Part shown: positions 1 to 10,451 of the stretch, one piece after another
Numbering within the stretch: position 1 is the first letter of the stretch
Layout of the letters: each line of letters opens with the position of its first letter
Virus record (IMG/VR): IMGVR_UViG_2562617113_000011
Location: 1 to 10,451 of that record
DNA length: 10,451 bases
Reading direction: 5' to 3' (one strand)
Source of the DNA: a virus
Lineage: Duplodnaviria > Heunggongvirae > Uroviricota > Caudoviricetes
Program-made: the position numbers and the translations under genes
Notes under the pieces: generated by a model
The model's input: the letters and a program-made list of their open reading frames with translations, nothing else
Databases searched by the model: none
What the model was told of the DNA's origin: nothing

Positions 1-372
1 TTATCGCCGTAACCGCTCCGGCTTCTTCCACTGGTACGTAATTTTTTCTTTCTCCTGGTACATCTGCACGCGGCGACGGTACGACAACATCTCCAGAACT
101 CTGGTGCGTATGTTGCGTATATCCACGCCATTAAGCTCGATACCGTCACGGCGCATCACCTCAGCCATCACACGCGCGTAATTTTCAGCGGTGACTGTAT
201 CCGGCTGCGTGGCCTGTTCGTCAGCCTGCTGGCTGATTCCGGTAATACTGCGGATTATCCCGAGCGCTTCGGTCTCGGTCATGGTCATGGCCTCCATAGT
301 GATGGCGGGTCCTCCTGGTGGGGTGCCCTGCCACGGGGCGGGAGCATCGCGGAAAAAGGCTAGTTTTTGCAT
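1..372 (-). CDS. Hypothetical protein downstream of the small terminase gene (123 aa as drawn; more likely about 93 aa from an internal start at 282)
   Basis: Complete ORF whose stop codon is the first 3 nt of the window. The ATG at 372 has no convincing SD; the in-frame ATG at 282 is preceded by GGAGG with 8-nt spacing. No family recognised; a short QPDTV motif weakly recalls lambda gpFI but is insufficient to call. Confidence 0.45.
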   Translation of the reverse strand: MQKLAFFRDAPAPWQGTPPGGPAITMEAMTMTETEALGIIRSITGISQQADEQATQPDTVTAENYARVMAEVMRRDGIELNGVDIRNIRTRVLEMLSYRRRVQMYQEKEKITYQWKKPERLRR

Positions 373-491
373 TTTTATTCGTCATCACCACCAATGCAAT
401 ATATTGATATGACTTGATGTTTTATTTTTCGGTGTCGATTTCGATTGTTTTTTGTTCATCACTGACGCATAACTCCCACCAGCGCAACGCT

Positions 492-515
492 GAAAGCCAG
501 TCAGTAAACTGGCTT
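492..515 (-). other. Stem-loop (8-bp stem AAGCCAGT/ACTGGCTT, 6-nt loop) just 3' of the small terminase gene; weak U-tract
   Basis: Perfect inverted repeat seen directly in the 162-nt gap between the TerS stop (534) and the next gene. On the minus strand it is followed only by UUUCAG, so it is an attenuator or stabilising hairpin rather than a strong terminator. Confidence 0.3.
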
Positions 516-533
516 CGGTCATTGTGCACTACG

Positions 534-1076
534 TTACTTGTCTTTATCCGGCTGAAACTTATCAGGCACATTTCCGGTAGTTTCCATCAGATAATCGGAC
601 AGCATTCGCGGGATGTTTTCATCAAGTTTTGTGCATGCGTTACAGGCTCTGACAACTTCTTTTTTCAGGCCATCCAGCATGGCGGGGGTCATCTGTGGGA
701 AGCGCCTTTGCATGGTAAGCGGCAGGCTGTCCATGATAGATGAAATCTGACTCGCCAGTTTTGAAAGCGCATATATACAAAATTCCGTACTAATCACGTC
801 GCCGCGTTCGCGCTCGTTTTTAAGCTCCTGCGCCTCCGCCTGCGCTGTCAACAATCTGATCCTGACTCGCAAAAGCTCATCATTATCAATCTCGCCTTTG
901 TCGTCTGTAATCTGGTTAATTGCATTGCTAACCCGATTGTCTATTACGCTGGCAACATCATAAAACGCCTCGCGGCCTTTACGTTCAACGGGAGTCACTC
1001 CCCACTTGTCGAACGCTGTCGCACTTACACGGCAGCTTTGCGCCATGTTTTTTTTGTTCATCAGGTGCGATTTCAT
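534..1076 (-). CDS. Terminase small subunit, lambda Nu1-like (180 aa)
   Basis: The C-terminal two-thirds aligns closely to my recollection of lambda gpNu1 (e.g. AQAEAQELKN, LPLTMQRRFP, LDENIPRMLSDY); the N-terminal DNA-binding region is divergent. Start chosen at the ATG at 1076 (GGGGA SD, 5-nt spacing); alternatives are GTG 1088 and ATG 1061. Confidence 0.8.
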   Translation of the reverse strand: MKSHLMNKKNMAQSCRVSATAFDKWGVTPVERKGREAFYDVASVIDNRVSNAINQITDDKGEIDNDELLRVRIRLLTAQAEAQELKNERERGDVISTEFCIYALSKLASQISSIMDSLPLTMQRRFPQMTPAMLDGLKKEVVRACNACTKLDENIPRMLSDYLMETTGNVPDKFQPDKDK

Positions 1077-1181
1077 CAATATCCCCACTTAAGTAATGTT
1101 TCAGGTTGGTGTATTTGTTTTATCTTTCCCTTTTTATTCATAGAGATAGAGCGAACAACAAAACCACCACCAGCACCCGAA

Positions 1182-1228
1182 AAAGGCTCATAAATAGCGA
1201 AAACCCGCGCGTCTGCCGCCCCGTAACG
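1182..1228 (-). other. Lambda-like cos site (cosN-like 12-mer GGGCGGCAGACG at 1210-1221 on the minus strand, flanked by lambda-identical sequence)
   Basis: The minus strand reads CCGTTACG-GGGCGGCAGACG-CGCGGGTTTTCGCTATTTATGA. As I recall it, lambda reads GTTACG-GGGCGGCGACCT-CGCGGGTTTTCGCTATTTATGA, so the 22 nt after the 12-mer are identical and 5 of 12 overhang positions differ. It lies directly upstream of the Nu1-like gene, as in lambda. Confidence 0.6.
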
Positions 1229-1277
1229 GGTCCATATGCCGGAAAGGACCCGCCAGCCAGAGCGGGCCCTAATTTCA

Positions 1278-1622
1278 TCAACCAATCAACTTATTGCGCC
1301 CTTTCAGGGCATTACGCCTGGCGCGTTCAATCTTGAGGCATAACGCCGCATCAGGTTTTTCGGGGGTGGGAACAAGGCAATAATTTGATGCGCGCGGAAT
1401 GTTGTTAATCCACGCAACAACTTCGCTTAAATACCATGCCTTGCGGCCTTTCGTAACCTGTACGCGTTCGGGGAACTCTCCGCGAGCCTCAAGGTTTAGC
1501 AATGTGCGACGGCTAAGGGTTGTAAGCTCCACTACCTGATCCATATCGACAAGACGCTCGCTTAAGCGCATTTTATCATCGATATCTAATAGCTCTCGTA
1601 GCTGACTATCTCTTTCAATCAT
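1278..1622 (-). CDS. AlpA/excisionase-family HTH DNA-binding protein embedded in the head/packaging operon (114 aa)
   Basis: The central segment LVDMDQVVELTTLSRRTLLNLEARGEFPERVQVTKGRKAWYLSEVVAWI fits the AlpA/Vis pattern (hydrophobic-T-x-LSRsT-x(6)-G-FP ... W ... EV-x-W). ATG at 1622 lies 9 nt after the D-like stop, with GAGG overlapping that stop. Confidence 0.55.
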   Translation of the reverse strand: MIERDSQLRELLDIDDKMRLSERLVDMDQVVELTTLSRRTLLNLEARGEFPERVQVTKGRKAWYLSEVVAWINNIPRASNYCLVPTPEKPDAALCLKIERARRNALKGRNKLIG

Positions 1623-1631
1623 TCTCGTACC

Positions 1632-1973
1632 TCACACACGTGCCAGCGGCTGAACAGAAATACCTGAGCCAACAAACGCAGCAACTTTTGCTGATAGTTG
1701 TGTTACAGACTCAGGCCAGTTCAGAGCATCAACATTTAAGACGCCGGTTTTATAAACCTGAGCCTGCGTTTTTGTCGCTGTATCGATTTGTACAGCGGAA
1801 ACATAAACAGCTTTGCCTGCGCTCGTTCCATCCCATACCACCAGTGCACCAGTTACATCTTCTTGCATCAGTGGCGTAAACGCAGGGATTACCCCTTTAT
1901 TGGCTGAAAATATCCCCAGCGTAGTAACCAGTGCTTCAGTGCCAGCCATGAGTTCAGTGTAATGAGTAGCCAT
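1632..1973 (-). CDS. Head decoration protein, lambda gpD-like (113 aa)
   Basis: Size and motifs match remembered lambda gpD (PAFTPLM, VVWDGT, LNWPE, AFVGSGISV). Sits immediately downstream of the E-like gene (9-nt gap) with an AAGGGGGAG SD. Confidence 0.75.
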   Translation of the reverse strand: MATHYTELMAGTEALVTTLGIFSANKGVIPAFTPLMQEDVTGALVVWDGTSAGKAVYVSAVQIDTATKTQAQVYKTGVLNVDALNWPESVTQLSAKVAAFVGSGISVQPLARV

Positions 1974-1982
1974 TGCTCCCCC

Positions 1983-3023
1983 TTAACCAATGCGAACGGT
2001 AACAAAACGATTGATGCGGGCCGGTATTGGCTGTGGTGCAGAGTGCGTTTGTACGTACTCAATAGCCGGATCACCTGGTACGATGTAATTTTTCGGCGCA
2101 AGTTCGGCTTTAGTAAGCCCCATTCTGATTAACTCAGGATCCTGAATGCCACCGTAGGCAACGATGCCCTGTAATGATGTGTTGCCAAGCACCATCAAAT
2201 CAGGATCAAGGAAATATCTTTCAGTTCCGTCCTCGTCGGTATAACGTCCGCTATATACCACAATAGCAACATCGCCAACGTAACCCTTGAAGCTTACAGA
2301 ATCCCCAAGATTTTTCAGGGCCGTTTCAAGAACGGAATTAGATCCCCGTCGAGTATCAAGGCAATCTTTTACTGCTTTAAAGGCGCGGTATTTTTTCCAT
2401 ACGTTGCGGCCCATTACGATGATATTTGTAGTACCTTCGCTGATTTCTGCGTACTCTTCGATGTCATCGTTTGGATCAAATGTTGATAAATCTCTACCGC
2501 CCCACTCCGTACCGCCGAACTGCGTGATAATATTTTGTGGTTTTATATTCCAGTCCAGTTCATAACGTTCAATTCCATCGCCTTCAATGATATTTTTCCC
2601 CGTTGTAACCGCCTGAACAGCAAGCCACTCAATACGCGCACGAATTGCCTGCGCTTGTCTTACTAACGCTCGCTTTATTTTGAAACTGCGTGATGAATAT
2701 GCATTGAATTGTTCCGGTGATACGCCTGGTTGACGAACGGCTATTTTATTTGGGTCGATACTACTTTTTGGCTTCATATAGCCAGGACGAATTACTTTTG
2801 ATTCGTAGCCTTCATCGCGTGAGACTTTGCTACCAACCATAGGGGAACAAAATGCAGCCATCGGGATGTCTGGATCGTCAATAATATCAAGCGCAATATC
2901 CCGCGTCTCAAATGTAACGACTCGCTTAAAAAACAGGTTTATAAATAAAGAATTAATCTGCCATTGAATATCTTCGGCATTAACAACCTGTATTAACATA
3001 GCTGGTGAATATAAATCACTCAT
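1983..3023 (-). CDS. Major capsid protein, lambda gpE-like (346 aa)
   Basis: Long collinear similarity to remembered lambda gpE (NIITQFGGTEWGGRDLSTFDPNDDIEEYA, FKAVKDCLDTRRGSNSVLETA, GDVAIVVYSGRY, MVLGNT, VPGDPA); 346 aa against 341 aa for gpE; AAGAGG SD 4 nt before the ATG. Confidence 0.85.
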   Translation of the reverse strand: MSDLYSPAMLIQVVNAEDIQWQINSLFINLFFKRVVTFETRDIALDIIDDPDIPMAAFCSPMVGSKVSRDEGYESKVIRPGYMKPKSSIDPNKIAVRQPGVSPEQFNAYSSRSFKIKRALVRQAQAIRARIEWLAVQAVTTGKNIIEGDGIERYELDWNIKPQNIITQFGGTEWGGRDLSTFDPNDDIEEYAEISEGTTNIIVMGRNVWKKYRAFKAVKDCLDTRRGSNSVLETALKNLGDSVSFKGYVGDVAIVVYSGRYTDEDGTERYFLDPDLMVLGNTSLQGIVAYGGIQDPELIRMGLTKAELAPKNYIVPGDPAIEYVQTHSAPQPIPARINRFVTVRIG

Positions 3024-3207
3024 ATAACCTCTTAATACTTAGTAAAAGTGTCGCGTTAATTTTATCATCTGCCTTGTTCGGCATCTTTATGCATTGCTAT
3101 GCAATAGTGTGCAAAGTTTCAATCTTCGTTTATTTATCCGGCGTTACGTGTCATTCTGTACAGCGTTACAAGTTCAAAGACATAAATTATTCTCTTTGGT
3201 GATGAAA

Positions 3208-3234
3208 GGGTCGGAATATTCCGGCCTTTTTTTT
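3208..3234 (+). terminator. Intrinsic terminator on the plus strand (hairpin GGUCGGAAUAUUCCGGCC followed by T8)
   Basis: Palindrome CGGAATATTCCG extended by G-C and G-U pairs, then TTTTTTTT at 3227-3234. No convincing plus-strand CDS lies upstream. Confidence 0.55.
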
Positions 3235-3256
3235 GCGTGGTGTGACGGACTAAACT

Positions 3257-3281
3257 GATAAAAGCCGGATTGCTCCGGCTT
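3257..3281 (-). terminator. Intrinsic terminator ending the SSB operon (stem AAGCCGGA/TCCGGCTT, loop TTGC, then UUUUAU on the minus strand)
   Basis: Perfect 8-bp GC-rich stem located 15 nt after the SSB stop; the minus-strand read is followed by a T-run. Confidence 0.6.
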
Positions 3282-3295
3282 CTGTCACTCGTTGC

Positions 3296-3718
3296 TTAAA
3301 ACGGTATGTTATCCCCGTACGGATCATCGTTACCCGCCTGTTGTTTTGCCCTGTTCAGTGCGTCAGTAGCCTGCCCCTGCTGGCCTTTTTTGCCGCCCGG
3401 TCGCACCGTTCTCGCACTGATTACGCTGTCTGCGATAACCTGCCAGCCCTGCCGCGTTTCGCCGTTCTGGCCTGTCCACTGGCTTACCTGCATGTTACCC
3501 GCCACGCTCACCAGTTCGCCTTTGTGGTGTTTTGCCAGTGCGTCGGCCTGTCTGCCAAACGCCAGGACAGATAACCACATCGTCGCCGTTCCGTCATTTG
3601 CCTGGCTGCATGGCAGGGGAACCGCCATACTCGCCATCGCCATTTGTGTCCCTTTGCTGGTGGTCTTTAACTGCGGGTCAGCCACCAGCCGCCCGTAAGC
3701 CGCTATCTGTGCTGTCAT
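3296..3718 (-). CDS. ssb: Single-stranded DNA-binding protein (140 aa)
   Basis: OB-fold SSB pattern (GRLVADPQLK ... WLSVLAFGRQAD ... GELVSVAGNMQVSQWTGQNGETRQ), a Gly/Gln-rich linker and a C-terminal DDPYGDNIPF resembling the canonical SSB acidic tip DDDIPF. ATGA start/stop overlap with the upstream gene. Confidence 0.75.
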   Translation of the reverse strand: MTAQIAAYGRLVADPQLKTTSKGTQMAMASMAVPLPCSQANDGTATMWLSVLAFGRQADALAKHHKGELVSVAGNMQVSQWTGQNGETRQGWQVIADSVISARTVRPGGKKGQQGQATDALNRAKQQAGNDDPYGDNIPF

Positions 3719-3993
3719 GCTGTCTGCTCTCCGGTTTTAACATTGATGGTTGTCACCTGTTCCGCTTCGGCAATCTCCCGTTCTGTCAGCGTGGCAAAGT
3801 TTGCTGCCGCCGTTGTCATGAATGCGCTTATCAGGTCGGGATGTTCCTTCGCGTATCCTTCCCCCGCGTGGCGGTCTATCGTTCTGATTGCCACCTTTAA
3901 AGCGTGCTCTGTCATGTCTAACGCGCGATATTTCGGCTCTGTTCTGTCTCTGCGTTTTTTGAGTGATTTATTAAATCTCCCTGAAGTGTGCAT
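3715..3993 (-). CDS. Hypothetical protein, basic N-terminus (92 aa), translationally coupled to ssb
   Basis: ORF with a GAGGGGG SD upstream of the ATG at 3993; its stop overlaps the ssb start (ATGA). No family recognised. Confidence 0.5.
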   Translation of the reverse strand: MHTSGRFNKSLKKRRDRTEPKYRALDMTEHALKVAIRTIDRHAGEGYAKEHPDLISAFMTTAAANFATLTEREIAEAEQVTTINVKTGEQTA

Positions 3994-4040
3994 ATTTATT
4001 TTTACCCCCTCGTTTAAAAAGTTTTGAGTTGTGCCTCCCC

Positions 4041-4268
4041 TTGTCTACCTTATCTACCTTAGTGGCCCCTATGCCAGTAATGGCGCGGCTTTCAGCGGGG
4101 TAGAGTGCTTTTATCCACTATCTACTCCGTATCTACCTCCCTGTCTGATTCAGGTAAAATCAGGTAGAGAGGGTAGACAGTGGGTAGACTGTAAAAAAAG
4201 GCTGTCTACCTAACTTAATATACTGAATTAAATGTATTTTCCTTTACTCAGGTAGACAGGGTAGACAG
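4041..4268. repeat. Iteron cluster, putative origin of replication: about 9-bp GGTAGACAG/CTGTCTACC repeats in both orientations flanking an AT-rich spacer
   Basis: Direct copies at 4163-4171 (GGTAGAGAG), 4172-4180, 4183-4191 (GGTAGACTG), 4251-4259 and 4260-4268. Inverted copies at 4041-4049 and 4202-4210, with degenerate TCTACC units at 4051-4058, 4119-4127 and 4131-4137. AT-rich stretch at 4211-4250. Lies immediately 3' of the primase gene. Confidence 0.65.
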
Positions 4269-4281
4269 CAATTACAAAAAA

Positions 4282-6036
4282 TTATAAAAACGCGTCGCAC
4301 TCGTCTGTTGTTATTGCGTTAGTCTGCGTTACCCCCTTAACTTTCCGCGTAATATATTCATGTCCATAAACTTTTGCGGCAGGCTTCATAGCCTTGCCAA
4401 AGTCATTTACGTTTAGCGGTTTGCTCCTGCCTGCGTATGCCATAAACGCCAGATAGACGCGGTAAAGGCTGTTCCTGGTCGTGTACTTCACTGAATCACC
4501 ACCGCCCCCCATCATCAGGCCGCGCGCTTCCTCCAGAAAATTCAGGAACTGGCAAAACTCAATAACCGGATCCGTCTGTTGCTTTATTGCCAGTGCTTCA
4601 TCACCGTCACGCTGTTCCAGTAGTAAAGCCCGTGCCTTCTCAGGGTCGGTAAAGTTCGCCAGCAATCGGCGGATAATAACGGGGATTTCAGCCGCAATCT
4701 TTTCCGGTAGCTCCCTGTCTTTTTCGGCATCACTGACGATATTGTCGAAACGGAAAATCACGCGACGACGTGCCACACCTCCGGCCCGTTCGGTGAATAT
4801 CATCGGGTTGTTGTTGGTCGCCAGCACCACCGCCCTGATTACCGCCGTGAAACGCTTTTCATATTTCGGGTTAATTTCCACGGGGTCGCCGCCTGTGATT
4901 TTCTTGATGCCCGTTCCTTCGCCTGTATATTTCGGCTGGTCAGCCAGGACGATAAGACGACTCCCGACAACCTGCGCACGTCCACCAGCATCATCAAGCG
5001 ATGTCATTTCAGCGCTTACCGTGTTCTGTTTCCCTGCCAGAAGGCTGGCTATGTGTGTGAATGTACTTTTACCGCTCCCGCCGTCTCCGGTGGCCTCAAT
5101 AAACATCTGCCAGTCGTACCGGTTCGCCATAATCATGTACAGCGCGGCACATATACGCATCATCTTGCGCGGGTCTTTTCCGGCTGCGTGCTCAAGCCAT
5201 TTATGAAAGTTTGGCGCGTTATCGCGGATGTTTTCCCCTGGTGCTGGTAGCGTGTACTCAATGCCGTTGTGCGTGGTGATCCAGTTCTCCGGCGTGTGCG
5301 GGGAAAATTCCCCCGTTTTCAGGTCAAGCGCACCATTGGCGAACGGCAGCAAATCGCCGGACGGCTCGCCCATTGGTTCGGCAATAACTTTTAACGCTTC
5401 CACGGCGTTATTGATTACGCGCTTGCTGAAAGTGGCCCTGTGCTCTGAATAGATCGCCACCATTTCGCGGCTAAGTTCCATTGTGCTGACCGGACACCAT
5501 ACCCCGCCGCGCCATACGTGAACGATTTCACTTTCAGGATGTACGCAAACGCCATCAAAGCGATCGGCAAGCAGCTGCGCGCGCTCACTGTCCGCCATCT
5601 GCGAAAGTTGCGCCTTTTGCTTTACCGGAAGCTCAATGACCAGACCATCAGAAAGATTCTGGCGCTCACGGGCCAGATATTCGCGCCAGTTCTCCACCTT
5701 CTGACCGTGCATACCGTCAGGGTAAAAATTTGCATCCTGTACGCCTGCCGCCGCCAGCTTCTGACCAATTGCCTTTATCATTACAGGCGCAAGATATCCG
5801 GCCCTGTATATGCGTGCTGATTTTCGGCCTTCCGGCACAATTTGCAGCTTATCCAGTTCGGATAACTGCTGCTCCCCAAGCCACACAGGAGGCTCATTAT
5901 CTCCGGCCATACGCGCATCATGTTCCTGCCATTGTTTCGCGTGTGCCCAGGCATCACTACCCGCAAAAATAATGACTTCTGTTCCTTTGTGTTTTATGCC
6001 GCGTGACTGCTGTTTTACGTTCGGTGCCAGTTTCAT
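4282..6036 (-). CDS. P4-family primase/helicase replication initiator (584 aa; Walker A GDGGSGKST, SF3-type NTPase)
   Basis: P-loop GDGGSGKST and a following hydrophobic Walker-B-like stretch RLIVLADQ; overall resemblance to the helicase/C-terminal part of P4 alpha and PICI pri-rep proteins; N-terminal region possibly toprim-like. ATGA overlap with the upstream gene. Confidence 0.85.
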   Translation of the reverse strand: MKLAPNVKQQSRGIKHKGTEVIIFAGSDAWAHAKQWQEHDARMAGDNEPPVWLGEQQLSELDKLQIVPEGRKSARIYRAGYLAPVMIKAIGQKLAAAGVQDANFYPDGMHGQKVENWREYLARERQNLSDGLVIELPVKQKAQLSQMADSERAQLLADRFDGVCVHPESEIVHVWRGGVWCPVSTMELSREMVAIYSEHRATFSKRVINNAVEALKVIAEPMGEPSGDLLPFANGALDLKTGEFSPHTPENWITTHNGIEYTLPAPGENIRDNAPNFHKWLEHAAGKDPRKMMRICAALYMIMANRYDWQMFIEATGDGGSGKSTFTHIASLLAGKQNTVSAEMTSLDDAGGRAQVVGSRLIVLADQPKYTGEGTGIKKITGGDPVEINPKYEKRFTAVIRAVVLATNNNPMIFTERAGGVARRRVIFRFDNIVSDAEKDRELPEKIAAEIPVIIRRLLANFTDPEKARALLLEQRDGDEALAIKQQTDPVIEFCQFLNFLEEARGLMMGGGGDSVKYTTRNSLYRVYLAFMAYAGRSKPLNVNDFGKAMKPAAKVYGHEYITRKVKGVTQTNAITTDECDAFL

Positions 6037-6332
6037 TTTTTACCCCTGAATCCGTTAATCATGGTTTTCAGCTTCTGGATGTTTGCCCGTGCCCTGGCGT
6101 TGCTGGTGGGCACGTTATGCGGCGCGGTCTGTACCAGAGAAAAATCACGGGCAAACTGATAAACAGGCATCACGCAATCATATTCGTAACCTTCACGGCG
6201 GTAAGTTACGCGCCGTTCCTCCACGCCCTTAATCATTACCGTGCCGCCGTACTGGTCGCGGTAAATATCACCGCGCATGAATTTAGTGCGAGTTTTGCCG
6301 CTGGCAGTTAAGCCAGGATATTTAAGTTTCAT
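6033..6332 (-). CDS. Hypothetical protein immediately upstream of and coupled to the primase (99 aa)
   Basis: GGAGA SD 9 nt before the ATG at 6332; stop overlaps the primase ATG. Its position matches that of P4 Cnr-type replication modulators, but this is positional inference only. Confidence 0.5.
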   Translation of the reverse strand: MKLKYPGLTASGKTRTKFMRGDIYRDQYGGTVMIKGVEERRVTYRREGYEYDCVMPVYQFARDFSLVQTAPHNVPTSNARARANIQKLKTMINGFRGKK

Positions 6333-6337
6333 TATTT

Positions 6338-6571
6338 TTATTCTCCGGTGTGCTGTTCTTTATATCTGTCGTGCAATAGGTCTATTTCTTGTAGTTCCAT
6401 TATTACAGGCTCAAGAAGCGTTATTAATGCCGTGACAATTCGGGATTTTTGTTTGTCGCGTTCATTATCGCCAAGCGTTTCAAGCCATAAGCGCAATATT
6501 TCCAACATGTTTTCACTGTGAGAAAGTGCAAGAAATGCGCGGTCTATTGTTTCGTGGTAAATATCACGCAT
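6338..6571 (-). CDS. Hypothetical small helical protein (77 aa)
   Basis: GGGGA SD 5 nt before the ATG at 6571; 1-nt gap after the upstream gene's stop. No family recognised. Confidence 0.5.
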   Translation of the reverse strand: MRDIYHETIDRAFLALSHSENMLEILRLWLETLGDNERDKQKSRIVTALITLLEPVIMELQEIDLLHDRYKEQHTGE

Positions 6572-6572
6572 A

Positions 6573-7025
6573 TTAATCCCCGTCCGTCGCTTTTCTTAAA
6601 ATAACCTCTGTCACGAAATCAGCATAATCGGCGGCAATATTCAGTACATCAAGTCCCGTTGATTTATATTCTTTCGTGGAAAGTAAGAAAAAATCCGCTC
6701 TAATAAGTTCTGGCATTGACGAAAGCGCATCAGCCGCATCACCAGGAACGCCGGAAAATTCCTGTTTCAGGGCATTAAAACGATCATCACGCATAACCCC
6801 CCCATTTTCACAATCAGTAATCAGGATGGCTTTAGCCTCATTCAGTGCCATATCAGCACTAAATTGCATAACAGCCAGTGAGTGAGGAACGAAAGCCCCG
6901 GCATATTCTGTTTCGCTGGTGGCGTGCTTATGTGCCCTGTCCGCGATAACAGAAATATCAATCAGCGCGTGCATCAGCGTTTTGATGGCTTCGGCGGCTG
7001 CGTCCTGACGGGTGTTATTGCACAT
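6573..7025 (-). CDS. Hypothetical protein (150 aa)
   Basis: Strong AGGAGG SD 6 nt before the ATG at 7025. The longer 300-aa ORF in the track is an R/P/S-rich upstream extension and was rejected. Start overlaps the stop of the upstream gene by 11 nt. Confidence 0.55.
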   Translation of the reverse strand: MCNNTRQDAAAEAIKTLMHALIDISVIADRAHKHATSETEYAGAFVPHSLAVMQFSADMALNEAKAILITDCENGGVMRDDRFNALKQEFSGVPGDAADALSSMPELIRADFFLLSTKEYKSTGLDVLNIAADYADFVTEVILRKATDGD

Positions 7026-7557
7026 GGCGCACCTCCTGACGAATACGGGCGGCGAATACAGCGACACAACCGGACGGGCAATGGTTACGCGCTTCGCGTT
7101 CCGTCCAGGCGGTGACGTGGATGATTTGGGATTCTGACGCGCCAAAGATGATAAAGCGCCAGATAAAGACAGTGTGAGAATGTATAAGGGTAGGGATAGT
7201 AGCCATGTTGGCAGCCTCCTTTGACAGTGAAGAATTTCCACCGCAGGAAACGCCAATTTCGCTGGCGGTGGACTGAACGGGGTTGGCGTAACCGGCGTCA
7301 AAGGGAACCGGCGCTTCCGAAGAAGCCCCCGCCCAGCCCACCATAACTTTGATGTGAGCGAATGCGGACGATAAAAAAGACGCTGGCGCGTCATATATCG
7401 CCTTTGACATTTCCAAGACGCCAATCCCGGCACCAGATTTTGCTGGTGCGGGTAAATCATAGCCCTGGCTGGCATTGGCGATCAACAGGTTTTTTACATC
7501 GGGTTTATTCAGGTTGTGCGAGTCCCGCCCTTGCGGGTGTGTGGTATGATTTAACAT
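7015..7557 (-). CDS. First gene of the replication operon: Ash-family-like N-terminal region fused in frame to an Icd-like (host cell division inhibitor-like) C-terminal region (180 aa)
   Basis: The N-terminal half carries motifs I associate with P4-like Ash proteins (AKSGAGIGV, MVGWAG, PVPFDAGYANPVQSTASEIGVS). The C-terminal 63 aa (FIWRF ... ESQIIHVTAWTEREARNHC ... AVFAARIRQEV) resembles Icd-like proteins and has its own AAGGAGG SD before an internal ATG at 7206. GAGGT SD before the ATG at 7557. Family assignment is from memory. Confidence 0.5.
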   Translation of the reverse strand: MLNHTTHPQGRDSHNLNKPDVKNLLIANASQGYDLPAPAKSGAGIGVLEMSKAIYDAPASFLSSAFAHIKVMVGWAGASSEAPVPFDAGYANPVQSTASEIGVSCGGNSSLSKEAANMATIPTLIHSHTVFIWRFIIFGASESQIIHVTAWTEREARNHCPSGCVAVFAARIRQEVRHVQ

Positions 7558-7649
7558 AGCTACCTCGATACTTCTGCTATCGTTGGTGGTTAGAAGCCCT
7601 GCGAGTGGTAACGACACTTGCGGGGCTTTGCATTTATGCGCCTTGATAA

Positions 7650-7730
7650 TTTTAAGGTGTGGCCCACTATATGTTTTAGGTGTGGCCCACGTCAAGAGTT
7701 TTATTTGTGCTTTTTCTGTGTATACTGTCC
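7650..7730. promoter_or_regulatory. Divergent promoter/operator region: two 13-bp direct repeats AGGTGTGGCCCAC (7655-7667, 7678-7690) overlapping candidate sigma70 promoters on both strands
   Basis: Minus strand: -35 TTGACG (plus 7690-7695), 18-bp spacer, -10 TATAGT (plus 7666-7671), so both repeats fall in the -35/spacer/-10 region. Plus strand: -10 TATACT (7721-7726) with upstream TGTG, 30 nt before the RHH-like gene. Each repeat contains the dyad GTGG-C-CCAC. Confidence 0.55.
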
Positions 7731-7756
7731 CCCACCAATCCACCAGAGGAATAGAA

Positions 7757-7936
7757 ATGGCAACGGGTACAACAAACGCAAAATCACAAGCTCTAAAGGC
7801 TCGTGTACCACACGAAATAGTAAACGCCATGGAATCAGTGAAAGAATCAGGCGAAAGCACATCACAATTCATCATTACGTCAATGCAAGGCGAGATCAAA
7901 CGCCGCCAGCGGCGCAAGGCCAAAGAGCAGGAGTAA
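7757..7936 (+). CDS. Small DNA-binding-like protein, possibly ribbon-helix-helix (59 aa); candidate repressor acting at the adjacent repeats
   Basis: GAGGAA SD 6 nt before the ATG; the N-terminal segment KSQALKARVPHEIVNAMESV resembles an Arc/CopG-type strand-helix; basic C-terminal tail. Fold is inferred, not computed. Confidence 0.55.
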   Translation: MATGTTNAKSQALKARVPHEIVNAMESVKESGESTSQFIITSMQGEIKRRQRRKAKEQE

Positions 7937-7993
7937 CCATCACCAGCGCTGTGGTGCGGTGAACTGTGGCGCACTGGGTTACAGGTATCTACG

Positions 7994-8191
7994 ATGACTG
8001 ACAAATCATTAAAGAAATTATCCTCATCCAGGAAAAAACAACGCAAAAATGCGGTAAGCGAACAAGAACAGGAGAGATTTGCGCCATGTGCGTTTGCCCT
8101 TGAGAAGTTCTTAAAAGAGTACAGGCGCACAAAAATGGGGTCGCATACCTGGAAAACATCGCGGCATGGCAATGTTAAAGAGCAGGAATAG
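7994..8191 (+). CDS. Hypothetical highly basic small protein (65 aa); coding status uncertain
   Basis: ORF following the RHH-like gene in the same orientation with a weak SD (AGGT, 7-nt spacing); K/R-rich, no motif recognised. A plus-strand terminator follows at 8295-8322. Confidence 0.35.
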   Translation: MTDKSLKKLSSSRKKQRKNAVSEQEQERFAPCAFALEKFLKEYRRTKMGSHTWKTSRHGNVKEQE

Positions 8192-8294
8192 CCCACCAGC
8201 AAGCCAGCACACTGATCACATTGCCCACCAGCCGCAAATGTGGCATTGTTGGCAATGCTCATGCGTTGGGGATAACGTGTAGCTTGTGTCGAAG

Positions 8295-8322
8295 GGCCAC
8301 CGTAGCGGGTGGCCTTTGTTTT
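8295..8322 (+). terminator. Intrinsic terminator for the small plus-strand operon (stem GGCCACC/GGTGGCC, then TTTGTTTT)
   Basis: 7-bp GC stem with a 6-nt loop followed by a T-rich tract on the plus strand only. Confidence 0.55.
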
Positions 8323-8360
8323 GCCTGTTATCCGGCAATTGTGGCGCTTCGCTACACGGT

Positions 8361-8446
8361 TGATATAATCCCACTGCACTGATTCATTTTTTGCGCAGTA
8401 GGTTAATTGTTCGCAAGGGCGCTCCGGCAACGGGGCGCTTTTTGTT
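8361..8446 (+). ncRNA. Candidate small RNA unit: extended -10 promoter (TGaTATAAT, 8361-8369) followed about 50 nt later by a strong intrinsic terminator (8419-8446)
   Basis: Perfect TATAAT preceded by TGn; hairpin GCGCUCCG-GCAA-CGGGGCGC (GNRA-type loop) followed by TTTTTGTT; no ATG-initiated ORF between them. Lies on the opposite strand just past the 3' end of alpA. Confidence 0.3.
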
Positions 8447-8473
8447 ATGTTCATCGCGTTACGCCTCACACCA

Positions 8474-8680
8474 TTACGCAGCCGTTCCGCGCGCTTCTTC
8501 CTCGCGCTCTTTCAGCCAGGCCAGCACTTCATCTTCATACCAGCCAACACGACGCAGACCGATTTTGAAGCCTTTCGGGAATTTTCCTGCGTTGATCATG
8601 TCCTGTAGCGAACTGTCTGCCTTGATGCGCAGAATATTTTTTACTTCCTGACGGGTAAGTATTTTTCTGATTGTTTCCAC
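8474..8680 (-). CDS. alpA: AlpA/Vis-family phage transcriptional regulator / excisionase-like protein (68 aa)
   Basis: HTH pattern LRIKADSSLQDMINAGKFPKGFKIGLRRVGWYEDEVLAWL typical of AlpA; GTG start at 8680 with GAGGT SD 8 nt upstream; position next to the integrase. Confidence 0.8.
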   Translation of the reverse strand: METIRKILTRQEVKNILRIKADSSLQDMINAGKFPKGFKIGLRRVGWYEDEVLAWLKEREEEARGTAA

Positions 8681-8813
8681 TATGTTTTACCTCGTTAATC
8701 CGGCGTATTCCGGTGATAAATACGGTAAAACAGGGCTGGGCGGGAAAAACAGTACCCACCGTTTTAAAACGGTATCCACTGTTTTTTATCTCATTGATTA
8801 CGCTTTTCTTTCT

Positions 8814-8846
8814 GCAAAAAAATAGCGACCGCAAAGGGCCGCTATT
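8814..8846 (-). terminator. Intrinsic terminator after the integrase-proximal small gene (10-bp stem with one mismatch, then a U6-8 tract on the minus strand)
   Basis: Inverted repeat AATAGCGACC/GGCCGCTATT (8821-8846) followed on the minus strand by an A-run on the plus strand (8815-8820), i.e. U-tract. Confidence 0.55.
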
Positions 8847-8850
8847 GTGA

Positions 8851-9093
8851 TTACCGTTTCCACTTCTTAGGTCGCCCACCGCATTTAAGGCTGGTGGGCC
8901 TCAGCACCTTGTCGATGCTTTCAGCCAGATTTTTCGATGCACCACGCGAGCGCAAAAAACTGACTACCTCGTGTTTTGTGGGGGCTGTTGATTTGTCTTC
9001 CGGATCGTATGTTGACCAGAATTCACGATTTGCCATTAACGCCAGTTGCAGCCCTTCGCCGCAAGCAGGGGATACCTTTTCATTGAAAAACAC
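8851..9093 (-). CDS. Hypothetical protein downstream of the integrase (80 aa), basic C-terminus GGRPKKWKR
   Basis: GTG start at 9093 with AAGGAG SD 8 nt upstream; followed by an intrinsic terminator. No family recognised. Confidence 0.45.
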   Translation of the reverse strand: MFFNEKVSPACGEGLQLALMANREFWSTYDPEDKSTAPTKHEVVSFLRSRGASKNLAESIDKVLRPTSLKCGGRPKKWKR

Positions 9094-9209
9094 CTGGATA
9101 GCTCCTTGAATTTCATGATTTGGGTGACTCCTCTCTGTATTGGGTGGGTTGTGGCGATTATACGATGGTTTAGCATGGTTTGCATCGCTTTTACTGGTTT
9201 TTTGTACAG

Positions 9210-10451
9210 TTACACGGCACGGATACCCCTTTTACCACTGGCTATGGTCACTCCGGTAGCTGCGGCCTCTACAAATTCCCCCCACCAGCGCATAAGCACC
9301 ACGCGCTTTTCCAGGTAGTTACTTCGGTTATATGCTCGCCTTACCTCGTTCGTGTCCACGTGTGCGAGTGCGGCCTCGATTACGTCCGGCTCGAATCCTT
9401 CCTCGTTCGCTGCTGTACTGAATATGGCGCGTAATCCGTGAGACACCAGCACACCAGCGTATCCCATCCGGCGCAATGCAGCGTTAGCGGTCTGGCTGTT
9501 CATTGGCAGCATTGGATTTTTAAGGCTGGGAAAAACATGTTCCCTGTGTGCGCTGATTGGCTTCATTGTTTCCAGTACAGCCATCGCCTGACCGCAAAGA
9601 GGGATCACATGGTCACGGCGCATCTTCATGCGTCCGGCTGGAATCGTCCATGTTTCGGCATCGAGATCTATTTCTTCCCAGCGTGCGGCGGCTGCTTCGG
9701 CTGGGCGTGCTACGGTCAGCAGTTGCCACTCGATTAGCAATCTGGTTTGCCGTTCTATGCTGGCGACCGATAAATCGTGCATTAGCTGCGGTAGCTGTTC
9801 CGGTCGGATGGTTGGCATATGCTTTTTAGTGGGGGAAGGGAATGCCTTGCGGACGTTCGCGGCGGTGTTGATGTCAATCAGCCCACTGTTGGCAGCAAAA
9901 TCCATCACTTCATTGATGCGTTGTAAAACGCGTTTCAGAGTTTCCAGGTTGCCGCGTGCTTTAATGGGTGTGAGTATCTCAACAAAGCGGCGAGCGGTGA
10001 GGGTATCTATTGGCGTGTTTCCGATGTACGGGAATACGTATTTTTCCAGGGATCGCCAGATATCCTTAATCGTGTTGTAAGCCAGATTCTGGCCTTTTTT
10101 CATCTCGTACCAGTCCAAGGCAACTTTTTCGAACGTGTTGCCCTTTTTCCTGCTCTCTGCTTCACGTTTCCGGCGTTCGTAGTCCTGTGGGTCAGTTCCC
10201 TTTGCTATGAGTGACCTGTATTCATTCCGTCGCTCTCTGGCATCAGACAGGGAAACATCATTTAGCGATCCAAGGCTGATAATAGTCCGTTTTTTATCTG
10301 CCGGGCGGTAGTACGTAAAACGCCAGATTTTTGATCCGGAGGGCTTCACCAGAAGAAATAATCCTCCGCCATCCTGCAGGGTATATTCCTTTTCCCCTGG
10401 TCGTGCGTTTTTGATCTCCGTAATAGTTAGTGGGGTGGTTTTTCGTGCCAT
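9210..10451 (-). CDS. int: P4-type tyrosine integrase (site-specific recombinase, 413 aa)
   Basis: N-terminus MARKTTPLTITEIKNARPGEKEYTLQDGGGLFLLVKPSGSKIWRFTYY is typical of P4/CP4-57-type integrases; C-terminal catalytic region with HGLR and the RRAYNRSNY tyrosine motif. The start codon is the last 3 nt of the window. Confidence 0.9.
   Translation of the reverse strand: MARKTTPLTITEIKNARPGEKEYTLQDGGGLFLLVKPSGSKIWRFTYYRPADKKRTIISLGSLNDVSLSDARERRNEYRSLIAKGTDPQDYERRKREAESRKKGNTFEKVALDWYEMKKGQNLAYNTIKDIWRSLEKYVFPYIGNTPIDTLTARRFVEILTPIKARGNLETLKRVLQRINEVMDFAANSGLIDINTAANVRKAFPSPTKKHMPTIRPEQLPQLMHDLSVASIERQTRLLIEWQLLTVARPAEAAAARWEEIDLDAETWTIPAGRMKMRRDHVIPLCGQAMAVLETMKPISAHREHVFPSLKNPMLPMNSQTANAALRRMGYAGVLVSHGLRAIFSTAANEEGFEPDVIEAALAHVDTNEVRRAYNRSNYLEKRVVLMRWWGEFVEAAATGVTIASGKRGIRAV

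Follow-up and report, generated by a model that had tools for sequence, protein, structure and literature searches.

The window (the whole stretch of DNA analysed, 10,451 nt) very probably represents ~95% of a ~10.7-kb Gram-negative PICI of the EcCICFT073/EcCIATCC25922 family, where it falls in the subclass with a Nu1-type small terminase (TerS) in place of Rpp. An earlier note on this DNA had proposed an undescribed satellite lineage. Sequence comparison does not support this proposal and instead points to a known Escherichia coli PICI type. Because this type is well described, the seemingly odd gene content is normal for a known satellite family. The five SatelliteFinder core PICI components (integrase, alpA, primase-replicase, capsid and small terminase) are present in canonical order according to Pfam and PHROG assignments, and this core set includes the capsid and small terminase (PMC10085698). 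Published work has already stated that capsid and decoration genes occur in EcCICFT073/EcCIATCC25922-type PICIs, and capsid genes are present in 21 of the 29 reference GN-PICIs in the literature. The genes named in the earlier note (integrase, AlpA, primase-helicase, capsid, decoration protein, HTH protein and small terminase) were all found on the minus strand with strong Pfam statistics (Table 1).

Table 1. Features of the window, with positions in nucleotides and the basis of each assignment.
Feature	Position	Strand	Basis
Terminal conserved PICI ORF; 93 aa (1-282) in relatives' annotation	1-372	-	PHROG 1561 2e-51
Nu1-type small terminase (TerS), 180 aa	534-1076	-	Pfam Phage_Nu1 5.5e-23, PHROG 57
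cos site with lambda-type cosQ/cosN flanks	1160-1255	-	alignment to lambdoid phages
Second AlpA-family HTH protein, 114 aa, putative late-zone regulator	1278-1622	-	Pfam 8.7e-8
gpD-family head decoration homologue, 113 aa	1632-1973	-	Pfam HDPD 7.4e-16
Lambda-E-family major capsid homologue, 346 aa	1983-3023	-	Pfam Phage_cap_E 3.4e-40
SSB (3296-3718); 92-aa hypothetical (3715-3993)	3296-3993	-	Pfam SSB 2.6e-16, PHROG 1231
Replication origin, iterons in two orientations, downstream of primase-helicase	4037-4271	.	iteron count and ori alignment
Primase-helicase replication initiator, 584 aa	4282-6036	-	Pfam D5_N 4.7e-15, DUF5906, Pox_D5
DUF4222 (6033-6332); 77-aa ORF (6338-6571); PHROG 2512 protein (6573-7025)	6033-7025	-	Pfam/PHROG
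Icd-like/Ash ('Bro zone') coding region, start uncertain, overlapping the RNAs	7015-7566	-	Phage_ASH 3.2e-18, PHROG 29966
P4 CI-type immunity RNA region: C4 antisense RNA (7261-7348), isrK/seqA-like RNA (7373-7449)	7261-7449	-	Rfam
Two divergently oriented small genes: YlcI/YnfO family (7757-7936), 65-aa hypothetical (7994-8191)	7757-8191	+	PHROG 949, 21027
AlpA-family regulator/excisionase	8474-8680	-	Pfam Phage_AlpA 4.5e-8
Small hypothetical ORF between int and alpA	8851-9093	-	61 aa in EC43 annotation
Tyrosine integrase, 413 aa, first gene of the island	9210-10451	-	Pfam Phage_integrase 1e-26, Arm-DNA-bind_3, Phage_int_M

How closely does the island follow the reference elements? In EcCIATCC25922, the same set occurs in the same order: int, a small ORF, alpA, YlcI, Icd-like, DUF4222, primase, ori, a small ORF, SSB, capsid, decoration, cos, a 543-bp terS and a 282-bp terminal ORF. 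The size class is alike (10.5-11.4 kb in EcCIATCC25922, EcCIIHE3034 and, by the published table, EcCIED1a.1), and EcCIATCC25922 and, by the same table, EcCIED1a.1 occupy the locus of the window island, tRNA-Pro/yejM to narP, for which EcCI11128 and EcCI11368.1 are also listed (Fillol-Salom et al. 2018, Table S1). Identities to EcCIATCC25922 are 98.8% for the primase, 98% for orf92, 89% for SSB, 84% for TerS, 83% for the integrase, 75% for alpA and 73% for the small ORF after int, whereas the capsid (56%) and decoration (54%) alleles are merely 54-56% identical. The window island also differs from the reference PICIs in carrying the AlpA-like HTH gene between decoration and cos, where they have a 137-aa hypothetical, and, relative to EcCIATCC25922-type elements, in having one cos rather than two, a cosN overhang of GGGCGGCAGACG rather than GGGCGGCGACCT, and an att core that is a variant of the published sequence. 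EcCICFT073, the experimentally characterised prototype Gram-negative PICI, is similarly close in its primase (98.5%), YlcI (98%), DUF4222 (96%) and ori (94.8%), with 85-96% identity across the PHROG 2512, 77-aa and DUF4222 genes. It has capsid and decoration homologues at the same position, and its last gene, like that of EcCIATCC25922, is 69-72% identical to the terminal ORF (69% in EcCICFT073). It differs in its integrase (25% identical), its att site (ycfD-phoQ), an extra perC, and an RppA (144 aa, matching PDB 6hlk, RppC) where the window island has a full-length Nu1-type TerS.

These comparisons bear directly on the proposal of a new lineage, in which a P4-like backbone is joined to a lambda-type shell and packaging module and the satellite supplies its own capsid and steals portal, TerL, scaffold and tails. 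The gene content was described correctly, as Pfam confirmed, and no phage capsid in the collection exceeds 41.7% identity to the window capsid, the best match being lambda E. With the decoration gene likewise at or below about 42%, these genes form a satellite-specific lineage. However, a new lineage is very unlikely: the 2018 reference PICI EcCIATCC25922 has the same locus, gene list and gene order (Fillol-Salom 2018, Table S1), EcCIIHE3034 has the same content, the SatelliteFinder definition of a PICI applies, and the primase is 98-99% identical to that of EcCICFT073. Novelty had thus already been refuted by reference PICIs of the same architecture, and such a match to a described satellite family is what the earlier note itself had named as refuting it. 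The part of its interpretation that stands is a satellite of lambdoid cos helpers with its own cos and TerS.

The suggestion of a shell supplied by the island itself also appears weakened. In EcCICFT073, lambda plaque formation was not restored when the capsid or the decoration gene was deleted, transfer tolerated a capsid knockout, and the capsids that package the element are of phage size (PMC6092414; 10.1101/2022.07.18.500453). The window genes are nevertheless under strong purifying selection (dN/dS of 0.07 for the capsid and 0.09 for the decoration gene; 0.14 for the second HTH gene). The capsid matches PDB 3bqw, deposited as 'putative capsid protein of prophage' (5e-121), and the second HTH protein matches PDB 8c3t, an AlpA family protein (4.5e-10). 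The capsid-decoration-HTH-terS module occurs at a coverage of at least 80% in 264 of 5426 complete E. coli genomes. We consider the capsid and decoration homologues to be functional genes whose products probably co-assemble with or modify helper proheads, although transfer is unlikely to depend on them. Because these alleles are only ~55% identical to those of the characterised PICIs (~55% for the EcCICFT073 capsid), the 'dispensable' result may not carry over.

The backbone of the known-type PICI recognised here shares features with P4. The integrase has arm-binding, central and catalytic domains. AlpA, by analogy with EcCICFT073 (PMC6092414; 10.1101/2022.09.08.507074), would be the master activator, as in other Gram-negative PICIs. 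The small ORF between these genes has no Pfam or PHROG match, and the YlcI/YnfO gene and its 65-aa neighbour are both annotated in EC43 and CFT073. The C4 (82 bits; gathering threshold 45) and isrK (70.5 bits; gathering threshold 50) RNA families are known from GN-PICIs (10.1101/2022.07.18.500453); the coding region that overlaps them is annotated by RefSeq in relatives as 'Icd-like protein', and the long ORFs at 6573-7475 and 7015-8469 are mostly spurious. The primase-helicase matches the PHROG 'DNA primase' at 1.6e-173. The iteron origin proposed in the earlier note is real, with ten GGTAGAC/GTCTACC copies (at most one mismatch) in both orientations at 4043-4266 and a stretch of 85% AT at 4221-4240, and it aligns with the region downstream of pri that was found by experiment to be the functional ori of EcCICFT073 (PMC6092414).

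Could the element then be a P4-family satellite dependent on a P2-like helper? The shared backbone of tyrosine integrase, AlpA/Vis-type regulator, D5-type primase-helicase, Icd-like gene and CI-type RNA immunity (C4 and isrK in Rfam) would suit this, but it is highly improbable, and even less likely than a new lineage. First, as the earlier note had observed for the first three, homologues of Sid, Psu, Delta and Epsilon were not found by Pfam or PHROG among the ORFs scanned. Second, unlike P4, the island has capsid and decoration homologues of its own, and its packaging module is lambda-type rather than P2-type. Third, the helpers of the closest characterised relatives are lambda, phi80 and a lambdoid prophage (PMC6092414).

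The packaging module (cos and Nu1-type TerS) agrees with the earlier view that the island carries its own packaging specificity and is built for exploiting lambdoid cos helpers. Within cos, which matches lambdoid phages over about 80 nt, lambdoid phages share the 22-nt CGCGGGTTTTCGCTATTTATGA (1188-1209) without a mismatch, where chance alone would give 0 matches; the cosQ/cosN flanks align and the cosB side diverges. The cos of EcCICFT073 has the same pattern, lambdoid-like cosQ/cosN with a divergent, island-specific cosB (PMC6739421). The 12-nt cosN overhang, at 1211-1222, differs from canonical lambda at 4 of 12 positions; it is a rare variant and a minor oddity, and nicking by a standard lambdoid TerL is not certain. 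By tblastn, TerS shares 47% identity with N15 gp1 and, over 93% of its length, 36% with lambda Nu1; it did not match RppC. It aligns with Nu1 over the full length, with a diverged and shortened N-terminal DNA-binding part and conservation from about residue 72 onward (the C-terminal two-thirds); the Pfam match is limited to the C-terminal half. This domain conservation and the precedent of SaPI TerS suggest that it could recruit a helper TerL.

The flank check suggested earlier was run on an island in E. coli EC43 that is 98% identical to the window (integrase, 99.8%; small ORF after int, 100%). It lies between tRNA-Pro/yejM and yejO/narP, is bounded at both ends by a 27-bp direct repeat (26/27), and has ordinary chromosomal neighbours with no phage genes nearby. 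Judged from this island, the att sites lie outside the window, ~430 bp beyond its left end and 70-90 bp beyond its right, so that the window's own integration site is deduced from the EC43 copy. The E, D and Nu1 homologues and the cos are lambdoid in family, which might suggest a degraded lambdoid prophage that has kept a few head genes. We give this reading hardly any weight, and the EC43 context, with housekeeping flanks and clean att repeats, refutes it in favour of a satellite, as the earlier note had held. Moreover, the ORFs are all intact and under purifying selection, gene order and orientation follow the PICI plan rather than that of lambda, several att sites harbour the same compact element, with integrases that differ, and the capsid is distant from all phage capsids in the collection. 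A capsid-forming PICI (cf-PICI) that steals only tails is just as remote: the island does encode a major capsid, decoration protein and TerS, but the defining genes (portal, TerL, maturation protease, HNH and head-tail connectors) had no Pfam or PHROG match among the ORFs scanned, nor did tail and lysis genes; the earlier note had likewise seen no portal, TerL, protease, tail or lysis genes. With every gene of the 10.7-kb element accounted for, no space is left for the defining set.

Considering its characterised relatives, the island would be induced, replicated and transferred as follows. The tyrosine integrase would place the island next to tRNA-Pro/yejM, where the P4-CI-like RNA system may contribute in part to its silence. 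A lambdoid helper phage would turn on AlpA, leading to excision and expression of the unidirectional operon, and the primase-helicase would fire the adjacent iteron origin with the assistance of the island SSB. The resulting concatemers would carry a cos with helper-like cosQ/cosN and island-specific cosB; island TerS would bind this cosB and recruit the helper TerL (gpA), and island DNA would enter helper-made heads and tails at the helper's cost. Such redirection of helper TerL to satellite DNA by a satellite-encoded TerS is known for SaPI1 and SaPIbov1, although the SaPI TerS works in pac (headful) packaging. SaPIbov5 is, in turn, a cos satellite with a capsid homologue, Ccm; Ccm makes small capsids, which E. 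coli PICIs are not known to do. In other respects the SaPI-type PICIs are distinct: their lineage is Gram-positive and unrelated, they are transcribed divergently, and they have an Stl repressor. Beyond the genes listed in the earlier note, the window contains the SSB gene, the Icd/Ash region with its C4 and isrK RNAs, and DUF4222.

To which family does this element belong? It is an ordinary Gram-negative phage-inducible chromosomal island (GN-PICI), of the small terminase (TerS)-bearing, EcCIATCC25922-like subclass of a described family. We took the features of the family from Fillol-Salom 2018 and from the PICI model of SatelliteFinder, in which a PICI is defined by an integrase, a regulator, a primase-replicase, capsid morphogenesis and a small terminase (PMC10085698). 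First, a tyrosine integrase gene lies at one end of a small island (about 8-15 kb in this class; ~10.7 kb in the near-identical island of E. coli EC43). Second, an AlpA-type regulator is encoded downstream of it, and transcription is essentially unidirectional, since only two small divergent ORFs among the assigned genes lie on the plus strand; EcCICFT073, the characterised prototype, has the same arrangement. Third, a primase-replicase is followed by an iteron origin. Fourth, there is a capsid-morphogenesis component (Phage_cap_E and HDPD) homologous to c1499 and c1500 of EcCICFT073. Fifth, a Nu1-type TerS and a cos site provide for the redirection of packaging. Finally, none of the assigned ORFs had a Pfam or PHROG match to tail, lysis, portal or large terminase (TerL) genes, and the flanks of the EC43 island are chromosomal.

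The gene content that the earlier note had read from the DNA was recovered with Pfam and PHROG, and the ORFs scanned gave no match to a portal, large terminase, protease, scaffold, tail or lysis protein. Its proposal of an undescribed satellite lineage, to be given up if a described family had this gene content, does not hold, because such a family exists: EcCIATCC25922 has the gene list and gene order of the window, its annotations naming a 'major capsid protein', a 'head decoration protein' and a 'terminase small subunit' of 543 bp, and EcCIIHE3034, at a different att site, has the same content. No claim of discovery can be made for a family that was described in 2018, has since been catalogued in thousands and has this as its textbook gene content.

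Features of the window and their coordinates
Feature	Position	Strand	Evidence or remark
Tyrosine integrase	9210-10451	minus	Pfam
Small ORF	8851-9093	minus	between int and alpA
AlpA	8474-8680	minus	Pfam; downstream of int
65-aa hypothetical protein	7994-8191	plus, divergent	
YlcI/YnfO family protein	7757-7936	plus, divergent	
C4 and isrK RNAs	7261-7449	minus	Rfam, 82 bits (C4) and 70.5 bits (isrK); inside the Icd/Ash zone
c4-a1b1 target match	within 7261-7462		Rfam, sub-threshold
Icd/Ash region	about 7015-7566	minus	
Three small conserved genes	6033-7025	minus	including DUF4222
Primase-helicase	4282-6036	minus	D5_N/DUF5906/Pox_D5
Iteron region (origin)	4037-4271		
92-aa ORF	3715-3993	minus	
SSB	3296-3718	minus	
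Capsid homologue	1983-3023	minus	Phage_cap_E 3.4e-40
gpD-family decoration homologue	1632-1973	minus	HDPD 7.4e-16
Second AlpA-family HTH protein (HTH2)	1278-1622	minus	
cos site	about 1160-1255	minus	
cosN overhang, 12 nt	1211-1222	minus	variant sequence
Nu1-type TerS	534-1076	minus	
Terminal conserved ORF	1-372	minus	

Two long ORFs (300 and 484 aa) within 6573-8469 on the minus strand are mostly spurious: known families (PHROG 2512; Ash/Icd-like) match their C-terminal parts only, and the remainder overlaps the RNA genes and the divergent small genes.

We weighed several other assignments. A P4-like satellite would account for the integrase, AlpA, alpha-type primase-helicase and CI RNA immunity, but these are common to P4-like satellites and GN-PICIs and therefore do not discriminate between them, and Sid, Psu and Delta had no Pfam or PHROG match among the scanned ORFs. 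A capsid-forming PICI (cf-PICI) would share the capsid gene; its portal, prohead protease, head-tail adaptor/connector, HNH and TerL were all undetected with Pfam and PHROG. The element also departs from the Rpp-type cos PICIs (Fillol-Salom 2019), in that a full-length Nu1 homologue occupies the Rpp position. A degraded lambdoid prophage is ruled out by the chromosomal flanks in EC43, by the confinement of lambdoid genes to E, D and Nu1 homologues in PICI order, and by a capsid at most about 42% identical to those of the phages in the collection. In a megablast comparison of the whole window with the phage collection, the sole match was a stretch of ~250 nt (7187-7440) overlapping the C4/isrK region, so the island is not a phage fragment.

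The EC43 island (NZ_CP196712.1, 2043600-2054350; 98% nucleotide identity over 79% of the window) served as a proxy for the flanks; in the uncovered remainder, EC43 differs in its primase and Icd alleles. The island is flanked by yejO/narP on one side and tRNA-Pro/yejM on the other, and these flanks hold housekeeping genes and no phage genes, which excludes a degraded prophage and upholds the earlier note in calling the element a satellite. An att-like 27-bp direct repeat (26/27 identical), CGTATAGCT[A/T]AACGTGTAGCTAAAAA, bounds the ~10.7-kb element in EC43, and the window thus represents about 95% of a complete compact element. A search of the EC43 locus that allowed up to 2 mismatches did not find the published att core TTTGTAGTTATACG; the repeat there is a variant with the same architecture. 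By this proxy, the window itself having no att sites, the island occupies a PICI-specific site, yejM-luxR(narP), which is listed for EcCIATCC25922, EcCIED1a.1, EcCI11128 and EcCI11368.1 (Fillol-Salom et al. 2018 Table S1). A tRNA scan of the window found none, and the tRNA-Pro gene of the EC43 copy lies just outside it (L001, the EC43 locus, 18341-18417). Part of the 3' end of this tRNA recurs in degenerate form towards the far end of the EC43 island (L001 7470-7500; TGGTCGCACGAGAGTATTCAAAAC versus TGGTCGGCACGAGAGGATTTGAAC), which suggests that an earlier tRNA-targeting integration left a scar next to the 27-bp att repeat in current use.

EcCIATCC25922, in place of EcCIED1a.1, was used as the yejM-narP reference for direct comparison, together with EcCICFT073, whose backbone is the same and which likewise has genes for capsid and decoration proteins. 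In EcCICFT073 a 144-aa RppA, which matches the RppC structure 6hlk (5e-31), stands where the window has terS.

Protein identity of window products to two reference GN-PICIs
Product	EcCIATCC25922	EcCICFT073
Primase	98.8%	98.5%
orf92	98%	71%
orf77	97%	90%
DUF4222	91%	96%
SSB	89%	70%
TerS	84%	none (RppA at that position)
Integrase	83%	25%
AlpA	75%	60% over 25 aa only
Terminal ORF	72%	69%
YlcI	58%	98%
Capsid	56%	55%
Decoration	54%	54%

The primase (3933-5614 compared with L001) has just 48% protein identity to that of EC43, the remainder of the island being 98-100% identical, but is almost the same as that of both references, which points to a recent exchange of the replication module between PICIs. 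At the origin, GGTAGAC/GTCTACC iterons occur ten times at 4043-4266, in either orientation and with no more than 1 mismatch, together with a stretch of 85% AT, and the region is 94.8% identical to the functionally tested ori region of EcCICFT073. Judged from its sequence, the C4/isrK region is a P4 CI/seqA-type RNA immunity module, as previously reported for GN-PICIs (10.1101/2022.07.18.500453). These RNAs account for the window's sole nucleotide similarity to phages, namely to the immunity region of SfV and the antirepressor region of Stx phages.

The cos site aligns with those of lambdoid phages over about 80 nt at 80-90% identity, including an exact 22-nt match, CGCGGGTTTTCGCTATTTATGA (chance expectation, 0 matches). 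Right of cosN the resemblance to phage cosB breaks down, and no R-element-like direct repeats were found in the cosB region at seed 7; a lambdoid-like cosQ/cosN with a diverged cosB is the pattern published for EcCICFT073 (PMC6739421). The exact lambda cosN 12-mer is absent at the cos position within 2 mismatches, and the variant was recognised by alignment: the overhang reads GGGCGGCAGACG, between flanks identical to those of lambda, instead of the canonical GGGCGGCGACCT of lambdoid phages and of the EcCICFT073, ATCC25922, IHE3034 and DAX4 islands. The variant occurs once per genome in 9 of 5426 complete E. coli genomes, and in all four of the nine that were inspected it lies within a PICI whose adjacent TerS has 99.4% identity or more to that of the window; the DAX4 island, by contrast, combines a TerS of 98.9% identity with the canonical cosN. 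Exact-pattern scans for the variant in IMG/VR viral contigs and in GTDB species-representative genomes gave zero matches in both.

TerS aligns over its full length with Nu1 proteins (36% identical to that of lambda across 93% of its length, and 47% to N15 gp1), and had no meaningful match among PDB sequences, nor any to RppC (6hlk) at E<=1. Its N-terminal part has deletions, which by comparison with lambda Nu1 lie in the wing and the segment after the winged-helix DNA-binding domain, and it is well conserved from about residue 72 onward, where Nu1 has its self-assembly and gpA-binding parts. How might the island then be mobilised? By analogy with EcCICFT073, for which induction, excision and replication have been shown, a lambdoid helper would induce the island through AlpA, the integrase would excise it, and the primase-helicase would replicate it from the iteron origin; the replication module is 95-99% identical to that of EcCICFT073. 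On sequence grounds, the island TerS may then read the island cosB, direct helper TerL to a cosN cleavable by that enzyme, and compete with helper Nu1 for TerL. The N-terminal deletions and the conserved remainder of TerS, together with the island-specific cosB, support this proposed model. For TerS-type E. coli PICIs, unlike those of the Rpp type, the literature searched contained no experimental characterisation.

Of 29 reference PICIs, 21 have a major capsid gene (10.1101/2022.07.18.500453), and the role of the conserved capsid and decoration homologues is a question already recognised in the field. Here no phage capsid in the collection exceeds about 42% identity to that of the island, which indicates an old satellite-specific lineage and not a recent capture. 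Comparison of alleles from different strains gave dN/dS values of about 0.07 (capsid), 0.09 (decoration) and 0.14 (HTH2); the low values for the first two are evidence of function. One might suppose that the island supplies its own shell, and we keep this as a minority possibility. In EcCICFT073, however, deletion of the capsid or decoration gene did not restore lambda plaque formation (PMC6092414), helper-assisted transfer tolerated a capsid knockout (10.1101/2022.07.18.500453), and the island was packaged in phage-sized heads (PMC6092414; PMC6739421), all of which counts against an essential shell-building role. The genes are thus constrained here and dispensable in the one model tested. By simple arithmetic, a lambda-sized head would fit four 10.7-kb units (about 43 kb).

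A narrower idea, which we consider improbable, is that this E/D allele may let a subclass of PICIs build satellite-specific, possibly small heads on the portal, protease and scaffold of the helper. In its favour, E and D are only about 55% identical to the alleles of the characterised PICIs, are found together with a true TerS and a further AlpA-like regulator, and are under strong purifying selection. If so, these islands would stand functionally between classical PICIs and cf-PICIs, and the rare variant cosN could mark a packaging specificity private to the sublineage. This ordinary GN-PICI, with its divergent E/D allele and variant cosN, is a reasonable test case for the role of PICI capsid homologues and the mechanism of TerS-type PICIs. 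HTH2 is under purifying selection and takes the place of an unrelated 137-aa hypothetical protein that reference PICIs encode between decoration gene and cos; it may serve in late regulation or as a cos accessory factor.

Of 5426 complete E. coli genomes, 264 have the capsid-decoration-HTH-terS block at a coverage of at least 80%. The block occupies more than one att site, with unrelated integrases. The late zone of PICIs is modular on otherwise identical backbones: it consists of E, D, HTH and terS in the window, EC43 and QML220601, of a ClpP-capsid fusion and terS in UTAK-5 and Ecol_224-like islands, and of E, D and RppA in CFT073 and 042. In UTAK-5 (L008 2785-4698) and Ecol_224 (L013 7700-9613), a single ClpP-like prohead protease/major capsid fusion replaces E, D and HTH. 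Because the backbone and terS of these two islands are near-identical to those of the window, the late zone is swapped as a cassette.

Follow-up and report, generated by a model that had tools for sequence, protein, structure and literature searches.

The late module of an Escherichia coli phage satellite carries capsid and decoration genes, a Nu1-family small terminase and its own cos site, and probably depends on a lambdoid helper

Introduction

A 10,451-nt stretch of viral DNA (IMGVR_UViG_2562617113_000011:1-10451, hereafter the window) carries at its left end genes for a capsid protein and a small terminase (TerS), which raises the question of where the remaining functions needed to build and fill a head would come from. 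A first-pass annotation had proposed that positions 1–3023 lack portal, large terminase (TerL), scaffold and protease genes and that, if the flank also lacks homologues of gpA, gpB, gpC and Nu3, the element would be an obligate parasite of the terminase, portal and scaffold of a helper phage. The analysis reported here identifies the element as an ordinary E. coli phage satellite (PICI) of ~10.9 kb, with positions 1–3023 at its tail end. Very likely this segment is the late module, concerned with packaging and the capsid, of a classical Gram-negative PICI of the EcCICFT073 type; EcCICFT073, from E. coli CFT073, is the model for Gram-negative PICIs that use cos (Fillol-Salom 2018, PMC6092414; 2019, PMC6739421).

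Results

Gene content and ends of the island

The PICI core consists of int, alpA, pri-rep, capsid and terS without other structural genes (PMC10085698), and all five parts are present in the window in the canonical order int, alpA, primase, capsid, terS. The three components outside the late module are the following.

9210–10451, minus strand: tyrosine integrase (PHROG 1, 6.9e-73), at one end of the island and adjoining tRNA-Pro in E. coli EC43
8474–8680, minus strand: canonical alpA regulator adjoining int (PHROG 66 / 2790)
4282–6036, minus strand: primase/D5-type replicase (Pfam D5_N, DUF5906 and Pox_D5; PHROG 864, 1.6e-173)

All genes of positions 1–3023 also lie on the minus strand. Pfam and PHROG scans covered the main ORFs, that is, all those of at least 100 aa on the coding strand, and for the remaining ORFs PHROG gave no matches beyond integrase, AlpA, primase, SSB, regulators and unknowns. 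The recognisable virion-related proteins of the late module are three only, a gpE-like capsid protein, a gpD-like decoration protein and a Nu1-family TerS, and they are accompanied by a lambda-type cos of the island's own. The proposed absence of portal, large terminase, scaffold and protease from positions 1–3023 was borne out by Pfam, PHROG and tblastn, and no head-completion gene was found there. A tblastn search of the window with lambda A, W, B, C, Nu3, FI and FII and their N15 and 21-like equivalents (E≤1) returned only trivial 15-aa matches. Connector, tail and lysis genes were likewise absent in the Pfam, PHROG and tblastn searches, in which the flanks were also read.

The left flank was read in E. 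coli EC43, which is 99.8% identical over positions 1–3023 and differs in its primase and immunity segments. Neither a large terminase nor a portal gene lies to the left, and the island ends ~530 bp past its last ORF: these ~530 bp of non-coding island DNA are followed by the tRNA-Pro 3' att repeat and then by the core genes yejO, narP and ccmH-A. From the attL-like TTGGTCGCACGAGAG to the tRNA-Pro attR the EC43 island measures 10,873 bp, with core genes on both sides, and no homologue of A, W, B, C, Nu3, FI or FII was found in it together with ~4 kb on its left and <1 kb on its right. The flank thus consists of non-coding DNA, an att repeat and core genes, which supports the conditional proposal of obligate parasitism. 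Islands at three further chromosomal positions, adjoining smrA, clpS and phoQ, end in the same module, which also occurs in satellites embedded in lambdoid prophages; int, alpA and primase are found in the same compact 10–11 kb arrangement at no fewer than four sites and in several genera. No pseudogene debris was found in the island.

Capsid, decoration and second HTH proteins

The right-hand part of the late module encodes three proteins.

1983–3023, minus strand: full-length gpE-like (HK97-fold) major capsid protein (MCP) of 346 aa (Pfam Phage_cap_E, 3.4e-40; PHROG 29, 5e-88)
1632–1973, minus strand: gpD-like head decoration protein (Dec) of 113 aa (Pfam HDPD, 7.4e-16; PHROG 49, 5e-26)
1278–1622, minus strand: second AlpA-family HTH protein of 114 aa (Pfam Phage_AlpA, 8.7e-8; PHROG 2790, 1.3e-37; PDB 8c3t AlpA, 4.5e-10)

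The MCP shares 42% identity with lambda E and 55% with c1499 of EcCICFT073, and its best phage match among 50,697 records also stands at 42%; by these sequence relationships it is assigned to a satellite-specific lineage. Similarly, Dec is 41% identical to lambda D and 54% to c1500 of EcCICFT073. Both proteins are under strong purifying selection, with dN/dS values of 0.07–0.13 each against relatives, within a range of 0.07–0.24 across MCP, Dec, TerS and the terminal ORF. The second AlpA-like HTH gene sits between the decoration gene and cos, a position that it keeps, at 69–72% identity, in satellites of Enterobacter/Citrobacter, Kosakonia and Superficieibacter, and its product may act in late regulation or as an accessory factor at cos.

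Small terminase and cos site

534–1076 (alternative start 1088), minus strand: Nu1-family TerS of 180 aa, full length (Pfam Phage_Nu1, 5.5e-23; PHROG 57, 6.3e-52)

TerS aligns over its full length with N15 gp1 at 47% identity and with lambda Nu1 at 36%. An N-terminal wHTH of N15 type is followed by a central region homologous to the Nu1 oligomerisation region and by a lambda/N15-like C-terminal region, predicted to bind TerL, which carries a short extension and keeps the Nu1 motif FP..LD.LK...A.N....LDE.IP..L..Y; the three regions, to which functions are ascribed by homology, lie beside cos as expected of the family. The Nu1 C-terminus binds TerL, and gpA binds TerS by its N-terminal part (Frackman 1985 and Wu 1988, both cited by PMC6739421); the gpA C-terminal region that the first-pass annotation had named as the TerS partner is therefore the wrong end of the protein. 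The gene is under purifying selection (dN/dS 0.14–0.17) and lacks the adjacent, overlapping TerL (gpA) gene of its family. With one genome per species counted, a gpA-like TerL gene lies immediately downstream in 31 of 31 TerS relatives of at most 47% identity, and in neither of the two relatives of at least 54% identity, both of which have the satellite E, D and HTH genes upstream; the contexts of P0101 and P0110 agree with this split. A TerS without an adjacent TerL is thus a satellite signature, and TerS here belongs to a satellite-only lineage.

A complete lambda-type cos site, absent from the first-pass annotation, is located just upstream of terS, 134 nt from the gene.

1239–1251, minus strand: cosQ of cos1, GGGTCCTTTCCGG, the same as in lambda and N15 (alignment with lambda/N15 cos; pattern search)
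1204–1226, minus strand: cosN of cos1 (alignment with lambda and N15)
1154–1174, minus strand: candidate cosB R3-equivalent, GCTGGTGGTGGTTTTGTTGTT, at bp +48 to +68 from the cohesive-end start

Conservation with lambda and N15 extends to cosQ and its spacing, to cosN and to the I2-side sequence, and cosB differs, so that lambda-type cosQ/cosN is combined with an island-specific cosB, as in the EcCICFT073 subgroup. The predicted 12-nt cohesive end is GGGCGGCAGACG at 1210–1221, against GGGCGGCGACCT in lambda and GGGCGGCGTCCG in N15; the cosN flanks TTACG and CGCGGGTTTTCGCTATTTATGA are conserved, and the cohesive-end half differs from lambda at 4 of 12 positions. This variant is rare: among the records listed from a search of 5,426 complete E. 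coli genomes, EC43 alone matched at full coverage and 100% identity, a count that leaves out seven further records at ≥99% identity. Given its divergent and very rare cohesive end, this copy of cosN might be poorly cleaved. The putative R3-equivalent lies at the same distance from cosN as R3 in lambda and N15. Across islands and phages the cosB sequence co-varies with the type of the TerS DNA-binding domain: the N15-type domain pairs with (GGT)nTTTTGTTGTT in the window and in islands L013-15 and L008, and the 21-type domain with a 21-type cosB in L010 and the CFT073 prophage. In one relative, terS has recently recombined with the terS of a 21-like prophage, joining a helper-type N-terminal half to a C-terminal half of the type found in the window.

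The terS-orfX gap and the terminal ORF

1–282, minus strand: orfX, a satellite-restricted ORF of 93 aa (phrog_1561, 2e-51)
307–353, plus strand: degenerate, inverted cos2-like element, with cosQ-like GGGTCCT at 307–313 and CCACG, GGGCGGGAGCAT and CGCGG in succession, the 12-mer occupying 336–347
493–516, minus strand: hairpin with a perfect 10-bp stem and a 4-nt loop, starting 18 nt after the terS stop, without a U tract

The terminal ORF had been called at 1–372, and almost certainly occupies 1–282 instead, because the PGAP call in EC43 is 282 nt long, phrog_1561 covers residues 31–123 of the longer version and the homologues have matching lengths: nearly all of the best 120 of 930 close homologues are 93 aa. 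The protein is 74% identical to the last ORF of the CFT073 island, being a homologue of the last EcCICFT073 gene, has a dN/dS of about 0.2 and falls into only 36 clusters among 1.84 billion representatives; its AF2 model, of low confidence (pLDDT 63), has three helices.

The cos2-like element matches the cos2 of EcCICFT073, which is experimentally functional (PMC6092414), in both position and orientation, and its 12-mer is identical in L010, L014 and L015. Between this ORF and terS, a 162-nt gap with a hairpin had been described, at which the operon might be attenuated. The hairpin is real; the gap measures ~251 nt with the 282-nt ORF and 161 nt only if the ATG at 372 is used. A transcriptional attenuator limiting orfX expression might be read from the perfect stem so close to the terS stop and from the unchanged hairpin in EC43 and in islands L010-12, L014 and L015. 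However, no terminator is recognisable, as the U tract is absent and a terminator scan of the gap returned nothing at the hairpin; the whole gap folds only modestly better than its shuffles (z = −2.0, with 4 of 200 shuffles as good), and neither L013 nor EcCICFT073 nor the prophage-embedded satellites have the hairpin, although orfX or the module is retained in them. All copies are identical and so show no covariation. An attenuator is highly unlikely.

Discussion

Source of the missing functions

Nothing else morphogenetic is encoded in the module, and alone it can therefore neither make nor fill a capsid. In all likelihood a gpA-type TerL, the portal, the protease/scaffold and the head-completion, tail and lysis functions are taken from a cos-type lambdoid helper. 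As far as sequence can tell, a lambdoid helper is supported because cosQ and cosN are of lambda type, because satellites with the same module are found inserted into the E gene of lambdoid prophages and because the terS of one relative recombined recently with that of a 21-like prophage. The TerS C-terminal half is only 42–52% identical to any phage TerS in 50,697 phage records, too little to name a compatible helper. Lambda and phi80 mobilise the homologue EcCICFT073 by way of cos, for which the helper terminase is required (PMC6092414, PMC6739421), and the induction, replication and high-frequency transfer of this homologue by a helper have been demonstrated experimentally (PMC6092414).

By homology with EcCICFT073, induction of the helper would lead to excision and replication of the island. 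The island TerS would then bind the island-specific cosB beside the conserved cosN/cosQ and, through its Nu1-like C-terminal region, would recruit the helper TerL, which would nick the island cosN and direct island concatemers into helper-built proheads. Four copies of 10.87 kb would amount to 43.5 kb, a lambda-sized headful, so packaging as a multimer is predicted. Redirection would thus follow an 'own TerS' solution in the style of SaPIs, at the position where EcCICFT073 has the adaptor RppA.

Alternative readings

The lambda families of all three virion genes could suggest a decayed lambdoid prophage that has lost its head genes rather than a satellite. Against this, the order E-D-HTH-cos-terS departs from the cos-Nu1-A-W-B-C-D-E of lambda, the compact int/alpA/primase plan recurs at ≥4 sites in several genera, all genes are under purifying selection and pseudogene debris is absent, so that a prophage remnant is barely credible. 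A P4-like satellite exploiting a P2-type helper, which would fit the P4-type integrase with AlpA, the D5/alpha-like primase, the Icd-like gene of relatives and a C4-family antisense RNA, is extremely improbable: no sid, psu or delta homologues were found by Pfam and PHROG, cos is of lambda type with a 12-nt end and not the 19-nt cos of P2/P4, TerS, MCP and Dec belong to lambda families, and relatives are embedded in lambdoid prophages. The likeness to P4 is confined to the immunity-like C4 RNA and the primase type.

The remaining readings concern what the late proteins of the satellite would do. Were the gpE- and gpD-like proteins assembled on a helper portal and scaffold, satellite-specific and possibly smaller heads could result, as the full-length MCP and Dec, their strong purifying selection, a lineage confined to satellites, with no more than 42% identity to any phage MCP, and the retention of both across genera along with terS would allow; MCP homologues redirect capsid size in SaPIbov5 and are suspected of it in PmCI172 (PMC6092414). 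However, packaging of EcCICFT073 reportedly takes place in full-size capsids, and deletion of its c1499 or c1500 did not relieve interference, for which both are dispensable (PMC6092414), as they are for transfer according to the summary in 10.1101/2022.07.18.500453. Capsid size is not revealed by sequence, and such partial capsid formation is considered unlikely. Similarly, TerS could act as Rpp does, forming a hetero-oligomer with the helper TerS in which both are needed and helper packaging is meanwhile blocked. Its gene lies exactly in the Rpp position downstream of cos1, its central region resembles the oligomerisation region of Nu1, the recombinant relative suggests that its halves are interchangeable with those of a helper TerS, and Rpp has been proposed to derive from TerS (PMC6739421). 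Yet Rpp proteins are 144–153 aa long, with a wHTH and a dimerisation helix and without a TerL-binding tail (PMC9026076), whereas the TerS analysed here is full length with the Nu1 C-terminal motif; neither it nor any other protein of the window shows sequence similarity to RppC in the PDB, and it is 17% identical to RppA in alignment. This mode of action is distinctly unlikely. Equally doubtful is an intermediate between a classical PICI and a cf-PICI. In such an element MCP and Dec, a deep clade found only in satellites and strongly constrained by purifying selection, would construct or alter heads on a portal and scaffold supplied by the helper. The helper TerL would be redirected by a modular TerS, its DNA-binding half being swapped together with cosB (N15-type here, 21-type in the recombinant) and its satellite-type C-terminal half kept, and the private GGGCGGCAGACG end and the conserved inverted cos2-like site would be functional parts of packaging specific to the satellite and not signs of decay.

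Significance

A classical PICI packaged by its own TerS together with the TerL of a lambdoid helper is thus the preferred reading. The need of a helper for TerL, portal and scaffold is the textbook definition of a PICI, and in itself this dependence changes nothing. The gain for specialists is modest: a cos-type Gram-negative PICI lineage has a full-length Nu1-family TerS exactly where the studied model has Rpp, which lends support to the published proposal of an origin of Rpp from TerS. The two offer a natural pair for separating packaging specificity (DNA-binding domain and cosB) from TerL recruitment (C-terminal half). What the strongly conserved capsid and decoration homologues do is a question for all Gram-negative PICIs.

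Comparison with known systems

EcCICFT073 shares with the island the order int-alpA-primase, then capsid, decoration, a further gene, cos1, a packaging specificity gene, inverted cos2 and a 93-aa ORF, followed by chromosomal genes, together with its MCP, Dec and last ORF (55%, 54% and 74% identical) and the combination of lambda-type cosQ/cosN with an island-specific cosB. In contrast, the island has a full-length TerS in place of RppA and an AlpA-like HTH protein in place of c1501, its cos2 is degenerate, its cos1 cohesive end is 4 positions off lambda and it is integrated at tRNA-Pro and not on the phoQ side. The five core components are those of the SatelliteFinder PICI (de Sousa et al. 2023, PMC10085698), other structural and lysis genes being absent from both; nothing essential differs, the length being ~10.9 kb against a 9.5 kb median. 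Judged by gene content alone, it is a complete ('type A'-like) PICI.

The cf-PICIs (EcCIEDL933; 10.1101/2022.09.08.507074, PMC10085698) have the same int-alpA-primase front end and likewise carry capsid and terS genes, but they encode in addition a TerL, a portal, a protease and head-tail connectors, and tails are all that they steal. Neither the window nor the EC43 island with its flanks yielded genes for TerL, portal, prohead protease or a head-tail adaptor/connector. Helper-embedded satellites (HES, e.g. 11capE; 10.1101/2022.07.18.500453) include E-D-AlpA-cos-TerS relatives inside the E gene of lambdoid prophages, with MCP 80% and TerS 58% identical, whereas the present island is chromosomal, lies at a tRNA gene and has a different integrase; 11capE is described as lacking terS. 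Finally, the pac-type SaPIs (SaPI1/SaPIbov1), as summarised in PMC6739421, also redirect packaging with their own TerS and the helper TerL. Their TerS is unrelated in sequence and acts in headful packaging from pac sites, and they add Ppi to block the helper TerS; no Ppi or Rpp homologue was found in the island, which is of cos type and carries a TerS of the Nu1 family.

Gene content and missing head genes

All credible genes of the window lie on the minus strand. These genes and the cos elements of the module at 1-3023 are listed below.

Features of the window (coordinates, strand, feature)
9210-10451, minus, tyrosine integrase (PHROG/Pfam scan)
8474-8680, minus, AlpA regulator (PHROG/Pfam scan)
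7261-7449, minus, immunity-like region with C4-family antisense RNA and isrK
Between the immunity-like region and the primase, minus, DUF4222 and small ORFs
4282-6036, minus, D5-type primase
3296-3718, minus, SSB
1983-3023, minus, gpE-like major capsid protein, MCP (Pfam Phage_cap_E, 3.4e-40)
1632-1973, minus, gpD-like decoration protein, Dec (HDPD, 7.4e-16)
1278-1622, minus, second AlpA-like HTH protein (PHROG/Pfam scan)
1239-1251, minus, cosQ of cos1, GGGTCCTTTCCGG
1210-1221, minus, cohesive end of cos1, GGGCGGCAGACG
534-1076/1088, minus, Nu1-family small terminase, TerS (Phage_Nu1, 5.5e-23; PHROG 57, 6e-52, full length)
~307-353, plus, degenerate, inverted cos2-like site, cosQ-like GGGTCCT...CCACG-GGGCGGGAGCAT-CGCGG

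The first-pass annotation held that portal, large terminase, scaffold and protease are absent from 1-3023, and this is correct. PHROG and Pfam scans revealed no further morphogenetic families in the main window ORFs, and lambda A, W, B, C, Nu3, FI and FII, with their N15 and 21-like equivalents, gave no tblastn match at E≤1 other than spurious ones of 15 residues. An NCBIfam scan of the five module proteins assigned no family. The second AlpA-family gene is located between the decoration gene and cos, a position kept across genera with 69-72% identity; a PDB sequence search with its product for relatives of the packaging-redirecting Rpp proteins found none, the sole match being AlpA 8c3t. In E. 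coli UTAK-5, TK3896 and W12-1, islands that are 95-98% identical to the window elsewhere have the gpE-like gene replaced by a "ClpP-like prohead protease/major capsid protein fusion"; the capsid module is evidently exchanged among otherwise alike satellites.

The island ends

Since the stop codon of the last ORF, orfX, forms the very start of the window, the flank must be read in another genome. The E. coli genome EC43 (NZ_CP196712) carries a near-identical island, with 99.8% identity to the window over 1-3023. To the left of its last ORF, ~530 bp without a credible gene are followed by a partial tRNA-Pro 3' end (TTGGTCGCACGAGAG, the att repeat) and then by yejO, narP and the ccm operon, while an intact tRNA-Pro and yejM lie to the right of int; the att copies are 10,873 bp apart. 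Thus, the interval between the module and the core genes is too short for gpA, gpB, gpC or Nu3 and contains no sequence related to them; their absence from the flank, the condition that the first-pass annotation set for obligate helper dependence, is borne out in EC43. The opposite case, a large terminase and portal immediately to the left, was checked in the same genome, whose left flank has none. The dependence on helper terminase, portal and scaffold is therefore supported, as no such genes were found by scans and tblastn in the window or in the EC43 flank. The five-gene module is also last before core genes at smrA, clpS and phoQ. Because EC43 is not the genome of the window itself, and its island departs from the window across the immunity RNA region and some of the primase region, the flank evidence rests on close homology.

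Two segments are replaced between the islands, at window 3933-5614, covering the C-terminal two-thirds of the primase and downstream sequence, and 7060-7503, covering the C4/isrK region; outside them identity is 93-99.8%. Judged from sequence, the replication and immunity modules are mosaically exchanged. Rfam places the C4 antisense RNA (82 bits; 7261-7348, minus) and isrK (70.5 bits; 7373-7449, minus) side by side, forming a predicted P4/P1-like RNA immunity region. The long ORFs at 6573-7475 and 7015-8469 that overlap both RNAs are mostly spurious, with PHROG matches in their C-terminal parts only. A 26-nt direct repeat, CGTATAGCT(T/A)AACGTGTAGCTAAAAA, is positioned just inside both EC43 island ends (14543-14568 and 25197-25222 of EC43 locus L001), and GTAGCTA motifs resembling it are found near int; these elements may serve as arm-type sites for the integrase.

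The cos1 site and the candidate cosB

A complete lambda-type cos, which the first-pass annotation had not mentioned, is located immediately upstream of terS. The spacing of cosQ and cosN is identical to that of a lambda-type cos, and cosN reads TTACG-GGGCGGCAGACG-CGCGGGTTTTCGCTATTTATGA. The predicted cohesive end departs from the lambda GGGCGGCGACCT, kept by nearly all related islands, through four clustered substitutions in the N2 half of cosN. Of the records listed in a search of 5,426 complete E. coli genomes, EC43 alone matches this variant with full coverage and 100% identity; seven others of at least 99% identity were left uninspected. Similarity to lambda and N15 is lost past ~+34, which is what a private cosB would lead one to expect. 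When islands and phages are compared, the cosB sequence between +48 and +68 varies with the type of TerS DNA-binding domain. Domains of N15 type pair with a (GGT)nTTTTGTTGTT-like cosB in the window, in the related islands L013-L015 and in the prophage-embedded satellite L008, N15 itself having GAGGTTGTTGTT, and the 21-type domain of L010, an island at the EcCICFT073 site, pairs with a 21-type cosB resembling that of the CFT073 prophage. Such co-variation argues, indirectly, for recognition of the candidate cosB by the island TerS. In TerS-type islands the candidate cosB (window 1154-1174, minus) contains (GGT)3-4, and the cosB of Rpp-type EcCICFT073 (L006:2600-2625, in CFT073) has the reverse complement, (ACC)3-4, equally far from cosN; this may be a coincidence or an inverted binding site.

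TerS and the lambdoid helper

The N-terminal wHTH of TerS aligns as N15-like (window MNKKNMAQSCRVSATAFDKWGVTPVERKGREAFYDV, N15 LNKSDMASSLGISVQAFDKWGVQPVEKRGREVFFDV). The C-terminal region retains the Nu1 pattern FP..LD.LK...A.N....LDE.IP..LS.Y and in alignment is nearer to lambda/N15 than to 21-like TerS; its identity of 42-52% is too weak for naming a helper. The proposal to match a C-terminal partner-binding region of gpA was wrong: according to studies of lambda cited in PMC6739421 and PMC9026076, Nu1 contacts TerL through its C-terminus, and the part of gpA that binds TerS is N-terminal. The terS of L010 is a clean recent recombinant (L010:7775-8600 against L006:39705-40495 and window 520-1260), in which cosB and the first ~270 nt of terS match the 21-like prophage of CFT073, of the type that naturally helps EcCICFT073, with 98-100% identity, and the 3' half is 93-100% identical to the window terS. 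The recombinant also shows that the two halves of TerS, DNA-binding and C-terminal, act as modules that can be separated. Since this exchange required co-residence with lambdoid phages, it points to a lambdoid helper, as do the lambda-like cos and the relatives embedded in lambdoid prophages.

TerS without TerL in satellites

A scan of one genome per species with the TerS alignment as query recovered 33 loci; with a single TerS protein as query, the scan of genome contigs gave no matches. At all 31 loci with TerS of ≤47% identity to the window, a gpA-family TerL (50-87% identical to lambda A) begins at the end of terS. The two loci with TerS of ≥54% identity, in Kosakonia and Superficieibacter, both lack TerL, and there terS is preceded by window-type MCP (79%), Dec (73-77%) and HTH (69-71%) genes. 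The 58% identical TerS P0110, from Enterobacteriaceae, occurs in int-alpA-...-E-D-AlpA-TerS satellites that interrupt the E gene of lambdoid prophages; E', FI, FII, Z, U, V, G, T and H of the prophage come next. The database TerS protein P0101 lies in an island at the EcCICFT073 site. None of 50,697 phage records has a TerS of >47%, a TerS C-terminal half of >52% or an MCP of >42% identity to the island proteins, and pairwise dN/dS is 0.07-0.24 for MCP, Dec, TerS and the last ORF. The module genes are old, selected and satellite-specific rather than remnants of a prophage in decay. Together, these distributions are evidence for a TerS lacking TerL as a stable satellite design. Four helper-embedded satellites (L007-L009, L016) are of the E-D-AlpA-cos-TerS type in the major capsid gene of lambdoid prophages and, after terS, carry FRG and DUF3892 cargo genes in place of orfX.

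The terS-orfX gap

The small ORF placed at 1-372 by the first-pass annotation exists, but 1-282 is almost certainly its real extent. An ATG start at 282, giving 93 aa, is indicated by the 282-nt PGAP call for the EC43 homologue, by the phrog_1561 match, which covers residues 31-123 of the long version, and by the homologues, nearly all of the best 120 of 930 being 93 aa. The non-coding stretch after terS is therefore ~251 nt. An exhaustive HMMER search with orfX yielded 36 clusters only and no informative distant relative, and the structure prediction (three helices, pLDDT 63, pTM 0.42) is of too low confidence to make a fold search worthwhile. The hairpin reported in the gap is likewise present, at 493-516 with a 10-bp stem, and is identical wherever it occurs, being absent from L013, EcCICFT073 and the embedded satellites. 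Its reading as an attenuator was rejected as unsupported, since it has no U tract, a terminator scan of the gap found no terminator and the fold of the gap is only slightly more stable than the folds of shuffled sequences (z = -2.0).

Alignment of the terS-orfX spacer with EcCICFT073 and L010 reveals that the sequence directly before orfX is a cos site in reverse complement. This cos2-like site is seen only via the alignment with EcCICFT073; a search for a second canonical cos with up to 2 mismatches returned cos1 only. Its 12-mer variant is identical in L010 and in the related islands L014 and L015, which suggests constraint rather than decay. The cos2 of EcCICFT073 has the same position and orientation and is functional experimentally (PMC6092414).

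Proposed packaging mechanism

Most likely, a helper would set off excision and replication of the island, the island TerS would bind cosB, its C-terminal region would recruit the helper TerL, and TerL would then nick cosN and package concatemers into helper-made proheads. Portal, protease/scaffold, head completion, tail and lysis functions would all be supplied by the helper. Four island copies amount to 43.5 kb, a length that suits a head of lambda size; this agrees with reports that EcCICFT073 is packaged as multimers (PMC6092414; 10.1101/2022.07.18.500453). An Rpp-like mode, in which the island TerS would form a heterocomplex with the helper TerS, is improbable. TerS shares 17% identity only with RppA in alignment, and a PDB sequence search with TerS for Rpp-like relatives found none, a relation to RppC being undetectable. 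Direct recruitment of the helper TerL by the island TerS is preferred.

Comparison with EcCICFT073

The window is co-linear with EcCICFT073, the model Gram-negative PICI of E. coli CFT073, which is ordered as capsid c1499, decoration c1500, a 137-aa ORF, cos1, RppA (144 aa), inverted cos2, a 93-aa ORF and phoQ. The proteins are 55% (MCP), 54% (Dec) and 74% (last ORF) identical. In contrast, the packaging-specificity gene differs, a full-length Nu1-family TerS in the window corresponding to RppA in EcCICFT073, and an unrelated 137-aa ORF stands where the window has its second AlpA-family gene. Deletion of the capsid and decoration homologues of EcCICFT073 left interference unrelieved (PMC6092414), and the capsid genes are reported to be dispensable for transfer (summarised in 10.1101/2022.07.18.500453); their conservation nevertheless argues for some function. 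The literature search found no characterised TerS-type E. coli PICI and no function for PICI gpE/gpD homologues. Helper dependence is the defining property of this well-known class; what remains of interest is the modular TerS/cosB system, along with the capsid homologues, which are still unexplained. The island is a new, uncharacterised member of the Gram-negative PICIs, of a TerS-bearing cos type rather than the Rpp type represented by EcCICFT073.

Follow-up and report, generated by a model that had tools for sequence, protein, structure and literature searches.

The window, by which we mean the whole 10,451-nt stretch of DNA analysed here, carries on its minus strand the genes of a small mobile element. 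Pfam searches identified an integrase gene (9210-10451), alpA (8474-8680), a D5-type primase gene (4282-6036) and an SSB gene (3296-3718). A capsid module follows, in which a gpE-like major capsid gene (1983-3023, minus strand) and a lambda gpD-like head decoration gene (1632-1973, minus strand) stand in the order of c1499/c1500 in EcCICFT073, with PF02924/PF03864 hits across 1632..3023. Directly upstream of cos lies a gene for an AlpA-family helix-turn-helix protein (1278..1622, minus strand; PF05930), the product of which matches the AlpA-family entry 8C3T in the PDB (E 4.5e-10). We considered and rejected this neighbour as an Rpp protein because it matches AlpA and a PDB sequence search returned no RppC chain for it. 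The order of features at this end of the element is capsid, decoration, small gene, cos1, terS, inverted cos2 and a 93-aa ORF. The cos2-like site (306..378, plus strand) is degenerate and inverted relative to cos1. It was found by local alignment with a score of 60 (shuffled sequences: mean 19.5, sd 3.3, maximum 37), consists of a cosQ-like CGGGTCCTCC, a 12-mer-like GGGCGGGAGCAT and a right flank with a 10-nt insertion, and has the place and orientation of cos2 in EcCICFT073. The 93-aa ORF behind terS (1..282, minus strand) is 74% identical to the ORF that follows rppA and cos2 in EcCICFT073, and recurs in 77 of the 81 related loci.

Judged by gene content, the window (1-10451) is an island of about 10.4 kb that belongs to the EcCICFT073 family of Gram-negative, cos-type phage-inducible chromosomal islands (PICIs). 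It combines the features by which Gram-negative PICIs are recognized, namely a length of 10-20 kb, int, alpA, a primase gene, cos/terS and an attachment site unused by prophages; in E. coli EC43 the island sits between tRNA-Pro/yejM and yejO. A check against the PICI definition found no lysis or tail genes in the island. The hallmarks of cf-PICIs (own terL, portal, protease and head-tail connectors) are also missing, and of the packaging and head genes only those for capsid, decoration and TerS are present. The related islands that we opened hold a steady size of 10-11 kb and a constant order int-alpA-primase-SSB-capsid-cos-terS. In none of the 81 related loci is terS followed by terL, as expected of a satellite, and the more distant relatives P0101 and P0110 likewise reside in satellites. 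Long IMG/VR contigs with this terS were examined as candidate phages and rejected, since none of them carries gpA after terS. One such contig has a gpA fragment upstream of terS, an arrangement consistent with an island that lies within a prophage. Among 5,426 complete E. coli genomes, the cos-terS module was found in 772.

Window 1188-1252, read on the minus strand, is collinear with the lambda cos junction (reverse complement against the end junction of lambda J02459). The cosQ region CGGGTCCTTTCCGG (1239..1252, minus strand) is identical to lambda at 14 of 14 positions and lies at the same distance from cosN; its 7-bp core GGGTCCT (1245-1251) is about 30 bp upstream of cosN, and the region is conserved in the 54 unique island cos sequences. 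After a spacer of 11 bp, the same length as in lambda, GTTACG and GGGCGGC (1215-1227) are also identical, and so is the right flank of cosN, CGCGGGTTTTCGCTATTTATGA (bp 13-34; 1188..1209, minus strand; 22 of 22 positions), which is nearly invariant across the 54 unique sequences of the family. Since these three blocks are exact and keep their order and spacing, we can rule out chance. The alignment agrees with a preliminary description of this DNA that had reported the 22-nt flank and GTTACG-GGGCGGC as identical to lambda. The segment covered by that description (534-1228) does not include cosQ, which is the packaging-termination signal.

Within this conserved frame, the 12-mer that would form the 5' cohesive end, GGGCGGCAGACG (1210..1221, minus strand; bp 1 of cosN = window 1221, bp 12 = window 1210), was assigned by alignment with lambda. 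It had been called divergent from lambda with five differences; the divergence stands, and the actual count is four, with changes from GGGCGGCGACCT at bp 8, 9, 10 and 12 only and a C at bp 11 in both. The left half GGGCGG (bp 1-6) is intact, and the CG pairs that flank both predicted nick sites (1208-1209 and 1222-1223) are kept. By homology, we infer nick positions 12 bp apart with 5' cohesive ends. The left half and the nick-flanking CG pairs are the cosN positions reported to be under selection, while bp 7-12 vary naturally without selection and without effect on cleavage by lambda TerL; examples of such right-half variants are N15 (bp 9 and 12) and Gifsy-1 (bp 8, 9 and 11) (PMC4669245). 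The T12G change adjoins the bottom-strand nick and occurs in N15 as well; the island combines four changes.

Between cosN and terS, the island resembles lambda far less. With up to one mismatch allowed, this region contains no CGTTTCC-type R site, and the sole nearby match lies inside cosQ. In this respect the preliminary description was right to report that lambda-type repeats are missing; the region is not free of repeats though, because an R3-like block lies in it together with an inverted R2-like element. The R3-like block TGGTGGTGGTTTTGTTGTT (bp 50-68; 1154..1172, minus strand) is better conserved than any other block of cosB across the 54 unique sequences. Its position matches R3 of lambda (bp 50-65) and of N15 (bp 48-59, GAGGTTGTTGTT), and its homologous counterpart in the Monarch-like SE11 prophage is GGTGTTGTTTAAT; from its conservation and position we propose it as the primary binding site of TerS. 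The R2-like element ATACACCAACCTGAA (bp 108-122; 1100..1114, minus strand) forms with the R3-like block an imperfect inverted repeat of 13 nt (85% complementary), corresponds to ATACAACAACCTGA in the cosB of the SE11 prophage, and is identical at 14 of 15 positions in all 54 unique sequences despite the variable stretch that surrounds it. The SE11 prophage itself encodes an N15-identical recognition helix and a gpA 90% identical to that of PhiR5_1. The R-like blocks of the island are homologues, with altered bases, of the R sites of an N15/Monarch-like prophage. None of the phage records contains the island cosB; phage matches end at ATTTATGA.

The IHF consensus WATCAANNNNTTR (up to one mismatch) has no match in 1089-1200, including the interval between the two R-like elements. 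An IHF site (I1) between R3 and R2 is a feature of complex cosB only. N15 lacks I1 as well, so this site does not define the whole group (PMC4669245). A putative 21-codon upstream ORF, MNKKGKIKQIHQPETLLKWGY (1076..1141, minus strand), runs inside cosB, and its TGA stop overlaps the ATG of terS (TGATG). This ORF is open in every family variant examined; its conservation may stem from the R2-like DNA site.

The terS gene (534..1076, minus strand) encodes a 180-aa small terminase of the Nu1/N15 family, identified by PF07471 and homology. The Pfam match (81.8 bits, cut-off 30) covers only residues 68-151, and TerS aligns through to the ends of both Nu1 and N15 gp1. The likely start is the ATG at 1076, which is the RefSeq start and collinear with N15 gp1, rather than the GTG at 1088. 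Overall identity to lambda Nu1 is 36% over the full length, distributed as 34% in the DNA-binding domain, 56% across Nu1 residues 86-140 and 34% in the last 41 residues. The closest phage TerS is N15 gp1 (47%, E 2e-55), with about 62% identity in the DNA-binding domain; no phage record contains a TerS of the island type. Residues ~1-56 are predicted to form an N15-like winged-helix domain collinear with the domain of N15 gp1, followed by a short linker and a satellite-specific C-terminal half (residues ~80-180) with the tail NVPDKFQPDKDK. The AlphaFold model of the N-terminus has the order strand-helix-helix-hairpin-helix at pLDDT 70-79; a fold search of the model against the PDB gave nothing significant (best: a MerR-type winged helix, E 0.45), and a PDB sequence search with TerS matched neither a Nu1 domain nor Rpp, RppC entries included. 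Of 80 copies of terS, 79 are intact, and the median dN/dS is 0.16 for the gene as a whole and 0.05 for the part encoding the DNA-binding domain. These low ratios show that the gene is under purifying selection.

Two statements about this protein in the preliminary description need to be modified. The N-terminal DNA-recognition region had been described as divergent; it is indeed unlike that of lambda, but instead of a new region it is a domain of the N15 type. The C-terminus had been described as conserved and Nu1-like, and while homology does extend to the end, the best-conserved part is central and is not the TerL-binding tail: identity to phage TerS is 56-62% in the region of Nu1 86-140 and 29-46% in the last 41 residues. 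The C-terminal half as a whole is 47% identical to that of lambda, a value equal to that between lambda and 21-type TerS, and no phage TerS exceeds 55.6%. Satellites retain this private half even where the DNA-binding domain and cosB are of phage type. The TerS of phage 21 binds its own TerL specifically (PMC9026076). Given this specificity and the divergence of the island C-terminus, binding to the TerL of any particular helper is putative.

The 12-mer was surveyed for its distribution. The exact GGGCGGCAGACG allele is present in 9 of the 5,426 complete E. coli genomes and in none of 50,697 phage records; two of the nine were opened and proved to be satellites, and five more coincide with island matches to the window. 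A scan of species-representative genomes found no base other than G at bp 8 of cosN, and a literature search for variant 12-mers returned unrelated primer sequences only. The canonical 12-mer is found in 62 of 81 sister islands, and where terS is about 99% identical between islands, they differ only in cosN's right half, where the change is a compact patch and not scattered drift. Lambda-like prophages carry GGGCGGCAGGCG, and related right-half alleles occur outside islands too. Islands with the AGACG allele occupy two attachment sites and carry two kinds of capsid module and differing replication modules, indicating that the allele spread after arising. The patch probably came from the WGRCG class of alleles, which circulates among lambda-like prophages as well.

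Taken as one explanation, we think it likely that the AGACG right half is a rare, functionally tolerated allele of a cosN segment free of selection, and that helper TerL reaches cosN through the island TerS, which binds the island cosB. From the sequence comparisons, such recruitment is the likeliest packaging mechanism. Its anatomical basis, a satellite island with lambda-type cosQ and cosN, a non-lambda cosB and its own Nu1-family TerS, agrees with the preliminary description, which had pictured an island with a lambda-like cos free of lambda R-site repeats and a Nu1 homologue, and had suggested that it recruits the helper large terminase. None of the 81 loci has terL behind terS. The packaging module (534-1252, minus strand) comprises lambda-type cosQ and cosN, a private cosB and a full-length small terminase. 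After induction by a presumably lambdoid helper, the island TerS would bind the island R sites through its N15-derived winged-helix domain, the recognition helix of which has diverged from N15 (VSATAFDKW versus SVQAFDKW). The TerS C-terminal half would then recruit the helper large terminase (a gpA-type TerL), which would nick cosN and package island concatemers, with cosQ and cosN of the next copy serving for termination. Helper TerS would be unable to use the island cosB, and packaging specificity would be private to the island. Lambda TerL is functional with a chimeric TerS that joins the DNA-binding domain of N15 to the C-terminus of lambda, and lambda terminase packages N15-specific DNA at ~1e-4 (PMC4669245). 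With this chimera as experimental precedent, a helper TerL directed to a private cosB is the most economical reading.

A more far-reaching version is conceivable, and we hold it tentatively: these satellites may have evolved their own packaging specificity, which would be orthogonal to those of lambda, 21 and N15 and coupled with a C-terminal half of TerS that only satellites have. In that case the N15-derived recognition helix and the R sites (GTT to GGT) would have co-evolved, and the C-terminal half would stay constant while the cassette of cosB and DNA-binding domain is swapped for that of the helper. The private half could capture the TerL of several lambdoid lineages, or it could outcompete helper TerS.

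The same observations might be read differently, with TerS as an Rpp-like adaptor or poison that forms mixed oligomers with helper TerS by way of its conserved central region and blocks helper packaging, with helper TerS still required for carrying TerL to the island cos. The gene occupies the exact place of rppA in EcCICFT073, the region best conserved with phage TerS is Nu1 86-140, an oligomerization domain has been described for the centre of lambda TerS (PMC9026076), and the private C-terminal half is kept beside phage-type DNA-binding domains and cosB. Nevertheless, we regard such a role as unlikely, given that the island TerS is full length, unlike Rpp (139-154 aa, without the last 30-40 residues), and has no similarity to RppA by BLASTP or to any PDB chain including RppC; an Rpp-like role and recruitment of TerL are also not mutually exclusive. 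We think it very improbable that the island is the remnant of a defective lambdoid or N15-like prophage, with terS-cos as a leftover phage left end. Its capsid, decoration and terS genes do have phage homologues, but size and gene order are constant among its relatives, none of the 81 loci contains terL, portal, tail or lysis genes, the architecture is shared with the experimentally mobilized EcCICFT073, and purifying selection acts on terS.

Two further alternatives concern the 12-mer itself. If the divergent sequence were adaptive, it would make the island ends incompatible with those of the helper, or change the quality of cosN as a substrate for worse or for better. With four of 12 positions mismatched, hetero-annealing would be weaker, lambda/N15 hybrids with a 2-bp mismatch gave a four-fold lower viable yield (PMC4669245), and the changes form a compact patch. 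Against this stand the canonical 12-mer in most sister islands, among them pairs with nearly identical terS that differ just by the patch, the rarity of the allele, the related alleles in ordinary lambda-like prophages, and the reported irrelevance of bp 7-12 to cleavage (PMC4669245). Moreover, identical cos sites of the island supply the two ends of its packaged DNA, so annealing to helper ends is not a step of the life cycle. An adaptive 12-mer is therefore improbable, and sticky-end incompatibility with helper DNA, which the preliminary description had put forward as a possibility, finds no support: all changes fall in bp 7-12 and 62 of 81 sister islands are canonical. About as improbable is a decaying cos, in which the altered cosN would leave this copy of the island poorly or not mobilizable. 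Such decay would account for a rare allele found in none of the phage records, and cos2, at a distance of 800 bp, is clearly degenerate; yet cosQ, the left half of cosN, the CG flanks, the 22-nt flank, the R-like blocks and terS are all intact, lambda TerL tolerates right-half changes (PMC4669245), and the identical allele in islands that use two attachment sites and differ in capsid and replication modules points to spread after its origin.

The unusual sticky end is accordingly of narrow interest, as ordinary right-half cosN variation. The module around it reaches further, because it occurs in about one of seven complete E. coli genomes, and Rpp is the only packaging mechanism worked out for E. 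coli cos PICIs. In the literature that we searched, we found no description of a role for TerS-bearing islands. If the island TerS recruits helper TerL directly, it would answer the question raised by Murialdo and Feiss about a TerL-binding satellite protein that dispenses with helper TerS. The islands would also offer natural variants in which helix and R sites are matched, with which the reading of cosB by lambda-like terminases could be studied. Should the private C-terminal half be specialized, it would represent a second mechanism for hijacking cos packaging in Enterobacteriaceae, mechanistically distinct from Rpp.

For comparison with Rpp-type Gram-negative cos PICIs, we used EcCICFT073 and others (Fillol-Salom 2018, 2019; Murialdo & Feiss 2022). 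EcCICFT073 shares with the present island its size, gene order, gpE- and gpD-like genes, inverted second cos and homologous 93-aa ORF, as well as a cos1 with lambda-type cosQ and cosN, an identical cosQ-cosN spacer and a cosB unlike that of the helper. The two differ in cosB (GGTGGTGGT here, ACCACCACC in EcCICFT073) and in the protein encoded after cos1, which is a 144-aa Rpp (rppA) in EcCICFT073 and a 180-aa full-length TerS here, with no detectable similarity between them. Rpp is proposed to lack the TerL-binding tail and to use helper TerS as a bridge; the island TerS does contain the tail region. Neither BLASTP of TerS against RppA nor the PDB search with TerS and the AlpA-like protein revealed an Rpp homologue in the island.

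With lambda, the island has in common cosQ, the left half of cosN, the nick-flanking CG pairs, the 22-bp flank and the layout of cos followed by terS. It departs from lambda by four changes within bp 8-12 and by a cosB without CGTTTCC R sites or IHF consensus. In addition to the low overall identity (36%), the central region of lambda Nu1 has about 20 residues that are missing from the island TerS. The SaPIs, pac-type staphylococcal islands, encode an additional inhibitor of helper TerS (Ppi), of which we identified no counterpart in the island, and their TerS-S belongs to an unrelated family and serves headful (pac) packaging. The logic is nevertheless alike, in that a satellite TerS works with helper TerL on satellite DNA only.

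The closest phage TerS proteins are those of N15 and Monarch-like prophages (Feiss et al. 2015). These phages share with the island a TerS domain with the same helix-to-wing spacing, GTT/GGT-rich R or R-like elements at the R3 position, an inverted R2 as in the SE11 prophage, and a cohesive end that varies in bp 7-12, T12G included. Unlike these phages, the island has no R1 and no terL after terS, its C-terminal half is of the satellite-only type, its recognition helix differs at two residues, and its R-like sites read GGT where the R sites of the phages read GTT. N15 R3 finds a best match of only 8/12 in the island cosB. Because of this poor match and the two altered helix residues, the island is related to the N15 packaging specificity group but probably distinct from it in specificity.

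The reverse complement of the window was aligned with the joined ends of phage lambda DNA (J02459). The two cos junctions are collinear with ungapped spacing, and the lambda-like cos reported in the preliminary description, with its exact 22-nt flank and GTTACG-GGGCGGC, is borne out by this alignment. On the minus strand, the cosQ region (CGGGTCCTTTCCGG, 1239–1252) is identical to lambda and is separated from GTTACG by an 11-bp spacer of sequence unlike that of lambda; GTTACG and GGGCGGC show no difference, and the right flank of cosN (CGCGGGTTTTCGCTATTTATGA, 1188–1209, minus strand) is again identical. The cosN 12-mer (GGGCGGCAGACG, 1210–1221, minus strand) differs from lambda at bp 8, 9, 10 and 12, that is, at four of the five positions between GGGCGGC and the right flank, and not at five positions as first counted. 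With such small corrections, the original observation on cos and TerS is confirmed.

Natural cosN variation in lambda-like phages is limited to bp 7–12 (Feiss et al. 2015; PMC4669245): N15 and phiD326 vary at bp 9 and 12, and Gifsy-1 at bp 8, 9 and 11. Mutations in bp 7–12 have minimal effect, lambda TerL cleaves cosN-N15 as well as lambda cosN, and mismatched ends still cyclise at a four-fold cost; the conserved parts of cos are the left half, the nick-flanking CG pairs and cosQ (PMC4669245). In the window cosN every position under selection is kept and only the free half varies, which is an already known kind of variation. The proposal that the island ends are incompatible with helper DNA is not upheld, because the changes lie in the freely varying bp 7–12 and because both ends of a packaged island come from island cos copies, so that helper-end compatibility plays no role.

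We scanned IMG/VR for the conserved cosN flanks with any five bases between them. Among the 120 matches listed, 118 contained the canonical GACCT and two AGGCG. With G barred at bp 8, eight loci were found: three lambda-like prophages with lambda R sites and Nu1 (GGGCGGCAGGCG), one with GGGCGGCAACCT, islands with AGACG and TGACG, and another E. coli SE11 prophage with AGGCG and a non-lambda cosB. At 81 loci encoding the island TerS type, the canonical 12-mer is present in 62, the remainder carrying GGGCGGCAGACG, GGGCGGCTGACG, GGGCGTCAGGCG, GGGCGGAAGGCG, GGGCGTCGACCT or GGGCGACGACCT. The exact AGACG allele occurs in 9 of 5,426 complete E. coli genomes and was not found among phage records; two matches inspected are islands, five others coincide with island matches to the window, and the AGACG islands use two attachment sites and two different capsid modules. 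Since islands with a TerS ~99% identical and a cosB identical to those of the window keep the canonical allele, the AGACG difference is a patch rather than accumulated drift.

Two sister islands (L131 and L132, 10027–11940 in each) have an identical cos-terS module, AGACG included; there a ClpP-protease/major-capsid fusion gene replaces the gpE/gpD pair, and replication genes and attachment sites also differ. Two different prophages of E. coli SE11 (NC_011415; L127 and L128) have the rare allele GGGCGGCAGGCG and the cosQ–cosN spacer in common, with a lambda-type cosB in one and a Monarch/N15-type cosB in the other. This pairing hints that cosN alleles may be exchanged between co-resident elements.

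The reported lack of repeats holds for CGTTTCC-type R sites, none of which occurs between cosN and terS, but the island cosB does contain two blocks conserved across 54 unique family sequences. An R3-like block (TGGTGGTGGTTTTGTTGTT, bp 50–68) lies where lambda has R3 and N15 has R3-N15 (GAGGTTGTTGTT, bp 48–59), and a second element (ATACACCAACCTGAA, bp 108–122) is its imperfect inverted copy. A Monarch-like SE11 prophage, whose recognition helix is identical to that of N15 and whose gpA shares 90% identity with PhiR5_1 gpA, contains homologous elements (GGTGTTGTTTAAT, inverted ATACAACAACCTGA, plus a third copy) in its cosB, which is the "Monarch-like" complex cosB of Feiss. On this homology, the island cosB is derived from an N15/Monarch-type cosB. 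GGT stands in the island where N15/Monarch-type phages have GTT, a change found alongside two recognition-helix substitutions in the island TerS. No IHF consensus site was found in the island cosB. A 21-codon ORF (1076–1141, minus strand) lies within cosB, its stop overlapping the terS start (TGATG); no family variant interrupts it, and its most strongly conserved codons fall on the R2-like DNA element.

The island TerS belongs to the Nu1 family (PF07471, 81.8 bits, residues 68–151). Its nearest phage relative is N15 gp1 (47% identity, E 2e-55, collinear) and not lambda Nu1 (36%). The DNA-binding N-terminus is divergent as described when compared with lambda Nu1 (34% identity), but it is N15-like, with ~62% identity to N15 gp1 by a by-eye count on the alignment, the same short helix-to-wing spacing, and a recognition helix reading VSATAFDKW in the island and ISVQAFDKW in N15. 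Identity to lambda Nu1 is 56% over Nu1 residues 86–140 and 34% over the last 41 residues (Nu1 numbering), where identity to PhiR5_1 TerS is 46%; over residues 86–181, lambda and 21-type TerS share 47%, equal to island versus lambda. Given these values, the conserved gpA-binding C-terminus holds only as homology. The best phage TerS match to the island C-terminal half reaches 55.6%. Purifying selection acts on terS: median dN/dS is 0.16 across the gene and 0.05 for the DNA-binding domain, and 79 of 80 copies are intact. In an AlphaFold model (pLDDT 68), the N-terminus folds as strand-helix-helix-hairpin-helix and long helices come after it; a fold search with this model returned nothing significant.

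The cos-terS module is present in 772 of the 5,426 complete E. coli genomes. gpA follows terS at none of the 81 loci, and a 93-aa ORF is present at 77. A 57%-identical TerS relative from other Enterobacteriaceae (P0110) is carried by satellites that sit within a prophage capsid gene; at L219–L221 these islands are inserted in capsid gene E of a lambdoid prophage, with a truncated capsid gene after the island, and are helper-embedded PICIs. A 194-aa E. coli variant (P0101; L215, 5780–6585) is a natural chimera: its DNA-binding domain is of PhiR5_1/21 type, with a phage-type cosB to match, and its C-terminal half, tail NVPDKFQPDKDK included, is nearly identical to that of the island TerS. This satellite sits at the EcCICFT073 attachment site (phoQ) and has the cosN GGGCGTCGACCT. 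The cosB-plus-domain cassette is thus exchanged between helpers and satellites, whereas the C-terminal half remains satellite-specific.

The window encodes on its minus strand an integrase, AlpA, a D5-type primase, SSB, a gpE-like capsid protein, a gpD-like decoration protein, a second AlpA-family protein, cos, terS and the 93-aa ORF. The genome nearest to the window is that of E. coli EC43 (98% identity), where the element is a 10-kb island between tRNA-Pro/yejM and yejO. The stretch least covered by the closest genomes (~6570–8470; EC43 coverage 79%) has long ORFs without annotation (300 and 484 aa) in place of the several small genes, some Icd-like, found in relatives. A cf-PICI identity was rejected because terL, portal and protease are absent. 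The right end of EcCICFT073, an E. coli PICI studied experimentally, reads capsid c1499, decoration c1500, a small gene, cos1, rppA (144 aa), an inverted cos2 and a 93-aa ORF. Since gene order, the 93-aa ORF (74% identity) and the cosQ–cosN spacer CATATGGACCC of cos1 match, the window is an island of the EcCICFT073 family, with terS and another cosB in place of rppA and its cosB. As in EcCICFT073, a second cos is inverted: a degenerate cos2-like sequence (306–378, plus strand; 12-mer GGGCGGGAGCAT) just upstream of the 93-aa ORF retains cosQ-like and left-half bases and has a 10-nt insertion in the right flank.

The most economical reading is that the island replaces the helper TerS. Island TerS would bind the island R sites and recruit helper TerL to the lambda-type cosN, and the island cosQ would serve in termination. 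A lambda–N15 hybrid (N15 domain and cosB, lambda C-terminus and lambda TerL) demonstrates that such an arrangement is functional (Feiss; PMC4669245); N15-type cosB is not usable by lambda terminase (Feiss; PMC4669245). The preliminary interpretation is thus supported in part, for a private cosB with its own TerS but not for incompatible ends. How TerS-bearing E. coli PICIs function is not described in the literature searched, and a 2018 survey mentions only the presence of a terS homologue in some Gram-negative PICIs. The element is a member of this known class, with an N15-like DNA-binding domain; a satellite-specific TerS lineage with altered R sites is the moderately interesting point. Replacement of the helper TerS differs from the mechanism proposed for Rpp, which would lack the TerL-binding tail and need helper TerS as a bridge, although an Rpp-like component may exist if island TerS forms mixed oligomers with helper TerS. 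The candidate Rpp site of EcCICFT073 cos1 (ACCACCACC, bp 55–63; L212 ~2574–2582) is the reverse complement of island GGTGGTGGT (bp 51–59, window 1163–1171); nonetheless, island TerS has no detectable sequence similarity to RppA.

Follow-up and report, generated by a model that had tools for sequence, protein, structure and literature searches.

A gpD-like decoration gene behind a lambda-type capsid gene in a Gram-negative phage-inducible chromosomal island

What is a lambda-type head decoration protein doing in a chromosomal island of about 10.5 kb, and is it matched to the capsid protein encoded directly upstream of it? The question is raised by the gene at positions 1632 to 1973 of the window, by which we mean the whole 10,451-nt stretch of DNA that was analyzed. 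This window is a Gram-negative phage-inducible chromosomal island (PICI), and its features are listed in Table 1.

TABLE 1 Features of the window, by position
Feature	Positions	Strand	Description
PHROG 1561 gene	1-372	minus	Function not assigned by the PHROG match
Nu1-like small terminase (TerS)	534-1088	minus	PF07471, E=5.5e-23; PHROG 57, E=6e-52
Lambda-like cos site	1139-1252	minus	cosQ-proximal box, cosN and start of cosB; between HTH and TerS genes
AlpA-like HTH gene	1278-1622	minus	PF05930, E=9e-8; PHROG 2790, E=1e-37
D-like gene	1632-1973	minus	113 aa; lambda gpD/phage 21 SHP head-decoration family
E-to-D spacer, GGGGGAGCA	1974-1982	minus	9 nt, from E stop TAA to D start ATG
E-like gene	1983-3023	minus	346 aa; HK97-fold major capsid protein, lambda gpE family
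SSB gene	3296-3718	minus	PF00436; upstream edge of the exchangeable capsid cassette
Primase/helicase (D5_N, DUF5906, Pox_D5)	4282-6036	minus	98.5% identical to EcCICFT073 primase
DUF4222 gene		minus	In the island gene list, between AlpA and primase
Ash/Icd-like region		minus	In the island gene list, between AlpA and primase
AlpA regulator	8474-8680	minus	PF05930
Tyrosine integrase	9210-10451	minus	Pfam integrase domains; relatives adjoin tRNA-Pro/yejM

The D-like open reading frame begins with ATG, ends with TGA, and comprises 113 codons. Its product matches the Pfam family HDPD (PF02924) with 58.8 bits (E=7.4e-16, profile positions 1-111 of 116), against a curated gathering cutoff of 29.1 bits, and PHROG 49, "head decoration" (E=5e-26). 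Solved structures matched by the protein are those of phage 21 SHP (PDB 1TD0; E=3e-16) and lambda gpD (E=2e-12). An AlphaFold2 model based on an alignment of 43 homologues has a mean pLDDT of 81.7 and superposes on SHP (1TD0) with a TM score of 0.81-0.91 and an rmsd of 1.5 Å, and on gpD of the mature lambda virion (8XQB) with a TM score of 0.85-0.89. Residues 1-8 are the sole stretch with pLDDT below 50 (low model confidence being no proof of disorder), a result consistent with a flexible N terminus like that of lambda gpD. The same protein in Escherichia coli EC43 is annotated as a head decoration protein (WP_001406450.1). We conclude that the protein almost certainly belongs to the gpD family and to the shell module of a PICI; a sequence-only reading of the DNA had called it a gpD-like decoration protein, and PF02924, PHROG 49, and the structure model all bear this out. 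On the explanation that we favor, its product would be a functional cementing protein that forms trimers, as gpD does.

The E-like protein is a full-length member of its family. It matches PF03864 (E=3e-40), lambda gpE over residues 11-345 (E=2.5e-75), and, at 55% identity, the c1499 protein of the island EcCICFT073 (PDB 3BQW; E=5e-121). On the minus strand its junction with the D-like gene reads TAA-GGGGGAGCA-ATG, so that the 9-nt gap reported from the sequence alone is exact (1974-1982); the spacer contains a Shine-Dalgarno-like GGGGGAG, and the two genes share one reading frame. An AlpA-like helix-turn-helix (HTH) gene lies 9 nt downstream of D as the third gene of an E-D-HTH cluster, and an HTH gene also follows D in related loci (L004, L006, and L010-L015).

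The layout of the window is that of a PICI, with an integrase at one end followed by AlpA and a primase, all on the minus strand. Its nearest complete relative (L001), in E. coli EC43, is 98% identical over 79% of the window and forms an island of about 10.5 kb between tRNA-Pro/yejM and yejO, with chromosomal genes flanking it on both sides. The window itself is a mosaic, as positions 1-3932 are EC43-like (98.3%) and the replication region is EcCICFT073-like (92.5% nucleotide identity). Neither the window nor this complete relative was found to contain a portal, protease, or large terminase (TerL) gene, no tail or lysis genes were found in the window, and a tblastn search of the window with lambda A, W, B, C/Nu3, FI, and FII gave no match. 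The earlier description of the decoration gene as island encoded is thus well founded, resting on the integrase, AlpA, D5_N primase, and SSB genes, the missing match to lambda head genes, and the tRNA-Pro/yejM-yejO site.

The packaging signals of the island point to its probable helper. The Nu1-like TerS is 36% identical to lambda Nu1 across 98% of the length of Nu1 (its RefSeq relatives begin at the equivalent of position 1076). A search for exact or near-exact lambda cosN found no match in the window because the cosN of the window has four changes; the cos site came to light on inspection of the intergenic sequence and its alignment with the circularized lambda cos junction (local alignment score, 92). 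The cosN, at approximately 1210-1221, reads GGGCGGCAGACG, and its lambda counterpart reads GGGCGGCGACCT, the two differing at 4 of 12 positions. Shared with lambda are the blocks CGGGTCCTTTCCGG, GTTACGGGGCGGC, and CGCGGGTTTTCGCTATTTATGA, and the block GTTACG-GGGCGGC also matches lambda. Given a lambda-type cos and a Nu1-like TerS, the helper is expected to belong to the lambda-type cos phages and to have a large terminase like gpA and a head of the E/D type. A promoter and terminator scan of positions 1-4300 gave no sign of transcription units, with counts at or below shuffle expectation (6 versus 6.0 and 3 versus 5.1).

The two shell genes are consistently retained. Between the window and its E. 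coli relatives L010/L011, dN/dS is 0.09 for D (dN 0.020, dS 0.22) and 0.08 for E (dN 0.10, dS 1.3); these ratios apply to this comparison, more distant pairs being saturated (dS above 1 or undefined). A pair of the window type occurs in 396 of 5,426 complete E. coli genomes (7%), in 395 of them over at least 80% of the pair length, and a pair of the CFT073 type occurs in 598 of the 5,426 (11%), over at least 80% of its length in every case (598 of 598). Full-length homologues at 48-81% identity are present in Citrobacter, Klebsiella, Cedecea, Scandinavium, Buttiauxella, Serratia, Pluralibacter, Lelliottia, Enterobacter, Salmonella, Kluyvera, Superficieibacter, and Kosakonia, and the pair is conserved in ten other Enterobacterales genera with different integrases and replicons. 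The replication modules beside it vary and are unrelated to one another (DUF927, D5_N, or AAA_25/RepA), so the E-D module survives replicon swapping. Truncated or fused copies are occasional (P0044-P0048, P0028, and H75). Based on the substitution ratios and the conserved gene order, the E/D pair is clearly a maintained module.

The island pair also stands apart from that of phages. All related island loci that were inspected have E first and D 9-13 nt behind it, including islands of Serratia, Buttiauxella, Salmonella, Kluyvera, Superficieibacter, Kosakonia, and Cedecea, whereas D precedes E in lambda, in a lambda-headed myovirus, and in the helper prophages. The best phage match among 50,697 records is at most 41% identical for D and at most 42% for E (40.6% and 41.7%, respectively, to lambda), whereas island copies are 48-98% identical to each other. 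At the level of sequence identity, then, the island E/D genes form a clade distinct from all phage copies in the collection. Their separation from the phage copies, together with the reversed gene order, argues for an old, rearranged island lineage rather than a recently acquired phage fragment.

A different content of the same position was observed in E. coli UTAK-5, where a nearly identical island occupies the same place in the chromosome (integrase 99.5%, TerS 99.5%, and SSB 97% identical to those of the window). There, one 637-amino-acid fusion of ClpP-like protease, scaffold, and capsid replaces E, D, and the HTH gene, and it is 57% identical to the head gene of lambdoid phages of the mEp460/cdtI type. 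The exchanged segment extends from just after SSB (window position 3260, where similarity to locus L003 resumes) to window position 1224, at the cosN edge. As the swap lies between SSB and cos, the slot behaves as an exchangeable "shell" cassette, and this suggests that it is swapped to match different helper head types.

Whether the two proteins are matched to each other is a separate matter, and here the evidence, which consists of sequence patterns, falls on both sides. In the lambda capsid, residues 1-14 of gpD are flexible and supply one more strand to a sheet to which one gpE contributes its E-loop and a second gpE its N-arm (PMC5701804). The corresponding arm of the island D proteins is 4 residues shorter than that of lambda and keeps, across the clade, the motif x-Y-x-E-L-x-A-G-T-E-x-L-V-T-T (ELxAGTExLVTT), which differs from the H-x-Q-P-x-G-N-S-D-P-A-H-T (QPxGNSDPAHT) of lambda-type D proteins. 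At the other end, island D proteins carry a near-invariant C-terminal QPL extension that is absent from lambda-type D, whose C terminus is ISIV. In E, the region matching lambda residues 39-88 has a mean identity of 80% among islands and of about 33-36% to lambda; estimated from the order of elements in the HK97 fold, it probably includes the E-loop hairpin. The central region, which we read as the putative A-domain, is 71-76% identical to lambda.

Recombination within the pair bears on the same question. D is 96% identical between the window and L010/L011 (dS 0.22), and E is 84% identical (dS 1.3); nucleotide identity rises from about 70-85% to 98% near positions 2030-2090, placing a breakpoint within the 3' end of E. 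One D sequence therefore at least persists, and may work, alongside E proteins that are 16% different from each other. A scan of genome contigs with the D alignment yielded five loci, too small a set for a mirror-tree comparison of E with D. The breakpoint indicates that D and E are not always inherited together and are separately exchangeable by recombination. The sequence-only reading had taken the tight linkage as the sign of a co-adapted pair rather than a random fragment. The second half of that statement stands, since dN/dS and conserved order mark a maintained module; the first half is weakened by the separate exchange of D and E. We consider the E/D genes to be probably a co-adapted pair, and a matched shell pair to be plausible but unproven.

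We take E and D to form a conserved shell module of lambda-cos-type Gram-negative PICIs. The mechanism that we propose for this module is held tentatively and at somewhat less than even probability. Upon induction of a lambda-like helper, the island would excise, replicate, and then express E, D, the HTH gene, and the Nu1-like TerS. The E-like subunits would assemble on the portal, scaffold, and protease of the helper, which the island does not encode, and the resulting shell would consist wholly or in part of island protein. Following DNA-driven expansion, D-like trimers would bind the threefold sites, where the N-terminal arm of D, by analogy with lambda, might add a strand to the sheet of E-loop and E N-arm. 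The island-specific D N-arm and E-loop may cause the D-like protein to prefer E-like subunits. With a fully competent lambda-type helper the pair would be redundant; it would matter when the shell protein of the helper is in short supply, does not match, or is interrupted, which could be the case for islands that reside in the E gene of the helper.

Published genetics is available for one relative. EcCICFT073, the model E. coli PICI and an island of the same family, encodes c1499 (capsid, PDB 3BQW) followed by c1500 (head decoration), so that order and spacing agree with those of the window pair; c1499 is 55% identical to the E-like protein of the window and c1500 is 54% identical to D, and the deletions below concern the CFT073 pair only. 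Deletion of c1499 or c1500 did not restore plaque formation by lambda and left transfer of EcCICFT073 by its resident helper unchanged; when cat took the place of c1499, the resident helper, lambda, and phi80 could all still transfer the island, and the authors found no phenotype for c1499 (Fillol-Salom et al. 2018, PMC6092414). Helper-driven induction, replication, and high-frequency transfer have been shown only for EcCICFT073 (PMC6092414). In a later survey, a capsid gene was present in 21 of 29 reference Gram-negative PICIs, where it is the commonest late gene, and was stated not to be required for transfer (Schmid et al. 2023, PMC10111431). Our literature search for a function of E or D in PICIs found only the null result of 2018 and the remark on dispensability of 2023. 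Redundancy with a competent helper would account for the null deletion phenotype in EcCICFT073. The sequence-only reading had proposed deleting the D-like gene and had named dispensability, with no effect on particle stability or transfer, as the outcome that would count against it; for c1500, transfer and interference were unaffected, which is half of that outcome (PMC6092414).

The same null phenotypes also fit a simpler form of redundancy, in which island E and D are generic backup or dosage copies that top up or replace the helper shell, with no island-specific pairing or shell. This idea was proposed in PMC10111431. It gains from four islands (L006, L010, L014, and L015) that lie inside, and so interrupt, the E gene of a lambda-type prophage, and the similarity of the central region of E to lambda makes mixed capsomers conceivable. 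However, in two of these composites (L014 and L015) an intact helper D, with about 40% identity to the island D, directly flanks the island, and the island D is nonetheless kept under purifying selection. A spare copy accounts for E but not for D, and retention of the island D suggests that the helper D may not be able to serve the island E; of the points in favor of a matched pair, we give this one the most weight. The window island, moreover, is not helper embedded, and an identity of about 41%, with contact regions conserved specifically within the clade, is more divergence than a mere spare would require. We regard the backup explanation as unlikely.

A role in helper interference, by which island E and D would co-assemble with or titrate helper head proteins and so lower helper yield, is improbable. 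PICIs often target capsid assembly, as SaPIbov5 does via Ccm (PMC6092414, PMC8569155), and the island proteins are diverged paralogues of helper shell proteins. Yet lambda plaques were not restored on EcCICFT073 cells by deletion of c1499 or c1500, although RppA by itself blocks lambda, so that a further effect could have been hidden. Nor was any PADLOC defense model matched; searches of D and E against PADLOC and NCBIfam were blank, so there is no tie to a known defense system and no NCBI equivalog model.

We find it very doubtful that the E-like protein redirects capsid size in the manner of Ccm, forcing capsids so small that the helper genome is kept out and only one or two copies of the island fit, with the D-like protein cementing them. 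SaPIbov5 Ccm and possibly PmCI172 are precedents, and an island of about 10.5 kb is roughly a quarter of the lambda genome. The suggestion that a satellite of this type changes shell geometry had been part of the sequence-only reading and finds no support, as the DNA packaged in lysates of EcCICFT073 with lambda was all phage-sized (PMC6092414). The packaging of concatemers from cos needs no small capsid, since a lambda-size head can take four copies of an island of about 10.5 kb under lambda packaging limits. Finally, the pair might be a functionless remnant, now in decay, of an ancestral phage or capsid-forming island. This notion draws on the deletions without phenotype and the occasional truncated or fused copies, but it is rejected as most improbable on grounds of conservation: dN/dS is near 0.09 for both genes, 993 of the 994 E. 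coli genomes with a match cover at least 80% of the pair, and full-length pairs are kept down to 48% identity across genera and replicon swaps.

Beyond the mechanism that we favor, the pair might mark an intermediate, "shell-only" type of capsid-forming satellite, which would build its own cemented, non-mixing shell on the portal, scaffold, and protease of the helper and so would steal everything but the shell; we judge this stronger version to be somewhat unlikely. Entry of island E and D proteins into transducing particles, if it occurs, would bear on helper range, particle stability, recognition by capsid-sensing host defenses, and how delivery particles based on PICIs are designed. No other phage late gene is as common in Gram-negative PICIs as the capsid gene, and the pair in the window re-describes a published feature: the E/D pair in this island family was already described in 2018, and the pair studied here is a new sequence member.

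Compared with known systems, the closest counterpart is EcCICFT073, in which a lambda-like cos likewise lies just downstream of the pair. The two pairs belong to different sequence subfamilies. After D, the window has the AlpA-like HTH gene and a full Nu1-like TerS, whereas EcCICFT073 has c1501 and RppA; cosN of EcCICFT073 is identical to that of lambda, whereas that of the window is not. The helper-embedded PICIs of the 11capE type (PMC10111431) have the same E-D-HTH module as the window (in L010, D is 96% and E is 84% identical). They sit in the helper capsid gene, whereas the window type sits at the tRNA-Pro gene, and the integrases are 25-27% identical. Lambda gpD and phage 21 SHP share the fold and similar length of the island D and are also encoded beside a gpE-family capsid gene; the lambda gpD gene, however, precedes E, whereas the island D follows E in a satellite that has no portal, scaffold, or protease genes.

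Satellites that modify the shell of a helper offer functional analogues only. The Ccm protein of SaPIbov5 is a satellite capsid homologue that enters a shell built by the helper (PMC8569155), where it alters capsid size and shape, and is in this sense an analogue of the E-like protein. The Psu protein of P4 is a satellite-encoded capsid decoration protein (PMC13612085) that decorates shells of the helper P2 capsid protein, and is likewise an analogue of the D-like protein. No sequence relationship of E or D to Ccm or Psu was found in the searches run. Capsid-forming PICIs (cf-PICIs) of the EcCIEDL933 type have an int-alpA-rep backbone type in common with the window, and their capsid proteins group separately from the homologues of phages (10.1101/2022.09.08.507074). 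In contrast to the window, they encode a portal, a protease, head-tail connectors, an HNH protein, and TerL; membership of the window in this group was rejected, as of the full head and packaging set it has only E, D, and TerS. If the island E and D proteins do enter transducing particles, these islands would lie between the classical PICIs, which use the capsid of the helper, and the cf-PICIs, which make their own.

The island in the window is a recombinant. Its packaging and shell end (window 1-3932) is 98.3% identical to the island of Escherichia coli EC43 (L001), the closest complete relative, whereas the region of the SSB and primase genes (window 3390-6845) shows 92.5% identity to EcCICFT073 (L002), the model E. 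coli PICI, and the primases of the two islands share 98.5% protein identity. In no complete E. coli genome does a single location account for more than 83% of the window.

A recombination breakpoint lies within window 2030-2090, at the 3' end of the gene for the E-like protein (1983-3023). Compared with two E. coli relatives (L010 and L011), nucleotide identity is about 70 to 88% over most of E, rises to 95 to 98% over a stretch made up of the last 60 to 120 nt of E plus the initial 240 nt of D (the adjacent gpD-like gene), drops to 87 to 90% at the 3' end of D, and falls further in the neighboring helix-turn-helix (HTH) gene. The similarity of the E-like protein to lambda gpE varies greatly along its length: the middle of the protein (lambda residues about 163-187 and 213-261) shows 71 to 76%, the first 160 residues 21 to 36%. 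At the C terminus, the last 30 residues show 94% conservation between islands, yet their identity to lambda is only 44%.

The UTAK-5 island (L003) of E. coli has the same backbone and occupies the same tRNA-Pro site as the window island. Its segment L003:4285-6198 is the counterpart of window 1225-3259, and in it E, D, and the HTH gene are replaced by a single gene, a ClpP protease/scaffold/capsid fusion with 57% identity to the head gene of mEp460/cdtI phages. Between the two islands, the boundaries of the exchange fall at cosN (window 1224) and directly after the SSB gene (window 3260). Upstream of the capsid gene, members of the CFT073/Salmonella subfamily carry a small ORF of 68 to 74 amino acids that abuts the capsid gene start (L002:5463-5669 and L007:7712-7936); the window subfamily, in contrast, lacks this ORF and has a 272-nt noncoding gap there (3024-3295). 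Relatives of the E-D-HTH module also occur in helper-embedded islands (L006, L010, L014, and L015), each inserted within the E gene of its lambda-type prophage and dividing that gene in two. In these, helper C/Nu3/D are followed by the island (integrase through E-D-HTH), next by the 3' 77% of the helper E gene, and last by helper FI and FII; L010 additionally contains DUF262 and HEPN genes together with an IS5 element.

Features of the packaging and regulatory regions, in window coordinates
Feature	Position	Strand	Remark
Nu1-like small terminase, full length	534-1088	minus	36% identity to lambda Nu1
Lambda-like cos site	1139-1252	minus	between HTH and TerS genes
cosN	about 1210-1221	minus	within cos site
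Very long open frame, 300 codons	6573-7475	minus	through regulatory region
Very long open frame, 484 codons	7015-8469	minus	through regulatory region

The flanks of the cos site are highly conserved relative to lambda, and the 12-nt cohesive-end sequence, GGGCGGCAGACG, differs from that of lambda, GGGCGGCGACCT, at four positions. This variant cosN is shared with EC43; EcCICFT073 and L011 retain the lambda cosN. In the regulatory region, both very long frames are antisense to small plus-strand ORFs, and the family match in the longer one is limited to residues 340-428 (Ash, PF10554). The real genes within these intervals are probably much shorter, matching the annotation of the EC43 and UTAK-5 islands. 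Window 7060-7503 has no counterpart in the EC43 island.

An E. coli protein of 194 amino acids (P0028), annotated in the database as a terminase small subunit, combines Nu1 and gpD domains (PF07471 and PF02924) and is 96% identical to the window D protein across 73% of the length of D. It is presumably the product of a deletion that fused D to TerS, with loss of the HTH gene and cos. Where EcCICFT073 encodes Rpp, a protein that redirects the helper TerS, the window island instead encodes a full-length Nu1-like TerS of its own; the packaging specificity of this island is therefore probably set by substituting the helper TerS rather than by modifying it.

Follow-up and report, generated by a model that had tools for sequence, protein, structure and literature searches.

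We propose that the lambda gpE-type capsid gene of this Escherichia coli island, together with the decoration gene that follows it, encodes an assembly-competent shell-plus-cement pair (E and D, after the lambda proteins) that supplies or replaces the shell proteins of a helper phage in heads of helper size, with no shrinkage of the capsid. We give this reading a probability of roughly 45%. Island-borne genes of the gpE type, and the idea that they shrink capsids, have been known since 2018, and the DNA analyzed here, a stretch of 10,451 nucleotides referred to as the window, is a further such island. What is new in this analysis is that, on comparison of related islands, E, D and an AlpA-like gene form a swappable cassette whose limits are cosN and the SSB terminator.

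The E gene lies at positions 1983-3023 on the minus strand and is an open reading frame of 346 codons with its ATG at 3023 and a ribosome-binding site (AAGAGG) 7 nt upstream. The 346-aa product scores 138.5 bits with the Pfam family PF03864 (Phage_cap_E; E = 3.4e-40, cut-off 22.9 bits), the match running from position 9 to position 327 of the 329-position profile, and it also matches PHROG 29, 'major head protein' (5e-88). End-to-end alignments were obtained with lambda gpE (PDB 7VI9), at 41.5% identity and E = 2.5e-75, and with an E. coli CFT073 protein annotated as 'putative capsid protein of prophage' (PDB 3BQW; E = 5e-121). The AlphaFold2 model (mean pLDDT 80, pTM 0.80) gives TM values of 0.91 on 3BQW and 0.86-0.87 on gpE, and it predicts a complete HK97 fold, superposable on gpE, with an N-arm, an E-loop (residues 56-72, at low confidence), a spine helix (108-141) and P- and A-domains. 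The sequence-only reading that a full-length lambda gpE-like capsid protein is present in a small island is therefore borne out by the profile and structure matches and by the superposition. Among satellite and phage homologues 40 alignment columns are invariant and 45 near-invariant, and the invariant gpE motifs PGY.KPK, DTRRGS and GDP are found in the island protein, which has a similar length and the same fold, whereas W308 of gpE is replaced by Y313 and clade-specific residues of the E-loop and P-domain differ. The two clades of homologues, satellite and phage, are set apart by 17 fixed differences, and the clade-specific conserved residues cluster in the E-loop, where the spine helix ends and a beta-hairpin follows it, and in the C-terminal strands, which by the HK97-fold convention represent the P-domain and the inter-capsomer surfaces, while the A-domain is the region closest to phage gpE.

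The D gene (1632-1973, minus strand) starts 9 nt past the E stop codon and encodes a lambda gpD-type head decoration, or cement, protein of 113 aa, as shown by its matches to PF02924 (7.4e-16), PHROG 49, PDB 1TD0 (3e-16) and lambda gpD (2e-12), to which it is ~39-41% identical with the N-terminal T-H-Y motif kept. Binding of gpD to expanded shells involves a sheet to which the E-loop and N-arm contribute (PMC5701804), and the conservation of D would hence imply real, filled shells. Across loci the identity of D follows that of E (r = 0.94-0.96, and 0.94 within satellites), a correlation of which linkage alone could be the source. The third gene (1278-1622, minus strand) encodes an AlpA-family HTH regulator or excisionase-like protein (PF05930, 8.7e-08; PHROG 2790, 1.3e-37) and accompanies E-D in islands of Kluyvera, Serratia and Salmonella. 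On the other side of E is a non-coding leader (3024-3259, minus strand), read as the presumed promoter region of an E-D-AlpA operon, which begins just downstream of the SSB terminator hairpin (3263-3280) and contains one consensus promoter-like match (3035-3008); a scan for promoters and terminators gave sites no more numerous than in shuffled sequence.

The island is a ~10.7-kb phage-inducible chromosomal island (PICI) of E. coli of the EcCICFT073 type. Its genes are all co-oriented, in the order integrase (9210-10451), AlpA (8474-8680), DUF4222, D5-type primase (4282-6036), SSB, E, D, AlpA-like, cos and Nu1-like small terminase (TerS), where the integrase, AlpA and primase were assigned on the minus strand by open reading frame, Pfam and PHROG. 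In the nearest complete genome (L001) the element is located between 26-nt direct repeats that are 10,654 bp apart and adjoin tRNA-Pro, and four other islands with satellite-type E genes span about 10.5-11 kb as judged by their genes. E. coli EC43 (NZ_CP196712) is one strain that carries this island. The element shares with Gram-negative PICIs the unidirectional integrase, AlpA and primase, a length of 10-20 kb between att repeats (as seen in L001), and a cos of helper type (cleavage predicted). Genes for a portal, a protease, a large terminase, tails or lysis did not turn up in the window in the open reading frame list or in the Pfam and PHROG searches, and the earlier assignment of this DNA to an island stands. 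Within this PICI type, EcCICFT073 is the one island for which the literature documents induction, packaging and transfer by a helper phage.

A lambda-like cos site (1180-1255, minus strand) was read directly from the sequence with the lambda ends as the reference, giving a 12-nt cosN, GGGCGGCAGACG, at 1221-1210, preceded by GGTCCTTTCCGG...CGTTACG and followed by CGCGGGTTTTCGCTATTTATGA; a pattern search for lambda cosN with up to two mismatches returned matches at chance level alone. Beyond it is a full-length Nu1-type TerS (534-1088, minus strand; PF07471 5.5e-23, PHROG 57 6e-52) of 180-184 aa, which aligns with residues 3-180 of lambda Nu1 at 36% identity, the C-terminal end included, and on this alignment we treat it as a probable true TerS. 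Neither it nor the open reading frame at 1-372 (123 aa) was retained as a candidate for the published Rpp, as PDB sequence searches gave no match to 6HLK or 6HN7, and the length and full-length Nu1 alignment of the former also set it apart from RppA, which has 144 aa.

The capsid genes occupy an exchangeable slot (1225-3259) comprising the leader, E, D, the AlpA-like gene and the cosQ side of cos, which was delimited by comparing the flanks with those of two sister islands, L014 and L006. On the two sides of the slot L014 matches the window at 99.7% (1-1224) and 92% (3260-3932) identity, and in the slot itself it has a 637-aa protease/scaffold/MCP fusion that is 57% identical to those of mEp460/cdtI-type phages. 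In L006 the flanking SSB and TerS have 96 and 85% amino acid identity to those of the window, against only 55 and 54% for E and D. On the leader side homology to the sister islands ends at 3259/3260. An island of Lelliottia adds to the pair a head-closure gene and a C-type protease that includes a Nu3-like scaffold part, and shell genes occupy the slot in every island compared.

The homologues of E fall into two clades, one of satellites (49-98% identical to the window protein and 40-47% to lambda gpE) and one of phages (57-100% to lambda), which are separated with neighbor-joining bootstrap values of 100/100 by an internal branch 3.5 times the median branch length. All of the satellite-clade contexts inspected are PICIs with E followed by D, and they come from E. 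coli (three allele types), Kluyvera, Salmonella, Edwardsiella, Lelliottia and Serratia; the loci in Superficieibacter, Cedecea and Kosakonia, judged by tblastn coordinates only, have D after E too. The phage-clade contexts inspected are all Nu1-A-W-B-C-D-E-FI. The best identity of the island E to a protein from deposited phage records is 42%, and in the Edwardsiella locus (L017) the satellite E shares 47% identity with its counterpart in the very prophage that houses the satellite. The Salmonella islands of the satellite clade lie inside prophages of the P2-like type, and these have a capsid protein from an unrelated family. A chimeric lambda/satellite E (P0046, L016), which is either an assembly artefact or a real recombinant, was kept out of the evidence. 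About 18% of complete E. coli genomes (995 of 5,426) have a detectable E gene, and dN/dS is 0.07-0.13 in close pairs, while for pairs that are 76-80% identical dN is 0.12-0.18 with synonymous sites saturated; D has the same pattern of purifying selection. These comparisons point to E-D as an old, satellite-specific and co-inherited pair under strong purifying selection, and that selection, together with the retained cognate gpD-like gene, suggests that E is a lambda-type shell protein that would be competent for assembly.

The closest known system is EcCICFT073 of E. coli CFT073, in which c1499 is the capsid gene (PDB 3BQW) and c1500 the decoration gene. It has the same clade of E, the same E-then-D order, the same slot after SSB and before cos and the packaging genes, and the same PICI architecture, and a protein nearly identical to 3BQW in the printed alignment (P0044; E = 1.2e-231) comes from an island organized as the window is. 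Its E and D, however, each have only 54-55% amino acid identity to those of the window, its cassette does not include the AlpA-like gene, it carries the 144-aa RppA where the window has a full-length Nu1-type TerS, and its integrase and attachment site differ, the window type being at tRNA-Pro/yejM. It was in EcCICFT073 that Fillol-Salom et al. (2018) proposed and tested size redirection of the kind known for Ccm (PMC6092414). With lambda as helper the packaged DNA was all phage-sized, and deletion of c1499 or c1500 neither relieved interference nor reduced transfer with resident prophages, lambda or phi80; marker replacement of c1499 gave no phenotype either (PMC6092414). Interference with lambda is due to rppA, whose expression blocked the phage, while the other island genes were expressed without inhibiting it. 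Capsid homologues of PICIs are covered in two reviews (PMC6893505, PMC10111431), and our literature searches turned up nothing on the function of the capsid or decoration homologues of PICIs beyond statements from 2018-2023.

Other systems are more distant. Lambda has the order D-E, which is reversed in the island, and the island has no adjacent Nu1-A-W-B-C-Nu3 or FI/FII genes. The cf-PICIs (EcCIEDL933 type) likewise have their own major capsid gene and small terminase, but they also encode a portal, protease, connectors, HNH and large terminase and depend on the helper for tails alone, whereas of this complete head and packaging module the window has E, D and TerS alone. Some relatives add a protease-scaffold gene and others carry the protease-scaffold-MCP fusion, which suggests that the step toward the cf-PICIs is a graded one. 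The helper-embedded 11capE (Mageeney et al., 2023) is, like the window, a Gram-negative PICI with its own gpE-family gene, and the Edwardsiella and Salmonella loci are embedded in prophage late regions as 11capE is, while the window type is found at the chromosomal tRNA-Pro and not within a helper gene.

In the mechanism that we favor, induction of the helper would lead to excision of the island and its replication by its own primase and SSB, and the E-D-AlpA operon would be transcribed from its own leader. E would polymerize on the helper portal with the helper C/Nu3 protease-scaffold, since the island is without a portal, protease or scaffold, and the island TerS would recognize the island cos and recruit the gpA-type large terminase of the helper. 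About four 10.7-kb units would fill a helper-size (T=7) head as a concatemer, so that the small island genome would be accommodated by the packaging of several cos-to-cos units per head, and trimers of the island D would lock the expanded E lattice. Lambda packages 78-105% of its genome length and gpD is essential above ~82% fill, and four copies of the island, which we estimate at 42-44 kb, would be in the middle of this range and above the fill at which gpD is needed. We conjecture that the satellite would benefit by depending less on how abundant the helper E and D are, of which type, or how intact, and the pair would be dispensable with a lambda-type helper because such a helper provides plenty of both. 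A redundant structural role of this kind agrees with the null phenotypes of c1499 and c1500 and with the phage-sized DNA that was packaged. Against it, assembly would hang on a presumed cross-reaction with the helper C/Nu3 and portal, the deletions of c1499 and c1500 brought no structural contribution to light, as transfer was not measurably reduced in either, and the Salmonella islands inside P2-like prophages do not fit a simple logic in which the cassette matches the helper shell.

The sequence-only reading had gone further and proposed E as a candidate capsid-size redirector. As considered here, E would, with its natural helper, give shells smaller than T=7 that have room for one or two genomes of the island and keep out that of the helper, either on its own or as a Ccm-like penton specialist together with helper gpE. 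Small-head mutants of lambda reportedly map to gene E and form T=4 heads. Such a role has precedents. The Ccm of SaPIbov5 shares only 24% identity with the capsid protein of its helper, yet it takes up the pentamer positions and imposes T=4 shells (PMC8569155); PmCI172 encodes a capsid homologue and makes small capsids, and small-head mutants have been described for lambda (Katsura, 1983, as cited in PMC6893505, ref. 18). The concentration of clade-specific residues at P-domain and inter-capsomer surfaces and the identity of only 54-55% to the tested c1499 also leave room for it. Ccm from Staphylococcus aureus is, like E, a capsid homologue of a cos-packaged satellite that has diverged from that of the helper; unlike E it is not accompanied by a decoration gene, it comes from another sequence family and it includes a delta domain, and the closest tested relative of E showed no change in size. 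An identity of 41% was considered as a bar to co-assembly with helper gpE and was dropped, as Ccm and its helper protein co-assemble at 24%.

The results with EcCICFT073 speak against redirection, in terms of packaged DNA, of the c1499 and c1500 deletions, and of the genes other than rppA that left lambda uninhibited, and the clade-specific motifs are common to c1499 and the island E, so that a different function is not indicated. In addition, 10.5-11 kb is central for four copies per T=7 head but only at the edges of what we roughly estimate for heads of T=4 or T=3. The description of E as a diverged, satellite-encoded homologue of a lambda-type helper capsid protein stands, with 41.5% identity and a separate clade, while its proposed function as a size redirector is not supported, nor was that proposal new in view of the 2018 work. 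Redirection by this particular allele is possible but unlikely, and nothing here favors it. Equally hard to credit, if not slightly more so, is a version in which the E-D pair nucleates on the portal of the natural helper to give satellite-only, lower-T shells with one or two 10.7-kb genomes, the type of cassette (two E/D allele families or the protease-scaffold-MCP fusion) setting which helpers can be exploited. If true, this arrangement would stand midway between the classical and the capsid-forming PICIs and would parallel Ccm in a lambda-type system.

Quite improbable, too, is a role in interference, in which E, or E with D, would build no satellite capsids but would poison the assembly of competing lambdoid phages, titrate the scaffold, protease or portal, or bait capsid-sensing host defenses. 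Satellites do commonly interfere with helper assembly, and the presence in one slot of highly divergent alleles and of another capsid family, on near-identical backbones, recalls the hotspots of defense and counter-defense. Yet interference with lambda was intact in the c1499 and c1500 deletions and lambda was blocked only by the expression of rppA; a co-varying gpD-type partner would be superfluous for a poison or decoy, the relatives with an added protease-scaffold gene are left unexplained, and dN/dS is low where an arms race would predict it to be elevated. Finally, that E is left over from a decaying lambdoid prophage, or is a recently captured helper gene without a satellite function of its own, is effectively refuted, for although E is homologous to a lambda head gene and PICIs do capture helper late genes (PMC10111431), the near-identity to a prophage gpE expected of a remnant is contradicted by the values of 41.5% (lambda), at most 42% (phage records) and 47% (L017), the E-then-D order reverses that of phages in a satellite-only clade of at least six inspected genera, the neighbors are SSB on one side and AlpA, cos and TerS on the other, and the open reading frame is intact, detectable in about 18% of complete E. 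coli genomes and under strong purifying selection.

Shell and cement supply in helper-size heads is the reading that we prefer. Capsid homologues are the commonest late gene of Gram-negative PICIs, present in 21 of 29 reference islands (PMC10111431), and the sole experimental statement on their function is that no phenotype was found. The old lineage, the purifying selection, the matching cement protein, and an exchangeable slot that is also fit for another capsid family argue for a real function. The window and L001, L014 and the L006-type alleles are natural, near-isogenic islands that differ only in the cassette. If E-D gives redundancy only, the finding would be an ordinary one; its wider bearing is on how satellites evolve from stealing whole capsids toward making their own.

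Every recognizable gene in the window is on the minus strand. Reading from the integrase (9210-10451), they comprise AlpA (8474-8680), a DUF4222 gene, a D5-type primase (4282-6036), a small gene, SSB (3296-3718), the lambda gpE-type capsid gene E (1983-3023), the gpD-type decoration gene D (1632-1973), a second AlpA-family gene (1278-1622), a Nu1-type small terminase (TerS, 534-1088) and a small gene with no assigned function (1-372); there are no portal, protease/scaffold, large terminase, connector, tail or lysis genes among them. The closest complete E. coli genome is that of strain EC43 (98% identity), in which the element lies between yejO and tRNA-Pro/yejM with 26-nt direct repeats 10,654 bp apart. 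Like EcCICFT073, it belongs to the cos-type phage-inducible chromosomal islands (PICIs) of Gram-negative bacteria. Between the AlpA and primase genes (6573-8469, minus strand) there are also two long overlapping ORFs of 300 and 484 residues with low-complexity translations, where relatives have only small annotated genes (Icd-like, YlcI/YnfO and hypothetical); these ORFs are probably spurious, and the GC skew changes sign within the same segment.

The claim from the sequence-only reading that a satellite carries a full-length gpE-like gene is borne out. E is a 346-codon ORF with an ATG start and an upstream AAGAGG, it covers nearly the entire Pfam profile PF03864 (Phage_cap_E; 3.4e-40), and it matches PHROG 29, 'major head protein' (5e-88). 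Lambda gpE (7VI9, E=2.5e-75; 41.5% global identity) aligns with it over the full length, as does 3BQW (E=5e-121), deposited as a 'putative capsid protein of prophage' from E. coli CFT073. An AlphaFold2 model built on an alignment of 51 sequences (mean pLDDT 80) has a spine helix (residues 108-141) and a flexible E-loop (56-72), and superposes on 3BQW with a TM score of 0.91 and on lambda gpE with 0.86-0.87. D begins nine bases past E, matches PF02924 (7.4e-16) and phage decoration proteins in the PDB (3e-16 and 2e-12), and retains the N-terminal T-H-Y motif. In one 3,243-bp Logan contig the two are joined in a single frame as a 463-residue product (P0002) that is 97% identical to the query, which either stems from read-through or a sequencing error across the 9 nt between E and D or is a fusion of natural origin.

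Homologs of E occur in 415 of 50,697 phage records, where identity reaches at most 42% and the best matches are lambda and its close relatives. Those in a collection of 5.8 billion proteins form two groups, a satellite group (45 full-length sequences, with identities of 49-98% to the query and 40-47% to lambda) and a phage group (57-100% to lambda and 38-42% to the query), which are split in 100 of 100 neighbor-joining bootstrap replicates; the internal branch between them, at 0.27 substitutions per site, is 3.5 times as long as the median branch. Satellite-group loci are small islands with an integrase, AlpA and a primase or helicase, in which E precedes D, as seen from annotated genes or Pfam matches in E. 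coli (three allele types), Kluyvera, Salmonella, Edwardsiella, Lelliottia and Serratia; D also follows E in Superficieibacter, Cedecea and Kosakonia, as judged from tblastn coordinates only. Phage-group loci (lambda, a Citrobacter prophage and two prophages whose capsid protein NCBI names for Plesiomonas shigelloides) are head modules ordered Nu1-A-W-B-C-D-E-FI, and the satellite lineage shares the reversed order as a derived character. Both types meet in Edwardsiella tarda (L017, 1-13626), where a satellite-type E-D PICI lies directly upstream of the truncated portal gene of a lambda-like prophage, within which it appears to have inserted; the satellite E-D and prophage D-E pairs are 3.5 kb apart, with 47% identity between the E proteins and 41% between the D proteins. 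A metagenome scaffold (L016, 2801-3829) encodes a chimeric E (P0046), identical to lambda gpE over residues 1 to ~225 and to the satellite clade thereafter, which lies between lambda B-C-D and satellite D-AlpA and is either an assembly artifact or a genuine phage-satellite recombinant.

Across satellite and phage E proteins, 40 alignment columns are invariant and 45 nearly so, and the differences between the clades are unevenly distributed along the protein. Three stretches are highly conserved specifically in satellites: AFCSPMVGS.V.RD (residues 58-71) falls in the loop that is modeled with low confidence, EWLAV.A.TTGKNIIEG.GIERYE.DW covers the last part of the spine helix together with the hairpin after it, and IEYVQTHSAPQP.P...FVTV lies in the C-terminal strands. 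The clades resemble each other most in the region equivalent to lambda residues 205-254. Judged from the HK97 fold in general and from how PMC5701804 describes gpD binding, the satellite-specific stretches would belong to the E-loop and P-domain, where capsomers contact one another and D binds, and the similar region would be the A-domain.

Values of dN/dS for E are 0.07 and 0.13 in two close comparisons; against four genes of other genera at 76-80% identity, dN lies between 0.12 and 0.18 with synonymous sites saturated (pS 0.77-0.87), and D and the AlpA-like gene show a similar pattern. Identity within the satellite clade falls to 46%, and E has therefore long been retained in satellites. By blastn, 995 of the 5,426 complete E. 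coli genomes have a match to the gene, with query coverage reaching at least 80% in 435; all the matches listed carry the annotation of an intact 'major capsid protein.' The sequence evidence thus indicates that E is functional. E and D identities covary across loci (r=0.96 for all pairs and 0.94 within satellites).

The E-D-AlpA block is an exchangeable cassette. Compared with the island of E. coli UTAK-5 (L014), the window is 99.7% identical over 1-1224, 92% over 3260-3932 and 99.8% at the integrase end, whereas in place of 1225-3259 the UTAK-5 island (2785-4698) has a single gene for a 637-residue ClpP-like protease/scaffold/capsid fusion, whose nearest phage relatives (lambdoid phages such as mEp460 and cdtI) are only 57% identical to it. 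With the EcCICFT073-type island L006, the window shares 96% protein identity in SSB and 85% in TerS, but only 55% in E and 54% in D. The slot between SSB and cos therefore carries alternative capsid modules on otherwise near-identical backbones. One breakpoint (1224/1225) is at the edge of cosN and the other at the end of a terminator-like hairpin after SSB (3263-3280). The EC43 island differs by swaps at 3932-5615 and 7059-7504 (the N-terminal half of the primase, with the primase only 48% identical, and a segment of the regulatory region) between sequences otherwise 98-99.8% identical, and the entire island reads as a mosaic of cassettes. The c1499-type cassettes of L006 (9795-10001) and L017 (7789-8001) include a conserved ORF of 68-70 residues (PHROG 3255) that ends exactly at the E start codon and has no counterpart in the window.

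A lambda-like cos site is read directly from the sequence between the second AlpA gene and TerS (~1180-1255, minus strand), as GGTCCTTTCCGG...CGTTACG followed by GGGCGGCAGACG at cosN (1221-1210) and then CGCGGGTTTTCGCTATTTATGA. Its flanks are almost those of lambda and its 12-nt cohesive end is different, that of lambda being GGGCGGCGACCT. TerS aligns with lambda Nu1 over residues 3-180 (36% identity), and because the alignment reaches the C-terminal end it is a full small terminase rather than the 144-residue Rpp of EcCICFT073, which suggests that packaging may proceed by direct recruitment of the helper large terminase.

We propose, with a probability of about 0.45, that E and D have a structural role that leaves capsid size unchanged. 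E would be an assembly-competent shell protein and D its matched cement; produced from their own operon after induction, they would assemble on the helper portal with helper protease-scaffold, assuming cross-reaction with both, and the island TerS at the island cos would recruit the helper large terminase to fill a helper-sized head with about four genome units. Since D is kept under purifying selection, which makes sense only in this way, expanded and densely filled E lattices would be expected to form. Four units of 10.65 kb amount to 42.6 kb, or 88% of the lambda length, which is within the lambda packaging window and exceeds the fill of ~82% beyond which lambda needs gpD. Four other satellite-clade islands have gene spans of ~10.5-11 kb, a size in the middle of the range for four units in a T=7 head and at the margins of rough T=4 or T=3 estimates. 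The satellite would benefit where the helper has too little shell protein, an incompatible one or, as in helper-embedded islands, an interrupted one. A weak point of this structural reading is Salmonella enterica, where the same E-D-bearing PICI (L009 and L010, ~4300-14000) occupies two different late-gene sites of P2-like prophages, a helper-embedded layout in a non-lambdoid phage whose gpN-family capsid is unrelated to gpE.

The sequence-only reading was right to see a diverged satellite capsid homolog, but its proposal of a Ccm-like capsid-size redirector is neither new nor supported where tested. Fillol-Salom et al. (2018; PMC6092414) described the capsid protein c1499 and head decoration protein c1500 of EcCICFT073, drew the explicit analogy to SaPIbov5 Ccm, and found that deletion of either gene restored no lambda plaquing and left transfer by resident prophages unaffected. 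The c1499 protein is that of 3BQW, to which P0044 of L006 is near-identical in the printed alignment (E=1.2e-231). Size redirection by this E allele with its natural helper is unlikely: Ccm shows that a homolog of 24% identity can co-assemble as pentons, PmCI172 makes small heads and lambda small-head mutants exist (Katsura, 1983, as cited in PMC6893505), but all direct tests in EcCICFT073, the nearest system, were negative, and its capsids are of normal size despite the capsid homolog (Dokland, 2019; PMC6893505). An interference or decoy role is more doubtful still, as it is made less likely by the c1499 and c1500 deletions, the retention of D and the low dN/dS; interference and preferential packaging have been assigned to RppA, and other genes after the island ori did not inhibit lambda when expressed (PMC6739421). 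A prophage remnant, for which near-identity to a prophage gpE would have been the sign, is effectively excluded by phage identities of no more than 42%, the 100/100 clade split and the satellite contexts. What probability remains belongs to functions beyond these readings. Capsid genes occur in 21 of 29 reference Gram-negative PICIs and are not required for transfer, and a 'backup copy' role was suggested for helper-embedded islands (Mageeney et al., 2023; PMC10111431); our literature search found no later papers giving PICI capsid homologs a function. Under the structural reading, the published null phenotypes would arise because E and D are redundant with those of the helper.

Every island compared has shell-building genes in the slot, with scaffold-protease added in some relatives, which suggests a graded series toward the capsid-forming PICIs that own a whole head module. 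The PICI of Lelliottia sp. SL45 (L018; 8001-10752 and 3117-3518) has E, D and, after them, a C-type head protease with a Nu3-like scaffold part, together with a head-closure (Hc1) gene and a 142-residue protein weakly similar to the TerS N-terminus, and looks like a step in that direction. In Kluyvera (L002, 12062-12661) and Serratia (L020, 10122-10748), a lambda gpI-like tail-assembly gene (PHROG 32; 1e-76 and 7e-67) lies just downstream of E-D-AlpA. Relative to known PICIs of the EcCICFT073 kind, the island in the window differs in its divergent E/D allele, its full TerS in place of Rpp and its attachment site. While none of this would surprise a specialist, the cassette structure, the satellite-only clade with gene order inverted to E before D and the different capsid families that can occupy a single slot are useful additions, and they make the role of PICI capsid genes more directly testable.

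Follow-up and report, generated by a model that had tools for sequence, protein, structure and literature searches.

Upstream of the capsid gene of a phage satellite of the Gram-negative PICI type lies a hairpin with a U tract that is directed away from that gene. This element, called hairpin A below, is most likely a Rho-independent terminator on the plus strand, and it probably ends a short (~115-165 nt) non-coding transcript that begins in the capsid control region and heads in the opposite direction to the capsid gene. Judged from its sequence and from those of its relatives, the feature is a candidate new sRNA/terminator unit in a conserved PICI late-operon control cassette. An earlier note on this DNA, whose features, read from the sequence, were all recovered at their positions, had proposed either a short rightward transcript from a divergent promoter or a hairpin insulating the capsid promoter. 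The first reading is favoured by terminators in 60 of 60 related regions, by a TATAAA box in 13 of 17 lineages and by a covarying, strand-specific stem in one clade, whereas the second is not supported, given the orientation of hairpin A, which would shield the ssb/replication module from antisense transcription instead.

The stretch of DNA analysed (10,451 nt, hereafter the window) is a 10.4 kb satellite of the EcCICFT073 type in which all genes are leftward. It carries int, alpA, pri with an ori, unidirectional genes and homologues of phage late genes, has the size of about 10 kb and occupies a specific integration site, as islands of this type do. Its main features are as follows.

1278-1622, minus strand: second AlpA-family gene, in the capsid operon
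1983-3023, minus strand: major capsid protein gene of the lambda gpE family, first in the capsid operon (Pfam Phage_cap_E, E = 3.4e-40)
3296-3718, minus strand: ssb, last gene of the replication module (Pfam SSB, E = 2.6e-16)
4282-6036, minus strand: D5-type primase
7261-7462: C4/isrK-type antisense RNA region (Rfam search of the window)
8474-8680, minus strand: AlpA-family regulator of the island
9210-10451, minus strand: integrase

In the capsid operon, the capsid gene is followed by those for a gpD-like decoration protein, the AlpA-family regulator and a Nu1-like small terminase. Immediately past the primase gene, at 4037-4270, lie at least ten GGTAGACAG/CTGTCTACC iterons, which make up the replication origin of the island. 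A 98%-identical copy of the island in E. coli GTEN_23 (L001) adjoins tRNA-Pro, between yejM and yejO, and the counterpart of ssb in this near-identical copy is annotated as a single-stranded DNA-binding protein. A search of a phage database returned no DNA similar to the region. The resemblance to EcCICFT073 covers int, alpA, pri-ori and the homologues of lambda-type capsid (c1499-like) and decoration (c1500-like) genes (PMC6092414, PMC6739421). Capsid and decoration homologues are encoded by EcCICFT073-type PICIs (PMC6092414; also PMC6739421, PMC10111431), and the phenotype of c1499 and c1500 is given as not known (PMC6092414). The passages searched on EcCICFT073 mention neither an RNA nor transcription signals ahead of the capsid gene (PMC6092414, PMC6739421).

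Two hairpins converge between ssb and the capsid gene.

3205-3234, plus strand: hairpin A, intrinsic terminator directed away from the capsid gene (from its fold and from relatives)
3255-3280, minus strand: hairpin B, intrinsic terminator of the ssb transcript (from its fold and its co-inheritance with ssb)

The stem of hairpin A (3209-3215/3220-3226) contains five G-C pairs, one G.U pair and one A-U pair, its loop reads ATAT, and a run of eight T follows at 3227-3234. As plus-strand RNA, it folds at -19.6 kcal/mol (z = -4.67 against shuffled sequence). The element thus combines a GC-rich stem-loop and a U tract with strand specificity and with the same orientation at the orthologous position of relatives, as intrinsic terminators do. 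Hairpin B has its stem at 3263-3269/3274-3280, a TTGC loop and a U tract running from 3262 to 3255 (UUUUAUCA); it begins 15 nt past the ssb stop codon (3296) and folds at -20.0 kcal/mol (z = -5.0) as minus-strand RNA, with no U tract on the plus strand. The proposal that it ends the ssb transcript is supported: 455 other E. coli genomes share this hairpin together with the 3' end of ssb, as fits a predicted terminator of that gene. A gap of 28 nt separates hairpin A from hairpin B. A consensus terminator scan listed neither of them, and both were verified by folding; at a guess, the maximal-stem rule of the scan absorbs flanking A/T pairs, so that no T run is left.

Relatives of the capsid gene were gathered from species genomes, assemblies, IMG/VR and metagenomes, with a cut-off of at least 68% capsid identity. 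A terminator directed away from the capsid gene was present in all distinct capsid-upstream regions (43 of 43 and 17 of 17), at a conserved position 191-238 nt upstream of the capsid ATG, whatever the upstream gene was: ssb, DUF4238, Toprim primase or DUF927 helicase. The stems differ among relatives (GGTCGGA/TCCGGCC, GCCGGAAAA/TTTTCCGGC, AGCGGG/CCCGCT, GACGGG/CCCGTC, GCAGC..GCTGC), and the terminator stem shows compensatory changes. A terminator serving the upstream operon, in the capsid direction, is found in a minority of these relatives only. No published description of a conserved terminator upstream of the capsid gene was found.

The two hairpins have different histories. When the window was compared by megablast with 5426 complete E. 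coli genomes, 485 matches were obtained, 455 of which cover only 3260-3350, that is, the end of ssb and hairpin B. The window-type sequence of 3024-3256 occurs in 30 of the 5426 genomes, for example GTEN_23 (NZ_CP113486.1, 936102-936334), and the cassette of the 83% type in 335 of them, for example APEC O2-211. Within ssb the GC content is about 0.6, and it decreases to about 0.35 leftward of ~3250, with the change lying across 3250-3300. Taken together, the match pattern and the drop in GC point to a recombination junction within the 28 nt between the hairpins. On these sequence comparisons, the ssb module includes hairpin B, and hairpin A is part of the capsid module. Their convergence would thus result from hairpin B, the ssb terminator, having been brought in with a different module, and since most relatives have no terminator in the capsid direction, the existence of a convergent pair seems to depend on which module sits upstream. 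An exchange of modules between two convergent terminators would let each module keep its own transcriptional end.

The capsid side of the region contains the following elements.

3028-3033, minus strand: Shine-Dalgarno AAGAGG of the capsid gene, 4 nt before the ATG at 3023
3067 to 3059, minus strand: predicted capsid-operon promoter, extended -10 TGATAAAAT, without a -35 match
3080-3114, minus strand: four direct repeats at an exact 10-bp spacing, read from the sequence
3093-3105, no strand: ATTGC-TAT-GCAAT dyad, an incidental product of repeats 2 and 3

It had been argued that this region must hold the capsid promoter, and a conserved extended -10 candidate was found in it. The candidate shows the TGn and TAnnnT elements of sigma-70 extended -10 promoters, and, with the L087 type and L079 as the sole exceptions, every lineage has TGnTAnnnT at the corresponding place in the alignment. 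The predicted capsid transcript would start near 3052, with a leader of ~29 nt. Upstream of it, the repeat units of the window read, on the minus strand, TTGCA (3114 to 3110), TTGCA (3104 to 3100), ATGCA (3094 to 3090) and ATGCC (3084 to 3080). Almost every lineage of the relatives has three TTGCA repeats. Counted upstream from the TG of the extended -10, their 5' ends lie at 27/28, 37/38 and 47/48 nt, which puts the TTGCA units at about -43/-53/-63 of the capsid start, a position that is itself predicted. The 10-bp TTGCA/TGCAA array occurs nowhere else in the window. The dyad to which the earlier note drew attention does exist on the DNA. Its role as an operator is not supported, and the conserved element is the series of direct TTGCA repeats with 10-bp spacing. 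The dyad results from the chance sequences of repeat units 2 and 3, TGCATTGC/TATGCAAT; its fold is no better than that of shuffled sequence (z = -0.46), and it is not conserved in relatives, where direct TGCAAT repeats are found instead.

Several proteins and promoter types were considered for these repeats. The AlpA of the island was rejected as the binder, since TTGCA repeats are missing from its own upstream region (8681-8850), where a palindrome, ACCGTTTTAAAACGGT, is found instead. A possible binder is the AlpA-family product of the capsid operon, which is conserved together with TTGCA and, like the repeats, has diverged in Serratia and Scandinavium; on the other hand, the EcCICFT073-like operon has TTGCA motifs yet no recognisable AlpA-family gene. 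The AlpA antiterminator of Pseudomonas, a different and larger protein with a site between -35 and -10 (PMC9371919), was set aside as an analogue. A sigma-54 promoter (TGGCAC-N5-TTGCA) was discarded by eye: the repeats read TTGCAC without the GG, and their spacing is 10, not 11. The site of P2 Ogr and P4 Delta, TGT-N12-ACA, is absent from 3024-3295; the window has a single match to it, at 6390-6407.

On the opposite strand, the same control region would give rise to the small RNA.

3115-3234, plus strand: putative small non-coding RNA of ~115-120 nt, its 5' end inferred from synteny with relatives
3100-3108, plus strand: candidate promoter, extended -10-like TGcAATAGT (in relatives, TGcAATAAT followed by TATAAA)
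3063-3068, plus strand: alternative -10, TATCAT (5 of 6 positions), a mirror of the capsid -10
3190-3199, plus strand: CU-rich, anti-Shine-Dalgarno-like motif TTCTCTTTGG, just 5' of the terminator

The TATAAA box of the 13 lineages is found on the strand equivalent to the plus strand, directly after the last repeat and 101-127 nt before the terminator, often together with TGcAATAAT. The putative RNAs of relatives are accordingly 101-127 nt long, with 5' ends assumed from this box. The window lineage lacks this box, and TGCAAA stands in its place at 3110-3115. The alternative TATCAT would make a bidirectional core promoter with the capsid -10.

An indication that the body of the RNA is under selection comes from the Kluyvera/Kosakonia/Superficieibacter-type clade, called Kluyvera-type below. 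Its RNA of ~120 nt contains a stem-loop in which a constant UUCCUCC loop is carried by a stem with compensatory changes (GUUAUUU/AAAUAAC, GUCGC/GCGAC, GUCGU/AUGAC, GUUAC/GUAAC, GCUU/AAGC); further compensatory stem variants occur in L121 and L205. In an alignment of nine Kluyvera-type RNAs, which was fitted to the model and has many closely related rows, 97.8% of the cells are paired, versus ~50% when the partners are slid. Compensatory double changes affect 5 of 15 pairs in this same model-fitted alignment, and its frequent U.G pairs fit only an RNA that is read away from the capsid gene. A covariance model of the Kluyvera-type RNA (R1) detects L077, L121, L006, L205 and L206, whereas the window, the E. 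coli clade of the 83% type and Serratia all went undetected by it. In the E. coli clade, RNAalifold gave wobble-compatible changes only, and the window breaks the helix.

The window and the E. coli 83% clade have in common the blocks CGTGTYAWT and YTCYCTTTGG and a CCGGA..TCCGG terminator, without the stem-loop of the Kluyvera type. The motif TTCTCTTTGG of the window aligns with CTTCCTTTGG/CTCCCTTTGG of that clade, and a CU-rich pentamer is present in 16 of the 17 lineages against 7.1 expected from composition, an enrichment that is modest and drawn from lineages that are not independent. Within the elements, the longest complementarity to possible targets was at the level of shuffled controls in a k-mer comparison, and RNAduplex on translation-initiation regions was too noisy for target calls. 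Rfam gave no match at E <= 1 in 3024-3295, nor at the syntenic site of seven relatives, and an exact-sequence search of the literature gave none either. Of all copies, that of the window is the furthest from canonical. Since it lacks TATAAA and the covarying stem-loop and is undetected by the covariance model, this copy may be degenerate or functionally different, retaining only the terminator and the CU-rich tract.

Such weak conservation bears on the main alternative, according to which hairpin A is an insulator only: a by-product of divergent transcription would be stopped before the replication module, and the RNA would have no function. Mirror-image -10 elements (TATCAT/TGATA) in the window and in relatives would provide for such transcription, the target search stayed at chance, the RNA body is poorly conserved between clades to the point that the covariance model fails on the window, and the position of the terminator is conserved when its sequence is not. 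This account nevertheless seems rather unlikely. The covarying stem-loop with its UUCCUCC loop, albeit in one clade, and the CU-rich enrichment indicate selection on the RNA body, and a spacing of ~100-130 nt is maintained, whereas a terminator right beside the promoter would serve equally well for insulation.

Hairpin A might otherwise be a second, back-up or bidirectional terminator of the ssb/replication operon, as the ssb transcript would reach it 28 nt after hairpin B, and as the hairpins of L079 and L121 are flanked by A and T runs and score in both directions. This is very unlikely for hairpin A itself. As minus-strand RNA it is weak (-8.1 kcal/mol), its G.U pair becomes a C.A mismatch, and CUUUCAUC follows in place of a U tract; in most relatives, the reverse orientation likewise has no U tract, and inheritance links the element to the capsid module and not to ssb.

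A protein-coding origin of the transcript concerns a single reading frame.

3005-3202, plus strand: ORF of 65 aa, hydrophobic, ending in TGATGA, rejected as a gene

If this ORF, or a version of 37 aa from an internal ATG at 3089, encoded a small hydrophobic protein, hairpin A would end its mRNA, and the double stop is indeed placed 6 nt before the hairpin. This can hardly be credited: there is no Shine-Dalgarno, the start overlaps the capsid start codon or falls within the repeats, hydrophobic ORFs arise by chance from T-rich sequence, and no corresponding ORF exists in eight relatives, where indels break the frame. The claim that no plus-strand gene precedes hairpin A is correct, given this outcome for the sole candidate ORF, and among nine lineages (the window and eight relatives) no ORF is conserved in the region. 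An equally implausible alternative would make the repeats and hairpins a replication origin or a cos packaging site, in view of the likeness of 10-bp-spaced direct repeats beside AT-rich DNA to iterons and of the location of the PICI ori downstream of pri and the two cos sites of EcCICFT073, both described in PMC6092414 and PMC10111431, but the iterons of the island are elsewhere (4037-4270), the TTGCA repeats stay with the capsid module across four different replication modules, and 3024-3295 contains no cosN-like sequence, the closest non-coding match to lambda cosN being at 8869-8880 and an equally close one lying inside the primase gene.

The preferred reading, a short non-coding transcript ended by hairpin A, can be placed in a wider scheme. 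The sRNA unit, the three or four phased TTGCA repeats and the extended -10 without a -35 would form one cassette of ~210-240 bp, which, as a part of the capsid module in this family of PICIs, would pass with that module from one island to another. With their centres near -41/-51/-61 relative to the predicted capsid promoter, the repeats would occupy the position of activator sites; seen from the TATAAA box on the opposite strand, they would cover the spacer and the -35 region. From this double position it may be supposed that one DNA-binding protein could switch the capsid operon on and the sRNA off. The RNA might act in trans on ribosome-binding sites via its CU-rich, anti-Shine-Dalgarno-like element. 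Alternatively, it might act in cis as an antisense RNA and as a transcriptional-collision barrier to read-through from the replication operon, most relatives having no terminator of their own after that operon. Hairpin A would also stop this divergent transcription from running antisense into ssb.

A more specific version of this scheme, quite unlikely in all its parts together, takes TTGC-N6-TTGC-N6-TTGC as the landing pad of a CII-, Cox- or AlpA-type protein of the helper or of the island. Binding would activate the capsid operon and at once occlude the promoter of the anti-Shine-Dalgarno sRNA, which until then would silence the translation of late genes, of the satellite or of the helper, or destroy read-through transcripts.

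The repeats can be compared with known phage activator sites. In lambda, the CII-dependent promoters pRE, pI and paQ carry TTGC-N6-TTGC flanking the -35, at about -39 and -29. The window has the same tetramer at the same spacing on the minus strand at 3101-3114, TTGCACACTATTGC, and likewise a promoter without a -35; the pattern continues with one mismatch at 3091-3104, and TTGC-N6-TTGC is conserved in relatives. Unlike CII sites, however, units of the window type stand at about -43/-53/-63 of the predicted start, on the other helix face and not flanking a -35, and they number three or four versus two. No CII homologue is encoded in the island.

In satellite P4, the late promoters PLL and Psid are activated by P2 Cox, through phased direct 'Cox boxes', and by Ogr/Delta, through TGT-N12-ACA. 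Small winged-helix proteins of the Cox type recognise direct-repeat arrays whose units are in helical phase. The capsid promoter of the window would similarly be a satellite late promoter without a usable -35 and preceded by activator sites, here candidate ones, but its repeat unit is TTGCA and not the Cox box, and the region is devoid of TGT-N12-ACA.

As for the RNA, lambda oop is transcribed from the pO promoter to a terminator between cII and O and overlaps the 3' end of the cII coding region. The predicted RNA of the window resembles it as a short RNA directed against two co-directional flanking genes, ended by an intrinsic terminator and complementary to read-through from the upstream operon. 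It differs in that it stops 62 nt short of ssb and overlaps non-coding DNA only, in that its unit shares its control region with the divergent late promoter, and in its unrelated sequence. The C4/CI antisense RNAs of P1/P7/P4 (RF01695, RF03163) are also small regulatory RNAs of phages and satellites, and one is present in this island, at 7261-7462; that RNA occupies a separate locus and has a different structure, whereas the RNA predicted here falls in no Rfam family.

SviR, an sRNA of the Vibrio cholerae satellite PLE, has been proposed to tune expression in the conflict between satellite and helper, and the abstract of that work says that a role of sRNAs in satellite-phage conflicts had not been demonstrated before (10.1101/2022.04.08.487710). 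Both RNAs would be encoded by phage satellites, but host and satellite family differ, the sequences are unrelated, and SviR is experimentally supported, whereas the RNA of the window is a prediction.

PICIs of E. coli serve as model phage satellites, and no description of the control of their capsid/packaging operon was found. The conserved cassette, with its phased repeats, divergent putative sRNA and strand-specific terminator, offers testable handles on this operon. It is also common, given the window type in 30 and the 83% type in 335 of the 5426 E. coli genomes and an analogous unit in the EcCICFT073-like type. Should the RNA be functional, an unannotated sRNA family would be added to enterobacterial genomes, and should the reading as a switch with an anti-Shine-Dalgarno sRNA be true, it would be the first sRNA layer described in the control of Gram-negative PICIs.

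The analogous unit was found in islands whose capsid is ~55% identical to that of the window and which are taken here to be of the EcCICFT073 type. In L002 and in 22 of 23 IMG/VR loci of this type, a terminator facing away from the capsid gene precedes the ATG of that gene by 403-414 nt, with a CCUCYUG loop in most; in many loci, it converges with the same ssb hairpin B. As in the window, a convergent terminator pair is thus combined with a divergent unit, and on these sequences the divergent-unit architecture appears to be general for this group of islands. Besides the more distant capsid, the EcCICFT073-like islands differ from the window by an extra ORF of 68 aa and by a hairpin and U run directly downstream of the promoter. 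In L002, a palindromic -10, ATTATAAT, is flanked by TTGCA motifs.

Hairpin A, the plus-strand terminator at 3205-3234 upstream of the capsid gene (1983-3023, minus strand), and hairpin B, the minus-strand terminator of ssb at 3255-3280, share the core CGGA(N4)TCCGGC, and the segments carrying it (3212-3225 and 3266-3279, respectively) are 79% identical as direct repeats. The same CCGGA/TCCGG stem is found in the terminator of the E. coli 83% clade of related islands, and the likeness of the three stems reflects either a common origin or convergence. Hairpins A and B, the strongest in the region of interest, are both absent from the 23 sites reported window-wide by the consensus terminator scan, whose negatives are unreliable where a stem is flanked by A and T runs.

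The putative plus-strand RNA (about 3115-3234) and the capsid operon include the following features:
3141-3147 and 3163-3169, plus strand: two direct copies of GCGTTAC inside the putative RNA
1278-1622, minus strand: second AlpA-family winged-helix gene, in the capsid operon (match to PDB 8c3t, E = 4.5e-10)

The two GCGTTAC copies flank the palindrome CTGTACAG. Relatives carry a comparable repeat, CTGTTAY, also present twice, with the second copy forming the 5' arm of a CCUCC stem-loop, and such paired repeats hint at alternative pairings. Every relative of this capsid module keeps the AlpA-family gene of the operon, with a helix-turn-helix that is nearly invariant except in Serratia and Scandinavium. 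The same two also diverge in the TTGCA direct repeats (3080-3114, minus strand) of the capsid control region, for which the AlpA-family protein is a candidate binder. The large palindrome AAAACAGTggatACCGTTTTAAAACGGTgggtACTGTTTT at 8740-8790, upstream of alpA (8474-8680), shows no relation to these repeats and is likely the operator of the alpA promoter.

Two further features were found in relatives of the island:
L002, 5640-5720, minus strand; L135-L160, position -233 relative to the capsid ATG: hairpin with U run
L079, 6760-8006, and L077, 8594-9041: truncated second Phage_cap_E gene, 3' of the last genes of the island

In L002 and L135-L160, which are EcCICFT073-like islands, the strong hairpin and U run (e.g., AUAACUGGAUGAACAUCCAGUUAUGAUUUUUU) lie directly 3' of a palindromic TATAAT and just 5' of a 68-aa ORF that itself precedes the capsid gene. 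The element resembles an attenuator close to a promoter, or a target of antitermination. The truncated downstream Phage_cap_E gene, behind which L079 also carries a Packaging_FI gene, suggests that the L079 and L077 islands have inserted into a lambdoid prophage, within its capsid gene. This arrangement would be the helper-embedded PICI configuration described in PMC10111431.

Elsewhere in the window, the features are as follows:
534-1088, minus strand: "small terminase" (Pfam Phage_Nu1, profile positions 78-161 only, the C-terminal part)
4037-4270, both orientations: dense iteron array, at least 10 copies of GGTAGACAG/CTGTCTACC, in the AT-rich gap past the primase gene
8869-8880, minus strand: GGTGGGCGACCT, matching lambda cosN GGGCGGCGACCT with 2 mismatches
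7261-7462, minus strand: strong Rfam matches, at 82 bits to C4 antisense RNA and at 70.5 bits to isrK

PHROG 57 spans residues 5-177 of the "small terminase"; Pfam found no Nu1 N-terminal DNA-binding domain in this product, and the PDB search gave no Rpp match. The iteron array is likely the PICI replication origin. The cosN-like sequence, at the 3' end of an 80-aa ORF (8851-9093), is a candidate for the island's cos site, and an equally close match lies within the primase gene (4883-4894). By its Rfam matches, 7261-7462 is a P1/P4-type RNA immunity region, with the a1/b1 C4 target scoring 39.9 bits, under the gathering score of 46.7. It is located within or upstream of a 300-aa ORF (6573-7475), an area corresponding to the Bro/Eta-like zone treated in PMC10111431.

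Follow-up and report, generated by a model that had tools for sequence, protein, structure and literature searches.

A GGTAGA iteron array as the probable replication origin of an EcCICFT073-type phage satellite island, and its relationship to the origin of P4

Where does this phage satellite begin its own replication, and which protein recognises that site? The question is raised by an array of short repeats at 4041-4268 of the window (the whole 10,451-bp stretch of DNA that was analysed). The window is a phage-satellite island in which all genes lie on the minus strand: a P4-type integrase (9210-10451), an AlpA-like regulator (8474-8680), a DUF4222 protein (6033-6332), an initiator of 584 residues (‘Pri-Rep’, 4282-6036), a 92-residue protein assigned to phrog_1231 (3715-3993), an island-encoded SSB (3296-3718; Pfam SSB, E=2.6e-16), a Lambda-E-type major capsid protein (1983-3023), a head-decoration protein (1632-1973), a second AlpA-like protein (1278-1622) and a Nu1-type small terminase (534-1088). 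The gene set of a PICI (int, alpA and pri-rep, arranged unidirectionally) is present, in the layout of the CFT073 island.

The array occupies most of a 288-bp gap (3994-4281) that separates the stop codon of the initiator gene (4282) from the start (3993) of the gene that follows, and begins 14 bp past that stop codon. Ten of the 11 GGTAGA words in the window fall at 4044-4265, as exact cores in both orientations; the expectation from shuffled sequence is 2.4, and none of 200 shuffles reached 11. Together with one degenerate copy, these cores define 11 nine-base sites with the consensus RGGTAGAYAG. Starting at the initiator stop codon and reading as that gene is read, one meets two backward sites, an AT-rich segment, one forward site, three backward sites, two forward sites, one backward site, a conserved G+C-rich block and two further forward sites. 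In window coordinates, the part nearest to the initiator gene (4163-4268) consists of two tandem sites at 4251-4259 and 4260-4268 (plus strand), the AT-rich segment (4211-4250), an inverted site at 4202-4210 (minus) and three tandem sites at 4163-4171, 4172-4180 and 4183-4191 (plus). The distal set (4041-4137) consists of sites at 4129-4137 and 4118-4126 (minus, the latter being the degenerate copy), an inverted site at 4099-4107 (plus), a conserved spacer, and a tandem pair at 4050-4058 and 4041-4049 (minus). The start-to-start distances of the tandem copies are 9, 9, 11 and 9 bp. The segment 4211-4250, with the inverted iteron to its left and two direct iterons to its right, is 80% A+T, and its richest 30-mer (87%) begins at 4211. 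The sequence-only reading had described three tandem direct repeats, inverted copies, an AT-rich stretch of about 40 bp and a phasing of 9-11 bp at these coordinates; each of these features is real, and the count of repeats (roughly five or six, as against 11) was its one shortfall. No second GGTAGA cluster was found in the window, which may not span the whole island; the one stray copy lies at 2493.

That same reading had named repeats lying within conserved coding sequence as an observation that would speak against an origin. Homologs were checked on this point and the array is non-coding: none of nine RefSeq genomes carries a CDS annotation in the region, and the open reading frame at 4031-4213, considered as a possible gene, was rejected, being unannotated in those nine genomes and frameshifted by a one-nucleotide deletion in the Nissle 1917 copy. 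A search of the whole window against Rfam at gathering thresholds returned nothing within 3994-4281. Between the array and the next gene lies the conserved leader and ribosome-binding region (GAGGGGG) of that gene (3994-4040, minus strand), outside the iterons.

Alignment of nine E. coli homologs, which fall to 59% identity within the array coordinates, places the conservation in the iterons. In the iteron cores 56 of 66 columns are invariant, as against 49 of 168 non-core columns (Fisher p=5e-15, a value in which independence is overstated by the relatedness of the nine sequences, although the contrast within the alignment is clear). The three bases that follow the core vary (CAG, TAG, GGG, TGG), even where the initiators are 98% identical, and the constant recognition element is therefore GGTAGA. 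The degenerate core of the window (4121-4126, TCTACT) reads TCTACC in all eight homologs.

Several other parts of the gap were noted in the same alignments. The G+C-rich, non-iteron block CAGTAATGGCGCGGCTTTCAG at 4075-4095 is identical or has one substitution in all nine E. coli homologs, although the neighbouring spacers diverge, and blocks akin to it lie at the corresponding place in Symbiopectobacterium, Raoultella and Yersinia; folding of 4060-4100 on both strands gave no signal of a hairpin (z about -0.2). A stem of 10-11 bp that spans the AT-rich segment scores a z of -2.1 to -2.4, and simply reflects the inverted iterons. At 4111-4119 the word TTATCCACT, one base off the consensus DnaA box TTATCCACA, is shared by the five homologs nearest to the window; the divergent copies (XJ6.1, Jnd12 and O157) lack it, and it is therefore unlikely to be essential.

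The function of such an array can be judged from EcCICFT073, prototype of the Gram-negative PICIs (Fillol-Salom et al. 2018, ISME J; PMC6092414). The origin of that island lies at the same locus, immediately 3' of pri-rep, with the same iterons in the same order and at the same spacing; the CFT073 copy is identical to the window at 216 of 228 positions over 4041-4268 (94.7%, with no gaps) and at 272 of 288 over the whole gap, and one of the 12 substitutions within the array is that which degrades an iteron core (at 4126). The window initiator is 98% identical to EcCICFT073 Pri. In the published experiments, pri-ori, pri-delta-ori and delta-pri-ori segments of EcCICFT073 were cloned in a temperature-sensitive vector, and at the restrictive temperature deletion of rep abolished colonies while deletion of ori significantly reduced them (PMC6092414). 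The tested fragment was delimited here from the published primer sequences (supplementary tables, PMC6092414; the stored text of one primer is one base off the genome). A published 60-mer matches window 4234-4293 with four mismatches, the pri-ori insert corresponds to L009 8198-10307, and that of the delta-ori construct stops at 10000, which is four bases beyond the stop codon of pri; from these positions, the deleted ‘ori’ is exactly the gap, with all 11 GGTAGA copies of CFT073. That the deletion reduced rather than abolished plasmid maintenance is a point against reading the gap as the origin.

On this evidence the array at 4041-4268 is very probably (about 0.9) the vegetative replication origin of an EcCICFT073-type Gram-negative PICI, experimental knowledge of its function being that of the 95%-identical EcCICFT073 copy only. 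The call of an origin made from the letters was right, in that the region is homologous to a cloned and deletion-tested ori. It is also an origin that is already known and is common in E. coli: the gap was matched in 507 of 5,426 complete E. coli genomes (~9%), always on the chromosome and with CFT073 among them. A PICI or P4-type origin is recognisable from the letters without the use of tools, and the origin call itself adds nothing new.

The comparison with EcCICFT073 also bears on the notion that the array is a packaging signal (a cos or pac site, or a set of small-terminase sites), for which the Nu1-type small terminase encoded at 534-1088 and the cos sites that PICIs are known to carry might be cited. 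However, EcCICFT073 has the same array and no TerS (PMC6092414), a lambda-type cosN is absent from the gap (the best matches, at 4883 and 8869, have two mismatches and are no better than chance), and the type of repeat follows the initiator, as described below, and not the morphogenesis genes; the probability of such a role is close to negligible. The cargo of the two islands does differ. In the window, as in L011-L013, the second AlpA-like gene (1278-1622) and the terminase gene follow the capsid and decoration genes, whereas EcCICFT073 has hypothetical genes at the position of window 534-1622. This difference may reflect a packaging strategy distinct from that of EcCICFT073.

If the array is an origin, to which class does it belong? 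The sequence-only reading had proposed the architecture of a P4 or PICI-type origin with a different iteron, giving the P4 iteron as TGTTCACC, and the GenBank annotation of P4 (on which the P4 side of the present comparison is based) agrees: the record gives a rep_origin at 9086-9809 and type-1 repeats TGTTCACC in both ori and crr. The core of the P4 ori (9310-9413) comprises three copies of GGTGAACAG, one inverted copy, ~35 bp of AT-rich sequence and two further copies of GGTGAACAG; the window at 4163-4268 comprises three copies of GGTAGAnnG, one inverted copy, 40 bp of AT-rich sequence and two copies of GGTAGACAG. The two cores are collinear (window 4150-4285 aligned to P4 9296-9425) and are oriented alike with respect to the initiator gene, which bears out the P4-type architecture that had been proposed, and this module is likewise collinear with that of a sibling island of the TGTTCACC type. 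Within the AT-rich part, a TAA..TACTG...TA motif occupies invariant alignment columns in both. The iterons themselves differ at two of nine positions (GGTGAACAG in P4, GGTAGACAG here), and the window copies have the core GGTAGA/TCTACC in place of the P4 type-1 repeat.

The remaining iterons of the window invite comparison with P4 crr, which, like the whole window array, lies just after the initiator gene. The crr unit is loosely like the distal set at 4041-4137 (a tandem pair, a gap, and opposed copies), and the order and orientation of that set are kept in loci of Rosenbergiella, Xenorhabdus, Symbiopectobacterium, Yersinia and Raoultella. In P4, ori and crr are 4.5 kb apart; in the window, the ori-like set adjoins the crr-like set within one gap of ~230 bp, as a single cluster with the crr-like set fused to the core and not several kilobases off. 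By analogy with P4, the window origin would then be a compact ori-plus-crr arrangement.

The abundance of sites, well beyond what a single AT-rich segment would require at its flanks, could also be read to mean that the iterons serve mainly as a copy-number or incompatibility element, which titrates or ‘handcuffs’ the initiator in the manner of iteron plasmids while initiation takes place elsewhere; the likeness of the distal set to crr, whose exact role in P4 is also not initiation itself, points in the same direction. Against this stand the collinearity of the iteron-flanked AT-rich segment with the core of the annotated P4 rep_origin and the fact that the window has no second GGTAGA cluster, and we find the proposal hardly credible. 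Copy control would, in any case, be a role exercised within an origin and not an alternative to one.

Two further classes of origin were considered alongside P4. SaPI and Gram-positive PICI origins are located 3' of rep, with sets of iterons around an AT-rich region and a helicase-type initiator (PMC6092414). The window resembles them in position, in its iteron-flanked AT-rich region and in the type of its initiator; the SaPI-type primase-helicase 7OLA, the sole solved match of that type, covers the helicase core of the initiator alone. In the origins of iteron plasmids (of the pSC101, R6K and P1 oriR type), repeated initiator-binding sites adjoin an AT-rich region. Those plasmids use direct repeats of 17-22 bp, whereas the window has sites of 9 bp in both orientations and an initiator that is itself a helicase; its DnaA-box-like word is restricted to close relatives, and it falls outside that class.

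The protein presumed to act at the array was described at the outset as a P4-family primase/helicase. Pfam assigns to the initiator a D5_N domain, an SF3 helicase (DUF5906) and a Pox_D5/P4-alpha-type origin-binding domain, preceded by an N-terminal domain of ~125 residues. It is 40% identical to residues 324-762 of P4 alpha (the helicase and origin-binding parts only), and its residues 488-579 match 1KA8, the solved origin-binding domain of P4 alpha (E=7e-7), although the origin-binding domains of the two proteins are only ~33% identical. The helicase and origin-binding portions of that earlier description are thus upheld, whereas its primase portion is not: P4 alpha carries a Zn-ribbon and a Toprim domain in its first 320 residues, and Pfam finds neither in the window initiator. 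Its N-terminal ~125 residues have no match in Pfam or NCBIfam, and hhalign finds no relation to the N-terminus of alpha (probability 0.08). They are 63% identical to the N-terminus of RepA-type initiators from sibling islands. The invariant IIFAGSDAW and xYRAG segments, as read from an alignment, are without the glutamate and DxD of active Toprim domains. Because no primase domain is recognisable in the protein, ‘primase’ appears to be an unsupported label, although ‘DNA primase’ is its routine annotation. That a protein so labelled is without such a domain is one point at which the present comparison adds to what was known.

A second such point is the relationship between iteron and initiator, which can be followed first in natural exchanges within E. 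coli. Here, a cassette of initiator plus origin has been exchanged between constant flanks (the DUF4222 gene upstream, and the genes for the 92-residue protein and SSB downstream). In some of these islands, a 605-residue alpha-like initiator (48% identical) is accompanied by nine copies of CTGTTCAC/GGTGAACA, a P4-type iteron, in nearly the same layout; in others, RepA/AAA_25 helicases are accompanied by CTCACTTTT or CCCACTTTT repeats. GGTAGA is absent from the gaps of the swapped sibling islands. The stretches concerned are at 3247-3533 in both L012 and L013, at 3241-3440 in L010, at 3253-3453 in L011 and at 3227-3335 in L014. One E. coli PICI variant was observed to carry the exact P4 iteron TGTTCACC in the layout of the window.

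The relationship was then followed across species, by scanning one genome per species for initiator loci and examining the 400 bp past each initiator stop codon (80 loci). These 400 bp usually contain 6-13 copies of one short word. Iterons of the GGTAGA type were found in Shigella, Rosenbergiella, Xenorhabdus, Symbiopectobacterium, Yersinia, Raoultella, Pantoea, Kluyvera and E. ruysiae, and several genera share with the window the layout of the whole array. A GGTGAA(CA) type was found in Klebsiella, Citrobacter, Raoultella, Pluralibacter, Pectobacterium, Rahnella and others, and further words (ATGAACAC, GGTATACA, GGACAGT, AGTGAC and others) elsewhere. Clear arrays were present at 44 loci, and each of these was paired with its nearest neighbour according to the C-terminal 105 residues of the initiator; the two agreed in iteron type in 40 of the 44 cases, and the mean identity of the origin-binding domain was 0.60 within an iteron type and 0.39 between types. 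The distinct initiator specificity that had been proposed for the window is supported by this covariation, but it is not a new specificity: the GGTAGA iteron already belongs to the published EcCICFT073 family and is spread over many genera.

The code that relates domain to iteron is not a simple one, because four of the 44 loci are discordant. Among the exceptions to the match of domain and iteron, Pseudocitrobacter L018 (4265-4594) and Escherichia sp. ESNIH1 L019 (4265-4594) have C-terminal domains that are 95% identical, with GGTATACAC iterons in L018 and GGTGTTCAT iterons in L019, where mixed copies also occur; separately, E. ruysiae and Kluyvera georgiana (L032 and L072) combine GGTAGAC iterons with a domain close to those of the GGTGAA and GGACAGT groups. 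Such exceptions may be recent or convergent switches of specificity.

These same data weigh on the idea that the repeats are operators for a regulator (an AlpA-like protein, for example) of the downstream operon of SSB, capsid, decoration and small terminase genes. The array does lie in the leader of those genes, a scan of 3900-4400 predicts no terminator between pri and them, and the island encodes two AlpA-like regulators. Nevertheless, the iterons change with the type of initiator while the downstream genes stay constant, and across genera the iteron type tracks the DNA-binding domain of the initiator; no sigma-70-like promoter faces the downstream genes (the scan of 3900-4400 gave one weak promoter-like site, on the plus strand, and no more such sites than in shuffled sequence); and the fragment is needed for full replication in a plasmid whose only island gene is pri. 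As the principal function of the array, an operator is quite improbable, although a secondary regulatory role may exist beside that of an origin.

How might an origin of this kind work? The initiator, as an SF3 helicase, would bind the 9-bp GGTAGAYAG iterons through its C-terminal winged-helix origin-binding domain, a step suggested by homology to a DNA-binding domain and by the covariation of domain and iteron. Protomers arrayed on the helically phased sites to either side of 4211-4250, the presumed site of first duplex opening, could then distort and open the AT-rich DNA, by analogy with P4 alpha, and the same protein would subsequently assemble, or load itself, as the replicative helicase. 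The distal set (4041-4137) probably plays an enhancing role, required in cis, like that of P4 crr. Since the initiator is without a P4-type primase domain, priming would have to come from elsewhere, most likely from host DnaG.

A more inclusive reading can be offered, though tentatively and with rather more doubt than belief. On that reading, the array would be a compact P4-type ori core joined to one crr-like unit; alpha-like domains and 9-bp iterons would form a set of orthogonal replicons (with iterons GGTAGA, GGTGAA, GGTGTTCAT (also listed as ATGAACAC), GGTATACAC, GGACAGT and AGTGAC), in which a change of two nucleotides would act as a specificity switch; and ‘Pri-Rep’ would not be a primase, its N-terminus being a degenerate and perhaps Toprim-like module that also occurs in the unrelated RepA-type initiators. 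If this were true, priming would rely on the host or on a mechanism not yet described. What the comparisons add to the known origin, beyond the matter of the primase label, is its collinearity with the P4 ori (that is, a direct architectural homolog with a two-nucleotide change of iteron) and the covariation of iteron and domain across Enterobacterales and Aeromonas. The loci that display this covariation constitute a ready-made panel for the study of winged-helix specificity and of replicon incompatibility between co-resident satellites.

One other region of the island deserves mention. When the whole window was compared with a phage collection at megablast sensitivity, the only match was at 7193-7440, and the origin is absent from the deposited phage genomes. 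The matched stretch is 88% identical to the immunity region of SfV. Rfam places a C4 antisense RNA (82 bits) at 7261-7348 and an isrK RNA (70.5 bits) at 7373-7449, both on the minus strand and directly upstream of a short Icd-like open reading frame (MATIPTLIHSHTVFIWRF...; 7015-7205, minus strand); the long open reading frames at 6573-7475 and 7015-8469 look spurious. The arrangement of C4, isrK and Icd is that of c4-icd in the immI immunity operon of phage P1, which suggests that this region is an RNA-based immunity or regulatory module of the island.

Follow-up and report, generated by a model that had tools for sequence, protein, structure and literature searches.

A likely P4-type immunity switch in a PICI-like satellite: 'Ash' DNA read as RNA genes upstream of an Icd-like gene

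The 181-codon frame on the minus strand at 7015..7557 of the window (the whole 10,451-nt stretch of viral DNA that was analysed) probably serves a P4-type switch in a PICI-like satellite as its immunity and early-leader region, and the DNA read as 'Ash' there encodes RNA. This assignment draws on RNA and protein family membership, three-way covariation of the C4 loop and its targets, conservation of the frame, and the lack of a coding signal in the Ash part. A nested-gene immunity switch is already known from satellite P4; by its sequence, the one described here is in a phage-dependent island with the gene order int, alpA, divergent RHH operon, icd, DUF4222, P4-family primase, SSB and capsid genes. 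Gram-negative PICIs have been described as having only Int, AlpA and Pri-Rep in common with P4 (PMC6092414). The core features are:

7015..7557, minus strand: eta-like ORF of 181 codons (ATG 7557..7555, TAA 7017..7015)
7373..7449, minus strand: isrK-like leader RNA (P4 seqA leader; Rfam RF01394)
7408..7401, minus strand: seqA target GUCAAAGG, within the isrK leader
7261..7348, minus strand: C4 or P4-CI-type antisense immunity RNA (Rfam RF01695)
7215..7225, minus strand: region of the seqC-type target, with GUCAAAGG at 7225..7218, overlapping the icd SD AAGGAGG (7221..7215)
7015..7206, minus strand: Icd-like or P4 Kil-like ORF of 63 aa (NCBIfam NF033153), with its own SD
6573..7025, minus strand: next ORF, 150 aa (SD AGGAGG 7037..7032, ATG 7025)

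The antisense RNA, its targets and the Icd-like gene

The isrK match scored 70.5 bits against RF01394 (gathering score 50), and a terminator scan placed an intrinsic terminator at the isrK 3′ end (hairpin 7392..7379 and a U-run to 7373). The C4 match was full length (model positions 1-87 of 87) and scored 82 bits against a gathering score of 45; the RF01695 model has two internal hairpins and is closed by a long stem, and the family includes the P4 CI RNA. The region from the leader to the ATG folds at -115.6 kcal/mol (z = -5.1). The C4 specificity loop is UUCCCUUUGACG (7307..7296, minus strand), and its sequence CCUUUGAC can base-pair with GUCAAAGG at either of two sites, 7408..7401 and 7225..7218, with duplex energies in the window of -13.5 kcal/mol for loop:seqA and -12.8 kcal/mol for loop:seqC. 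Of 70 loop types, none pairs better with the window's two targets than the window's own loop, and loop, seqA and seqC vary together across five aligned elements. Over the 70 distinct loops found in relatives, cognate duplexes were approximately 6-8 kcal/mol better than non-cognate duplexes (p 3e-44 and 4e-42), the family-wide loop:seqC values being -13.9 kcal/mol for cognate and -5.9 kcal/mol for non-cognate pairs (p 3e-44). These co-varying loop/target variants form a catalogue of 70 immunity specificities.

The sequence-only reading had described the C-terminal 63 aa of the frame as Icd-like, with its own AAGGAGG-N8-ATG at 7206, and both points hold: AAGGAGG (7221..7215) is followed by the 8-nt spacer CTGCCAAC and ATG 7206..7204 on the minus strand, and the ORF scored 59.7 bits (cutoff 25) against NF033153, 'host cell division inhibitor Icd-like', which gave 76.1 bits for P4 Kil and 49.8 bits for a P1-type Icd. 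Identity is low, at 31% to P4 Kil and 41% to P1-type Icd. Diversity at codon positions 1, 2 and 3 of icd was 0.34, 0.36 and 0.51, a third-position excess, and pN/pS was 0.5-0.7 in seven of eight pairs (1.03 against the remaining relative, L019). Homology to P1 Icd and P4 Kil makes it plausible that the 63-aa product blocks cell division, and translation from ATG 7206 would yield a toxic division inhibitor of the Kil/Icd type. The icd ribosome-binding site itself belongs to the antisense-RNA target, a point that the sequence-only reading had missed. Because ATG 7025 of the 150-aa ORF overlaps the final 11 nt of icd, the two are probably translationally coupled. The 150-aa ORF had no family match in Pfam or NCBIfam, and its identification with P4 ORF151, which is of equal length, was rejected as there is no similarity (E = 47). 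Nor did the 63-aa ORF, or the RHH gene and the 65-aa ORF described below, match any Pfam family.

Control purely of the P1 immI type, in which C4 would mask the icd ribosome-binding site alone, Rho polarity would follow, and seqA and read-through would play no role, is unlikely. The position of seqC over the SD is exactly that of P1-type loci, and the downstream ORF overlaps the icd stop as ant overlaps icd in P1, both of which fit such control; against it stand the covariation of seqA with the loop, which is as strong as that of seqC, and a P4-like context, in which the frame resembles eta, alpA is a neighbour and the primase is of the P4 family.

The read-through frame and its upstream extension

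The frame had been reported as open from ATG 7557 to the stop at 7015, and this was confirmed (181 minus-strand codons ending in TAA 7017..7015). It does not begin at 7557 as had been thought, being stop-free to 8511 with its first ATG at 8454; this far upstream extension, and a predicted promoter inside the ORF, had gone unremarked in the sequence-only reading. The features upstream of and within the frame are:

7015..8454, minus strand: full stop-free frame of 479 codons (ATG 8454, GAGG 8467..8464; stop-to-stop 8511..7015)
8474..8680, minus strand: AlpA-family regulator gene (Pfam Phage_AlpA, E 4.5e-8)
7757..7936, plus strand: divergent YlcI/YnfO-family small protein (NCBIfam NF041551, 68 bits), with homologues in relatives
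7994..8191, plus strand: 65-aa ORF 3′ of the YlcI/YnfO-family gene, with homologues in relatives
7666..7695, minus strand: predicted upstream regulated promoter (TTGACG-N18-TATAGT, 10/12 consensus matches)
7456..7485, minus strand: predicted internal constitutive promoter, PLE-like (TTGATC-N18-TATGAT, consensus scan)
7168..7503, minus strand: in-frame module of 336 nt (112 codons), defined against relatives L244, L277 and L296

ATG 7557 is preceded by the SD GAGG (7566..7563, minus strand; spacer 5 nt), and the 181-codon frame crosses the predicted internal promoter, the two RNA genes and the start of icd before reaching a stop that it has in common with icd. Conservation of the frame was assessed in an Icd-class set of 86 non-identical loci, each with an isrK+C4 module followed by an Icd-like ORF of 58-67 aa. 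The in-phase frame was open over the whole module in 84 of these loci and closed in two, while the two other frames were open in just 1 and 13 loci, counts that overstate the number of independent events owing to shared ancestry, as de-replication was by exact identity of the upstream 330 nt only. Continuity of the frame is beyond chance, and is typical of Icd-class relatives rather than unusual. In isrK+C4 loci with a downstream gene of 140-158 aa, the in-phase frame was open in only 2 of 28, which indicates that conservation of the RNAs alone is not what keeps it open. A read-through frame universal to the RNA module, as suggested by a viral sample (open in 68 of 68), was refuted by a species-wide genome sample, in which it was closed in 42 of 166 isrK+C4 loci, mostly those with the 140-158-aa gene but also P1. 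The claim of a conserved read-through frame is limited to the Icd class.

The 336-nt module contains the PLE-like promoter, isrK, C4, seqC, the SD, the ATG and 13 codons. In module-less relatives, as seen in these three, the leader MLNHTTHPQGRDSHNLNK is fused directly to the Icd core YIWRF, and ATG 7557 with its SD and leader, which are conserved, corresponds to the actual icd start. A reading that gives a function to the RNAs and the 63-aa Icd alone, and takes the frame upstream of 7206 for an untranslated accident of ancestry and of G+C-rich conserved RNA, is distinctly unlikely. P1-type loci function without a long read-through frame, so the RNA module can work without one; frame-shifted two-ORF versions are present in some relatives; and the frame lacks amino-acid conservation. 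These observations are outweighed by the contrast between the Icd class and the other class, which carry the same RNA module, by the conserved start that serves as the real icd start in module-less relatives, by a module length of exactly 112 codons, by an upstream frame that remains stop-free despite approximately 50% sequence divergence, and by the experimentally reported translation of P4 eta (Forti 1999, as summarised in PMC10111431). If the frame is translated as in a P4-type switch, the polypeptide of 181 aa or longer would be a by-product whose C-terminus is the same Icd sequence.

The 479-codon frame opens with ATG 8454, 20 nt past the alpA stop, and the first ATG in relatives is 13-22 nt past that stop. 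The frame may be coupled to alpA, as the long P4 ORF is to the alpA/vis homologue. It is antisense to both plus-strand genes, with coinciding third positions by phase analysis, and is stop-free in 74 of 75 relatives without amino-acid conservation. Antisense stop-avoidance was not significant within the two plus-strand genes alone (P 0.2-0.8), and was significant in the intergenic parts (P ~5e-4 to 9e-4). A frame serving only CI-RNA antitermination was ruled out, as an RHH-selected sample showed the long upstream frame just as well in the 65 of 80 relatives that have neither isrK nor C4; any function must therefore be more general. It is quite possible, if short of probable, that the frame, which runs antisense through the RHH operon, its terminators and the promoter/operator region, is a selected 'ribosome track'. 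Ribosomes translating helper-induced alpA read-through transcripts would then shield these against Rho and the C4 immunity RNA alike, convergent transcription might silence the repressor operon, and RNA polymerase would be delivered to icd and the replication genes. If this is true, the track would carry the principle of P4 eta over to an antisense overlap the size of a gene, and the long antisense stop-free frame would be a candidate for selection on translation itself, not on protein.

The Ash profile

An HMM search for both families, which the sequence-only reading had suggested, placed each above its cutoff (Phage_ASH 66.6 bits, Icd-like 59.7 bits). PF10554 Phage_ASH matches aa 36-124 of the 181-codon ORF (E 3e-18, cutoff 26). 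This profile region is the translation of isrK, C4 and seqC DNA, with the Rfam matches lying exactly beneath it, and the Ash protein part proposed earlier is not supported: the DNA matches the isrK/seqA and C4/CI RNA genes and carries no codon-position signal. Diversity hardly differs between codon positions 1, 2 and 3 in isrK (0.29, 0.29 and 0.30) and in C4 (0.32, 0.31 and 0.29), against the values given above for icd, with no third-position excess in the Ash segment upstream of 7206. pN/pS was approximately 0.75-0.92 over isrK-C4 and 0.6-1.8 in the leader. The PF10554 segment does not evolve as a protein by this test, in which a third-position excess and pN/pS below 1 were looked for together, and protein-level selection was not detected. 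Judged from its sequence families, the DNA read as 'Ash' encodes two RNAs: the isrK/seqA leader, which carries an intrinsic terminator, and the C4/CI antisense RNA. In 277 phage records the isrK+C4 module, at 74-86% DNA identity, lies upstream of unrelated genes (Ant, Rha and Icd).

A genuine fusion of two protein domains, Ash and Icd, in which Ash would function within the Bro/Rha antirepressor network and the internal ribosome-binding site would give a second isoform, is highly improbable: the good PF10554 score, a real N-terminal Rha-like domain in the same frame in one relative (L015), a Bro-N-like fragment in another (L084) and the treatment of Ash as a Rha-protein domain in the literature (PMC8951638 and PMC10111431) are set against a profile region that is isrK, C4 and seqC, the absent third-position excess, the pN/pS values, the same DNA upstream of unrelated genes, and the 28 loci in which the frame over the same RNA module is mostly interrupted by stops. 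Of the two options in the sequence-only reading, fusion or nested expression, nested expression of a short Icd fits the P4 arrangement of kil within eta, and the Ash-Icd domain fusion is not supported.

The statement that Ash and Icd are usually separate small genes is correct for annotation and incorrect for sequence, and RefSeq and other NCBI records differ: a locus with 91% identity is split in RefSeq into an 'ash family' pseudogene and an Icd-like gene, and the same frame is annotated elsewhere in NCBI as 'Icd-like' proteins of 340-554 aa. On the RNA reading, the widely used 'Ash' family would be a translation of two RNA genes, and the annotations touched would include 'ash family protein' pseudogenes, 'Rha/Ash' architectures and the very long 'Icd-like' proteins. 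Satellite detection would also be affected, as one scheme uses PF10554 as a marker of P4 epsilon (PMC8628076); in P4, PF10554 matches the old 'cI' ORF, not epsilon.

The proposed switch and known systems

The switch model was built by homology to P4 and P1, and its promoters, RNA processing, termination, antitermination by translation and division phenotype are put forward by analogy. In the quiescent state, the constitutive promoter at 7485..7456, within the ORF, would produce transcripts from approximately 7449, most of which would stop early, and those reading through would be processed to a stable C4-type RNA. On nascent transcripts, the C4 loop would pair with the leader site seqA and with seqC, which overlaps the icd ribosome-binding site; this would block icd translation and cause premature termination, so that Icd would be off together with the coupled 150-aa ORF and the replication genes. 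Upon induction, transcription from the operator-flanked promoter at 7695..7666 and/or a helper-activated alpA promoter would yield transcripts that include the same-frame start codons 7557 or 8454, and ribosomes crossing the promoter, leader, C4 and seqC would prevent RNA pairing, hairpin formation and Rho loading, giving immunity-insensitive expression. In this PICI-like island, a P4/P1-type RNA switch would govern a toxic division inhibitor and replication genes, which is a testable model.

The predicted PLE-like promoter lies within the long ORF and stops approximately 7 nt short of the isrK 5′ end; promoter-like hexamers align at the equivalent place in P4, SfV and a P1-like phage. The predicted promoter at 7695..7666 overlaps two direct repeats GTGGGCCACACCT (7690..7678 and 7667..7655), is upstream of ATG 7557 and faces the divergent RHH gene, whose YlcI/YnfO-family product is ribbon-helix-helix-like and likely a repressor; relatives have different repeat sequences at this position. 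The promoter consensus scan gave three matches in the region, with 2.1 expected by chance. When promoter regions were grouped by single linkage at 75%, most loci fell into one lump, which was uninformative.

The order of the P4 immunity region is PLL - orf88/vis - eta - PLE - seqA - cI RNA - seqC - kil. In P4, eta and kil form a nested gene pair around the CI RNA, as summarised in PMC10111431, a secondary source that was used for P4 alongside a translation of the P4 sequence. The historical P4 'cI protein' ORF has Ash, Icd-like, C4 and isrK matches in the same order as in the window, and its frame gives 197-199 aa from the MMM starts with a nested 65-aa ORF, in agreement with the published eta/kil pair that the summary describes. 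P4 and the window are alike in element order, in the Rfam families isrK and C4, and in an Icd-like ORF of 63-65 aa in frame at the 3′ end of a longer ORF, which comes after an alpA homologue and starts upstream of an internal promoter (predicted here). In both, the SD is within seqC, the following gene overlaps the stop, and a P4-family primase is downstream. The element in the window is an island of the PICI-like type and not a P4; it has lambda-type capsid E, gpD-like and Nu1-like genes, and no epsilon, sid, delta or psu gene was seen in the window. The two also differ in loop specificity, in the spacing of isrK and C4 (approximately 83 nt more in P4), in the divergent RHH operon between alpA and the switch in the window, and in the open frame, which is 479 codons and antisense to that operon in the window versus 197-199 codons in P4.

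In the immI region of P1/P7 (c4 RNA - icd - ant1/2), as in the window, the C4 target overlaps the icd ribosome-binding site and a small icd is overlapped by the next gene (P1-like locus L002). P1/P7 make their C4 RNA by processing the leader of the operon itself, and by analogy the window's C4 is presumably processed likewise to a stable immunity RNA. Unlike the window, the P1-like locus has its in-phase frame closed 65 codons upstream, with no eta-like ORF, and an antirepressor as its downstream gene. The Salmonella Gifsy-1 isrK - orf45 - anrP region (PMC4825925) resembles the window in that isrK sRNA is formed by termination, a processed C4-like RNA (STnc1160) lies inside orf45, the nucleotides of orf45 are conserved and its amino acids are not, and the next gene is translationally coupled; in the window, termination and processing are predicted and coupling is probable. 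It differs in having an antirepressor downstream instead of icd, and in that Gifsy-1 IsrK is reported to be a translation activator in trans (PMC4825925).

The nested reading frame and its Ash segment

The continuous frame from 7557 to 7015 with an internal AAGGAGG-ATG at 7206, described in the sequence-only reading, was present on the minus strand, together with two RNA genes.

ATG 7557..7555 to TAA 7017..7015, minus: long ORF, with GAGG at 7566..7563 before the ATG; 181 codons, no stop
ATG 7206, minus: 63-aa ORF in the same frame, with AAGGAGG at 7221..7215 and an 8-nt spacer
7449..7373, minus: isrK (RF01394), Rfam 70.5 bits, above the gathering score
7348..7261, minus: C4 antisense RNA (RF01695), Rfam 82 bits, above the gathering score

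A Pfam profile search placed a Phage_ASH match (E 3e-18) at amino acids 36-124 of this ORF, and the terminal 63 aa scored 59.7 bits with the NCBIfam model NF033153 (host cell division inhibitor Icd-like; cutoff 25); with the frame, the internal Shine-Dalgarno and ATG, and both family matches present, the original observation was correct. The 63-aa product shares 31% identity with P4 Kil and 41% with a P1-type Icd, and is by sequence a Kil/Icd-type inhibitor with a presumed effect on division. Nested expression of a short Icd-like product, which had been proposed, is supported and fits the nested geometry of P4 eta and kil. The frame is open from ATG 7557 as claimed, but does not start there, since it is stop-free to 8511.

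The view of Ash as a protein domain did not survive. An Rfam scan of the window placed isrK and C4 exactly beneath the Phage_ASH match, and in 277 phage records isrK-C4 DNA of 74-86% identity precedes genes that are unrelated (Ant, Rha, Icd). Diversity per codon position was computed over 85 loci of the Icd class (isrK and C4 followed by a 58-67-aa Icd-like ORF).

Diversity at codon positions 1/2/3 over 85 Icd-class loci
icd ORF: 0.34/0.36/0.51
isrK: 0.29/0.29/0.30
C4: 0.32/0.31/0.29
Segment 7557..7450: 0.54/0.48/0.49

The usual third-position excess was confined to the icd ORF among the four regions, indicating that the Ash part is conserved as nucleotides and not as protein. 'Ash' as translated RNA is one of two parts of this analysis worth follow-up, the other being the extended antisense open frame. 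On the minus strand, the leader after ATG 7557 (including hairpin CCCGCAAGGGCGGG, 7524..7537) and the 35 nt before it (7590..7555) showed 85-95% nucleotide conservation even where the flanks had diverged by ~50%; no amino-acid constraint was seen in either stretch, and an RNA or DNA element that has so far escaped recognition may lie here. Just 5' of the conserved leader is a hairpin at 7598..7635 (minus; AAAGCCCC...GGGCTT), which has no T-run and whose equivalents in two relatives lacking the isrK/C4 module (L277, L296) differ in sequence and keep the stem.

Predicted C4 pairing and the probable immunity switch

The loop of the second C4 hairpin, UUCCCUUUGACG (7307..7296), includes CCUUUGAC, the exact complement of which, GUCAAAGG, occurs twice: at 7408..7401 inside the isrK leader (seqA) and at 7225..7218 overlapping the icd Shine-Dalgarno (seqC). 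Across five aligned elements (the window, P4, SfV, a P1-like phage and an E. coli island of 91% identity), loop and targets vary with mutual complementarity kept. Loci gathered from viral contigs and one genome per species by the conserved SD-ATG motif gave 166 non-identical loci with both RNAs and 70 distinct loop sequences, over which mean duplex energies were -13.9 kcal/mol for cognate versus -5.9 for non-cognate loop:seqC pairs (Mann-Whitney p 3e-44), and -12.2 versus -6.2 kcal/mol for loop:seqA (p 4e-42). Of the 70 loops, that of the window gave the strongest predicted pairing with the window's seqA and seqC.

The same arrangement is found in P4, where Rfam C4 matches the known CI RNA and Rfam isrK matches the seqA leader. 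The P4 'cI gene product (AA 1-137)' ORF matches Phage_ASH, with its last 65 aa matching the Icd-like model (76 bits). Read stop-to-stop, this frame gives 197-199 aa from three consecutive Met codons and a nested ORF of 65 aa, reportedly the sizes published for eta and kil by Forti et al. 1999. P4 epsilon matches PF25738, and PF10554 matches the old cI/eta ORF instead (P4 locus L004, 8168..8584 versus epsilon at 7888..8175). A survey of P4 satellites equates Ash with epsilon and takes PF10554 as the epsilon marker (PMC8628076); this marker would in fact detect the CI-RNA region. PMC10111431, which summarises that paper, describes P4 Kil as a truncated Eta, full-length Eta as translated from the upstream late promoter only and coupled to the alpA homologue, and eta translation as preventing termination. 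The switch in the window belongs to the immunity type of P4 (eta/kil/CI RNA) and P1 (c4-icd), set in a PICI-like island, and the finding is real and explained by known biology.

Candidate promoters were taken from a consensus scan that returned 3 sites against 2.1 expected by chance, and both are predictions.

7485..7456, minus: predicted promoter TTGATC-N18-TATGAT, inside the ORF, ending ~7 nt upstream of isrK
7695..7666, minus: predicted promoter TTGACG-N18-TATAGT, facing the divergent RHH gene
7757..7936, plus: divergent YlcI/YnfO-family (RHH) gene

P4, SfV and the P1-like phage have promoter-like hexamers at the position equivalent to 7485..7456. The most likely mechanism is a five-step scheme of C4 immunity and ribosome override. 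During quiescence, the leader and C4 RNA would be made from the internal promoter, and C4 would pair with seqA and also with seqC across the Shine-Dalgarno, blocking icd translation and causing early termination, so that icd, the overlapping 150-aa ORF (ATG 7025) and the downstream replication genes would be silent. Upon induction, transcripts initiated upstream would bring in-frame start codons, from which ribosomes would spread over the leader, C4 and seqC and override immunity.

Stop-free frames across and beyond the RNA module

The in-phase frame was open across isrK and C4 in 84 of 86 loci with a 58-67-aa downstream ORF and in 2/28 loci with the same RNAs and a 140-158-aa downstream gene, counts that are indicative and not independent because loci were de-replicated by exact identity only and share ancestry. 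This second class, and a P1-like locus in which the frame was closed after 65 codons, show that stops can arise in the module without destroying the RNAs. Within the Icd class stops are avoided, which fits translation mattering for its own sake, as with P4 eta.

7015..8511, minus: extended stop-free frame; first ATG at 8454 (GAGG 9 nt upstream), 479 codons from there
8474..8680, minus: AlpA
7994..8191, plus: 65-aa ORF

ATG 8454 lies 20 nt past the alpA stop, and the extended frame runs antisense to the two genes of the plus-strand RHH-type, probably repressor-encoding operon, across two terminators on that strand and through the promoter region. In the window alone, synonymous resampling of the two genes found the overlapped parts unremarkable (P 0.2-0.8), and the 518 nt intergenic on the plus strand were stop-free with P ~5e-4 to 9e-4. 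In the first sample (SD-ATG-motif loci), relatives with a single frame had 14-42 stops in the other two frames of the same stretch, and other relatives with the RHH cassette showed two abutting ORFs, the first ending 11-28 nt before the 7557-type ATG. When loci were chosen by the RHH gene only, 74 of 75 non-identical loci had a stop-free antisense frame of 171-765 codons, whose third positions in every case fell on those of the plus-strand genes; other frames reached 3-67 codons, with one of 139. In-frame stops were absent from the promoter region in 49/58 distinct sequences versus 0/58 in either other frame (mean of 5 stops in these two).

The pN/pS of the extended frame was ~0.9-1.26 in the promoter region, at ~50% divergence, and ~1 outside the overlapped genes, and no protein is conserved. 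The 479-aa translation has 2308 protein-database relatives, many being NCBI 'Icd-like' proteins of 340-554 aa. Selection against stop codons, i.e. for translation of alpA read-through transcripts, is the proposed and probable reading of these comparisons; strict frame continuity is dispensable, as frame-shifted versions exist in relatives. On the plus strand, the RHH operon closes shortly before alpA with two intrinsic-terminator-like hairpins (8292..8317 and 8415..8442), whose antisense translation (e.g. KSAPLPER) accounts for what looks like peptide conservation where the long frame begins. In one phage (viral contig L114) the in-phase frame had no stop over 411 codons and lay antisense to a HigB/HigA-like pair, and in another (L015) it began with a genuine Rha-like domain, so the read-through frame recurs in unrelated upstream contexts.

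The host island and possible exchange of the module

The window also encodes a P4-type integrase (9210..10451), DUF4222, a P4-family primase and SSB, and on the minus strand at 534..3023 a lambda E-type major capsid protein, a gpD-like decoration protein, a second AlpA and a Nu1-like small terminase. On account of these last four genes the island resembles a capsid-encoding PICI, although its capsid is of another type than that of the published cf-PICI prototype. The element is not a P4 but a PICI-like satellite that carries capsid genes. In PICIs of Gram-negative bacteria, the helper induces alpA, which in turn switches the island on (PMC6092414).

The isrK/C4 module was absent from 65 of 80 relatives in the sample chosen via the adjoining RHH gene. 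In module-less relatives the ATG equivalent to 7557 begins a 69-aa Icd-like protein in which MLNHTTHPQGRDSHNLNK is joined to YIWRF..., and in the window an in-frame block lies between the MLNHTTHPQGRDSHNLNK leader and the Icd core.

7503..7168, minus: in-frame block of 336 nt (112 codons), containing the promoter-like site, isrK, C4, seqC, the Shine-Dalgarno, ATG 7206 and 13 codons

Upstream of the module, some relatives (L019, L058) still carry a remnant of the 5' end of icd, which suggests that the immunity module has been exchanged by recombination at or within icd.

Two direct repeats, GTGGGCCACACCT (7655..7690, minus), overlap the predicted promoter at 7695..7666 and bracket its -10 region, and relatives carry other repeats at the equivalent place (e.g. 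GTGGCTGACACC, ACTGGAATCCAGT); the pattern resembles a set of operator specificities that correspond to RHH variants. Upstream of alpA, a 34-bp near-perfect palindrome, ACAGTGGATACCGTTTTAAAACGGTGGGTACTGT (8749..8782, minus), is a candidate site for a helper-dependent activator or for AlpA autoregulation.

Follow-up and report, generated by a model that had tools for sequence, protein, structure and literature searches.

A candidate ribbon-helix-helix repressor and its co-varying operators at the divergent promoters of an EcCICFT073-type phage satellite

The 59-aa ribbon-helix-helix (RHH) protein p59 of a phage satellite probably represses the leftward promoter P_L of the replication operon through two operators, O1 and O2, and limits its own synthesis through a third, O3, the whole forming a hypervariable immunity switch. 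The control region, flagged in an earlier sequence-only reading of the window (the whole stretch of 10,451 nucleotides analysed here), would consist of two back-to-back divergent promoters, P_L and P_R, and three 11-bp GTG-N5-CAC operators. That reading had proposed the small protein as a master repressor acting on two repeats. The repressing positions of the repeats and the co-variation of p59 with their core speak for the proposal; however, three sites are present rather than two, the degenerate O3 having been overlooked, and the contrast that had been drawn with the RNA-based immunity of P4 was wrong, as the window itself carries RNA elements of this kind (Table 1).

Judged from its genes, the window is a phage satellite, a Gram-negative PICI of the EcCICFT073 type, EcCICFT073 being the prototype according to passages of Fillol-Salom et al. 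2018 (PMC6092414). The ORFs and domain matches include co-oriented int, alpA and pri-rep genes as well as captured late genes (major capsid, decoration protein, a second AlpA-like gene and small terminase), show synteny with EcCICFT073, and include neither tail nor lysis genes. The long minus-strand operon comprises a frame in which Ash and Icd-like parts are joined, followed by small genes, DUF4222, a D5-type primase and SSB. The Ash part of the first frame (Pfam Phage_ASH, 3e-18, residues 36-124) belongs to the Bro network and is P4 eta/kil-like, and the Icd part (NCBIfam Icd-like, 2e-15, residues 131-174) is similar to a cell-division inhibitor; an antirepressor (Ant) family match was not found in the P_L operon. 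In the rightward operon, p59 is followed by p65, for which Pfam and NCBIfam give no match; p65 is 97% identical in one locus of another operator class and is absent or unrelated in many loci of the same class. The control region is present with 98.5% identity beside tRNA-Pro in E. coli STEC316, and a 901-bp query taken around the module matched 1364 of the 5426 complete E. coli genomes, in many cases only in part. The deposited phage collection contained no match to the module, either as DNA or as protein (the latter by tblastn).

Table 1. Features of the window that are discussed in the text (coordinates refer to the window)
Feature	Coordinates	Strand	Basis or remark
D5-type primase	4282-6036	-	primase domains; replication genes run downstream of the Ash+Icd frame
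First P_L frame, Ash and Icd-like joined in frame	7015-7557	-	Pfam, NCBIfam
C4/CI-type antisense immunity RNA	7261-7348	-	Rfam RF01695, 82 bits (gathering 45), E 2e-15, full length
isrK/seqA-type element	7373-7449	-	Rfam RF01394, 70.5 bits (gathering 50)
Intrinsic terminator ending the isrK/seqA element	7392-7373	-	terminator scan
c4-a1b1 target motifs, overlapping the isrK/seqA element	7410-7462	-	RF03163, 39.9 bits, below gathering 46.7
Internal promoter-like TTGATC-18-TATGAT	7485-7456	-	scan 9/12; isrK match starts at 7449, 7 nt after the -10
Extended -10-like TGGTATGAT	7542-7550	+	candidate antisense RNA promoter
Conserved hairpin (7594-7628) and T-rich tail	7594-7640	+	terminator-like; inside the flagged span
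O1, AGGTGTGGCCCAC, core GTG-TGGCC-CAC	7655-7667	+	last 2 nt of the P_L -10 and expected start site
P_L (predicted)	7695-7666	-	-35 TTGACG 7695-7690, 18-nt spacer, -10 TATAGT 7671-7666; consensus scan 10/12
O2, AGGTGTGGCCCAC	7678-7690	+	P_L spacer, abutting the -35
P_R -10 TATACT (predicted), for the RHH operon	7721-7726	+	conserved position across classes; inferred
O3, CTGTCCCCCAC, degenerate third copy	7725-7735		directly after the P_R -10 TATACT
p59, 59-aa RHH protein, proposed repressor	7757-7936	+	ORF; RBS AGAGGAA
p65, second gene of the rightward operon	7994-8191	+	phrog_21027 only
Two terminator-like hairpins	8292-8317, 8415-8442	+	terminator scan; between p65 and convergent alpA
alpA, AlpA/Vis-type regulator	8474-8680	-	Pfam Phage_AlpA 4.5e-8; convergent with the RHH operon, co-oriented with P_L
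Integrase	9210-10451	-	ORF/domain list
80-aa gene (p80)			among the window genes; ORF list

The sequence-only reading was correct in that two exact 13-bp copies of a repeat overlap the leftward promoter, which a promoter scan recovers; the 23 bp given there as spacing is the start-to-start distance, and the gap is 10 bp. The 13-mer occurs nowhere else in the window, and copies with three mismatches are present at about the chance rate. Each exact copy contains the 9-bp near-palindrome GTGG-C-CCAC, and the repeat unit extends imperfectly to 22 nt (ATAATTTTAAGG.. / ATATGTTTTAGG..). O2 covers 12 of the 18 spacer bases of P_L together with the final base of the -35, and an A-rich stretch lies upstream of this promoter on the transcribed strand. 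Both P_L and P_R, with their start sites, are predicted promoters. The -35 of P_R is poor and lies within a T-rich stretch, which explains why the scan missed this promoter; its -10 (TATACT, TATAGT, TATGCT or CATACT) is found approximately 30 nt before the ATG in all operator classes. Most lineages have an O3 that matches the class core exactly (for example, CTGTGGCCCAC in L002 and CTGTCAGCCAC in L033), including a lineage of 80% identity. In the window lineage, O3 carries two mismatches, without which it would read GTGGCCCAC, and the same form is kept in an E. coli sub-lineage that includes EcCICFT073.

Because an exact 13-mer direct repeat within 60 nt also arose in 5 of 400 simulated windows of the same dinucleotide content, the repeat alone reaches only p ~0.01, and its reality is settled by comparative data. 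We assembled 213 related loci with 116 distinct module sequences by using p59 as the query, extending to other genera (11 loci fetched, of which 10 were used) and then to IMG/VR contigs. The site in all related loci is an 11-bp GTG-N5-CAC, and the loci share one layout (hairpin, O1, O2 abutting the -35, T-rich stretch, TATACT, O3, RBS and ATG), which is kept in loci of 10 other genera and in the IMG/VR contigs. The distance from the start of the O2 11-mer to the ATG of the RHH gene is nearly always 77 nt, apart from a few loci with a shift of 1 nt; O1 is found at the equivalent position in every class, in either orientation; and the P_L -35 (CGTCAA or CTTCAA on the + strand) is kept in all operator classes. 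Among the 14 distinct sequences of the window's own class, the invariant blocks are O1 with the -10, O2 with the -35, and TATACT with O3, whereas the spacers and flanks diverge; O1 is invariant except for a central C/T, and the dyad centre is the sole variable base inside O1 and O2. A functionless chance duplication would agree with the roughly 1% of simulated windows that contain such a repeat, but more than 100 distinct related sequences retain the repeat, and it co-varies in a class-specific manner; the comparative data refute this explanation, and we give it a vanishingly small probability.

Between lineages, the N5 core differs in O1, O2 and O3 together, and p59 is hypervariable only at residues 11-15, between the invariant S10 and R16. 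These five residues map one-to-one on the core, as in the following examples: QALKA with TGGCC, QSVTA with TCTTA, KKLEA with TCAGC, QKLQA with GAATC, QQLNA with AATCG and QTVAA with TTAAA. Residues 12 and 14 co-vary with the core across ~20 variants, and the pairs represent at least 15 specificities. When computed on exact residues, the agreement between residues 12+14 and core class gives an ARI of 0.95, a value reached in 0 of 2000 permutations and inflated by linkage, since the operators lie only 20-100 bp from the co-varying codons. Residue 14 pairs with the symmetric bases at +/-1 (K with G/G, Q with A/A, D or E with C/C, and A with T/T), and K12 pairs with G/G at +/-2, the centre of the core being free. 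Such pairings fit established amino acid-base preferences. The pattern resembles a recognition code, in that direct readout by a two-fold symmetric ribbon predicts pairing of this kind, and p59 thus appears by far the best candidate for the binder of the repeats, with O1, O2 and O3 most likely its operator sites.

Could linkage account for the whole association? Sites and codons less than 100 bp apart are inherited together, and another host or helper factor, or a structural feature of the promoter, might use the repeats while p59 diverged independently. Linkage leaves unexplained, however, that the variation is confined to five residues of the predicted DNA-facing strand and to five central bases and that the pairings are canonical and symmetric about the dyad; moreover, a trans-acting factor of the host or helper could not follow ~20 variants. 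We regard this explanation as very unlikely. We think it equally improbable that AlpA binds the repeats as activation or loading elements and that p59 is unrelated to them. In favour of AlpA, passages of PMC6092414 describe it as an activator of the downstream EcCICFT073 genes that is required for induction, and alpA lies ~800 bp upstream of P_L in the same orientation. Against it, neither AlpA identity nor operator class tracks the other (ARI 0.14 for AlpA clusters against core class): AlpAs that are 97-100% identical to that of the window are found with four operator classes, and the TGGCC class of the window is found with AlpAs of 34-100% identity. EcCICFT073 itself combines identical operators with a different AlpA, and sites in the spacer and at the start of P_L are placed for repression, not activation. 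Identity is likewise dissociated from operator class for p65, p80, the integrase, Ash/Icd, p146, p77, DUF4222 and the primase, all of which we rejected as specificity partners. A reading of the repeats as iterons of an origin or as integrase arm sites was also discarded, given that there is no co-variation with primase or integrase and that the positions are locked to the promoter.

By its predicted fold, p59 is a ribbon-helix-helix protein, sequence-family evidence being weak. The AF2 monomer model, built with 29 homologues (pLDDT 85), has an extended N-terminal segment and two helices, and the predicted elements (beta-strand at ~11-17, helix A at 19-28 and helix B at 35-58) agree with an RHH fold. 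In the strand, residues 13, 15 and 17 are mostly hydrophobic or small, residues 12 and 14 vary among mostly polar amino acids, and R16 does not vary; helix B is introduced by G32-E-S-T, followed by F38 and I39, which conforms to the G-x-S/T motif of RHH proteins. In hhalign, p59 K9-G32 is placed on Arc K6-N29 with a probability of only 21%, such that A12/K14/R16 fall on Arc Q9/N11/R13 and R16/P18/E20 fall on Arc R13/P15/E17. Arc Q9, N11 and R13 are the DNA-contacting residues. A dimer that inserts a two-stranded ribbon into the major groove would fit the dyad-symmetric base preferences of residues 12 and 14. No Pfam RHH family matches p59 above its threshold; the best sub-threshold Pfam matches in the p59 family are CB_ParB_C (3e-4, in 6 of 35 members), Arc (0.012) and RHH_5 (0.15), and HicB-like and PSK_trans_fac also match weakly. 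Foldseek, sequence and profile searches of the PDB yielded no match for p59. The protein does belong to NCBIfam NF041551, YlcI/YnfO (68 bits against a cut-off of 30, residues 9-50), and RefSeq gives this name to its homologues in STEC316 and CFT073. The family is compact, with 90 representatives at E <= 1e-3 among 1.84 billion proteins, and no paper giving it a function was found in the literature searched. The JGI label 'aspartate ammonia-lyase' and a weak Lyase_1 match are spurious.

We propose that a p59 dimer contacts each operator through a two-stranded beta-ribbon that enters the major groove. The invariant Arg16 would read the invariant outer GTG/CAC, and residues 14 and 12 of both subunits would read the +/-1 and +/-2 positions of the variable core. 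Bound to O2 in the spacer and to O1 at the -10 and start, p59 would block RNA polymerase at P_L and thereby keep the Ash/Icd-replication operon off. The presence of O3 at the P_R start region implies autoregulation, by which p59 would limit its own synthesis; the two mismatches would weaken this site in the window. By analogy with lambda P_RM or P22 Mnt, positive autoregulation of P_R through O2, whose centre lies near -48 relative to P_R, is possible at low occupancy. The hypervariability of the beta-strand/operator pair suggests that this pair defines immunity types. In one genome with two co-resident islands, a single case, the two carry different operator classes.

It might instead be argued that p59 binds the repeats solely to autoregulate p59-p65, in the manner of an antitoxin or a partition protein, and has no role at the replication operon. 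Antitoxins that regulate their own synthesis and centromere binders are frequent among RHH proteins, O3 does lie on P_R, and the weak matches to CB_ParB_C, HicB-like and PSK_trans_fac point in the same direction. Yet in every class O1 and O2 occupy the same positions relative to the P_L -35, -10 and start, and they precede the P_R -10 by 40-70 bp. Neither a toxin nor a ParA signature is seen in p65, a gene that many loci lack or have replaced; what accompanies p59 throughout is the divergent Icd-like/replication operon. We thus judge autoregulation alone to be unlikely. A toxin-antitoxin module was rejected on similar grounds, namely, the lack of a conserved downstream partner and of a toxin family match in p65. 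Repression of P_L by p59 remains our preferred reading.

An RNA immunity cassette lies 200 nt downstream of P_L, and its C4 and isrK/seqA RNAs are both inside the Ash frame. The RHH switch was earlier presented as a different solution from that of P4; the presence of these RNAs in the window indicates that it would be an added layer over P4/P1-type RNA immunity and no alternative to it. The internal promoter-like site may be the positional analogue of P4 P_LE. In P4, as described in PMC10111431, the arrangement is P_LE/seqA/CI, and a regulated upstream promoter supplies the translating transcripts. Since the cassette is downstream of P_L, the RHH-controlled P_L would be the positional counterpart of that upstream promoter; the ash/eta-like frame is present from its start in transcripts from P_L, and its translation would override termination. 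In the window, a constitutive internal promoter and the C4 RNA could maintain immunity alone, which counts against a need for p59. The cassette is optional: of 91 related loci only 6 have it, and all 18 class representatives lack it.

A second RNA may originate from the control region. For the conserved hairpin, RNAalifold gives 13 pairs, 9 of them with compensatory changes; many are G-U pairs possible only on the + strand, which is the more stable strand in 62 of 63 distinct sequences. The hairpin anchor is preceded at 45-46 nt, in 40 of 62 distinct sequences, by a 9-mer that resembles an extended -10 and mostly reads TGGTATGAT, and in several other lineages a TAnnnT hexamer (TATGCT or TATCAT) is seen by eye near the same place, where the overlapping N-termini differ. 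Together, these two elements predict an antisense RNA of ~80 nt (~7557-7640), a region at which Rfam gives no family match. We hypothesize that, in the manner of P22 sar, this RNA covers the translation start of the first P_L gene, both its Shine-Dalgarno sequence and its start codon.

To our knowledge, no repressor has been reported for EcCICFT073. Passages of PMC6092414 state that the global repressor of these islands is unclear, and the searched part of its main text contains no mention of the RHH gene; the small genes of EcCICFT073, including this one, bear late-added locus tags. The counterpart of p59 there is C_RS30120, a YlcI/YnfO gene whose product is 98% identical, and O1, O2, O3, the hairpin and TGGTATGAT are identical to those of the window. 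The EcCICFT073 gene order (int, alpA, a hypothetical gene and YlcI/YnfO on the opposite strand, Icd-like, DUF4222, primase, SSB, PerC, capsid, decoration) is like that of the window, but the AlpA and integrase differ and the C4/isrK cassette is absent. According to the same paper, in the passages concerned, helper phages induce alpA transcription, and overexpression of AlpA alone, without a helper, triggers EcCICFT073 excision and replication. The helper-phage antirepressor envisaged in the sequence-only reading is therefore not required. Equally, the RHH protein would be no insurmountable block, and any model must let AlpA override it. The alpA gene is convergent with p59-p65, and the intervening terminators act on the + strand only, with no T-run after either hairpin on the minus strand; AlpA-driven transcripts could thus cross the repressor gene in the antisense direction. 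We speculate that they run through p59 and on into the operon.

These elements can be combined into a broader reading, which we offer tentatively and consider possible but on balance doubtful: p59 would be the missing maintenance repressor of these PICIs, the strand/operator pairs would be immunity groups, induction would proceed by convergent transcription, and RNAs would act as locks. Immunity groups would let several satellites share one cell. No antirepressor would be involved; instead, helper-induced, AlpA-driven leftward transcription would pass antisense through p65-p59, silence repressor synthesis and continue into the icd-replication operon. The cis-encoded antisense RNA, joined in some islands by the C4 RNA, would be a further lock.

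By analogy, the proposed mechanism is a familiar RHH repressor/operator switch, for which the closest known system is the immI region of P22, with its RHH repressors Mnt and Arc, divergent P_mnt/P_ant promoters and sar antisense RNA. As read from the sequence, the likeness consists of an RHH gene divergent from its target operon and an operator overlapping the target promoter. The satellite differs from P22 in several respects: in P22 a tetramer binds a single 17-21-bp operator, but the satellite has three distinct 11-bp sites; the switch is upstream of icd and replication genes rather than of ant, its specificity is hypervariable, and p59 has no detectable sequence-family relationship to Mnt or Arc. 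In the immunity regions of P4 and P1 (P_LE, seqA, CI, seqC, kil/eta, P_LL; c4-icd-ant), the similarity is in RNAs that lie in an Ash/eta-like frame followed by an icd-like part. The P4 upstream promoter is controlled by Vis and Delta/Ogr, whereas here an RHH gene and its operators are inserted between alpA and the operon, and most relatives of the RHH module lack the RNAs; tblastn found no p59 homologue in the deposited phage records, which should include P4. The SaPI Stl and Gram-positive PICI Rpr repressors share with p59 a gene divergent from the excision-replication operon and a proposed role in quiescence. Stl proteins are much larger HTH repressors that are inactivated by binding helper-phage proteins. 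In contrast, p59 is a 59-aa RHH protein with no extra domain and so is not of the Stl type, and the documented helper signal of EcCICFT073 acts on alpA transcription. In E. coli K-12, YlcI (DLP12) and YnfO (Qin) fall under the same NF041551 model, and YlcI has an RHH-like sequence pattern; however, p59 and K-12 YlcI are only 18% identical (hhalign P = 0.019), ylcI belongs to a lambdoid prophage, where its divergent neighbour is the terminase gene nohD, and a GTG-N5-CAC triplet was not seen upstream of ylcI. Given the low identity and the lack of a comparable operator arrangement, we found no support for poisoning of the satellite repressor by helper-encoded YlcI/YnfO homologues in mixed dimers and rejected this idea.

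What appears new is an uncharacterised family, a setting without a known repressor and an unusually clear specificity code. The analysis provides a concrete repressor candidate with base-level operator predictions and a predicted specificity code, and this candidate is found in the model island EcCICFT073. If the proposal is correct, it would explain the silence of EcCICFT073-type islands and reframe what AlpA must overcome. It would also mean that P4-type RNA immunity can be stacked beneath a protein switch, and that nature supplies small orthogonal repressor/operator pairs for synthetic biology.

The first gene of the operon read from P_L, the predicted leftward promoter, is a single 180-aa frame that joins Ash-like and Icd-like parts, and a P4/P1-type RNA immunity cassette lies within its Ash frame. 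The cassette RNAs are overlapped by the Pfam 'Ash' match (residues 36-124, ~7186-7452), much as eta overlaps CI in P4. In STEC316, a partial Ash pseudogene and a separate Icd-like gene are annotated instead of one joint frame; the true icd start may be an internal ATG near 7209 (MATIPTLIH...). On the opposite strand, a candidate cis-antisense RNA of ~80 nt runs antisense to the start codon (7557) and Shine-Dalgarno sequence of this first gene, and Rfam contained no family matching this region (window 7542-7640, plus strand).

Coordinates of the features in the window
Feature	Position	Strand	Remark
Small-terminase-like gene	534-1088	-	
Second AlpA-like gene	1278-1622	-	
Lambda-like major capsid and decoration genes	1632-3023	-	
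Joint Ash-like and Icd-like frame	7015-7557	-	
RNA immunity cassette	7261-7485	-	P4/P1-type
C4/CI RNA	7261-7348	-	part of cassette
isrK/seqA-type RNA with terminator	7373-7449	-	part of cassette
Promoter-like site	7485-7456	-	part of cassette
Conserved extended -10, TGGTATGAT	7542-7550	+	part of candidate antisense RNA
Hairpin, then T-rich tail	7594-7628 (hairpin)	+	part of candidate antisense RNA; G-U pairs specific to plus strand; compensatory changes
25-nt direct repeat (80%)	7914-7938 / 8169-8193		across p59 and p65 stop codons

The 59-aa RHH protein p59, the proposed repressor, and p65, the product of the second gene of the rightward operon, both end in ..KEQE, and the direct repeat that spans their stop codons may mark a site of recombination at which cassettes are exchanged. 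In EcCICFT073, the prototype Gram-negative PICI (L217, NC_004431.1, 10243-11053), three small genes bear locus tags that were added late: C_RS30120 for the YlcI/YnfO gene, C_RS30800 for the 57-aa gene that follows and C_RS30125 for the Icd-like gene. All three were probably missing from the annotation behind the 2018 EcCICFT073 study. The window shares its captured capsid and decoration genes with EcCICFT073; in the window these genes, together with the small-terminase-like gene, adjoin the second AlpA-like gene. A second alpA is likewise present in EcCIMP1, where it provides its helper with an excisionase (PMC11773190). Several related islands (L005, L007, L008, L032 and L092) contain the Rfam int-alpA RNA motif (RF02996), which was not detected in the window.

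The family namesake, K-12 ylcI (L093, DLP12, 6252-6834), also has an RHH-like sequence pattern, and its identity to p59 is only 18%. ylcI and the terminase gene nohD form a divergent pair across a cos-like region, and the GTG-N5-CAC triplet, the set of three predicted operators, was not seen upstream of ylcI. Operator layout also varies: in L147 and the QTVAA class, a class named for p59 residues 11-15, the third site adjoins the -35 rather than following the -10 of the rightward promoter P_R, and in two QKVQA loci (L030 and L037) the core of the second operator, O2, is 4 bp (GTGGAGGCAC). The sole genome seen with two module copies, IMG genome 2630968576 (L127 and L184), carries them in different specificity classes, KKLEA/TCAGC and QKLQA/GATTC (p59 residues/operator core), a single case that is consistent with heteroimmunity.

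Follow-up and report, generated by a model that had tools for sequence, protein, structure and literature searches.

The window, by which we mean the whole stretch of 10,451 nucleotides that was analysed, covers the half of a phage satellite that is devoted to regulation and replication. In a near-identical E. coli genome the element is integrated beside tRNA-Pro and yejM. Reading inwards from the integrase, its main features are:

10451..9210, minus strand: integrase
Between integrase and alpA, minus strand: an 80-aa ORF
8474-8680, minus strand: alpA (68 aa; Pfam Phage_AlpA, E = 4.5e-8), the activator gene upstream of the eta-like frame
7015-8469, minus strand: P4 eta-like read-through frame, 484 codons
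8292-8317, plus strand: terminator T1 of the plus-strand operon (terminator scan)
7994-8191, plus strand: 65-aa ORF, second gene of the plus-strand operon
7757-7936, plus strand: YlcI/YnfO-family gene (NCBIfam, E = 5e-19)
7373-7449, minus strand: isrK (Rfam, 70.5 bits)
7261-7348, minus strand: C4/P4-CI immunity RNA (Rfam, 82 bits)
6036..4282, minus strand: primase

The C4 RNA is followed by small minus-strand ORFs, one Icd-like segment among them, and then by the primase. Genes for SSB, capsid and small terminase lie downstream of the primase in the near-identical genome, and matching ORFs are present in the window. Positions 1-4300 of the window (matching CDSs: locus L001, 1818-5775) hold major capsid, head decoration and small terminase genes. 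Because capsid and terminase genes occur alongside P4-type RNA immunity and a primase, the element resembles a capsid-forming PICI whose regulatory core is P4-like. The gene layout of EcCICFT073, the model Gram-negative PICI, is the same as that in the window. Gram-negative PICIs are turned on by AlpA, an activator of its own promoter, and in EcCICFT073 both that promoter and a reporter fusion to the following ORF are activated by AlpA (PMC6092414). This AlpA-responsive ORF is likely the eta-like frame.

A preliminary description of the locus had proposed a small regulatory RNA between the plus-strand operon and alpA by analogy with the immunity RNA of P4-family elements. The analogy did not survive closer inspection: the C4 and isrK RNAs match elsewhere, at 7261-7449 on the minus strand, while the proposed unit has no Rfam match, and we rejected it as a P4-type immunity RNA. 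The c4-a1b1 target (locus 7373-7462, minus strand) scores 39.9 bits in Rfam, just under its gathering score, and a promoter-like TTGATC-18-TATGAT at 7485..7456 ends 7 nt before isrK, mirroring the PLE promoter of P4. Judging from these matches, 7261-7462 on the minus strand is the element's actual P4/P1-type RNA immunity locus. In a duplex test of C4 pairing with the candidate RNA or with an element at 8219-8265, the known a1b1 control was itself not significant. The latter element, of ~45 nt (CATTGCCCACCAGCCGCAAATGTGGCATTGTTGGCAATG, plus strand), lies in the 3' UTR of the plus-strand operon; it hardly varies, even where the flanks of relatives are unrelated, and includes an imperfect inverted repeat. 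The motif GCCCACCAGC is present twice, within this element and at 8191-8200, and CACCAGC..AAAT-like motifs also occur in the isrK 5' hairpin and in an insert carried by some relatives (type B, below).

The unit under study spans 8361-8446 on the plus strand and is made up as follows:

8361-8369, plus strand: extended -10 element TGATATAAT (TG at 8361-8362, TATAAT at 8364-8369)
8376..8392, plus strand: predicted RNA 5' end (start placed at ~8374-8378 from the -10) and variable U-rich 5' segment
8393..8416, plus strand: conserved single-stranded 'seed' GCGCAGTAGGTTAATTGTTCGCAA, common to types A-D
8415-8446, plus strand: terminator T2 (arms 8415-8426 and 8431-8442, GCAA loop 8427-8430)

The anatomy given in the preliminary description was borne out, namely an extended -10, a GNRA-looped GC hairpin and T-tract on the same strand, a position between the terminator of the plus-strand operon (T1) and the 3' end of alpA, and convergence of the plus-strand unit with the minus-strand alpA. 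The unit was also correctly described as lacking an ORF: neither the ORF list nor comparison with relatives revealed a conserved plus-strand ORF inside it, and the TTG ORFs at 8391 and 8407 need terminator read-through into non-conserved sequence. A good -35 for TGATATAAT was not found; TTGTGG at 8339-8344 sits 19 nt upstream. The string TGNTATAAT occurs once in the whole window, both strands counted, where 0.35 occurrences are expected by chance and at least one was seen in 63 of 200 shuffles. Taken alone, a single occurrence per window is compatible with chance, and it is through comparison with relatives, not through single-sequence statistics, that the unit stands above it.

The T2 stem has 12 pairs, seven of them G-C, and its T-run (8439-8443) is followed by GTT to 8446. 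The hairpin ranks first of 14 terminator-like sites in a terminator scan of 7000-10451, with a core fold of -17 kcal/mol; the T-run comprises five uninterrupted T's and is broken in type B (TTTCTCTTTTT). Given a start at ~8376, the RNA would be ~70 nt long, with an MFE of -24 kcal/mol (z = -2.3) that comes mainly from the terminator. Both a small 5' stem (CTGC/GCAG) and the 5' hairpin of the MFE fold (UUGCGCAGU/AUUG..CGCAA) were rejected, as compensatory changes across variants support neither, and the 5' two-thirds of the RNA are modelled here as unstructured. The Rfam covariance search that had been suggested for 8370-8446 matched no family. It was run over the whole window (Rfam 15, permissive filters) and returned no family at gathering score for 8361-8446, the best match overlapping the unit being sau-6072 (8391-8445, E = 5.2), whose 19.2 bits fall short of the gathering score of 50. 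A degenerate direct repeat, TCCGGCAA(TTGT/CGG)GGCGCTT, lies at 8332-8352, upstream of the promoter, and at 8422-8444, in the 3' arm of T2.

Of 5,426 complete E. coli genomes, 444 (~8%) carry the 101-nt unit, always in the chromosome, CFT073 (EcCICFT073) and O104:H4 among them. When one genome per species was scanned with the seed pattern, Escherichia ruysiae was recovered and otherwise chance matches; since the seed extends beyond E. coli just to this species, deep covariation is out of reach. The phage and plasmid collections contained no informative annotated homologue of the unit. Our sample for comparison, drawn from two IMG/VR pattern scans together with the E. coli loci, held 126 copies, 59 of them unique. 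Every copy shares GCAG(Y)AGG..GTTC(R)(N)AA(R)GGCG and T2, and four unrelated types can be told apart by their 5' halves:

Type A (window): TGATATAAT, 24 nt to GCGCAG
Type B (e.g. O104:H4): TTCACT-17-TATAAT, 26 nt to GCGCAG
Type D: TTCACA-17-TAAAAT, 25 nt to GCGCAG
Type C (10 copies): no convincing promoter

The -10 thus lies 24-26 nt from the seed in three unrelated 5' halves (A, B and D), and the type-B promoter is the sole promoter-like match in 550 nt of the O104:H4 locus (L004). That three unrelated -10 elements are equally spaced is our strongest argument that transcription would start upstream of the seed. Among 39 unique relatives of the window, picked on overall similarity and not on the -10, TGATATAAT is exact in 38; the spacer and discriminator vary, so that the -10 forms a peak of conservation. 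The 5' segment is the most variable part of the unit (14 of 23 columns vary). The seed varies in just six of 24 columns among type-A copies and differs at 3-6 positions between types (AGGTTAATTG, AGGCTATTCG, AAGCGATTTG).

Pairing in T2 is well kept, with 92% of pair cells retained across 20 variants. The changes include one C-G to A-U double change and several that are wobble (G-U)-compatible, and register-shifted variants still fold, one of them with matching insertions in both arms. The plus-strand fold (-11 to -17 kcal/mol) is stronger than its minus-strand complement (-5.4 to -12.9 kcal/mol) in 15 of 15 variants. These patterns indicate that T2 is maintained as a plus-strand RNA hairpin; with copies so closely related (~90% identity), formal covariation gives a modest signal, a single pair being doubly changed. 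As T1 already ends the plus-strand operon, T2 would be redundant unless transcription restarts between the two. Relatives that lack the unit have T1 alone, type C has T2 alone and no T1, and types A, B and D have T1, their own promoter and T2; a parity of one terminator per promoter holds across these architectures.

The unit behaves as a module. Homology to many relatives ends at 8446, the end of the T-run, while in some contexts it runs ~10 nt further and takes in the eta-like start codon, and at least five different contexts lie downstream of the boundary. About a quarter of relatives bearing the neighbouring conserved element lack the unit, and in one (L007, ~2590-2620) the promoter and seed are missing from between the two copies of the short degenerate direct repeat, in what looks like a deletion. 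The unit is thus dispensable. In type C copies (L154, L158, L164, L167 and others), the seed and T2 directly follow a different RHH-like plus-strand gene. There, the module would be the 3' UTR end of a plus-strand transcript, which suggests that the free-standing unit may have evolved from, or may alternate with, a 3' UTR-derived form. In the O104:H4 locus (L004, 2600-2766) and in other type B and D copies, a 141-nt insert separates T1 from the unit promoter; as its length is a multiple of three, the minus-strand frame is preserved.

That frame bears on a further point, which the preliminary description had missed. The minus strand is not intergenic here, and the unit lies over the 5' part of the alpA-coupled eta-like frame. 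The frame begins 4-19 nt past the alpA stop, with a GTG at 8469, 4 nt past that stop, and a GAGG Shine-Dalgarno and ATG at 8454-8452. From there it passes in antisense across T2, the remainder of the unit, T1 and the plus-strand operon, then covers isrK and C4, and its last part is the Icd-like segment. Residues 340-428 match Pfam Phage_ASH, as does P4 eta, and residues 435-478 match the Icd-like NCBIfam model; the corresponding 428-aa frame of CFT073 had no Pfam match at an E of 0.01 or better. In the P4 genome, eta is located at 8168..8812, where it overlaps the end of vis and spans PLE, the isrK-like leader and CI.

Among 111 unique relatives, 106 have the eta-like frame open over 250 codons or more (median ~360-410), compared with a median of 55 codons for the next-longest frame at the same point, and five of six landmark spacing classes (170, 158, 164, 311 and 317 nt) leave the same remainder on division by 3. 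Across 8192-8446, variable sites fall on the three codon positions as 33/35/28, with no codon periodicity, and on this split we rejected protein-coding constraint on the minus frame as the cause of conservation. From the long open frame and modulo-3 spacing, coupled with these evenly distributed substitutions, we judge that selection acts on the openness of the eta-like frame and not on its amino-acid sequence. By analogy, openness without protein constraint would be expected of a P4 eta-type frame, and the frame in the window resembles one in being long, coupled to alpA (vis in P4), kept open, and laid across an internal promoter and immunity RNA. In the two plus-strand genes, the third codon positions of both strands coincide.

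The start of the frame is itself a recurrent feature. A Shine-Dalgarno and ATG lie 8-26 nt from the end of T2 in about half of the copies analysed, and these start sites fall in three independent contexts, comprising two alpA alleles and one ant gene whose stop overlaps the eta-like ATG. In several relatives, the gene upstream of the frame is an ant/BRO-type antirepressor. In the window, translation of the eta-like frame is coupled to that of alpA, judging from this arrangement. Where the context is of the CFT073 type, the frame starts ~250 nt upstream, in a truncated BRO-N gene, so that the RNA would pair inside the frame rather than at its start. On the minus strand a T-run is lacking at T1 and T2 alike, which, together with the AlpA-dependent downstream reporter (PMC6092414), makes minus-strand read-through across the unit plausible. 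In RefSeq the unit and operon are overlaid, differently from genome to genome, by pseudogenes or by CDSs called 'Icd-like', 'BRO-N' or 'hypothetical protein' (L003 2273-3035, L005 2490-2660, L006 1929-2828, L009 2204-2995 and L033 8633-9002). These are fragments of the eta-like frame, inconsistently annotated, and the layered coding of a plus-strand operon and RNA unit inside a minus-strand frame has been overlooked in annotation.

The explanation which best accommodates these observations, and which we adopt tentatively at slightly less than even confidence, is that the unit is an independent small transcription unit giving a cis-antisense RNA against the early eta-like frame. The promoter and terminator anatomy, the modular conservation, the selection for a plus-strand hairpin, the open minus frame and its coupling to alpA can each be read, with the qualifications above, from the sequences themselves. 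We infer, in addition, that transcription yields this RNA, that it forms a duplex with its target and that the duplex leads to termination. The constitutive extended -10 (8361-8369) would give a plus-strand RNA from ~8376, and T2 would end it at ~8443-8446, yielding ~70 nt with no ORF. In the window, this RNA would have its exact complement in positions +9 to ~+79 of the eta-like frame (codons ~3-27), and the eta-like ATG (8454-8452) lies 6 nt past its 3' end. As the minus strand beneath the unit is the eta-like frame, the RNA would be cis-antisense to that frame rather than to alpA. The proposal of a small regulatory RNA may accordingly be kept as the best reading of a conserved, ORF-less cassette, with the eta-like frame and not alpA as its target; an effect on the 3' end of alpA, which had also been suggested, finds no overlap to act through, the predicted RNA ending 28 nt before the alpA stop.

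The antisense RNA would pair with the early eta-like coding region, and pairing would either hinder the loading or movement of ribosomes or create a ~70-bp duplex as a substrate for RNase III; with pairing so close to the start codon, initiation could be hindered. In the CFT073-type context, an internal block or cleavage alone would apply. Leaky alpA transcripts, having lost translation, would then terminate before the isrK/C4, icd-like and primase genes, and the outcome would be a threshold on the self-activating loop of AlpA. The weaknesses of this model are the ten type C copies without a convincing promoter, the optional nature of the unit, the pairing away from the frame's start in the CFT073-type context, the low divergence of the copies and the five-T run.

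Some of these same features may be explained without any functional RNA. T2 could be no more than a terminator that provides back-up or insulation, protecting alpA and int from plus-strand transcription, its neighbouring -10 being incidental or a decaying promoter, such as a -10-like sequence left from duplication and recombination at the module junction. The unit is, after all, optional among relatives and located exactly on a recombination boundary; type C employs T2 as an ordinary operon terminator with no promoter; a lone TGNTATAAT per window is not unlikely by chance; and the degenerate copy of the T2 3' half at 8332-8352 suggests a history of duplication. We nevertheless consider this unlikely, as a near-consensus -10 recurs 24-26 nt from the seed in each of three unrelated 5' halves, the -10 stands out as conserved between flanks that vary and, with the operon already ended by T1, a T2 selected for folding on the plus strand calls for transcription arising between the two terminators. 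A role on the minus strand, with plus-strand transcription irrelevant, strikes us as improbable. Under such a role the 3' module would be kept as the eta-like initiation region and first codons, for instance as a hairpin immediately following the ATG and forcing translation to depend on that of alpA or ant. The wobble changes speak against this, since they favour the plus-strand fold and give A-C mismatches in the minus RNA, as do the lack of codon periodicity in substitutions and the position of the module internal to the frame in the CFT073 context; the promoters and the plus-strand T-run would, moreover, be left unexplained. It is nonetheless consistent with the Shine-Dalgarno and ATG found 8-26 nt from T2, beside the upstream stop, in three independent contexts, with length variants that keep the frame, and with a hairpin that forms in the minus RNA too (~-11 kcal/mol).

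Nor do we give much credence to the idea that the RNA works in trans with a chaperone, its seed (8393-8416) regulating mRNAs of the host or a helper phage and its overlap with the eta-like frame being incidental. Its architecture would be typical of such sRNAs, with an unstructured conserved segment, a strong terminator hairpin and a U tail; the type-C module, as an mRNA 3' end, follows the pattern of 3'UTR-derived sRNAs; and E. coli prophages commonly encode sRNAs that act in trans (preprint 10.64898/2026.05.13.724894). When the seed was compared by RNAduplex with all 75-nt pieces of the window, however, no duplex outdid shuffled seeds, the best non-self energy being -28.6 against shuffle maxima of -28 to -35, and a BLAST search for complementarity to E. 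coli phages found none, returning only chance matches in unrelated phages. Variation of the seed at 3-6 positions between types is tolerable for a cis pair but unexpected of a shared trans seed.

Returning to the cis-antisense RNA, its wider significance is a more speculative matter. It is possible, though we rate it as doubtful, that the RNA is a previously unrecognised second immunity layer of Gram-negative PICIs and P4-like satellites, acting through an antisense block of the alpA-coupled eta-like frame. If true, termination would be re-imposed on AlpA-promoter transcripts, which are insensitive to immunity in the P4 scheme, and one could explain how repressor-less PICIs such as EcCICFT073 hold the AlpA loop off until a helper phage boosts alpA. 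No master repressor has been identified for Gram-negative PICIs, and the silencing of the AlpA loop is the question at stake; an antisense RNA just after alpA, inside the frame that licenses read-through, would, if real, be a concrete brake.

Comparison with known systems places these proposals in context. In P4, translation of eta is coupled to vis, the alpA homologue, and lets transcripts from the upstream late promoter escape termination in the immunity region (PMC10111431). The window frame is similarly coupled to alpA, spans an internal promoter, an isrK/seqA-like leader and C4/CI, and shares Phage_ASH with eta. It differs in length, at 484 codons versus 214 in P4, and its extra ~950 nt hold the plus-strand operon and the candidate unit in antisense, both absent from P4. 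The P4 CI and P1 C4 RNAs, with seqA/isrK (RF01695, RF01394, RF03163), belong to the same type of element as the candidate and, if the model is right, serve the same end, namely the premature termination of the replication operon. They lie at another locus and strand (7261-7449, minus) and differ in structure, and the candidate matches none of their models. CI is processed from a leader, whereas the candidate is bounded by its own promoter and terminator; CI acts on transcripts of the internal promoter, whereas the candidate would act on those of the alpA promoter.

Two further comparisons were set aside. Esr41 (RF02676) is an Rfam family, and the candidate had no match to it in the Rfam scan. 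The Pas sRNAs reside in lambdoid prophage regions, PasB inside a structural-gene operon, and are set apart by location from a candidate in a satellite regulatory region. The satellite and prophage-sRNA literature that we searched makes no mention of an RNA at this site, and looking for the sequence itself in that literature gave no relevant match.

The closest parallels in design are with antisense RNAs of temperate phages. Lambda OOP is a 77-nt constitutive antisense RNA that overlaps the 3' end of cII and acts through duplex formation and RNase III cleavage. The candidate would likewise be short, constitutive, antisense, terminator-ended and convergent with a key regulator gene; it differs from OOP in stopping 28 nt short of the alpA stop and overlapping the next frame instead, and the two share no homology. 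P22 Sar is an ORF-less RNA of ~70 nt from the immI regulatory region, with its own opposite-strand promoter and an intrinsic terminator, and is complementary to the junction where an upstream regulator gene gives way to the next translated frame. All of these traits have counterparts in the candidate, which has a predicted length of ~70 nt, is ORF-less and within a regulatory operon, is furnished with an opposite-strand promoter and intrinsic terminator of its own, and is complementary to the junction of a regulator gene and the next frame. There is no relationship to Sar in sequence or in Rfam, the target is an eta-like read-through frame rather than ant, and the complementarity begins at codon 3-4 and leaves the Shine-Dalgarno uncovered. 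The architecture of Sar and OOP is nevertheless reproduced by a unit that lies inside 7015-8469, ends 6 nt from the ATG and carries its own promoter and terminator. It is plausible, then, that the candidate is an unannotated cis-antisense sRNA in the style of P22 Sar and lambda OOP, with a new kind of target in the eta-type frame.
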